From positions 62,001 to 126,000 of the forward strand of contig JAHBMJ010000013.1 of the NCBI GenBank assembly GCA_018398765.1: 64,000 nucleotides of DNA. The letters are read 5' to 3'. A program made the position numbers and the translations under genes. Shown in pieces: positions 1 to 64,000 of the stretch. Source of the DNA: Chromera velia. Lineage: Eukaryota. The notes below the pieces were generated by a model. That model was given only the letters and a program-made list of their open reading frames with translations. It did not search any database and had not been told where the DNA came from. Positions within the stretch are counted from its first letter, which is position 1. Each line of letters begins with the position of its first letter.

Positions 1-236
1 GAGAGAGAGAGAGAGAGAGAGAGAAAGAAAGAGAGAAAGCAAGGGTATTCATCCAGATCAGGACCAACTGTGAACAGGTTTTCTGAATGAGGGAAAGAGG
101 AATGAGAATGAACAAATAGGTGCCAGAATGAACTGTCATAGATGCGAGAAGTCTCTTCGGCATGCTGCTCAGTCGTTTCACTCAGCCCTTTTTATTGCTT
201 CATTCCCTCCCTCCCTCCCTCCCTCCCTGCAAGCAG

Positions 237-2336
237 GTGTCCCCCCTTCTCGACGGCTCTGCGCGTTCCACACTGCGGTACAGGACGACATTCCACAGCG
301 AGACCTGCAAGGGATACTCAGGTCAGTGCAGACGCAGATCGTCGCGTCGGTTCTCTCTCTGCTTCTTTGTTTCTTGTACACATGTATGTGTTCGATTGTG
401 AGACAGAGGATATGTTTCCAGTCCATGTGTGGAGGGAAATCAACACCGTTTTGTCCCCTTGATTCTCTCCCGTCGCTGTCTGTTGTCCCCCGTGTGAATC
501 ATCTATGCTCCTTCGTTACTCTCTTTTCTCTCTCTCGTTTCTGCCACCCACGTCCACGAGAGGGCAATCAACTCTCAACAGCCATCCAAGGACAGGTCCC
601 CGCCTCTCCCAGATGAAGAAGAGTCTCTGTCGATGCACATGCGAAAATGCAGAAGCCGAGCCCCCCACTGAGGCCCCTGTGTCTCCCATTCCCGAATCCG
701 TGGGGGCAGGCAGTCTCCGTTCTGCGTTGCCTGACCTTGACCTCCACCCTCGTGACCGTCTGACGTCGGTGGGGGGTGCGGGGGATCTGGCGGGGGCGTC
801 AGGGTTGGACTCTAAATCTGTGGTTTTGTTGGACAAGAAATTGGGTGACTATCTTGACGATATTCAGAGGTGGTACGCTAGTTACAGGGCCACTAGGGAG
901 GCGATCACTCAGGAGTATGGAGGGAGTTTGAGGCAGTTCTCGACGGGGCACACGGAGTTTGGGCTCCATGTCAGCGATGGAGCGATCACTTTCAGGGAGT
1001 GGCTTCCGAGTGCGTTGGAGGTGTATCTGATTGGAGAGTTTAATGCCTGGGACAGAACTAGACACCCCCTCACTCTGAAGGCACCCAAGGGAGCTGCAAC
1101 AAGGAAGGACAAAGACGGAGGAGAGGGGATCTCGTCGGGAATTTGGGAGCTCGAACTGCCCAATTCCGGCTCTCTGCCCGCGATCACCCATGGCACGAAG
1201 TTTAAGATGACAGTGAAGACAGAGGGAGGGGACGTGTTCGACAGAGTACCTGCGTGGACCCGCCTGGCATGGAAGAGCGAGGACTCGAACATCTTCGACG
1301 GGGTGTGCTGGAATCCTCCGGCATCGGTGGGTAGAGACAGGAGGAAAAAGGAAATTAGCTTTACAGGTAGTATGGCAATCTTCGGAGAGGGTGACTGGAA
1401 GTACTTGTTGAATTGAGGAGAAAATAAGGAACCTTGATTTCTTCGGAGTTCCCTCTCTCCGGCGTTTTCCCCCTTCATATCTGCGTGCGTGCATCTGCGT
1501 GAGGACGTTCATCTTTCAAGCACCGTTTCTCTGGCTTTTGTTTCTCTCTTGTTTGCTGAGCTTCTTTGTCCACCACTTCTTCAGGAGACCCCCCTTAAAC
1601 TGGTCTTCCACTTGTGTGTGTGTGTGTCTGTGTGTGTGTGTGTACTTTTCATCTTTTCGCCTCTCTCTTTTTTTTTCACCGCTCAACGGAAAAGCTTCTA
1701 TCTCTGTCTGTCCCCCACCCGCGTCCCCGTATTATCTATCTGGTCGGTCCCCGCTGCCCCTGCAGGAGAGGTACACGATGAGACACCCCCGTCCCCAGAA
1801 GCCCGAAGTCTTGAAGCTCTACGAAGCACACATCGGGACATGTGGGGCAGATGCCAAGGTGTCCACATACAGGTGGGAAGGAAGAAGACCGACAGCGCCT
1901 TTTTGTCGAGTTCTTTCTCTGTTCTTTCTCTCCGTTGTTCCCTGACAGTTTCTGTCCGACAAAACACCGCGTGCATCCTTGGAAGCGAACTTGTCTGCGA
2001 GGAGGAGAGTTTTGGGGAGCAGGAAGGAAAGAGAGCGGCTCCAGACGGGGCAATTCGCTTGGTCACCTGTTGCTTGCTGTTTTTTCTCTGCCCCCCCCTT
2101 TTTTCTTTCTGTTTTCAGGGAGTTCTGGGAGACGGTTCTGCCCCGAGTGAGGCGATTGGGGTACAACGCAGTCCTGTTGCTGGGCATTCAGGTCGGTCTG
2201 CCTGTTCGTGTACCCGTCGTTCCCTCTCTTTTCGCTTTTGTTTGTTCTCAAAAGGATCATGCGGCGTCTTTTCTCATTCCTGTCGTCATTCGTTCCTTCC
2301 TTCCTTCCTTCCTTCCTTCCTCTCTTTGTTTCCTTG

Positions 2337-2368
<32 letters not shown>

Positions 2369-4485
2369 TTTGTTTGTTTGTTTGTTTGACGGCAGAAGGG
2401 ACCTTCATGAATAAGCCTTCAGTGTCCTCTGTGGGAAGTAAATCAAAATTCATGTCATTTCCTCTTTTCCTTTCTCTCCTTCCCTTTGTTGTACAGGAAC
2501 ACTCTGAATACTCCACTGCGGGTCGTGACGTGACTTCCTTCTTTGCTCCCTCCTCCCGTTTCGGGACACCCGAGGAATTGAAGGAATTGGTCGACAGGGC
2601 GCACGGTCGGTGGGTTGAATGAAGAGAAGTAAGAGAAAGGAAGAATAAAAGGGAAGTTTTCTTGCTTATTTGTCATTCTCCTCACTGTGCCGACCTTTTT
2701 TTCCAATGATCACGGTGACATCCGAGGACGTTGGGGCTGTGTAGCGGTGTCTGTTTGCATCCCGTTCGTACCGAACACGGTAGAGTGTGAAGGAATGAAG
2801 CACATTTCTTCTTTCTCTCAATGCAATGCAGGCATGGGTCTGTCTGTCCTTTTCGAGTCTGTCGTCTCTCACGCCTCCCTCTCGACTCTGGACGGCCTCG
2901 CAAATCTGGACGGGAGCGATCCGGGAGTCGGATTCTTCGACAAAGGCGCGATGAACCAGTCATCTTTCCATCATGGGAAGTGCTTTGATTACTCGGTACG
3001 GGGGTTGGGGGGCTAGGGGGGGGGTTAATGTTTTCTCTCTTTGTTGTGTCCTTCTTTTTCTTCTTTGTCTGTTTTCTTGAATGGCTCCTCAAGCCCATTT
3101 CCTACTGGCCTGCATGTGCCTTCTTTCTCCATGCGTGTCTACTCGCTTTCCGGTTTCTCTTCTGTGTGCACACTCCTGTGTCTTTCTTGAAAGCTCTCTC
3201 CCTCTCTTTGTGTGTGTGTTCTCTCTCCCTCTCTCTGTTTCTGGCCACATCATCTGCAGAACCCCCAGGTCCTCAGGTTCCTCCTCTCCAACTTGCGGTA
3301 CTACATGGACGAGTTTGGGTCAGTCTGTCTCTCTGGCTGCCTGTCTATCTGGCAGACAGTGAGGGTGTGTGCGTGCGGGCAAGAGAGTGTTTTTCATTTT
3401 TGTTCTGATGTCTTCCTTACTTTCTGTGCCCTTGTGTGTTGGAAGGAAGGAAGGAAGTCGCTTACAGAAAGATCGGAATCAGAAGAGGCCCTGTGAAGAG
3501 AAGGGAAGGGACCCCCGATGGAAAGTCGAGCGGGGGGAAGAGCTGCCGGCCATGACCACACACGCCGTTTCCTCACCATTTAATTAATATTCCGTCTTTC
3601 AAATATTATTTCATAGATCGATCTGTCCATCTATCCGAACATTTCGCTCCCTCCAATCTCTGCAACCAACCGGCTTTTGTCTGCACGTGCATCTATTTGA
3701 CTACAAAAAAAACAAGAAGAAAGTCTTCATGCCTCTCCTCACTTGCAGAGCTGACGGTTTCCGTTTTGCCCACGTGACAGCGATGCTGTACAAGCACCGG
3801 GGCGTCGGGAGACACTGGGACCTGGTGGATCCGTTCAACCCTGCGTCCTCGTACAGACAGTACTTCGACTTCGATGTGTACACTCCCGGTGGGTGGCCAT
3901 TCAGGAAGGAAGGCTGTGTCTTTCTTGCCTTCGTTCCGCTCCGCTTCATTCTCTTTCCTTCCTTTCTCTTCTCCTTGTTTTCTGTATCTGTTAACTTCGC
4001 TCCATTTTAAAGTGTGAGACAAGTGTGGGCCGTCTTCTCTCATGCCGTCCCATTTTTCCCCCCGCCGTTTTCTCTTTTCACTTTCCGTTATTGCCTCAGA
4101 GGCGGCTTCATCAATTTGGCTTGCGTTGAGAATGGTACAACTACTACAAAGCAAAGCATGGCTATGTCAAAAGACTTTTATCCGAGAGAGAATTCACATT
4201 TCCTCGATCCCGTTGCAGGCGTGACATTCGTCCAGCTTGCCAACGACCTGGTCCACTCTCTGTCCCCCGACGCCATCACGATCGCAGAGGACCACTCAGG
4301 CCACCCCCTCACCTGTGTGCCCATCGCACAGGGAGGCTTCGGGTTCGACTTCAGACAGAACATCGGTCAGTGGGGGAACGAATGACTGTTAGGCTTTCTT
4401 TTCTTTTTCATATGGGAGTGTGTGGATTAGTCAGTGAGGATGGCGGGATGCAGTGGGAGAGAGAGAGGGAGAGAGAGAGAGAGAA

Positions 4486-4517
<32 letters not shown>

Positions 4518-6169
4518 AGAAAGAACGGTGGAAGCTCCGTAGTGCGGGTGGGTAAAGGTAATTCCTATGGACACTTCTGTCTCTTCTGTGACTGCCTGCC
4601 TGTCTGCCTTCAGGATACCCGGGTGCTCTCCTGAAGATGTTGAGGAGAGGGGAGTGTGGTTCGGGTCTGGACCTCCGTTTAATGGTTGACTGCCTCGCCA
4701 GGCGCTCCGTGAACGACAGGCCCCTCGTGTGCATGGAGAGCTTCGACCAGGTTGTCAACAGTCAGTCAGTCTCGTAGTGTGATGCCTGTGTGTGTTGATA
4801 CGTAATTCGGCAATTATCTTCGTGCGCACGGAGGGAACAGGTCAGACTAGGTCGCTAACATACAGTCTTTCGGGCTGACACGGATGGAAACACAAGCATG
4901 CGCTGTCAGTCAAAACGGGTGCGGATGAGACGAGAACGGAAAAGGGTTGCAAGTTTTCATGAAGACCTGCAACCTCGCAGGTACCTTTTTTTGAAAAGCT
5001 GGAAACCATCGTTCGCTCTTCCCAAGTTGTCATCTCGAAAAAACAAATCTCACACGACCTGCTTCAAATTCTTCCTCTTCCTGCTTCCGCGCTCAGGAAA
5101 GCGTCCCCTGAAGGTCGCGATGTTTGCTTGGGAGTCCCTGTACACCCACCCTGTTGGTGGGGTGGCCCCTCACGTGACGGAACTCGCAGCCGCACTCGCA
5201 CGTCTCGGACATGAGCCTCATGTGTTTGTGAGAAGGTCAGAAAGGGGGGGGGATAAATGCTGGGCCGATGAGTGCGTCACTGCACTCGCGTCTGTTTCTT
5301 TCTGTCTGTTTGCGTCGTTTCACCTGAAGGCGCTTCTTTCCTAAAGAAAAGGAAGATTTAGTCTCCATTTCGAACCCTCCCTTCCTGTCTGTTCCCCCTC
5401 TTTTCGCAGCACTGGCGCGGAGGCGAGCCACACCGTCCACTACGGAGTCCACTACCACCAGTGCACCTTCAACCTCTCGAGCGACTTTGTGGGGGAGATG
5501 TCGAGCATGTGCAACGCGTTCGTGTACTATATGGAGCAGCAAGAGATGGCACAGGGGGAACACTTCCAGGTGGGTTCATTGGTCGAATTCATGATGGGGA
5601 TACTATACTGAGTGGACTCTTTCTGTTCCTCTATTGACAAGCCCTTCCCTCTAACCCCTGTTTCGTCTGGTTTCGCCCTAGGTCACCATCTTTGCCTTTT
5701 TCCCTTTCCTTCTCCTTCATTCACCCTCTGTATCCCTTTCTGTCTTCTGTCTGCAGATCTGCCACTCCCACGACTGGCTGGCTGCCAAGGCTCTCGTGTC
5801 TGCGAAGGCCATGGGGAGGATGTGCGTGATGACAATGCACTCGACCGAGTTCGGAAGGTAGGTCAGGGGGTGGGGGGGGAGGTGTTGGGTGACAGGCTAG
5901 GGTAGAGACAAGATGCGTTCTGCCTCTCGTCGGTTAGTGGAGTGAACAGAGACGGACGTTGGGGTTTCCATTTGATTGCGCAATTCTTTCTGGTGGGTGC
6001 CCTTGAGTGTGAGAGAAGTTTGTGTTTCCTCGTTCCTTCCTGGCTGTGCATGTCTGCTCCGCTAGCTAGCATGGACCCCTCGACCAGCCAGTGAGGTTCG
6101 AGGGATCTGTCTTTGTGTTTCGAGTGAGTCTTTGTACACTTTTTCACTTGGTGAAGAATTCGGGCAGGG

Positions 6170-6200
<31 letters not shown>

Positions 6201-8269
6201 CATTTCTTTCTCTCTTTCTGAAACCCCTCTCTCTCTCTCATTTCGTGTGTTTGTTTGTTTGTTTGTGTGTGTGTGTTTGTGTGCAGGTGCGGGAACAACG
6301 CCTGGGGAGGACAGTCTGCGCGCATTCGTGACATCGAAGGTCGTTGGTGGAAGGGTGCGATGACATGGTTAATTCTCTGTGTGCCTGTCTGTCCTTTAGC
6401 TTGCAAGTGACTTTTCTCGCTTTTTCGTATGCTTCGGGGGGCGATTTTCTGTATTTTCTTTTTGTCCTGGTTTCTCTGTTCCTCCCTCGCTCCTCTCCCG
6501 AAGGTTTCTGAGCCTCCTTCCTCTTTCTTTTTGTCTGTGAACGCGGCCTCTCTTTTCTTTTTGCCACGCTTGTGCAGCTGAGGCTTGTCATGTCTCCGAC
6601 CGCGTCATTTGCGTCTCCGGAGTTTTGGCTGAGGAGGTGATCCACCAGTACGGGATCCACCCGGACAAGATCAAGGTAGGTCTGTCTTGTTGTCCGAGTT
6701 TTTAATGGGGCAACGCAGTGCGAAGCATGCGAGTGGCCGGCAGTTTGCCCTACTGCATGATCGACTCATGCACGCAAATTTTGATGCGTCCTTGCGTACG
6801 TCAGTTGATTTGCCCTACTGCATGAAAGGAGATCAAGTGCCATATTCACTGTTCCGCCGTACCTTTGTTTACTATGCGGGCTGGGGCCTCTGTCGGCTGT
6901 TTTTTCGCTTGCTGAGAGCCCCGTCTGCTTCAGCAGCAGAATGTATCGCATAATCATTGTACTGTCATATTTGTTTTGTATTATTGTCGGTACGTCCCCC
7001 CTGGATTCTTCCATTCTTCCGTTCAGGTGATCTACAACGGAATCCACTGCGAGAACTTCGACGGGGTGGAGGTGAACCCCGGAGAGATCAAGGAGAAGTA
7101 CGGCATCGGACCCATGGACCCCACATTCCTCTTCGTTGGAAGAATGGCCGTGCAGAAGGGACCCGACCTGCTCGTGGACGCTATCCCGATGATCCTCCAG
7201 GTCGGTGAATTTATGTTTTTCTGTCTGTCTTTGTGCATGGATGGATCTTTGTCTGTCTTTCTGTGTTTTTTGTCTGTTTGTGGACGGGTGACTGTCAATC
7301 TATCGGCATAGACTCTCTGTCTCTCTGTGCACCCTCTTCTTTGTCGGCCAGAATTTGTAAAAAGTGAACGCCAATGGAGGCAGAGAAACGGGCGGAACAT
7401 TCAAACCGCAGCTGAAGCAGAGACCGCAGCTCTGTGATCCGTTTGCTCCTTGAATGAACATAAATGCTCCCTTCTCCACTCAACATTCGGCTGTACACAC
7501 ACCCCTCTCTTTTCCTTCCTTTCCCTTCCCCTACCCACAGGCCCGAGGAGACGCCAAATTCCTCATCGTGGGAGACGGCCACATGAAGGACGACCTGGCG
7601 GCACGTATGGCACATTACTCGGGGAGTGTCAAGTTCCTGGGGGCAAAGAAGGGGTGGGAGGTCAGTCAGTGCCTTCCTTCCTTGGTCATGTTCTCTTTGT
7701 CAAGTGTTGTGATCTGCATATTGACGTGACTGTTCGGTCTGACGTTTTTCTCGTTTGTGCATTTCTTTTGCGTGATCCCCTTTCAATGTGGGTAAAACAG
7801 AGCAAGTTTGGTTCCCCGTATTTCGATCCAAAACGACCTTCCGATCACTTTTCTGTCCCGCCTTCTTGCTTTCTTCATTCAGGTCCGTTCCCTCTTCAAA
7901 GCATGCGATGCCGTGGTCGTGCCCTCCCGCAATGAGCCCTTCGGCATCGTCGTGCTGGAATCCTGGGCAGCCCACAAACCCGTGGTGGCCACAACCTCCG
8001 GAGGTCCCAGAGATTTCGTGTCACACGACGGAGACGGGTATCTCGTGGACCCCACTCCTGGCAGCATCGCCTGGGGGTGCTGTAAAGTCAGTCAGTCCGG
8101 ATTGTTTGTCTGACTGCCTGTGAAGGGAAAAGAAAAGAAACCAGTGCAGAACAGTAATTGTTTGTCTGACTGCCTGTGAAGGGAAAAGAAACCAGTGCAG
8201 AACAGTAACTCACAGTCACTCGGTGTCAGTCGGTCGGTCGGATGTACGAGTTTCTGTGGCTTGCACACA

Positions 8270-8304
<35 letters not shown>

Positions 8305-9584
8305 GGTGGGAAAGAAAGAAGAATATGTCCACTGAGTCGGTTTTCCTGCGCGCCTGTGTTTTTCTGCAAGAACACAGAAAAACGAAGACCACAGTTGGAT
8401 CCCTCCCTAATTCCTCTCCTCTCCTGGTCTCTCCCCTTCTGTCTATCGTGCAGGTGATGGAGAACTTTGCCCATGCGCAATGGATGGGCCAGAGGGGCCG
8501 TGTGAAGGCCGCGTTCTCCTTCTCTTGGGACACGATTGCAGAGGACACGCGGAACGTGTACTGGCAACAGTTGAACAAACTGGACTGCCCTGTGGGAGTC
8601 ACTCACGAAGGTGCGTGCGTTGGAGTGAACCCAGAGATAGATGATGTGAACGAAAACCTGTCCTCTCTCTCGGAGTTACCGAAAACCAGAGAGGGAAGAA
8701 CGGGTCTCTTTTTTTCTCTCTGATGAGAAATCTTCTGCTGACTGGAACCTCCCCGCTCTTCTTCTCTCTCTTCCGTTCTTGTTCTCTTCTCTCCCTTCCG
8801 TTTATTTTCTCTGCTTACTCGTCGTCCTTTACTTGGTTGTTGAGTATTCCCACATGACATTTTCGGACCGGAAAGTCAGAAACGAGATCATGAGACTATC
8901 TCCTGATTCCCTTCCACCCCTGCATGCAGGTGACTACTCGGTTTCCCAGGGCATTCTCGGTCTCCACCAGGCAGACCACATGGGTGTGTTCGACTCCCAC
9001 GTGCCTGTCAGACACGGCATGGCACTCATCAACACTCTCAAAATCGCCACCCTGGCCGTGGGGGGGGCAGTGATCCGATGGGCAGACCCCATCTCCAGGT
9101 CAGTCAGCAGAAAGAAAAGGGAAATGTTGTGTGGGAACGGGTTGGCTCTCGAGTCTTCTGCTGGACCTTTCCATACTATCATTCCTTTTCCAAAGGGAAG
9201 GGTTGTGAACAGAATGACAAACGCAAATTGACATCGTGATCTTGCAAAGGCATCCATTACACTGTCTTTTCTTCTCCCTCCCTGCAGGCCCTACACGGAC
9301 GACGGCAAAGTCCTGAGCGAAGAGGCGATGATGCAGTCGGACGTGAACGCGAGGGGAGGAGCAGCGTGGATGAATGCTGCCGGGTCTGAATTTGGACACC
9401 CAGACGGAATTGATTTCCCTAGGTGAGCTGGCTTTCTTTCTTTCTTTCTTTCTTTCTTTTCTTTCTTTCTTTCTTTCTTTTCTTTCTTCCTTCCTTCCTT
9501 CCTTCCTTTCTTCCTTCCTTCCTTCCTTCCTTTCTTCCTTCCTTCCTTCCTTTCATCCTTCCTTCCTTTCATCCTTCCTTCCTC

Positions 9585-9615
<31 letters not shown>

Positions 9616-9627
9616 GTTTTTTCTTTT

Positions 9628-9661
<34 letters not shown>

Positions 9662-9770
9662 TTTTCTTTCTTTCTTTCTTCCTTCCTTCCTTTCCTTCCT
9701 TCCTTCCCTTCCTTCCTTCCTTTCTTCCTTCCTTCCTTTCATCCTTCCTTCCTTTCATCCTTCCTTCCTC

Positions 9771-9801
<31 letters not shown>

Positions 9802-9813
9802 GTTTTTTCTTTT

Positions 9814-9847
<34 letters not shown>

Positions 9848-9883
9848 TTTTCTTTCTTTCTTTCTTTCTTTCTTCCTTCCTTC

Positions 9884-9914
<31 letters not shown>

Positions 9915-11404
9915 GTCCCTTCCCCTCTCGCGCCTGTATCTATGTCTCTCCTTCCTGCCAGTCTGCTCCTCTCCCCCCCATTCGTGTGTCTAAGAGATGG
10001 GAAGGCAAATTGGGATCTGTTGAGGCTGATATCAGTATGGTATGAAGATCTCTTTTTGTGTGCTTGAATTTGATCTGTGCTTCTGTCTTCTGTCGATCCG
10101 TCAGGGCCGGCAACGGATTCTCCTACGAGAACGCGAGGAGAAAGTGGGAGCTCTCCGGCGACAAGGGCCTGAAGTACAAGCACCTGGAGCTCTTCGACGC
10201 TGTGCTTGTGAGGATGGACGCACTCTTGAAGATCTCTCAGGACCCTTACGCCAGCGTTGGGCTGCTGCACGGGACTGGTCAGTCAGTCGGGCTCTTAGGT
10301 GGGGAGTGGAGTGGAGAGATAAGTCATGCAGAAGCAGGCAAGTAGGTGGCACTCCCTGACAACATAAACTTGAGAGAGGGACAGAGTGGGGAAGAGATCG
10401 TCGTTTCAATGTGCCTGCTCCTCAGGACTGTTCTATTGCATGTCCAGCTTGAACCGACGAGCTTGTGGTCTTCTCACGTTTTGCATTCGTTCTGCCATCA
10501 TTTGTCTTCCCCTTTTTTCCGCTTGTCGCTGCAGACCAGCTTCTGGCTGTGGAGCGCCAGGGTTGTCTGATCGTGATGAACTTCTCCTGGAATGAGTACA
10601 AAGACTACAGGGTGTTCACGACCATTCCCTTGGAACAACAACTGAAGGTGCGTGCCTTGTCTGAGCGTGTATGTCGGGTCGTCTCTCGCAGATCCACTAG
10701 AGACGCCGGGTGTGGCAGTGAGGGAGTTGAGGCAGTGGGCTTTCATGTTTGTGTGCTTGGAAGGAAACGTGTGGACTTAAGGCAGAAGCGGGGAACTGTG
10801 AGATCGACCATGAGGTGCAACTACGAGATTTGATGTGCTTCGTATTTCGGCATTTTGTTCTCCTGTGTATGCGATCATGCTTCTTTATCACATTTCCCTG
10901 TCAGGTGGCTCTGAGCACCGGAGAGACCCGCTTTGGTGCCACAGGCGACTGCTCCGTGACCAAGCATGAGGCCGTGACGACTGCGGGAGAGGCCCCGACC
11001 TCCCTCCACACCCACGCGGTCTTCGTGGACCTCGCTCCGAAGAGCGCCATGGTGAGTTGAGTGAGAAGCATGTTCTTTCTGAGGTCGTGTGTTTTTGAAG
11101 GGGTGGGTGGGTGGCACTGTGTGATTATTTTTCTGCTTTCGTCCGATTGATCGCCCATACGTTCCTTTTCCTCCCGATCGGTGGCCGTGAGACCTTGTCT
11201 GTTTTGATCTTGTCTGTGTCTAGAGGATCTGCAGATTGACAAATTACGTTTTGATCTTCCCCCCCCTTTTCTCCTTCTTCACCCTCTCTTGTGTGTGTGC
11301 AGATCCTGGCTCCCAACTCGGCTGTGTCGAAGTTGAAGGGGGATCCGGTACTCCTCATGGACGCAGACGCGTTCATCGATGCGCGTGCGAAGTTTCTCCA
11401 ATGA
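237..11404 (+). CDS. Branching-enzyme-like protein (CBM48 + GH13, apparently catalytically dead) with an inserted GT4 glycosyltransferase; 5'-partial, >=1270 aa
   Basis: Manually spliced exons: 237-321, 582-1326, 1766-1872, 2119-2191, 2497-2605, 2832-2995, 3260-3318, 3749-3888, 4219-4365, 4614-4760, 5097-5235, 5410-5569, 5757-5857, 6287-6339, 6578-6675, 7027-7200, 7541-7660, 7883-8086, 8454-8610, 8930-9098, 9288-9422, 10105-10277, 10535-10647, 10905-11051, 11303-11404. All introns are GT-AG and the frame stays open to TGA 11402-11404. Branching-enzyme motifs: [110 protein letters not shown]. The first exon (237-321) is the least certain. Confidence 0.9.
5097..8610 (+). other. GT4 (GT-B fold) glycosyltransferase module, 402 codons over 9 exons, nested inside the GH13 domain
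   Basis: [99 protein letters not shown] (E-x7-E at 7934 and 7958), [17 protein letters not shown]. Confidence 0.9.
8102..8208. repeat. Two-copy ~50-56 bp tandem duplication inside an intron
   Basis: ttgtttgtctgactgcctgtgaagggaaaaga...aaccagtgcagaacagtaa occurs twice back to back. Confidence 0.85.
9431..9913. repeat. Long (CTTT)n/(CCTT)n microsatellite with an internal ~186-bp higher-order duplication, intronic
   Basis: Almost pure pyrimidine tract. The marker 'ctgttttttcttttt' recurs at about 9614 and 9800. Confidence 0.9.
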
Positions 11405-14400
11405 GCGGAAGGAAGGAGAGAAGGGGGGCGCGGTGGTGATGAATGACCGAGTGTGTGCAGAAAGAAACACGGAATGGGTCGAAGGATAAAGAACGCTTTT
11501 GTGCGTGTTAACGCTCTACTTGGGTGGTTGTGGGAGGGCGGGGAAAATCTGAGTGTTAATTTAGTTTGCTTTGATTTGTCTTTTTGTTGGAAGGATCCTT
11601 GAAAGTGACAGAAAAAATGTCTGTTGGCTTCATTTCCTTGGCTCCTTCTTTCTTTTCATGGCTGGAGCTGCAAGAGGTGAGTGCCGTGTTTGTTTGCGAG
11701 ACAGAAAGAAAGACAGACAGACCGTGTGGTCGGCAGGTCGCTCTCATTTTTCTCCTGTTGCCTGCCTTCCTTTCCTTTTCCCCTCTATCGTCTGTTGGTC
11801 CGTACATGTACTCTGTTCGTGTTTGTTTCTTTTGTAGAAGGCGGCGGGAAATGAGCGGGAAATGAGCTGTACCCATTTTTCTTTCTTTTTTCCTATTCCC
11901 CGTCTTTCTTTTTCCTTTTTGGTGTGCGGTGGCGGGGGTGAAAAGTTCCATCCCCTTTTCTTGCGTGAAACCGAAAAAAGGGAAAAAATTGAAATCACAA
12001 AAAGATGGAAACGTCTCAAGATGGCGACGAAAAAAACGACAAAACAGTGGGAGAACGGGAGACCCTCTCTCTGCATGCACTTGTTGTGTTTTTTTGTCCG
12101 ATTTTCCCGTTCTACTCGTTGTTCGACGTTATGGTCTCTGTCTGCATTTTTTCAACGACGTGAAAAAATCCTCTCCTCAGCTCTTCCCTTTCTTCCTGCC
12201 TTTCCTTCCCCGCCTTCACTGCTTGACGAACAAGTCGTTTCCTTCCCCTTTCAATCTTCGCCCCTTTCTCTGTCAGCCCATCCGTCTGTTTCATCTCTTA
12301 TCTCTTCCTCTCCTCCTTTCACGCTCTCTCCTTCTCCTCCTCAGCAGGACGATCCGTCTTTTTCCGCGCGTGACAGACAAGACACACAAGTATGCAATTT
12401 GACTTTATTTCGGGGGCCAGGGAGTGTGAGAGAGATCAGGAAGTCCGAAAAAAAGGGGGCACTAAAGGCACATGTACATCAAGGGGGGCAGTAATTGATC
12501 TGAAGAATTTTGGTATCTCACGTCATGTCTGTTTTTCATGTCAGCAAGATTGAGAGCAGAAGGGGAGTTGGGTTGGGTCAGCGAGACGGGAGACGAGGTA
12601 AAGCACTAGGAATGTGTGTGTCGTGCCGTGCTTCTTTTCTTGTTTCTTTTTTTAATACCCCCGCTCTTTCTTCCCTCTTTTCATCGCACCTCGATAGTAG
12701 TAGCAGTAGTCATTGGAAAGGGACGGCAATACTAACTGACGGAAAAAAGGAAAGCAGAGACGATCAATCAATCAAATCAGAGAGAAGCAGGTGTCTTCCC
12801 GCAGAGACAGTGAGCCTGCGTGCGGGTAAGACGAGAAAAGTGACAATATGGGCAAAGGCCTAGAGATCGGTCCGATTGGGGAGAGAGAGAGAGACAGAGA
12901 GAAGCTGGGCATTCATTTTTCTACCTGGCCCCATCTGCCTGCTGCGGTTTGAAGGCAGTGGGAGGGGGGCAGTGCGTCGGTCTGCTTTGGCTTCTTTTCC
13001 TGCACATTCATTGCAGCGTTTTGTAGTCTCGATTGTTTGTTTGTATGGCGTGATGGGAGAAAGAAGAGGGAAGGAAAAGATGGGAGCAGATGGCCTTGTG
13101 ATGAATGCGGGTCGAGCAGAATGGAAACAATGCAGAACCATTTTTGATTAGGCGGGCACTTATAGGTGTCAATGTTTTTCCTTTTTCTCTGACTTCATCC
13201 TCTCCTTGCTTGCTCTGCTGTGTCTGTTTGTCTGTGACGGTAGGATGGTGGCAGGGTGTCACTTGCAGCATTAATGGTTCGAGTTCTCTTTGTGGAATGA
13301 GTCAAAAAGGAAGGAGGCAGGTCCCTTTCTTCATCTGTCTCTACTTTTTTTCTGAAGAATTGGCTGTCTCCTATCTGTCAAACACCCGATTCCCTCTCCC
13401 GTTTTTGATCGCCCCTCCCTCACTTCCTCCCATCGCCCCCCCCGCCCTCCATCCCCATCCTTCTCTCTGATTGGATTCGTCCGAAAGGACGGTCGAACTT
13501 ACTAGAGTGTTCCCGCTCCTTCCTTTCCTTGCAGCGTCCCGCCTCATTCCTTCTCTTCGTTTGCGGAGAGGGTAGTAGTAGTTCTCCTTTTCTCGATGTC
13601 TCTTTCTCTTTTCAGGCAGGGCGGGAAAGCGAATGCAGATCCTCATCTCCTCAGCAGATGCGATGCGCCAAAGTCAAAATACTAGGAGCAGCGCTTGAGT
13701 CCTGCTTTCCTTCTTCCGCTCGTGCCCCCCTCTTTCTTCCTCTCTCTTCGTGTCTTCTCTTTTGAACTTTGAATTTTTCTCGCCTGCTTCTTTGTTGTTG
13801 GGATTGATGCATTTGTTCGTGAATATGTGGGTGGAATGTATTCATGGATTCATAGATGGAAGAGGCGAAGGGTGACGATAAACAAATGGCTGCATTGTTG
13901 TGAGGTGGGTTGGTGTAGCTCTTTTGATTCTTTCGTGCATGACGAAGGGGGTGTTCTGGTAGAGGGCAAAGACATGCAGAGAAGGACTTCGCCCCGAAGG
14001 ACGAAAGGAAGGAGGACATTTCGGTGGCTTAATTGATGTTAGAAGGAGAACAGAGGAGGAGGGAGACCACTGAACGTGTCCGTACGCCTCGCTGCCCGAG
14101 ATTCTCGGGGTGCGAAGATCCGGCCGGTAACTTTAGAGGACAAGGCGAGGCGAGAGATGTATGTGGCGATCGAAGGAGGACCAGAATCACTACCGGGGAG
14201 GAAATTAAGACTTTTTGAGAAGCCTGGTGCCGTGCGCAGCACACAAAGGTGGAAGGTGCAAAGGTGTCTGGGTCTGGCAGTAGATTATAGTCTAGATTCT
14301 AGTAGACTCTAGAATGGATTGAACAAAACAGTGCAACATGAATAATCATAGATTGATTCAATTTGATTGGCAGACTGATTCAATATTATGGTCGCAACTA

Positions 14401-16227
14401 TATGTTTAAAAGAATTTTTAATATTCTTAGACTATAAACTCTAACAACACTAGCTATATAGAATTTTGTGTAGTGATAACTCTATAATTCATGTAATTTA
14501 TAAGAAGCTAAATATGAAGTAATGATAGTATGATCAATGCCTAGTCAATGTGGAGAGGTTACGCCGCGGACTATGTCTTAAAAATTTGTTTACCACTTTG
14601 ATACTATACCAGATTCACCCATACTTTGCCCACGTTTGCACTGCCTTCCGGGGCCGCCCGTGCATGCATTTCTCTGCCATCTCTTTTCTGGCTGGAGAGA
14701 TCGTGCAAAGTCGAGGCAGGGGGAGATCTTAGGTCACAGCTCAAGTGACCAAATGGGGGTCTCCAAAGTTGCTGATTACATCTTTGAGGTCGGGGGGGTC
14801 CATAGAACAGCCTTTTCCATCAAATTTTTATTGGAGTGATAAGAACTGAAAGATTTGCCCATCCGTCTCCCTGCATGCCCCTCTGTCTATATGTGTCGCT
14901 TTCTTCTTTCTGCAGGGCACCCACCAGACCGTCCACCCGGGAGGCTGACGACTCTTTTCTCTCTCTAGGTTAGATTGAGGAATCCTGAGCTGTGACTGAG
15001 GCAGTGCACGCTTCTTGTAGGCTGCAATGCATGAGTGCCCCCTCACTTTTGGGCAGGCTCTTTACATGGATTTATCTGGAGTTTTTTCAAACTTGGTATG
15101 TTTAGGTGGAGGACCCGAAACCCCAGTGGGTAAAGTATGGTGAAATATACGGTAAGCTACGCTTGATTGGAGACTGCCAAAGATAATTCTAAAGTGAAGG
15201 CAAATTTTTAGGTAACTGAAAGTCAAGAAACAACGGTGTAATCACGGGTTTAAATGACTAACATGGTGTGACATGCCAGACATGGTGTGTGGTCATGCCG
15301 GTGGGCCGCGTCTAGCCCAGTGACTAGCGCAGACAAACTTCATCATCCGCGCCGCAGGCGCGGACTAGCGCAGACGAACTTGAACGTTCTGCCTTTATAA
15401 GTGGCCCGTAGTAGCCCGTAGTGTTAGGGAGGTCCCAGCTAAGGGCCAGCTTTCTCGGGCCGGTTTGATTTCACTTGTGTTGAATTCTGCAAAGTGGGAC
15501 TAGGACCATATATGACAAAACACAAAGTTTGTGTACTTCCTATTAATTATTACTCCGCGTACGTTCGTACGCATGCAGTACGTACAACGAATCCGAAATA
15601 CCTCGGGGCGCAATGCGCGCCCACTCTCGCGTATTACTAATAATTAATATCGATAATTAAGTACAGAAGAATTAAGTTTGTTGCATGACTGGTTGCTTCA
15701 TCATGCTTCATCCATTATTCATTTTTCATCCTGTATACACCGATGACTGAACACAATCTGCTCTCTTGGATACGAAAAAGACGGTCTTGTATAGGTGCAT
15801 TCGGTCTCATTTATTGTGGATCGCGCGGTGTGGATTCAGCCGTTTTGGCCGTTTTCGGGATGAACATTCATAAACAACACTTGCCAAAACTTTGGTGACC
15901 AACATATCCCTTCACAGGTTGTCATTTTCACTCAAAACTTTGCCATTGTGAATTGATTTTCGACCTCCAGGCGGTGCGCGCAGAGAGACAAAGAGAAACC
16001 ATCAAAAGATCATGTCTGTCAGTGCTTTAGGGACTCAGGGGGGCTGCTCGCGTTCTCGCGGTGAAGTGAAGGCAGCCGAGGCTGACGGCTGGCTGTCTCT
16101 GGGTGAGGAGCCTGGGTCAGCTTGCCAGGCAGGCACCCTGCCTGCATGAGCGTGTGAATTTTCTGGCCTGCCCGGAAGGGGGGCTCTGGGCGGGACTCTC
16201 ATTCTGTCCGACCCTCCTGAGACTAGT

Positions 16228-17169
16228 ATGCCAGACAAATACAAAAGGCAGAAGGACTATGCTCGCAAGAGAAAAGCAGCCAGAAGAGCCAGTCATCAAA
16301 ACGACCCCCCCCCCGACATCATACCAGAAGCGGCGCTGGCAGAAATCGACCAAGTGGAGGCAGAGGAAGAGGCAGGAGTGGTGGAAGAGCAAGTTCAGGA
16401 TGAAGCAGAGGGGGAGCAAGAAGTAGAAGAAGAGGGAGGGGAGGAGGAAGAAGACGCTGAAGGAGAGGAAGAAGACGCTGAGGGAGAGGAAGAAGACGCT
16501 GAGGGAGAGGAAGAAGGCGCTGAGGGAGAGGAAGAAGACGCTGAGGGAGAGGAAGAAGACGCTGAGGGGGAGGAAGAAGACGCTGAGGGAGAGGAAGAAG
16601 AGATAGAAGAGGTGGACGGACTTGATGCGGGAGAAAACATGGCAGCATCCCCCCCTTTCCACCTCCCTGCCCTCTCCGAGTCTGCACAGCCGCAGCCAGA
16701 AGAGCAGGAGGGAGGCCCTATGAGTGACGAAGGAGGCGCCACTCAAGCCCTCCTGCCACAAGAGCCTTCGACTTTTCTCTCGCCTTTCCCTCTCGGTAGT
16801 CACCTCCCTTGCTCTCAGTCACTCGTGAACATCACGCAAGCAGCTGTCCCCTTCTCAAGCACTCCGTCGGCTTCTCACACACTCTTTGAAGGAGGGGAGC
16901 ACGTAGAGGGGGAGGCGGAGGAGGACGGACTCGATGAGAGGCCACTAGCAGAGGATACAAATCAAGCAGCTTCCCTCTCTTCCCACTTCTCTGCTCCCCT
17001 CTCTTCTCAACCTCTGCATGAGGACCATCAGGGGGAAGAGGTCGACTCAGGATCCGACATGGAGGAGTCAGACAGCGAAATGGAGGAAGAGGAAGAAGGC
17101 GCCACGCGAGGCCCTCTGTCACAGGAGCTCGTCATCTTCAACTCAACTTTCTCACTTCCGTCTCGGTAG
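16228..17169 (+). CDS. Low-complexity acidic hypothetical protein (313 aa), possibly a decayed gene
   Basis: Open frame with a basic N-terminal patch (KRQKDYARKRKAARR) and an E/D-rich body. An in-frame upstream ATG at 16012 is separated from it by TGA 16147-16149. No recognisable domain. Confidence 0.45.
   Translation: MPDKYKRQKDYARKRKAARRASHQNDPPPDIIPEAALAEIDQVEAEEEAGVVEEQVQDEAEGEQEVEEEGGEEEEDAEGEEEDAEGEEEDAEGEEEGAEGEEEDAEGEEEDAEGEEEDAEGEEEEIEEVDGLDAGENMAASPPFHLPALSESAQPQPEEQEGGPMSDEGGATQALLPQEPSTFLSPFPLGSHLPCSQSLVNITQAAVPFSSTPSASHTLFEGGEHVEGEAEEDGLDERPLAEDTNQAASLSSHFSAPLSSQPLHEDHQGEEVDSGSDMEESDSEMEEEEEGATRGPLSQELVIFNSTFSLPSR
16438..16599 (+). repeat. 21-bp coding tandem repeat (EGEEEDA), about 7 copies
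   Basis: The unit gagggagaggaagaagacgct is repeated. Confidence 0.9.
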
Positions 17170-20100
17170 CCACCGCTTGGAACAGCATGAAGACGGCGAG
17201 GAAGAAGGACAGGTAATTTAAGGAATGCATGTCGGTGGATTCATTGTCTGCTTTGAAATCAAAATCACTCCCACATCAATTCCATGTGAGAGGTTTTCTC
17301 TCAATTCTTGGGCCCCCTTTCTTCTCTTTTTCGATCGTTTGTTTCTCTTTTACTGTTTGGACTGCATGAATTGCGGCCAAAAGATGCATGGTGCTTTTAC
17401 TTCTTGCACTCCTCTGTGTCCTCGTTTGAGAGGACTGTTGTGTGTTTGACCTGTCTTTTCATTCAATTTTGGCGTGAGTGATTCTTTTGGCTGCTTTTAC
17501 TTCACTTCTTGATAGACTAAGTCTTCCTTAAAGTTTTCGACCATTTTGTTTCATCGGTCTGTTTTATTCCCCGAAGTTGCTTTGGCATTCAATGGTCTCT
17601 GTCTGGGAGTGATTAAGGTATTTCATGTACCTTTATGCATGCGGTGAATACGGGCGTCCATCTCTCTCTTCTCCTCCTATGCAGGGATTGAGCTCCGGGG
17701 GCAACGAAGACAGGAAGTCTCACGACCGCTCAAACAGAGCCAATGCTCGAATTCAGATGTCAGTCTCTCAGAAAGGTTCGGTATCGCAGTATTGTGTGAT
17801 TGGCTACTCGACACCTGGCAGTGCATGCATCAAGTCCCTTCAATGTTTCTTCATTGCCCTACCCCATCCCTGTGCACGGCAGTCTCACGCAAGCCTTAGG
17901 CTCGACCAGACCGCACAACTGCCGTCTAGGGCCCACGCGTGCTTGCTCTGAGAGACCTTTCGTGTCCACAGCATGTATGTTGGGGAAAGCACTCGAAAAG
18001 GGTGCATGATCCAATTTGTCTCGTCTCGTCTAGGCCGTAGTAGAAGAAAACGCTTAGTAGAATTTTGATTGGGTGTTCAATGACACATTTTTCGTGTGTT
18101 TTCCCGTCATTATCTAGTTGCATGGTCGCAACCCAATGGGCTGAGGCTGTGGGGTCCTCGGACATTCGCATGACGCGTAGACTAGGCGACAGTCATTGGG
18201 CTTATGTGGTGCGAATGCATACGCGCTTGCTTGTTCTGCAATTCACGGATTTTTACGCAGTCATCGTCTGTAGCAGTCTTGTGGTAGATCATGCGCTACA
18301 GAAGGTGGTAGAGGATGTACGTCTTCGTTGTTTGTGGAAGTCCGTCTGATCTTATGTCATCTGTCTTGAGATGAGGGGAGGGGAGGGTAGAGGAGCGGGG
18401 GTCCAGTCCGACCACGAGATGGACGTGCACGGCCAAAGTGAACGCAGCAGCAGCAGCAGTAGTAGGCGATCTCGGGAGACGCCGACGTGAACGTAGGGGG
18501 GGTTCTCATCGATGATAGACAATGGATGACACAGATGCGTGTGCTGATTTGTGCGTGCATGCGACCATGCATGTGTGATCAGTCTCAATCCAATCGTTGC
18601 GTCTTCGTATCTCTCCATCCATTTCTCTAACATTCTTGCAAGAAGAGACTCTCCTTAACTCACTCTTCCAGCTAGAGTATTACTAACTCACCCTTGCAGA
18701 GAGAGACTCTCGATCCTTAACTCCTTGTCCGTTTGTGTCAATCAAATCAAATCCCTGCAGGGCGACTCAACGAGGGGTGCTCAAGCAAGAAGGCAAAGGC
18801 CTCAGAGTCTCACTGACAGGAACGCGGAGCCGCTGAGATTAAGAGATGGGAAGAAAAGAGAACAAGAATTTTCAAAACGAACGAAAGAAAGAGGGGAAGG
18901 GTGGCTGCCGCAGTGCATACTGCACAGTAACTGTCGGCTCCTTCTTCTTTTTCCCTTTCTCTTTCATTTCTTTGAATTCAATTCAATTCTGCCGGCCTGG
19001 TTGGTGGGTCCAGACATGCAGCCTTTCTGCCCGCCACAGCTACTGCCTGCATGATTGATTCATCTGGTTGACGATCCCTTTCCCTGCTCGTGCACTCTTC
19101 GTTTCTTCTTCCTTGTTATCAAGAAACGTATCACAACATCCTCATATCACCCGTCCACCCGCTTAGTACGCTTACTTCCATACGACAAATAGAAGATGCA
19201 GCGATCGATTTAAGCGGATCCAACTCTGTTTCTCCCCCCCCCAGCCTTCTCCTTCGTTCAAGTTCGTCCTTTCCATGGAAGAATCATGCGCCAGCACGAC
19301 GTCTCTCTGCTGATGCCTGCACCCCTGTCTCAACTCTTGACCTATCTCGTGTGGGGGCCGTGTGGTCGTTTCCTTTCCTCACCCGTATACAGGCACGAAT
19401 TAAAGCTGATGGAGGGCGGGCAATTGAGGCGAAGGGAAACGGACCTTGGTATTTCTTCTCCTCAGAATCATGATATGTTGTGTGTATATGTAGAACTGAT
19501 ATGTACGTAATGTTACCTACTAGAATGCTACTGACTCATTATGCAGCGCTAAAGCTTTCTTTTACACCTATAGACGTGAATTTATTTTGAAATAATATTT
19601 TTGAATATATTAATATTCCTCAGAAAATTCTTGAATATATTACTTTGAAAGTGAGTAATTAGCTAGCTAGTAACGTTAGCTAGTACACGTGAATAAATAT
19701 ATTCCATGATTTAACACTTTGGTAAGTTTGGTTATAAAGTTATCTTCTAGTGATTATAAGTTATATTTGTTAAGCACCGTTAATTAAGCGGTATCAGATT
19801 GAACTTCTCATCATCAATATATAGTGATCATTATTAGTACATGATGCAATGTATAGCTAGAGGTGTTGCAATGGTGCGTAGATAGAAGGAAGAGTAAGAG
19901 AGAGGTGGACATGCTAGGAACGGATCTTAAATGCAGTTTCCTCTAGGATTTCCTCCTCATTATTAGTACATACGCCGTCGCCATGATGCCAACGCTATCT
20001 AAGTCAACCGTTAGTCGACCGCTAACTTATAAGTTATGTGGGCATTGACTTAAAGTTTGTTCCTAGCGTCTGGCCTATACGTCTTTCGTTATCAAGTAAA

Positions 20101-20214
20101 AAATTACTACCACTAGAAATTTGCCGAAATTGATAAAAAATACCTTTGCATCGGCACTGAAGGTAAATTTTAGATCATATAAAATATTATTAGTAGTATG
20201 TAGTAGTTAATTTC

Positions 20215-20253
20215 TAGGTTAGGATTAGGATTAAGATTAGGATTTATGTCCGG
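20215..20253 (-). repeat. Degenerate (TCCTAA)n tail preceded by ccgga-cataaa; possible 3' end of a dispersed (non-LTR-like) element
   Basis: The minus strand reads ccggacataaatcctaatcttaatcctaatcctaacct. A near-identical arrangement lies at 42831-42866 on +. Confidence 0.35.
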
Positions 20254-21298
20254 AGGATTGGCCTCCCGCCCCAAATTATGGCCTCCAATGCCAAATGCCC
20301 GACGTGCGGCTTCCAGAGAAAGCGCCGAAGCGCATCAGACCTCTCTGGCCGGCCCGTACAGGTCTAGCCTGTGCCAAGAACGGTTTATACGAGGTTTTTT
20401 CTGAGCTCGATCGATCAATTGCGCAGACATAACATCTGACACATTCGTGAGAGCAATTCAATAGCTGGAAATCAAGTGATTTGATGGGGGGCAATCATAC
20501 CGGACATTGATCCAGAGTAAAATGAATGACAATCTTTTTTCTTTGTAAGTTCTGAAATAAGGAGAGAGAGGTTGAGAGAAGAAAGAGAAATTGAGACCAT
20601 GTAAGAAGAGAAAAAGCTTACTTCTCTTTGTCTTTACACTTTTCAGCGTAGCCAGGAACGTTCCTTTTCCCGAGACGGTTAATTTACCTATAGTAATTTA
20701 TGGTATACATAAATAATTTTGAAGCAGTGCTTTCTAGTACTTTATAAAACTGTGGCTAGATCTATAGAATTTCAGAACGCGTTTCAACATTGAAGTTATA
20801 TATACATACAAGAACTTGTTAAGAAGAACAATCATTCAACGACGCACTTTTTGTTCTGAGAACCAGTCATGGAGCCACAGACAGAAAAGAGCGATCAAAT
20901 TCATTTGAAGCATAATTGACGCAAGCGCGGTTGAATCCCTCCGATTCTGTTGCAGTCATACGCAGTCCCCTCAGTCGATGCCCAAAGTCTTTAAACATCA
21001 GCGCACCAAGCTGTGTGCCTGTCGATACAACTGTTTGGCGGCAGGAAAGGGGGGAAAGAGAGGAAAGGGCTTCGAACGAAAGGGCGGAACATCGAAAAAC
21101 ATTTCTCTTCACTAGATGCATGCACTCACTCACACACACAGACACGCAAGGCGACGGTTTGAAAGGGTCACTTTATGAATTTAGTTACCATTTATTTTTA
21201 GAAGACATCTGTGATTGGATTTTGGTCACAGACGGCAGATTCTCATTCATTCTTTTTCTCATTCATGAAATTCTCAATAGAAGAAATAAGGGACGCAG

Positions 21299-24016
21299 CT
21301 ATGATGGCACCTTCCGACTGCTGGAACCCAAAACTGCCTCAGCCATACTCAACCGACGTTGGCTGTCTTCCTCTCCCTCTTCTTCTTCTTTTTCACTTTC
21401 TTTCTCCTCTTCCACCACTTCCGTCTCTTTCTCTTCCTCCGCTCCACTCTCCTTTTCCTCGACGTTTTGTACCTCCACTTCAACCGTCTCCTCTTCCACC
21501 TCTTCCTCTTCCTCTACAGGAGCAGGAGCCTCACAGTCTCCTTGATCCCACCCACACTCCTCAGTGTTGCATAGGGGATCACAGGACCCATCTCCCATCC
21601 ACTGAGGAAAGCAACCGGGACACCCAGCAACATCCGCACAGTCTCCCTCGTCCCAATTACACGACTCTGTATTGCACGCCTGGTCACACCATCCGTCTCC
21701 AACATGCTCAGGACGGCAGTCTGCATTGCACATTGTCGTGCAGTCTCCCTCATCCCACCCACATGCCTCTGTGTTGCATGCCTGGTCACAAATCCTGTCC
21801 CTCAACATCTCTACCTTGCAACCCGGCGAGCACTCAGACACAGAAGGAGTCGAGGCAGCAGCTGCACCCCCCAGCGTTGCGTCCCTCCTTTCCTCCTCTG
21901 CCCCTCTGACCTCAGGCTCCCACGCGTCTCTGTTCTCTTCCTCTTCACTGTCTGAGTCTTCCCTTCTCGATCTAGAGGGACGAGACGGCATGAAACGATC
22001 AAGGAACCCCCCACCCCCATCAGACCCTCCCAAAATACCGAGAGGGTCAAGGAATTGGGTGAGGGTGCCTGTTGTCAGAGACGGCAGGGGAAGGCCGTCC
22101 AGTCTCTCGCGTCCCCCCATGGTCTCACTCAGAAGAGGCACACCACCAGACCCAACAGCACCCTCCATCAACTCAGACGCTCTGTCCATCAACGAACCTC
22201 CAGTGGAAGACGAGGACGCACCCGAGATGCCCGAAGAACTGTCGGAACGACCACCGCCCGACGAGGCGGGAAGACCGAGAAGAGACTGCAGAAGGGAATT
22301 CCCCCCGATGCAGTCTCCCCCGTCCCACGCGCACTCACGCACAAAGCACGCGACTTGGCATTCGCCGTCTCCCAAAAGATCGGCTCTGCAGTCCTCGGCG
22401 CATTTCGCTGCAGAGACAAGAAGAGGGACAGATCGAAGGTGTGGATTCAGCATTTGAGTCCCTTTATGGAACACGCTTACTTCTGTTCTCATCTGGAGTG
22501 ACACCCTCCTACAACTGGTGACGTTCGGAAAAGAGAAGGGGGGTGGAATGAAAACGGAGAAACGGGTTCCATCCACTTAAGATAGAAGGCAGAATAATCG
22601 GTCTTTGAACTGGTGAGGAAGCCAAAAACCAAAACAGGCTTGACCCCGTCACTAAGCTGCTTCTCCTTTCTTCCCATGCATGAAAGGAGAGACTGCACAT
22701 AACCAAGCAGAAACCCACGACAGAGATATGGGAAAGCAAGCACGAAGATATCTGAAGGAAACAAGGAAGAAAAAGGAACTCACGGCTGCAGTCTCCTCCA
22801 TCCCAAGAGCACGCATCGTTATCGCAATCAGAGTCGCATCTCCCGTCTCCGATCTCGTCCTCCTTGCACGAAGAGGGACACTCCTCAGTGCGCCTCCCTC
22901 CAACCAGAGACTCCAGAAAGGAGACAGACGTCTCGTCCGAACGAACAAGGCGGGTAAGGTCAGAAGGAGAAGAGCTTATTGCGCCTGCTTCCTCTGTAGA
23001 TGCCGTCTCTGTCTCCTCCATTTCTTCACTGACATCCACAGCGGCTGTCACGTTGCCAGTTGCCTCTGTCACATTGCCTCCCGTCTCCCCCTGAGTTTCC
23101 AAAGTACTCTCTACTTCTGATTCTTGCATCCCTCTCAAACCCTGATCAACCCCCCCCACACCCCCTGACTCCAGACGCGAAAGAAGGGCGTCCACAGGCG
23201 ACCCCCCCACCCCGTCTCCCCCCGACCCGAAAACGTCACGAACAAAGAGAGAACGGACCAGACTGGTACCGAAGTCATCCCCTGAGCGCTGACTGGCCAA
23301 AATCTCATCTGGGGGCATGGCAGATGTTCCTGCCATTTCCTCCGTCCCTTCCAAAATCCCCCTCGCTCTTTCACCGTCGAAAAGCCCGACTTCCCACAGA
23401 GACGTCCTCTCAGAGAGGAAACCTCCCAGCGCGTAGGGGGACTTATCGTCTTCGTCATCGTCACTGTCTTCATCGAACGAGGGCAGCTGAAGATTCCGAG
23501 CTACCAGGTCCCATCGCTTCTCAAATTCCTTCTCTGAATTCCTTCTTTCTCCCTCCGTTTCGGGAAGCTGAAAGTTCATCAGATCACCAGCAAACACCTC
23601 CAAGAGACTGCTGTGCATTCGCTCAAAGCCGCCAGTCAATCCATCGGGAGCCATCAGCGCTGCACACACAGACAGAGACAAGGTGAGGAACGAAGCCACG
23701 AAAGCCAAGAAAGCAGCAATCCCAAACAGCGCTTACCATCTGGAAGCATCTTTGTGAGGAATCCGAATGGATCCTGTGCGAAAAGCTCCGCTTCCCCTGT
23801 CGCCCCCATCTCTCCACCATTTGCTGCCCTCTCTCTTGCCCTGCGTCCCTCAACCATTTCCATTACACTGCGTGCGCCTTCAACGAACAGATCGAAGAGG
23901 CCGAGTCGCCTTAAGCGTTGTTCTCTTGAAAGGTCAGACACCTGTTGCTGGCTATGTGCAACCAACACAAGGCTGGTGCAACACACAGCCAAAATCGACA
24001 GTGGAAGCCTTGCCAT
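21299..24016 (-). CDS. Secreted LNR (Lin-12/Notch repeat) protein with five LNR modules, ~754 aa
   Basis: Exons 24016-23737, 23659-22784, 22407-21299, both introns phase 1, frame open. Signal peptide MARLPLSILAVCCTSLVLVAHS. Five modules of the form C-x(2-3)-C...GDG-x-CD-x2-C-N-x3-C-x-WD-x-GDC. Acidic C-terminal tail; no transmembrane segment seen. Confidence 0.85.
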
Positions 24017-24294
24017 TCTTTCCTGCTTCCAAGATTAAGCTTCTAACAGAGTTTTCTCAGAGACAAGACGATTCCTAAGGTACATAATGGCCACACAGAT
24101 GCCTCGATCTCTCATCGCTGCACTTGACTTTGAAGACGAAACAACACGTACAGTGTATCATTTGCCGAACTGTCACCCCTGACAGTTTTTGCTTGAATCA
24201 CGTACCGCGAATTCGTGTCCGCCATGCATGCACATGCAATATCGCAAACTTAATTACCCGCTTGACGAATGTCAGGGGTGCTCGACGGCGCGCC

Positions 24295-38182: not shown

Positions 38183-39930
38183 AATGAGTGAGACTGCAGA
38201 TGTGTACGAGAGGGATTCCGTGCATGGTCACTCGCCAGAGGATCTCCTGGGGGTGTCAGGTTCCCTTCTGAGGCTACAGAGGTCTGTCGACAAACTTTTG
38301 TTTTTTTTCTTTGTCTGAATGTCTGGAACCCGCCGTGCTCTTTCTTTCTTGGTCATCCGTGCAGTCTCTGTCACTCTCTGAGGTTTTTATTTCGGCAATC
38401 ACGTGACGATGTGCACGTGCAGCCGGTTTGACGCTGTATTCGTTCTCTCCTGGAACATCCTTTCGTTCTTGTTGATCCTGTCCTTCTTTCCTCTTCCACC
38501 CCCCTGCCGCCCCTTCTCCGCATTCCGCAGGTCTCAGAAGAGCTCCGCAGCCTGGCCGTTCCCCATCGGTCAGCTGGTTTGCGCATTTTCATTCTTGTGT
38601 GGGCGTGCTTTGTCTGGCTTTGTTCGACTAGTGTTGAGTGAACTGGAAGGAAGAAAGGCAGAACGGAAGAAAGAAGGAGAGGAAGTCAGGAAGGAAGGAA
38701 GGAAGGAAGGAAGAAACATATCAAGTCAAGGTTCAAACCTACCTCGTTGCAGGACTCAAGTGCTGATCGACGGTCCTTACGTTCTGGATCTGGCGCTGGG
38801 ACAAAGTCAGTCAGTCAGTCAGTCAGTCAGTCAACGGACCAGTAGATGATAGGCAAGTGCATGAGTGAGGAGTGAGTCACTTTGGCGTCACTGTGTGGCT
38901 TTCTTCGACATCTCGTCTATTCTTGTTTACACCATTCAAGCAGGTCGAATTGGAATCAGCTGTCCCTGGGTTTCTTCTTCTCTCTTTGACATCCTTCCGC
39001 TTGGTTGTCTGACCTTCCTCTCCTGCAGCAACGACTCTCTATCGTGAGAACAAATTTGAAAACTTCAAACCAGTACCGGCTCATAGACAGAGGCATCAAC
39101 CTCAAAGACGTTCCGACAACGGTTCTCCTGAGCCCTCCCCTCTTCCTCTGGGCGTCACGGTTCCCACCCCCTCGGGGAGTGTTGTGTGGAAGGGACACAA
39201 GGACAGTCACGAGGAGTGGGTGGAAGTGGACCCCCCAGACAGATTCTGCATCATGGTCGTATCAGAAGCCGCCAGGGGGGGGAGGGAAGGGGGGACGTTC
39301 CTTCCGGTCGTGTGCGGAGAGACCGCGTTGGAATTTGCGCACATTCGGTCAGTTGGGTCATGGGATAAGGGAACAACTTTTGACTTGGTGTGAGAAAAAC
39401 TAGAGTGAATTTGGATGTTGAAATTTGCTTTCTGTGTGCTTTGAGGGGTCTCTGATTTTGTGCGATGAGAGGGAATGGACGAGAATTCCGTTGAATCGTT
39501 GATGTATGAGTTTTCCTTGATTCAAAAAGCTCTGTCTACTGAAGGGGTCTGGCTCCATCTTTTGACATTCAGTCAGGCTCTTGGCCTGCATATTCAAACT
39601 TTGCGAGCCTTGCTTTCTTTTCTCATACCCACTTATTTTATCTGAGGTCTACGATGTCAGCAAAAAAGTCTCAGTATTCCATCAGATAAAGTCACGTTTG
39701 CAAATCGATTCTTCCCCTACTGTTTTTTCAGGTCCCTCGGCTGGCGTCCTCTTCCTGTTGTCCGGAGTCAGTGGAGAGCCCTGGACCGGCAAGGACGACA
39801 GGCCCTCCTCAGGGCCCTCGTACCTCCAGTGTTTGCCTCGAAGGCGAGCCTCACGGCTGCAGCGACAGCTGGACAACTCTCAGAGAACTGCCCAAACCTG
39901 GTCCCGAATCGTGAAGAGCAAGAGCCGTGA
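33626..39930 (+). CDS. Mitochondrion-targeted helical-repeat protein with a C-terminal RAP-like domain, ~799 aa
   Basis: 16 exons: 33626-33990, 34364-34511, 34736-34918, 35134-35317, 35524-35644, 35873-35948, 36141-36215, 36476-36890, 37189-37222, 37431-37473, 37892-37956, 38200-38281, 38531-38568, 38753-38805, 39029-39347, 39732-39930, with consistent frame. Presequence MLLLSSFHSTCRLFGASAFRHFARAF; HNLVTAL and F-x2-RELT helical repeats; RAP-like GPYVLDLAL...GETALEFAHIRSLGWRPLPVVRSQW. The small internal exons are less certain. Confidence 0.75.
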
Positions 39931-42830
39931 AGAGGGAGCGCGGCATCAAAGGCAAAATGAAATTATGTCAAAAAAGGGCTGGTGGTTGACTCGGGTTTAG
40001 TGGCCGACAAAAGCTTAACTAGTACCTTCAATGTCGCATCAATGCCTACATGAATCATGAATGGTAGGATCCATGTATAACTCTGACTCAGGGGTTTTGA
40101 GAGCTTAGTAGCTGTAGAACAGATATTTGTGGCGAGTTGCGAAATTCTAGGCAAAATTAAAGAAAGAGGGGCACGGGGGAGGCTAAACAAATTTTGCAAC
40201 AGGGTTACGAATTAAAAGTCTTCAGAGCGCAGCCCCTTATTTATATGAAAGTGACTCGAACATTAAAATCATAATTTAATCAAGAGTTCACTTTTAAATG
40301 CAAAGTTTTTTTAAAAAGCTTTGCAAACTTCTTGTTTCCCCAGTTTCTTGACGCAGTTGAGGCCCCCGGAGTCGCCAGGTGTTCCCTCATTCCAGAACAA
40401 GCAGAGGGGCTCCAAAAGGACAACCACAGAGCAAGCAGACGAAGCAAAACACCCATGCACAACGACCTCGGAGCTTCAACTAACTGAAGAAACGCCTGTA
40501 AGCTGGGCTCTTCATTCTACACAGATTCAGAACCATGGCAAACACGGCGGTGCCCGTGAGGGCCGTGACTTCGCACACGTGAGGGTAGATTTACTTAGCA
40601 TCCAGTTTCTTTGTTCTGCTAGGAGCTTGACAGAAACGCACAAGGGAGGTCACTGAGAGAGGGTCGATGGAGAGTCTGCTGGAGCCTCCATTTTTTGATT
40701 GCCTCTTCTGAAGCTTTGCACAGCTCTCAGTCGTGCCAAACATTTTTCCACCCAGACCAATTGCTTAGCTTTCATGCATTTAAATGTCTTCTACTTGCTC
40801 CGTGTGTATCAGTCTTTGAAAGCGGTCCATACTATCCCGACGCAAGTGCTCCTTACTCGTTCATCCTTTCTCATTTGTGGCACTTCGTACTGGTCTCCAT
40901 CTAAACATCTGGATCTACCTAGGGACCTGTCCTTCTTTTTCACAGTTTCTCATTGACACACGCAGAACGATTTGCAAGCTTTTGCACTGTGTAGTGTGAC
41001 TTCTTTGTGAAAAGAATTATGTTGTCTCTGTGCTCTCAGACTGTTCTTCGGAATCCTGTCCAACCCTTGCTGACCGCCTCCTATCCGGTCTGACCAGCCT
41101 AGCTGTAAAGCCCTCCTTCCTGTACTATTTCCCTTGCAGAAAAAGCAATTCTTTATAGTTGATTAGCGGCGCTAAACGTTATTTTTGAGCGTATCCATTA
41201 GTGTTGTGCCTGTGTATTTCTTTGCAGGTAACATTTACTAACTTCTATGTGCCGCGGTGATCATAATTTTTCCTACCATGCACCCTAGCTAATCAACCAG
41301 TCTTTTGAGCACATTTGAGCAGATTCGTACAAGAGTAACGATTTTAAATGCTTTAAAAGGCTCTAGATTGCTTTAAGCAACCTAGTTTTACTTTATAATG
41401 AAGCTAGAATATAATAAATTTAAAAGTCACTTTGAATTCCACTAAGTCCTACTAGTCCACTCTGTTCAGCCTTCCAGGTTTCCCCCTTCCTTCAATGTTG
41501 ACCAGACAAGCCGCACTCACGGCTGCAGCCAGTTTTTGAAAACTTTAAGGTGGTGCTGTATAGAAGAAGAAAATCGGAGGAGACGGGGAAAATCTGGGGG
41601 CATGACTCGATGAGGGTTTTCCACCTGGGTTAGGATGGCAAGTTACACGTATATACACGCCATGGAGCACTTCAGGACGGCTGTGATGGCGTGGGTTTCC
41701 CAGTATACAAACACCAGTCGGGGAAAAGCAAAGAAAATAAAGAAAAACCGAAAAAGAGAGAGATGAGATAGAAGAAGGCGGGTAGCTTGGCTCCCCCCAG
41801 CCACTTTTTAATCCTACAGACTAGCGTTTAAAGCCGACCTTTTCTCATAGTTCAGGACAAGCCCCTTTTGAGCCGCTGGGGGTCATTTATCATATTTTTG
41901 CGTGTACTTTCTCCTTTGAGGGAGGGCTGCCAAGCTTGTCTCTTGCTAAATGTTGGAAGCCTCGAACGCTAGGCTACTAGTCTAGTCAGCAAAGAAGTCT
42001 TGGCGTCAGAGGGCATGGGATCAGATTCAAGACGAGATTGGCTTTCTCGAACAGTTCAAAAAGGGGGAAGAACAAGCGTCCAGCAGATAGAACCTCTCCT
42101 TTGACATGTCTTTCCCATCAGTCACACGCGCTGTGCGGGCTTTTGTCAAGCTCGAAAACCATCTAGCAGGAGAAGGCGAGGGTGACCGACCTGGTCTTCA
42201 AAAGGGCAAGTTTGTTGCAACGTGGCTATGAGAGCAGACTAAGTATGAAGCTTAGCAATGGGAGTTTGTTCTGTTTCTTATTTCTCTGTTTTCTTTCCTT
42301 TTCATCTCCTTTTCCTCTTCTTTTACAGATAAAAGATATGAGCACAATGACCGAACGGTCTTTTTCCGAATTGTTCATCCCTTTGACCTTTCGAACGCCT
42401 TTTTCGTACATCTATTCCAATCCTTGTTCTCCCTCTTCACTGGTTTGCTCTGTCTGCTCTCAGTACCTTGGATTGGTTTGACTGTCGCAGCCTTCTATAG
42501 TGAGGGACGGCACTTAAATCGATTAAGCGTCATGATTCAGGCGCTGGGTTTCAGCTAGCAGACGGCAGCCCCACCCTGATGAGTGATACAGGTCTGGCAA
42601 AGGGGCAATACAGCATTGTCCTAGACTCATGCATTGCATGATGGCCTATAGACCGATAAATAATAATAATGATGATGATGATGATGAAAAGTTTTAACCT
42701 AGCTTTTAACTAGACTTTTATTGTACGAGTCTTTTAACTGTCTTTCAAACTTGAACACACCTAGAAAAACATATAAAAGGGGAAAAAATCTACGGTGGAA
42801 GTCGAGGCCCGGCAGTGGACCGCAGGGCAA

Positions 42831-42866
42831 CCCGGAATATAAATCCTATCCTAATCCTATCCTAAA
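42831..42866 (+). repeat. Second copy of the ccggaa-tataaa-(TCCTA[A])n tail
   Basis: cccggaatataaatcctatcctaatcctatcctaa resembles the reverse complement of 20215-20253. Confidence 0.35.
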
Positions 42867-43836
42867 GAATCATTTGGTTTCTAGTTGAGCCACTGGCAGA
42901 ACCTAGGCATATCATAGCAAAATTAAAAAAAAAAAAATTAAGTTAGTCCTCACTTTTTTTGATATTTACAAGTACTTTCAACTTATAGTAGTCTAACAGT
43001 ACCTTATGATTTTTTTCTTGAATTCCTAGTCAAATCCTAGTCAAATTTCTTACCAGTTTCACAAGTTCTTGAGGTTAGTCTGCACGGTATTGGCTGTGGC
43101 AAGTCGGATGCAAGTTGTACGGCAACTTACGCTAAAAAGGGGTCTTGTGAGAACGGCTTTAGGAACGGCTTTTCAAGCTACGAGACTAGTCTTCAAGCCA
43201 TTCTAGCTTTTTTGATCGTTTATACGATTCGTTTTTGATAAATTGAAGAAGAAAACAAGTTTTTATAACTTTGAACCTAACTTTGAACATGCAATCATGC
43301 ACGATCGAAAACGCACTGCATATGCGGCAATGATATTCGGTAAGGATGTCTCTGATAACCGTGTTGTTCAAGAAATACAAACAAGGATGCTAACATGAAT
43401 CGAATGGTTACGTAATCAAAAAGTCGTTAAAACATCGACCCAAGGACCCTCGTGATTCTTTCCCATTCAAAACGGAATCTTATTTTCAATACCAATTCAC
43501 TTATTTCAACGCCCACGGACATGAAATCAGCAAAGAGAAGCAGAACAGCAGGCAGATTCAACAAAGTCGCCAAGACGCGTAACACAAGACAAAAAAAGAA
43601 GAGTCAATATCTCACAAACCATCAGGCATCAAAAAGCAGATTCCGTATGCATGCATGAAATGGAAGACCCGGATCCTTAATGCCTCATACATTCTCTTCA
43701 GGGCCCTTCTGCCCCTCCAGGTCCTTCACCTCTTCCCTCTCCCCCTCTTCCTGAGACGGCGGGTCCTCAGGAAGCACAGGACCGGGTCCCAGGGAAACCC
43801 CCCCAGCCGACTCCAAGGACGCGCACGTAGAGGTTC

Positions 43837-44232
43837 TCAACAACGACTTTCCTCTCCGAAAACTTCTCTTCTTGCCCCCCTCAGACCCTCTCTCGTCGTA
43901 CTATCGGTAGCTTTCCTCCCTTTCCCCCCCTTACGCGTCCGGCCAGCCATCTGGACCTCCGGAGGTTCTCTCTCGAGGAACTGGTCAATCTTCCGCCATC
44001 GACTGCAGAGGTTGAACCTTGCAGAGATGACCTGAATGCACTTCCATAAGATCATCAGGACGGTAGAGGCGATAGAGAACCAGAAGGCGGACTGCGCCAT
44101 GTCCTGATTGTCCACTAGGTGCTGGCCGTAGACTGTGAGGATGAAGATGACGGCCTCCGTAAGGGAGAGGAGGAAGGAGAAGAGGAAACGGACCCAGGAA
44201 CGTTTGAAAGACTTCGGGTTCACAAGGATGAT

Positions 44233-44276
<44 letters not shown>

Positions 44277-46741
44277 AGAGAGAAAGAGAGAGATTGGATG
44301 AGTGAATCAGAAACTCTCAAACTGATTCTCACAGATCGCATTTCTTCAAACAGGCATAGTTCTCAAGATAAAGACATATGGGGACTATTTATAGAAGCAG
44401 ACATCAACGCGGAAGAGAAAAAAGACACGAAGGGAAGAACCGGCACAGAGACGCGAAACAATCGCCAAGGGTGCGAAGAAAGAAGGAAACCCACAACCGT
44501 TGTTTCTTCTCTTCTTTCCTGTATGCGTCATCCTCATTTTCCCGTTGACATGAAGCACGCACGCAAACAAACAAAGACCCACACACCCACCTGCACGACC
44601 ATGACGTTCAGCATGTCGAACAACGCCAAGAAGAGGACAGCGACACCACACCAAAAAGTGTCCCCAAAATTCTCCAAACGACCCATGGGACACAAAAGCT
44701 TCCCTGCCCCACTGCCCAACTCCCGAATCCTATCGCACTCACACCCCTGCAGGTTACACTCAAACAGATGTCTCACCCCTGCCGTCCCCACCAAACAAAG
44801 TCCATTTGAGGACACAGACTCCAACAGAGTCTCAAACGTCCCTTCATCCTCAGTTCTCCAAAATCTCTTCTCTCTCACATCCTCACACGCTTCGGGAGCT
44901 CCTGGAGCTGCCTCCCCCTCTAACTCCCGCTTCCTCAAAATGATATGCCGGGCCCGTTTCCTCTGCACTACCTGGATCGTTCCCACGTCCGCCACATCAT
45001 CTGTGCGTCCTCTTTGTGCCTGATCGGGAAGTAGAACGAAGTCGCCCAGATCAAAGAAACCGTAGTCATGAATGCCCCGCCCCGGACGCACTGCGGCCTT
45101 TGCATATTCCAACGCCGCCTCATTGGAGAGTTCAAATCCCCCTGTGTGTCTTCTGAAGCCTTCCTGTATTCCAGGAAGCCACCCTGTCAGTGTGGTTGTT
45201 CTGTTCTCATCGTCAAAGAACGAAAACCCTCTCTGACCAAGCTCTGCAGTGGGCGGGATGGTCAGGTTGGCCCTGTACAACATTTCTGCGTCTCGTCTCA
45301 CTTCCCCAAGGAAAGCACGCCCCGCTGCTGTCTGCCTCCAATAAGCACTCGCAGCCGGGGTTTCCCCAAACTTGTCAAAACTTCCATTCGGGAAAAAATG
45401 AATGGGAGGAGTAGGCACTCCCCAGGGATTCAAATCATTGGGAAAACTACGTACATTGAATGGCCGAGGGGCCAACGTGATACCTGACTGCGGAGAAGAG
45501 AAATCACTCCACTCATACACACCAGCCATTGTCAACTGCACACCGACAGCAATGTCGGAAGTGAAGTCGACGAACACCAGGCACATGAGGATAGCCAGAT
45601 AAATGCGACGGAAATCAAGAACGGACGCTGCGGCAATGGGAGCACGACAACAGGCCCATGCAGTCCACCAACATGTGCACATGTCCTGAAGTACAGATAC
45701 GAACCCCCTCTGTTCCTTTTTCCCTTCCAAAATCGCACTCACTCTTCTCTTCACACAGCTACCACAACCAGCCGTTTTCTTTTCCACCCCCTCTTTCTCT
45801 TTCTCTTCTTCTTCCTCTTTCGCTAGGGCTTCATCCAAATGGTGCCACCACACTCTGTTGACCTCTGGGTTAGCCGAACGTGCAAACACCATACGGTACC
45901 CGCATGCATTGGGCTGAGAAACAAGATCATCCCCTTCTTCGCCTCCATCTGTCCCTTTTTCCGGACCCCCTTCCTCGTCCGTCTGTCCAAGTGGTTGGAG
46001 CTCTGCGGCTATTGCATCACTCTCCTTGTCCTCTCCGTCTCCCTCTCCGTTCTGAATCGCTCGCATCTCCACGATGCACTCAGCCTCACATCGTGTGAAC
46101 CCCCGAGGCAGAGAACGACGCACAAACGTGGGCACACAGAAGAAAACACCAAGCGCCACATTCAGAAGTTGCTGGAACACATCACCAGCACCCGTCGATG
46201 CATTCATCGACGCAAAAGAGATTCCTGTGATCGCACCCAAACCCAAGGCAGCGCTGTACAGAGCTAACCAAGAGAGAACCTTATCAACACGACTGCGGGG
46301 CGGGAAAAAGAAGCATCCAACTTGGGCAACAAGCGCAAGACCCTGTAGCCCAAAGAACCCCCTCATGGCGATTCCAATCAGCCCGAGGTCATTCGACTGT
46401 CCTCCACCCACACCTACTCGCTCTGTAACGCCTGCCAGGATGTAGACAGAGACTGAAAAGGGAACAAGGGTCCAAAACAGAAAAGAAGTCAGGACGGAGA
46501 CGGGCATATCATCGAAGTAAAGAGACGGCAACCATACTTTCCTTCCTCTGCACCAACGCAGAGTGGGTGGTACAATCTTGAGAAAGTAGTAGTGACGCTC
46601 ATCCTTGTTCTCCTCTGCACTTGTCGTTGCTGCCTCTCCAGTACCATCTGGAGCCTTCTCACCCATGCCTGACTCCTCCAAAACTTCAGGAGTCCCCCCC
46701 CCCTCCACGTCTCCGTCTCGGACCACAGACCCGCAATGCAT
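43837..46741 (-). CDS. Uncharacterised ~8-TM membrane protein, ~848 aa; paralogue of the C-terminal half of the gene at 50029-58922
   Basis: Exons 46741-44591 and 44232-43837 (phase-0 intron VVQ|IILV). Eight hydrophobic segments. Shares motifs with the + strand paralogue. The start codon (MHCGSV) is uncertain. Confidence 0.8.
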
Positions 46742-47479
46742 TTGCACAAACAAACCAAACAAACGTTGACCTGGATCCCGATCTCACCCAGCAAGGCCAA
46801 CTACAACGCAGCCAAGAATTCCGCCGAAGCCTGCATCGACCTTCCTGGAAGAGTAAGTAAGAGATACGTCAATTGATCACGCAGCTCACTCAGCCTCGAT
46901 CACTGCAACATACTGCAACACGTACAAGAGGCTTTTGTACCAAAGCCCCTGAGTGGAGGGGGGGTTCTCGTATACGACTTCCATATCGCATCCGCAATTA
47001 ATTCGATCAGGATATATATATATATTTTGATGCTCCTACGGAGCATGCCGTGGCCCCGTTGAAAGGGGGAAACCGGGGGTCGCGCATTATCGCGTATGAA
47101 GGCCTAAATACGACTAAAAATTAGTCTGAAATTCTCATTCATAGTTATAGCAAATCGATCTGCAAACTGTCTACAATACATATTCTTTACCTGAGTTTAT
47201 AAAACTAATTTGCCATATTTTTTCTAACATTTTTAAAAAGGAAAAAATGATGATCTAGAGAATGATTGACTCGTTTTCTAGTTAACGTGATCTCTCAATA
47301 CACTAATAACTCGATTAGGTTCGATACAAAAACACAGTAAAGGTATCTGTGAAAAGGTTCCAGACACGAAGGACGGTCCGAGGACCGGGGAGGAGTGAGC
47401 CAACAGTATTTGACCTAGTCTTTGACAATGTATTACAGTGTCTGCATATATGTCTGCATCACTTACACAATAGTTACTC

Positions 47480-47754
47480 TTTCATCATCTTTTACCCTTT
47501 GTCCTAGCCTTTGTCTCTCGATCTTGCTGTCTGTCTGAGACACTGTCAGTTTCTCTACTTCAGTCTGGGTGCAATGCCATCGGCCTCGATCTCTTTCTCC
47601 TATGCAGAACCATACATCCATCTAGTTCTTTCCCTCTCTTGCTCTCTATCTCTCCCTGATCATGAGTCTTTGTCTGCCACCTGTCTGCTAATGTGCACAC
47701 ATACACACACATATATATACACACACACATACACACACATAGACACACACATAC

Positions 47755-47801
<47 letters not shown>

Positions 47802-47813
47802 CACATACACACA

Positions 47814-47893
<80 letters not shown>

Positions 47894-47896
47894 AAA

Positions 47897-47933
<37 letters not shown>

Positions 47934-48042
47934 ACACTCTTACTGCTACATTGCACGCACACATAAGCACGCACATTACTCAGACTAACAAGCTCGCACA
48001 GGTATAGATCGCACACGTACGGACGGAGACACACACACACAT

Positions 48043-48100
<58 letters not shown>

Positions 48101-48527
48101 CGGAAGATCAGATAGGGACGTGCTAAGGAATGTTCCCTTTCCTTTAAAGTTTCTAAGGCTTTCATTTCATTCACAGACTGATACGCAGAACATTCAAAAT
48201 TGTGCAGTGCAAAAAGAGGCAGTGGCCCTGGGCAGTAACCCCAAAAGCAGGCAAGCAACCCAAAGAGTTTTGAGTGTGATTTCAAGTAAGCAAACCTCGG
48301 TGCACCGCCTCGTGGTCATACAAAGGAATATACAGGCAAACACATACTGAGAGACAACCATACACACTAGCATATACAGGTCCTGCGGTAGAGTGGAGCA
48401 GGAATGTCATAGAGCCTTTCAGAGGAAGCTCTCACGTACGTACAAAAACACACGAGGCAGAAAGACTGACACAATGAAATATATCATGGATGTAGTCCTG
48501 CTAGAGCCTTGAAGCATAAGCTGCCCA

Positions 48528-48573
<46 letters not shown>

Positions 48574-49642
48574 TTCTCTCTCTCTCCCTCTCTCTCTCTC
48601 TGTCTCACTTTTACTCTCGCTCTTGCTTTCACTCTCGCTCTTGCTCTCACTCTCGCTCTCTCTCTCTCTCTCTATGCCTCCTGGTCTCATACATATACAC
48701 ATACACCTATATACAATGTCATACAGATAAATATATGGAGAAGCAGACAGATAGGTAGGCAGGCGAGCAGGTGGGCAGGCAGGCAAACGGGCCATATTTT
48801 CATTCCAGGGGAGGGGGAATTTTTTTATAGACAGCAAGACAGACTTAGAAGACAGACAAATAGTTAGTTACTGTGACTGTCTGTCGCTGCCAGTCGATCA
48901 GTGGGTCAGTCAGTCAGGCAGGCAGTCAGTCAGCCAGTCTTTCGCCCTTGCGCTTCTCCTCAGAGTCTCAACACTCCTGCACTCAATCAACGTGCACCCG
49001 GTCACTCAAAGGAGACGAATTTCAATATACGCATAGCCTAAGGGACACAGAAAAACACAGACATGTAGACGGACACGGAAATCCAACATGCCTACTCATT
49101 TATCCATTTACTCAAAGACACAAGGATTCACAGCCCAAAGTCAGTATAGACAGGAAATCAGATATATTGTATGGCAGGCTTAAAGAGGGTGAATAGAGCT
49201 AGAGGAAAGCCATAGGCGCCCGGGTTCAGCAGCTCACTCGCGGCAGAGAGTCGTATGCACTTGCTAGCAGATTGTCTCTGACTGTCTCTCTTTCATTTAT
49301 GGAGTCAAATAAACAGGAGGAATACGAAAACAGGAACAAATTGACCACTCACCTTTCCCTGGAGCAGGACAGGTGGAGACCTGACCAAAGGGCAGATCTG
49401 CTTTGTCCGGAAATAATATAAAACTGACAACAGACAGATTGAGACGCGTGGAGACAGCGTTTGAAGAGTAGTGTTTTCACCCAGCTCTCACTCACTGTCA
49501 CGCCCACATCCATCATTAAGTTGAAGATTTTCCTCTTCTGCTCACCCACATTACAAAGTCTGACAAAGCTGTCGAACAGCGCATCTGATAGCACATCTGA
49601 ATTCAGACCTCAGAGGCGGTCGAATTCAATCATTTCAATCAT
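47480..49642 (-). pseudogene. Possible decayed multi-exon gene between the two membrane paralogues
   Basis: ATG 49642 gives MIEMIEFDRL*GLNSDVLSDALFDSFVRLCNVGEQKRKIFNLMMDVGVT ending at a GTGAGT donor. Further short exon-like pieces lie near 49380-49355, 48977-48936 (contains TGA) and ~47600, separated by microsatellite-rich intron-like DNA. Confidence 0.3.
47695..48097. repeat. Compound (CA)n/(GA)n microsatellites
   Basis: Directly visible dinucleotide runs. Confidence 0.95.
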
Positions 49643-50028
49643 GCATGCGCAAAATTTTTACTGCGCGGTCCCGTAAGGCGTTTGCGACCCGAAATGTGAG
49701 GAAGTACGTAAGTGGTGCGCGTGCGAAATTCGGTGTAGGGGGCGGGGCTCACCTTTACTTTTTTCCTTTCGGTTTGGGCTACAGATACCGTGGCTCGGGG
49801 GCCACGGCACCCCCAGCCTCCATGCACCCAAAGCGAAGCCCTCAAAGCTTTAGGTGCGCGTGCATGACGGAACAGCCCGGCGAATAATCGACCGAGTGCA
49901 CGCCAGACGAGTACTCCGCGTTAACTTTATAAGTTGCAACACCCTGACACTCTTTCTGTATACTATAAATCTTCTTCTTCCGTGCTTCCCGGGTGGCTTC
50001 ACGTAAAAAACTGACCGGGGCTTTTGCA

Positions 50029-53000
50029 ATGCGTGTCTCTCTTCTGGCGGAAGCCTTCCTGGCACTGGGGGTCTTCCTCTGCCCCCCTGTTGCTGGGCTC
50101 CTTTCAGATCAGAGACGAGGAGACGGAGACGGGGAGGTGACAGACACATCAGCTCCCAGAGGAAGACATCTTCAGACAGGTCAGTTGAAATGTTTGTTTG
50201 ATGTAACCCTTCACGACTACTTTGGTGGGGCGCATTTGATGCCCCTTCAAAAGGCCCTTTTCGCGTTCACGCGAAGCCGTCTCTGCCTTCCTCATCTTTT
50301 GTGGCTTTCGCGAATCAGAGAGCCTGTCCACGGACTGATCACCCGCTCTCCTTCTCTGCAGTCATTCACCCCCATGACACCATCCAGAGCGCTTTCAACC
50401 TCTCTGGCCGTTTCCCATTCCATGCAGATGTCTGCGAAGTGCCAGTTGACCTCTCCGGAGTGAACAGCAGCAATCTGCACCCGCTCTTGTCACTGAGTTC
50501 TGACAAGCCTTTGACTATGGGAATCGGTGCTCAGGGGGTTCGAATGCAGTGTCGTGAAGGGACTGCGTGTGCCTACTGGTCAACTTTCACGAAGGACTGG
50601 ATCCGAGCCCTCAGTTGGGAATGTGAGACTCAGATGCAGTGTGAGGGTGGACAGGCTAGAATTCTCTCTTCCGCCCGCAATTTGACATGCTCAGGTAATT
50701 CATGCTAACTCAGGCGACGATGCGACTCTCTGTCTCCACTACGGAGTTGTTCACTACGGAGTTGTTCACTGCGGAGTTGTGTTTGTCTCCTCCCTTCTCT
50801 TAGGATGCTTTTATGAATATTTCTTGCCGGTAGCCGGCGTGTCCATTTTTTGTCTCAGTCCAGTGTTGCCATTGACTTGTGGCGACTTTTCCCAGCTTCC
50901 ATTCATCATGTCATAGATGTCCACTTTCTACCTAGCTGACTTACACTTCGTGCCTGCACGCAGAGACCTGCGAAGTCCCCGTTGATCTTTCTGGTGTCAA
51001 CAGCAGCAAGCTCCACCCGCTCCTCTCACTAGGTTCCGAAGAACCCGTGGCAGTCGGTATTGGTGCTCAGTGGGTTTGGATGCAATGCCCACACGAGAAT
51101 GCGTGCGCGGTCTGGTTCCCTGACATCGAGAACTGGTTTCCAAGGAGTAGATACGACTGCGGTACTCAGCTGCAGTGTGAGGGCGGACAAATTTCAGTCC
51201 CCTCTTATGCCGCCAAATTGACTTGCTCAGGTCGGTAAAGCCCAGCGACGAGACGCTGTGACATTTTGTGACTGTTACTGCAAGCATGGTTCCTCATCTG
51301 CATGTGCTTGGTTGTCCTTGTTTTTCTCCTGTCTATTGGGGCACTGGAAGGCTGGTAACCACTGCTTTCATTCTGTGTGTATGTCCGAAGGAGCATTCCG
51401 ACTACTGGATTCTGGGTCCATTGTGATTTGCACTGGGACCACCATTCTCATGTTTTATTCCGTTTCCCCCAAGTTTTCACGCACCTCTCATTCTGACTTA
51501 AGCACTTTGTGTCTCCATGCAGAGACGTGTGAAGTCCCCATTGATCTTTCTGGTGTCAACAGCAGCAATCTCCACCCACTCCTCTCACTAAGATCTAACG
51601 AGCCGTTGGCAGTCGGTATTGGTGTTCAGAGGATTGGAGTGCAGTGCCCAGCAGACTATGCGTGTGCGGTCTGGTCGGAGAGCTGGCGGCGAGTGTCCAC
51701 TTGGGACTGTGCGACTTGGCTGCAGTGTGAGGGCGGGAAGTTGATGTCTCCTTCTTTCACCCGCAATTTGACGTGTGTCCAAGGTAATTCGAAGGAACAC
51801 ATGGTGTTTTCTGTTGCCTCTGTTTGTTGTTTGACTCTGACCTGATGAAAATGGGGGAAACCGTGAGATTGTTCCTATTTGGCATAATATGTTCTGCTTA
51901 CTTCATCTGTTTCAGTTCTTTCTGTGTGCCTTCTTTTCGTGATTTTCTGTCTCTGTGTCTGCAGACACAACTTGTGAAGTCCCTGCCGATCTTTTCGGAT
52001 TGAACAGCAGCAAAGTCGGCCCGCTCTTGAGGACACGTGCAGGCGCAGTATCGGAAGTGAGGTTTCAAGACCATGAGGTAGAATTGGCATGTCCAGAAGG
52101 GCATGAGTGTGCGTACTGGTCCAACTCGGAGGAGTGGAGATATGCTGGTGACTGGATGTGCAGAACGTCCATACAGTGCCTGAACGGAGACCTGCAAGTG
52201 ACGTCCTCCCGGAATTTGACTTGCCTCCCAGGTAGATTAGACGGGGATGACGTATTCTGATGTTGTTGTCTCTTTCCGTAAATCTCTTTTGCCAGCTGCT
52301 CCATGTTCTTGTTTTATTTCCGTCTGGTGTTGCTTCCGCTCGAGATGCTCTTTTTGGTCAACTGCCGCTGCTTTCCGGCCTTGTATTCTCTCTACAAGCT
52401 TTTCCTCAACAGATGCAGTGACTGCAATTGCTCTTCTGTGCTCTTTGAACGTGAATCAGTTTCTTCCACTGAGTTTCCAAAATGTTTTTATTTCTTCGGT
52501 TGACACCGATTTGACCCTTCCCTCAGCAGCGACTTGCGAGGTGCCGGCTGATCTTTCCGGACTGAACATTAGCAACCTGGACCCCCTCCTCACAAGACGG
52601 TCTAACTCGATTTCGGCAGTCGGGATCGTAGCTCGGGACCTCGATCTGCAGTGTCCTCTGGGGTACGGGTGTTCGTATTGGTCAACCGAGGGGGGGGAGT
52701 GGAGGTCTGCAGGTGCAGGGCCTGGTAGGAGGTGCAGAATTCCTGTGCAATGCAACGAGGGACAGGTGGTAGTCGCTTCATACGCCTGGAATCTAACGTG
52801 CACAGGTAGGTCGGTGAGGGTGAAAATGTGTAATTATTCTCATTGGAATCCCCAGAAGACTCTTTTTCATTGTGCAGATGACTAATGACGTTCTCCTCTT
52901 CACCTAGCTCCTCCTGCTCATTTCTCCGACTAAGTTTTTCTTTGAATTCCGCTTTGCATGCATGCATCATCTTTCCGCTTTGTCCGTGCACGTCTGTGCA

Positions 53001-54034
53001 GAGTACCCGGCCATTATGGAAGTGAACAGCCACCTCTCCAATGAGTGGTTCTATGGTTCTGTGAGTGGCACATACGTTCTAAGTTTGGATCGATCGACAG
53101 ATGGGGTTCCTGTTTGGGAGCGGCAGGTGAGATTCTTGCAGTCACTCAATCAAGCTATGCCACAACGGCTCTTCGCCTTCTTTCATCCATTCGTCTGCTT
53201 TATGCATTAATTGGTTCATTCGTTTATTTCTTCGTTCATTCTTTTTTTTTCTCTCCTTCCTTCTTTTTGCCTTTTCAGCTTTCTGTCCTTCTTTTCTGAG
53301 CGTGTGAGAAGGCCGGCCTGCGTGCTTCTTTCCTCATTCTCTATCCCTCTATTCACCCTTTATTCTTTTGTGTTTGCCTTTCTTGATAGATGTTTACCAG
53401 AGGACTTCATGAGAGGTGGAGCAATCGTCCAAATTTTCTGTTTTGCAGGAAAATGGCTGGCAACCCCTACTTTTCTTCCGTTGTAGTGCCTCCGACGTCT
53501 CTCATTGGGGCTTCTCTCGCGGCGTGGAAAACTGTGATAACGGACTGTACACACGTTGGTCGGGTGCGACGAGTCCTCTCGAGGTCAGGAAGGAAGGAAG
53601 GAAGGAAGTCGAAGGACTGCAGGAATAAGAGAAGGGAAAAGGCACGCAACAAGAAAGAACAATACGCCAGCACGATCTTCGGGAGATCACTCAACTTTCC
53701 GGAAGCCATTCTGTGTCACTTTCTTCTTCTGTCCCTGTCCCTCCCCCTTTTTGTCAATTTGAATGCTGAGCTATGGGAAGCGCAAGAGCTGAAAAGAGAC
53801 CCAAACAAGGGATCGTTGTGCTTTGGCCGTACAGATCAGCGAGGACTGGCGTCATTTGGTAGTTATTCGACGAAATGGCTGGAGGAGAACCTACGGGTGG
53901 GCAACGGATTCCACAGGCTCAGGGGTCTCCTTTACTCGCGCAGGTCCGCTTGATGAAGACACAAACAAACAAACACACACACACACACGCACACGCGCAC
54001 AAACACACACACACACACGCACACGCGCGCGCGA

Positions 54035-54066
<32 letters not shown>

Positions 54067-57000
54067 CCACACACAAGCGAATACACCACCCACACATACA
54101 TACATGCAGACATGCCGAAGCATTGATACACGAGACGCACAGTCGGACTTTTCGATTTGGAGAGGAAGCAAAGACTTCACATGCATCCTTGCTCACTTGT
54201 TCTTTCCAAGCCGCCGAGAGATGCTTGCTTCTCTTTCATTTTTTCTCCTCTTGCAGTTCCTCCCCAAAACAACGTGATTCAGGGCGCGCTCAACTTGACT
54301 GACGTCATCTTCTCACAGAGAACTCCAATGGTGACAACTGTCTCGGCTAACTTCAAAGGGACAACTCGGACTTCATGGTCTCCTTGTGGAAGGGGCTGGC
54401 GGCGAGGTCGGGATCTCTGGTACACTGTTCGTGTCCCCTTTGGGGTGGCAGTGTATGTCAAGACGGTCAGCCGTAAAAAAGGGGCAAAATTCTTTCAGTG
54501 GATGGGTGCGGGAGTCGATTTATTTCCAATAGAAGTCTCAGAACTATGCAACAAGTGTCCGAGAGTGCGATGGCCAATCTAAAATAAATTTCCCACCCCA
54601 TTCGATTTCGACCATTCATCACCTACTCTTTTTTCTTCTATCCCATCCTCCTTCCTTCGAAATGTTTGCCTCACGACCTCTCTGCAGGGATGGTATGTTG
54701 CAGTCTCAGTCCTCTCCGGTTCTCTGTGTGCCGAGGAGTCCCCCACGTGCAAGTGTGCGCCAAACTATTGGAGAGGAGCAAATTTTGTTTTTGATGACAG
54801 CGATGAATCGGATCGGAATCCTGACAACAGCATCGACGTCTTCGTGAGAATCCAACAAGGATGGGGGGAAAGAGACGGAGATTTCACCTTCGAAATCGGT
54901 TTGAAAGGTTAGGACGGGGGGCTGAGAAGTATGTCGCTTCTGGGTGACAAACTGACTAACTAGCTGACGCTGCGTGCTTCTTCCGTTCGATTGTTCTGCC
55001 GTCAGTTTGGTGGAGGCATGAAGGAGACACATGGTCGTGTGTGGACTCCTTTCTCTTTATGCTGCTTACTTTGTTGCAGGATGCCCGACGGACGTGTCAA
55101 CACCCGCTTTTCAGTCCTTCTGTCCCGACTGTCACCCATCCCTCACCGTCAGAAACGAGACTCCCGATTTTGTTCCTCCATCGGACGGGTCGTGGAGGGT
55201 GAAGACGCACACCGTCGGATATCAGTGTCCTGAGAGGCACTACTGCGGTCGCAGATACCAGGACGCACTGCATACCCTTCCCAGATTCGCACGCGTTGAG
55301 CCGAGTGCTTGTGAGATCCATTCAGTATGCTCATTTGACGGCAATCTTGCACGACCCGAATACAGTTCCTGGGATGCGTTTGGACGGGGAGGAAACGTCA
55401 CACAGGACGCTCTCGGATGTTTTCCGGAAGTGGAAGGTCGGTATGAGGACAAGTCGGCTGAAACAGACATTAGAAACATCCTTGTCAGTGCAAGCATCCC
55501 TTTTTTCAATTAGACGGCTGACAAAGGATGATTTTCCACTTGAGGATCATTTTTTTCTGCGCCTTTTCTTCTTGTTATCGCCACATACAAGTCACATGGC
55601 CCGCCTTCTTGGCAGGGTTCTATTCCATTCTCATTTCATCCGTCTCTGATCCAAGTGCTTGTCCAAAATTTGCAGCAGTCTCTGGACCGGGAGACGCCAC
55701 GGAGACGGAGACGGCTTCGGAACAGATGCAGAACTCCGGCACGTCCTTCGTTGAGGTCCTCACTTTCGTCGGAGTTCCTGTGCTCCTCTCTGTTCTCTTC
55801 GTTGCACTCTTCTGCTTTCGCATCCCCGTGTCTAAAGCGAAAACGAAGACCACACCAATGCCAGATGATACCCTTCAGTTACCAGCAGACGAAAACAGAG
55901 ACGCGCTCTCACCTCCCCCAGCGGCACCCGCGCTTGTCGCCCCAGAAGCCCAGGTAGAGGCCGCCCCCGACGTGGCGGAAGACGGAGCAGCAGAAGAAGA
56001 AAACCGAGAGTGCAAAGCACAAGAGGGTGCCTTCGAACCCTCCGCCGTCCCTCTTTCCATCGTTGGCAAAGAAGACAACCCCCCCTCTCAATCGCTTCTC
56101 CTTGACAGCAGCCCCCTGATCTCAGAGATTGCACACTTCTTTCTGAAGGAAAGTGGAGAGGTCACTAGGGAAACGGCTGAACAGAATGAATCAGCAGGCG
56201 AAGACAGTCAAGAAGAAGAACCCACAGGACAGCCTCTTCCCGAGATGGCACAGGAGAGAGTGCAGGAGGAGAACAGAACAGAGGAGACAGAAGATGAGAA
56301 CAGAGCGGAGGAGAGACAGGAGGCGGAGAACAGAGGAGAGAAGAAAGACGAAGCACCCGAGTCTGTTGGTCTCCTTGCTGAGAGAGCTTCCCGAAGATCG
56401 TTTTTCTTTCTTCGTTTGAAACTCTCGACCTCTCCAGACTCTCCCACTACTCCCTCTTCTACCGAAATCGTTCGCCCCCCCGCTACTCCCGCCGTGACGC
56501 CTGAAGTGCCGGCTTCAAAGTCTAGACGTTACTCTGTAAAGGCAAAGACAGGAAGAGGGCTGATTCTCCATCTAGATGAAATGCCAATCACAACTTTGAT
56601 GTCCTCTTTCCTCTGCTATGCGATCGGAGCAGCTCTCTTGTTCTTCTTCGGTGTATTTCCCGTCAATATCAACGTAGCAGTTGGTGGGACTCCTCTTCTG
56701 ACGCCCCCTCTCCTCATTTTGAGCGGTATCACGGTCGTTTTGGTCGTCTGTCAGTGTGTCAGTCTCCTCTTCCCCCCGAGAAGTCGTGTGGCTTCCATCG
56801 CTGCATGGCTTGGCCTGTTATTGGCAGCTGGGTGCTTTGCGGTGTCTGCCTTTTTGTGGAAGGGAAACTTTAGCAGGGGACCAGAGGAAGCCTTGATCGG
56901 TTTCCTGGTCTCTGCTGCGGCTTACGCCTTTCTGTGCTATCCCGCCTTTGTCCGTCGGCAACTGCCCCGCGGCTTCTCTCACAGAGAGGCACAGACGCTT

Positions 57001-58922
57001 CTCCGACTGCACAGGAAGAGCTCAAGTTGGAAGGGTGGAAAAGGAGAGGAAGAACACCTAAGAGAGAAATCTCAGTCAGTCGAGAAGAAAGGAGATGTCG
57101 AACTCTCAGAGCGCGGCATCGTCCGTCAGTCAGAAGAGCGCGCCAAGAGCTCGAGGGAGGCGGGAGAAGAGAGCGGGGGTGTGGCGGGAGAGGGAAAGGA
57201 GGTGTGTGCGACATCCGTAGACAAGAGTGGTGGGTCAAAGACAGAAAATACAACACAGACACAGACAAGCTCTGCCGTTATGCTTTCCACGCAGACGTTT
57301 GGCTTTTCCTCCTTGGCGTTTCATCCCTCTGATCACTCTGAGCTTCACGCTCTGTGGAAGCATCCGAAGAAGCAAAGAGGAGATCAAGAGTCTTGTAACA
57401 AGACAGCATCTGGGTGTGGGTGGAGGAGATGGTTCAACAGAAGGTGTGCAAATGCAGTTGGGGGCGCGATTGCCTTAATGGTTCGATGCTTCTGCACTTC
57501 TCTTTCCTGCTGCCGTCTGACCTTTGCCGCCTCTTCCCGTCTCGAGAGCGCCCGTCTGTTTTTGACAACCATGGTTGGCCTGTCCTTCCTCGCTCTGTCC
57601 TCCACAGTCTCTGTGGGTGCTGGGTTGATGTGGTGGTCCGTTCCCTCCACCACCGTCAAGTATCCCTCGGCAGACGTATGGGCATGGGGAACGTGCAACA
57701 CCGTGCTGAACGATGGAGGGGATCCATTCGAGTGTGCAATTCCTGGTATGACCTCTTCGCCTGTGTTTGTCAACGGCAGCACCCTTTTGGGTAAGCTGGG
57801 CCTGACATGGGCCTCCCGGGTGGACTTTGGGGGTTTTGTCCTTTTGGACATGCCGGCAGTCATCAGAGAGCCGCAGGAGGGGTGGACACGGGGCATGGTG
57901 CGGCCAGATGTTGAGGGGACAGACGCCTCAGAACCTCCTGAAGAGGTGAAGCGACATCTCCTTCTTCTTCCCGCAGAGGTTGAGAATCGTGAGCCTTCTC
58001 GAACATGCGATGAGTTGACTGTTGAGTATTTTGACTCTGACACTTTTCTGGAATTGAACAAAGAAATGTTTGACAGAGGATGTGGACGAGGTGACTTGTT
58101 CTCGAGACACGATTTTGTGCCTTCGTCCTGGTGTGTCAATGAGGGAGAAGAGGCTCTGAGCGATTTTGCCTGGAGAGGGAGAGACGCGCCTTCCTTGTTG
58201 GTGTGTCCGATGTCGACCAGAACCCCTGTGTATTGGTGGATCGTCCTCGGGCTCTCTCCGGTGATTCTCTTCAACGTGGTCTTCATGGAGGTCGGTTGGG
58301 AATCTTATTTCTCTGGGGAGCTAGGGGCACTTTCTAGCTGGTTTAGTGCATTTAAATGGTTCAATACATGCGGAAAGGAAGAGCTTGTAGAGAGAGATGT
58401 TCAGTTGGAACAGAGACAAACAAACCAAGAATCAATCACACAGCACAAGGAAGGGCCTGGTAATAAGTCTGCATGTGGTGCTCTGTTTTCCTCATTTCTT
58501 TCTTTCTTTTTCCCGTTTTCTTCAATTTTCTTTCTGCGCCCCTTTTTTTTGGGCTGTTTGTGTTTGTGCAGAGATCTCTGTTGACCCCTCAATGGCCTAA
58601 CGCGTCTCTTCTCTGGTCCTGTGCGGTTCTTCTGTGCGTTTTCTCTGAGGTTGCCATGGCTCTCTTCGGCCTCCGAGGGTATCTGAAGCAGCGAGAAGAC
58701 GCCCTGTCGTTTTCGGTCGGGGGGGGCAGGGACGGTTCGAACGCCCCTGCTCTTGTGGGAATGTCTGTGGGCTCTCAGTGTGTGTTGATTCTCTGGAAGG
58801 TTGTGCGGTTGTGGGCCAGTGGAAGCTTTTTGAAACTCTGGAAGGCATGCAGGTCTGGAAGTTCCAGATGCCAGAGAGGTCAGGAGAGGGCACAGGAGGG
58901 CGTAGTATGCGAAACAGCGTGA
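50029..58922 (+). CDS. Receptor-like multipass membrane protein, ~1870 aa: signal peptide, five tandem 6-Cys modules, further extracellular modules, one TM, acidic linker, ~8-TM core
   Basis: 14 exons: 50029-50179, 50428-50694, 50964-51230, 51523-51783, 51965-52231, 52527-52805, 53002-53126, 53449-53583, 53835-53943, 54257-54465, 54688-54907, 55080-55436, 55676-58290, 58572-58922 (total 5613 nt, frame open). Signal peptide [48 protein letters not shown]. Confidence 0.8.
50428..52805 (+). repeat. Five tandem exon-encoded ~88-aa six-cysteine modules
   Basis: Each exon begins (T/V)CEVP(V/I/A)DL(S/F)G(V/L)N and ends (N/K)LTC. The first module has spacing C-x38-C-x5-C-x17-C-x5-C-x15-C. Confidence 0.9.
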
Positions 58923-60824
58923 TGAAAGGAAGTTGGGCCTCGCGAAGGTTGCATGCTCTCGTGTACGTGTTGGAATGCAAAGGAGGATGAAGAATGCAAT
59001 GAAAGGTATGCAGATGGGGGCATGCATGGAAGAGCGAGGGCACTGGTCGGCATCGGGACGCGAAAGTTCGAATCTAATGGTTATGGGATCCCTGTCTATT
59101 CATTCTTTGTCTCCTAGTCACCGTGTTGTGAGGGGCGCTGGGTGCATGCATGTACATGGTTTGTTGGTGACTGTCCAAAGAGATTTGCATGAGTGCATTC
59201 GTGAGTGGCTCACCTCCAGTGTGTGGAAAAATGAAGTCGATGTGTCAACGTGTTCTCCTTTTTGCTCCACTTTTGGACTGATGAATGGTTTTGTAATTCA
59301 CATATGTAGGCTATATGCCCCAAAGCCTCAGTGACCTTTGTGAGTCGTCTCATTGACTTCTTTATGTCATGATTGTTGCATAGACTGGTCAATAATGTGG
59401 CGTGGTGCATCAGAGTCCCCACTGTCCCATATCACTTCGTGATGGGGATTTCAAGGGGTCTTGTCTTTCAGTGGACATTAGTAGAAGTGATATGTATCCG
59501 ATTTACGTTTGGAGTCTCCTTTTAACCCGTCGTTGAACCCGAACAGTGTGACTTTGATGATAGCTTTCATGAATCTTTGAAAGCATGATTACTTTAAAAC
59601 GTGCGCGAGTTTCAATTGGAATTTAGAAAATTAGATTTCGAAATTCCAATCAATCAATCAATTGAAAATCCAAATTTCTAATTAATTGGATTTTAGATTA
59701 AAATTAAAGTCTATACTATTAAGCTATTTAGTATTTTATTAAAGGTAAAAAAAATCTAGATGTCCTAACCATAACTATAAAATGGTCACCTTTATTTTCG
59801 TTGTCGTCTCAAGTTTTTTTCTATCTCATGATCAGTGCCTGTCGCTGCAGTGGTGCGTGACTGCCAGACCTCTAGTAGCATAGTATTGATATAGTTAAGG
59901 CGCCTCTTATTTGATACATTGAACAATCGACCGTAAGATTAACATGGCAATCAACGTCACAACCAGCATCACAAACAGGGCCGTCAAAAGATCACATCAT
60001 ACAGAAAAAAAATAGAAAAAAACTAAATCACACACAGTCCTACCGCGAAGGACGTTTGCACAGCAGCCATGCATTCCAGCAGACGGCTTGATTCAGTCAT
60101 GCTCAAAGAGTTGGTCGCCCCCAAGCCATCCCCAGCCCCGACGCCTCTTTCTTTCGTCTTTCCCATGTCCACAGCTTCCCCTCGCGGAGAACAAGCCCAG
60201 TCGACAAATTCCACGAACCCTCGTCATCCCGCTGTACTGACAGTGGCTGTCTGTGGGTTGACATGCAGGTCTACAGGGAAGAGGGGGGGACCTGCCTTTG
60301 CGGGTCCGCTGGCGGTGTCCGTCTTCTTCACCGACTGTGGCGGCCAGCAATCGGTAACTCAAATATTGGTTGACCCACCCCCCCCCTTTCGGCTTTACAA
60401 TCATTCGGACCGGAGCTCTTCCCTCTGCATTTTCTCTGAATCATCGAAGGCATGCACATGACCGATCGAGACAGAGAAGAGTTAGGAGTCTCAGGCTGAA
60501 GAGAAGGAAGACCGAGGGAGTTTAGGGACACGAACAGACTCATACGGTCTGCGGGAAACGAATCGCTTTGATCATCGGAATGCAAACGAAGCATTGCACG
60601 GTCCTAGCAGAAAGGGGAGGAAACAAGTTTCCAAGAAGGCGAATTCCTGCATAAGACCGGGAGGGAATTTGACTTGTCCCTTCAACGCTGCTCACGCAGG
60701 GTGAGCGGTGACAAGACATGTTGCTTCTATTGAACGAAGGAGCGTGCAGACAAACGGAAAGAAAGCCCCAGCCCTGTTGGACTCTCAAAAGGCCGAGGAG
60801 TCTTCGTTCGTAGAGTGCCAGACT

Positions 60825-61998
60825 TCAAAAGGTAAGAACGGAGGAGGGAGCAAACTCGGCCTGTCCTGAAGGCTCATCAACTCCCCCCTGAATTGGTGTG
60901 GTACCTCTCCTCTTCTCAATCGGCACACAGACAGATCCGGAAGACGCCTGCAGTGGCTCTTTCGCCTTTTCTGAGTTGTCGGCTTCTTCTGCTTTCTTCT
61001 CCCCCTCTACCTGCACCGACTGCTCTCGCCCTTTCGACACCGACTGACAACTCTTGGCTCCTTTGCCGACATCGACAGACGACTCTTGCGAGTCCCCGAT
61101 GCTTTCCCCTGGGGGGTAGTCAGGGGAAGGTACAGAGAGGCGGACAGCTGCGGGTAAAGAAGTCTTGCTTCTCTGCGGCTTCTTTGACTCTCGGGGGGAG
61201 TCCTGTGGGGGAACTGGTGGTCCTGGTTCGGGTGCAGAGATACGGCGGGAATTCTGTGGGACTGCTGCCGGCGGTCCCGGTTCGGGGGTGCTTCTGGAGT
61301 TGGAGAACAAGTCTGCAGCCACTTCTGCAGCCGTTGTGAAGGAACGGGTGCTGAAATCAGCCACATCGGAACCCCAAGAAGAGAGGACAGTGACAGCCCT
61401 TGTGGAGAGACTTGCGGGGGCAGGGGAAGGGGAAGAGGAGTGCGGCTGCTCCTCTGCGTCTGTGTGAATCCGCCTATTCTGGTGGGAATTCTGGTCGGGT
61501 GCTGCCGGTCTGGGTGCGGAGAACAGGAAGTCTGCAGCCACCGAGAAAGAGCGCGTACTGAAATCGGCGACCCGGGTGCCCATGCAGAAAGAGAGGAAAG
61601 TGACAGCCGTTGCGGTGTTGTTTGCGGGTGCAGGTGGAGAGGACTGCGGCTCCTCTGCGTTTGGTCGTACCCGCATGGAGGTCGCAGCCTCTGCAATCAT
61701 CGGCTCTTTCTGACCCTCACCCTCCTCCTCACCGTCTCCTTCAGACAGACCACCCGCACAAAAAACGCGCTGCCTGAAGACGCCCCCCCCCCCNNNNNCT
61801 TTCTGTTCAGCTTCCTCGTCCAATGCAGAGGCCAGTTCAGACTCACGGAGAGTCCGCTTCTCCTGTGCCTTCCTCTCTGTCCAGGAGGGATTGCGCCTCT
61901 CCGCTTTGAAGTCCTCCGCCAGTTCCCTCAGGATATCGGTGTCGTCGGCTGCGGCGTCGATGTCCTCAACCGTCCATCTCTGAGTCTGACAGACTTCC

Positions 61999-62036
<38 letters not shown>

Positions 62037-62049
62037 CGAGAGCCAGAGT

Positions 62050-62103
<54 letters not shown>

Positions 62104-63792
62104 GAGAGAGGATACAGATATTTACAGTAAACGTCGAAGGGATCAGTGACAGCTGGGAACCAATAACGGAGAACAAGACTCCCACCATATCCGTGCGTGA
62201 TGCAGCAGGAGCAATCTGCAAACTCAGAGGCCCGATCGGTGGGCAGAGCACGCCGTCGGTGTTTGTGAGTGTCCGCGTGGGGAAAAGAAAGAAAAACCAT
62301 GGGAAGCCACGCTGTCTCTGTCTCGAGTGAGTGACTCTGCATGCATGAATGTATGGACAGACCTGTCCGGGTTGTCGAAAGAGTCCAAATCCGGGAGCCG
62401 GGGATGACTGGAGGGATTCGAGGAGCGGCGACTTCGTGTTGGGGAGGTGGGGTCAAGCACGTCTCCTTCCTCTCCTTCTTTCTCTGCCTGCTTCTTTCTC
62501 CGGGGTGTTTGGGGGGGGGACTGGCAAATGGGAGTCGAGGGGGGAGGGGAGGAGACAGGGTCGCTGGCCATCTCTGAATTGGCCTCTCTCTCTGAAACGA
62601 CTGTCGGCAGACGAGTGGGGACGGTCATCAGACGATCACCGTCGGGGGCGACTGGCCCGGAGCTGCCACTCCTTCGCTCATACACCACATTCGCCATTAT
62701 TGCACTACCCTCACTGTAGGAGTACAGGCGTGTACTTTCTGTGTACAGCTGCGCAATTCGAAAGGATTCCTCTGGAGAGGCTGCTCTCATTACCCAGGCG
62801 TGCAACACCATGTACGAGAGCGGGATGGCGTGACGCACAAGACTGCTCGATCTTGGGTACCTCCAGCTAGACCTCCAGTAGAAGGGAAAAGGGGTAGGCA
62901 GCCAGTAGAAGGGAAAAGGGGGAGGCAGCCAGTAGAAGGGAAAAGGGGTAGGCAGCCAGTAGAAGGGAAAAGGGGGAGGCAGCCAGTAGAAGGGAAAAGG
63001 GGGAGGCAGCCAGTAGAAGGGAAAAGGGGGAGGCAGCCAGTAGAAGGGAAAAGGGGGAGGCAGAAGACCCTCGGTGGTCAGCTCTCCAGGGAAATGCACA
63101 CGAAGATCCTGAAGAAAGCCGTCATACTGATTTTCTAGGCAACCAAGCTTCTCAGCCGCAGCTGGGGAGAACGACCGCTTGTTGTCGCGACTGGCACTGT
63201 AGTCACTCGCATCCCCCACCGCCTCCCACCCCCAAGAACTGAACGCACCGGACTGCTGGCGCAACACCTCTCTGAATGCGCGGATGAGCCGCCAGCTGCA
63301 GCGGCTGTCCCAGAGGCCTGAGAGCGAAAAAGTTCTTAACAAGAAAACGTTCCCGTTCACCATCTCGATGGCCAGACGGGATCCACGTTTGTCGAAGCTG
63401 CCGTCGAGATTCCGACTGAAGCGCATCAGACGGACATCTCGGAATGGGATCCCGACCCTCGGCAACGTGACCGAAATCTGATGCCGGCGGTAATAACGCA
63501 TGATCTGGTACTGAGGACGGAGCAGGATCGAATAGGGACCCAGCCATAGGTCATACATTGGCGGCAAAATCTGCTGCTGCAACAGTGGGGGGCTCCACTG
63601 AGGCGACAGCATCAACCCTTCGGAGAAACCACCCACACAACGAGAGAATCCTGTCGCAAGCTCAAATCGGTCCGAGTCGGCCTCAATCTCCCTCCAGACG
63701 TCAGTATTCATCTTGAAGAGAAACCGATATGTCTTGTCGCAAGAACAAAAGAAATGGATCTCCAGAAATTCTGTTCTTTGTTCACGCTCCCC
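60825..63792 (-). CDS. Uncharacterised, largely low-complexity protein; 5'-partial
   Basis: Exon 63792-62363 (acceptor caacag|GGG, upstream exons not identified) spliced in phase 2 to exon 61998-60825. Contains a Pro/aromatic tandem repeat and a duplicated ~55-aa segment (AVTxLS..G..VADFSTRSF). The second exon crosses an N gap. Confidence 0.6.
61794..61798. other. Assembly gap (NNNNN) next to a poly-C run
   Basis: Five N bases in the sequence. Confidence 0.99.
62875..63063 (-). repeat. 27-bp coding tandem repeat, 7 copies, LP(P/T)PFPFYW
   Basis: The + strand unit ccagtagaagggaaaagggg(g/t)aggcag is repeated 7 times. Confidence 0.95.
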
Positions 63793-64000
63793 CTGTTGTC
63801 AACGTTGATTGTCAGAAACTCTGGCACATTTTGATCGGCAAGAGATACAAAACGAGGTAGTGTTGCGGTGACTTGTTCAACGCAGCAGTGCAAATGATGC
63901 TATATACAGTGAGCAGATGTGTCTGTACATGTCTGTACATACGTGTTTCTGTCTGCCTGTCTTTAATTCTGTCTGGATCACTACAGTATCATTGGCTTCG

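What the first reader, a model, noticed from the sequence alone, without database searches (positions are those of the whole stretch)
4614..9098. A complete GT4 glycosyltransferase is inserted inside the catalytic barrel of a glucan branching enzyme
Seen: the GH13 sequence runs normally to conserved region IV (ESFDQVVN). It then switches to a full ~400-aa GT4 domain and afterwards resumes as branching enzyme (GDYS...[14 protein letters not shown]...[12 protein letters not shown]...RRKW). Established: eukaryotic GH13_8 branching enzymes read ESHDQALVGDKT...RGIALHKMIRL...EFGHPEWLDFPR without interruption. This is therefore a domain insertion after beta-7, not an end-to-end fusion. Inference: one polypeptide couples a glucan-binding scaffold to a sugar-nucleotide transferase, a candidate starch/amylopectin granule-initiation or elongation factor. 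Related proteins may already be annotated in apicomplexans; I cannot check that here.
Basis: partly seen in the sequence, partly recalled or inferred. Interest (0 to 1): 0.85.

Follow-up and report, generated by a model that had tools for sequence, protein, structure and literature searches.

The report
Known dead branching-enzyme carrying glycosyltransferase insert
This is a real, spliced gene of the alga Chromera in which a sugar-transferase sits inside a starch-branching enzyme that has lost key catalytic residues; the fusion is already described across malaria-parasite relatives as needed for starch, and the inserted enzyme is likely still active, which is untested.

Summary
The window encodes residues 253-1501 of Chromera velia Cvel_2560. 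A 402-codon GT4 cassette (nine exons, 5097-8610) interrupts a GH13_8 branching enzyme five residues after the region IV Asp. Spliced contigs join both borders in four runs from two studies, and single contigs span the gene. An AlphaFold model closes the barrel: 637 of 645 human GBE1 residues align at 1.7 A.

It is not new. 51 myzozoan proteins retrieved here share the layout (Toxoplasma TGME49_209960 is one). A 2026 preprint (10.64898/2026.09.25.754361) describes the BE2-GT4-BE2 fusion and starchless Chromera mutants.

Added here:
- The GH13 catalytic triad is complete in 0 of 51 fusions, against 23 of 23 intact enzymes.
- GT4 catalytic motifs are kept in 50-51 of 51.
- Both flanking introns cut the same codon position, suggesting insertion into an intron.
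- There is an N-terminal tandem ABM-like domain and a conserved kinase-type motif.
- Bacterial GT4 relatives sit beside GH57 genes in 24 of 43 loci.

Best reading: a pseudoenzyme glucan scaffold carrying a likely active alpha-glucosyltransferase. Activity, donor and acceptor are untested.

The parts
237..321 (+). Exon, Cvel_2560 aa 253-281: last strand of the N-terminal tandem ABM-like barrel. The rest of the domain and the kinase-type motif (aa 9-18) lie upstream of the window.
   Evidence: fold
653..1326 (+). Exon: linker, N-terminal helices and CBM48
   Evidence: Pfam CBM_48 E 2.7e-11; contigs begin this exon at 650-653
1766..4760 (+). Eight exons (1766-1872, 2119-2191, 2497-2605, 2832-2995, 3260-3318, 3749-3888, 4219-4365, 4614-4760): GH13_8 barrel from beta-1 to beta-7
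3768..3770 (+). Ala683, in place of the GH13 catalytic nucleophile Asp (GFRFAH against GFRFDG)
   Evidence: sequence
4287..4289 (+). Glu746, the acid/base position, retained here
   Evidence: sequence
4742..4747 (+). Phe815-Asp816 of region IV: His lost, Asp retained
   Evidence: sequence
4761..5096 (+). Phase-1 intron at the 5' border of the insert, inside the codon equivalent to human Gly486
   Evidence: joint seen in 4 of 4 runs
5097..8610 (+). GT4 cassette, nine exons (5097-5235, 5410-5569, 5757-5857, 6287-6339, 6578-6675, 7027-7200, 7541-7660, 7883-8086, 8454-8610), 402 codons, GT-B fold
7934..7960 (+). E-x7-E motif of the GT4 (Glu1120 to Glu1128)
   Evidence: sequence
8611..8929 (+). Phase-1 intron at the 3' border of the insert, at the same codon position as the 5' border intron
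   Evidence: joint seen in 4 of 4 runs
8930..11404 (+). Six exons (8930-9098, 9288-9422, 10105-10277, 10535-10647, 10905-11051, 11303-11404): helix 7, beta-8, end of the barrel, C-terminal all-beta domain, stop

Best explanation
Cvel_2560 is one polypeptide in which a GT4 domain with intact catalytic motifs interrupts a branching-enzyme fold lacking its nucleophile Asp; the dead fold likely holds alpha-glucan chains while the GT4 likely adds glucose from a nucleotide sugar to make or extend short chains. Shown here: one spliced frame, the insertion point, loss of the GH13 triad across the family, and near-invariant GT4 motifs. Predicted: the barrel closes around the insert, which leaves from the beta7-alpha7 loop next to the former active site. 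Reported by others: branching is done by a separate bacterial-type BE1; the fusion is needed for starch; its N-terminal part alone rescues up to 20%. Inferred: the donor is UDP-glucose, the acceptor is a malto-oligosaccharide or glucan end, and the N-terminal part (kinase-type motif, ABM-like barrel, CBM48) targets and gates the complex.
For: Triad complete in 0 of 51 fusions against 23 of 23 intact enzymes; region IV His in 0 of 51. GT4 Gly-Gly, His948, Arg1043, Lys1048, Glu1120 and Glu1128 in 51 of 51, and His-Asp-Trp in 50 of 51. Most of these lie outside the query exon, and identity without that exon is still 0.58. In 11 proteins that carry both an intact and a split copy, mean pairwise identity is 0.87 for the intact barrel, 0.54 for the split barrel and 0.79 for the GT4. 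Model pLDDT 87.7, pTM 0.88 from an alignment of fusions only; 637 of 645 human GBE1 residues at 1.7 A. The top GT-B structural match is GlgM (Z 42.2), near MshA (41.1), sucrose-phosphate synthase (40.3) and Pyrococcus glycogen synthase (38.8). HxHDW, TxH, GR..QKG and EPFG..LE are shared with the Pyrococcus synthase. Stand-alone prokaryotic relatives have a GH57 gene within 6 kb in 24 of 43 close loci, against 1 of 9 distant loci. Starchless mutants map across the fusion (citing an unseen manuscript).
Against: No activity data exist in what I could read. The preprint reports that a nonsense allele with no GT4 keeps up to 20% of normal starch, so transfer by this GT4 is not strictly required. 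Conserved motifs fit ligand binding as well as turnover. The GT4 is below the cut-off of every NCBIfam model listed; the best is TIGR02149 at 151 bits against 302, so its substrate cannot be read off. 19 of 43 close prokaryotic loci show no GH57 gene, some on short contigs. I could not inspect coordinates, so whether the GT4 cleft faces the barrel cleft is unknown.
Confidence: 0.45

Rival explanations
1. Sensor-gated non-catalytic factor (the preprint's model): the essential function is in the N-terminal CBM48-containing part, and the BE2 and GT4 domains only sense substrate and expose or hide it.
For: A truncation keeps up to 20% starch while other alleles across the fusion are starchless. 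The GH13 part is a pseudoenzyme. The N-terminus carries conserved elements that could be regulatory.
Against: All GT4 catalytic-type residues are kept, as in 34 of 34 stand-alone GT4s, with none of the decay seen in the GH13 site of the same proteins. Losing 80% of the starch also fits a catalytic contribution. I did not see the nature of the other alleles.
Confidence: 0.3
2. The GT4 is active on a small acceptor such as glucose-1-phosphate, in the manner of GlgM, and makes a disaccharide(-phosphate) primer or signal for phosphorylase; the barrel only localises it.
For: GlgM is the top GT-B structural match and the top GT family model. The preprint says phosphorylase is central to granule aggregation in Chromera.
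Against: The score is half the GlgM cut-off, and the Z margin over MshA is about 1, close to a tie. GlgM feeds GlgE in bacteria; I did not test for a GlgE partner here.
Confidence: 0.17
3. The fusion is still a working branching enzyme with a GT4 appended in a loop.
For: The fold is predicted intact; Glu746 and Asp816 are retained in Chromera; some databases name orthologues branching enzyme.
Against: The nucleophile is Ala here and Asp in only 8 of 51; no fusion has the full triad. The fusion does not complement BE1 loss according to the preprint.
Confidence: 0.03
4. The GT4 exons are an independent nested gene in a branching-enzyme intron, or an annotation artefact.
For: Skipping exons 5097-8610 gives an open frame exactly collinear with intact enzymes at the joint. 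Contigs drop rare isoforms.
Against: Both border joints are seen in 4 of 4 runs and no 4760-8930 joint is listed. The GT4 exons begin mid-codon. 51 fused proteins come from genomes and transcriptomes of many lineages.
Confidence: 0.02

Closest known systems
Myzozoan BE2alpha-GT4-BE2b fusion (bioRxiv 10.64898/2026.09.25.754361, Cenci et al.; mutants in Chabi et al., submitted, not seen)
   Same: Same organism and architecture: a GT4 disrupting the GH13_8 BE2 gene. GT4 monophyletic in Myzozoa and near red-algal proteins, which my tree repeats. The preprint passages I read give no gene id, so equating it with Cvel_2560 is my inference.
   Different: Nothing in architecture. Its main text has no occurrence of ABM, monooxygenase, GH57, intron, exon, tandem or kinase as word starts. 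Its supplements and the companion paper were not visible and may cover these points.
Toxoplasma TGME49_209960 / TGGT1_209960 ('SBE2', 'glycosyltransferase', 1707 aa; P0055)
   Same: Orthologue, 44% identical over 1208 columns; identity with P0055 confirmed by length and a shared peptide window. Listed as a putative second branching enzyme and left untested in PMC9241709. Listed as required in mouse infection in a CRISPR screen.
   Different: Longer low-complexity insertions in the N-terminal region; Glu at the nucleophile position and Asn at the acid/base position.
Eukaryotic GH13_8 branching enzymes (human GBE1, rice BEI)
   Same: CBM48, barrel and C-domain; 637 residues superpose at 1.7 A.
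   Different: Triad broken, 402-residue insert at Gly486, and an N-terminal extension.
GlgM (GT4 maltose-1-phosphate synthase) and archaeal glycogen synthase
   Same: GT-B fold and shared motifs.
   Different: 27-28% identity and below the family cut-offs; these are stand-alone enzymes.
Stand-alone GT4 of red algae and of Chloroflexi, Planctomycetes and Omnitrophota
   Same: 45-58% identical to the insert; the red-algal-type group is the sister clade.
   Different: Unfused; I found no characterised function (search listings only).

Membership tests
Myzozoan BE2-GT4-BE2 fusion | GT4 inserted within a GH13_8 gene | tested here: met
Myzozoan BE2-GT4-BE2 fusion | GT4 in the myzozoan clade, sister to red-algal-type GT4 | tested here: met
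   51 of 51 fused GT4s form one clade (FastTree support 0.945), sister to 6 stand-alone proteins (1.0), among 85 sequences. No named cryptophyte or glaucophyte sequence was in the set.
Myzozoan BE2-GT4-BE2 fusion | Required for starch synthesis | not testable with these tools
   reported in the preprint
GH13_8 branching enzyme (fold) | CBM48, (beta/alpha)8 barrel and C-terminal beta domain | tested here: met
   the closure is a prediction
GH13_8 branching enzyme (active) | Asp/Glu/Asp triad and region IV His | tested here: not met
   Ala683, Glu746, Phe815, Asp816; full triad in 0 of 51 fusions
GT4 | Two Rossmann domains, PF13439 and PF00534 above cut-off | tested here: met
GT4 | Gly-rich loop, His, Arg/Lys and E-x7-E residues of retaining GT-B enzymes (roles recalled, not from a call) | tested here: met
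GT4 | Measured transfer from a nucleotide sugar | not testable with these tools
   no assay found
GlgM / glgA_Coryne (TIGR02149) | Score at or above 302.4 | tested here: not met
   151.2 bits
GT5 glycogen/starch synthase (TIGR02095) | Score at or above 328.45 | tested here: not met
   64.1 bits
ABM-like dimeric alpha/beta barrel (N-terminal region) | Tandem ferredoxin-like repeats | tested here: met
   Vitrella model (pLDDT 66) matches 3f44 at E 4.6e-11, TM 0.73. Pfam ABM is above cut-off in 1 of 12 homologues and weak in 1 more. Atlas score 0.87, a lead only. No Pfam ABM hit on Cvel_2560 itself.
ABM-like dimeric alpha/beta barrel (N-terminal region) | Monooxygenase activity or ligand | not tested
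   a shared fold shows no function

The most novel reading that the evidence does not exclude
The fusion is a phosphorylation-gated starch-priming enzyme. An uncharacterised GT4 glucan synthase from prokaryotic GH57 glycogen clusters entered via a red alga, landed in a phase-1 intron of BE2, and now extends chains held by the dead barrel. A conserved N-terminal serine motif and a tandem ABM-like domain switch it. This would be a GT4 glucan synthase or primer enzyme in eukaryotes, and would explain why the N-terminal fragment partly rescues.
Probability: 0.25. Interest if true: 0.72.

Novelty: already known. Interest (0 to 1): 0.33.

Why it matters
The architecture itself is no discovery: it is in public annotations and in a 2026 preprint with mutant data. 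It still matters because how apicomplexans and their algal relatives start starch granules is open, and the Toxoplasma orthologue scored as needed during mouse infection. The residue census turns the open question, enzyme or sensor, into specific point-mutant tests. The N-terminal motif and ABM-like domain are candidates for the unexplained essential function at the N-terminus.

Tried and rejected
No whole genome was held for the window, so BE1 and the other pathway genes were not checked, and intron positions in other species could not be compared. No run is on record as RNA; the five holders are guessed RNA. A search with the first large exon returned only 13 distant branching enzymes, mostly fungal, and missed the self protein; 12 served as intact controls and P0133 was left out. 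My first start codon at 613 was rejected: contigs and Cvel_2560 use an acceptor at 653. The companion paper (Chabi et al.) was not found. The CDPK2 paper was not held. The conserved motif serine (Toxoplasma Ser37) was not among the phosphosites I saw for 209960. Those were Ser92 and Ser284; the files were cut when stored and two files of a third paper were not searched, so phosphorylation of the motif has no direct support. No passage on the glycogen-synthase HDW motif was found, so its acceptor role is recalled only. The wide fold search for the N-terminal model did not run. The earlier-findings search returned nothing. No complex prediction was sent.
Full report
Observation. The region is an intron-rich eukaryotic gene on the + strand. 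I built 24 exons with GT..AG introns that read as one open frame. A search with GT4 exon 7883-8086 returned a protein identical to the C-terminal 510 residues. Its cluster holds Chromera velia Cvel_2560, 1501 aa. The corrected model, with exon 237-321 and an acceptor at 653, is exactly the last 1249 residues of that protein. The GT4 occupies nine exons, 402 codons, and passes both GT4 Pfam cut-offs. The Vitrella orthologue matches human GBE1 in two stretches, 34-486 and 485-700.

One transcript. Five runs from two studies hold the stretch; none is on record as RNA. I laid four runs on each of two stretches, five runs in all. Both border joints appear in 4 of 4 runs, and no joint skipping the cassette is listed. 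Contigs of 7654, 7622 and 7509 nt from one study carry pieces on both sides of the insert; in the 7654-nt contig I checked the offsets and they equal my exon lengths. The second study shows both joints on separate contigs. Contigs cannot exclude a rare skipped form.

Distribution. One search found 842 hits and listed 120. From these I took 50 proteins whose BLAST match to my model runs from the barrel through the GT4, plus Cvel_2560, leaving out fragments. Named members include Vitrella, Toxoplasma, Neospora, Besnoitia, Eimeria, Cyclospora, Cryptosporidium, gregarines, Durusdinium and Polarella. Their GT4 parts form one clade (support 0.945), sister to six stand-alone proteins that include red algae (1.0), nested among prokaryote-type stand-alone GT4s (FastTree, rooted on two stand-alone sequences).

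Which half is alive. The Asp/Glu/Asp triad is complete in 0 of 51 fusions and 23 of 23 intact controls. The nucleophile Asp is kept in 8, the Glu in 13, the region IV Asp in 17 and the region IV His in 0. Chromera has Ala at the nucleophile. In contrast, 14 of 17 GT4 positions checked are kept in 51 of 51 and the His-Asp-Trp in 50 of 51, as in 34 of 34 stand-alone GT4s. The set was found with a GT4 exon, which biases that exon, but identity outside it is 0.58 against 0.37 for the barrel. Eleven proteins with both an intact and a split copy give 0.87, 0.54 and 0.79 for intact barrel, split barrel and GT4.

Structure. AlphaFold2 on residues 330-1501, with 48 fused or partial fused sequences and no intact enzyme, gave pLDDT 87.7 and pTM 0.88. 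Foldseek aligns it to rice BEI and human GBE1 across the insert with target TM 0.91-0.94 for the best chains. VIA-align places 637 of 645 GBE1 residues at 1.7 A. The insert matches GlgM (Z 42.2), MshA (41.1), sucrose-phosphate synthase (40.3) and Pyrococcus glycogen synthase (38.8). No NCBIfam cut-off is reached.

Hints on substrate. A genome scan with a Chloroflexi relative gave 52 loci. Of 43 close ones, 24 have a GH57 gene within 6 kb, 4 of them also GH13 GlgB; 1 of 9 distant loci does. There is no genome-wide background for this, and the loci are related. A review notes uncharacterised GT4 genes in archaeal glycogen clusters and speculates on a synthase role (PMC11046441, passages). The Toxoplasma pathway is described as UDP-glucose dependent (10.1101/401828, passages).

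How the insert arrived. Both flanking introns are phase 1 and fall in the codon equivalent to Gly486. Removing the cassette in silico restores exact register with intact enzymes. This suggests insertion into an existing intron followed by capture through splicing. That is an inference from one species.

N-terminus. Residues 1-280, mostly outside the window, are conserved in chromerids, gregarines and coccidians. A model of the Vitrella region shows two ferredoxin-like repeats matching putative monooxygenases of the ABM type, in line. A basophilic kinase-type serine motif lies upstream of CBM48 in 43 of 51 fusions (pattern tightened after the fact). I saw no phosphorylation of that serine in the Toxoplasma tables I could search.

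What is known. The preprint 10.64898/2026.09.25.754361 (abstract, the first part of section 6 and keyword passages read; supplements closed) names the BE2alpha-GT4-BE2b fusion as a myzozoan synapomorphy. It reports starchless Chromera mutants across the gene and a nonsense allele keeping up to 20% starch, and proposes that BE2 and GT4 are regulators of an N-terminal function; the data are in an unseen manuscript. PMC9241709 (passages) lists TGME49_209960 as untested SBE2. 10.1101/2023.03.05.531216 (section 13) lists it as required in mice. For PMC9729606, PMC9880002 and PMC11414933 I saw supplement rows, and keyword passages of the first; for PMC10557770, passages only. All other papers were seen as search listings only.

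Verdict. I file it as the myzozoan BE2-GT4 fusion, a GH13_8 pseudoenzyme with an intact GT4, and not as an active branching enzyme, GlgM or GT5 synthase. I favour an active alpha-glucosyltransferase on a glucan-binding scaffold (0.45) over a pure sensor (0.30) and a small-acceptor enzyme (0.17). Interest 0.33, for the open mechanism and the testable leads.

Noticed in passing
window 4761-5096 and 8611-8929: Both introns flanking the GT4 are phase 1 and cut the codon equivalent to human Gly486. Removing the cassette gives a frame with no gain or loss of residues against intact enzymes. A rough, after-the-fact chance estimate is 6e-4.
   Followed up: partly
upstream of window base 1 (P0134 aa 1-251) and window 237-321: Tandem ABM-like barrel in 19 of 51 fusions (14 profile seeds and 5 further coccidian proteins), 0 of 25 in the dinoflagellate-type clade and 0 of 46 controls.
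   Followed up: partly
P0134 aa 9-18, upstream of the window: A motif of the form hydrophobic-x-R/K-x-x-S-x-x-x-hydrophobic (AMPK/CDPK-type consensus, recalled) lies upstream of CBM48. It is in 18 of 18 chromerid/apicomplexan-side proteins with the N-terminal motif and 24 of 25 dinoflagellate-type proteins (25 of 25). A tighter pattern fitted afterwards gives 43 of 51 against 1.0 expected from shuffles, and 0 of 23 intact enzymes; these sequences are related by descent.
   Followed up: partly
P0015, P0060, P0017 and eight more: 11 proteins of about 1950 aa (two named dinoflagellates) carry an intact branching enzyme with a full triad in front of the split copy.
   Followed up: partly
window 9060-9360: An insert of about 35 residues between helix 7 and beta-8, absent from the Vitrella and Toxoplasma orthologues, spanning a contig-supported joint; low confidence in the model.
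   Followed up: no
window 11400-12000 and beyond: Contigs run on past the stop and past 12000, and contig depth rises from about 11536, which may be an overlapping neighbouring transcript.
   Followed up: no
window 21302-23732 (-) and 25458-26276 (+): Frames with LNR (Notch) repeats and a DHHC palmitoyltransferase domain; 6 of 9 long frames tested had no Pfam match.
   Followed up: no
L005, L006, L007, L008, L044: A recurring prokaryotic cluster of this GT4 with DUF4912 and GH57 genes, including GH57 branching enzymes; GalT-like genes in 3 of 43 loci and GH13 GlgB in 4 of 43.
   Followed up: partly
Toxoplasma TGME49_209960 (PMC9729606 supplements): Ser92 phosphorylation is up about 5-fold without PP2A-C and down to 0.70 without CDPK2, and protein level falls to about 0.41 without PP2A-C. 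The gene id is not in that paper's main text.
   Followed up: no
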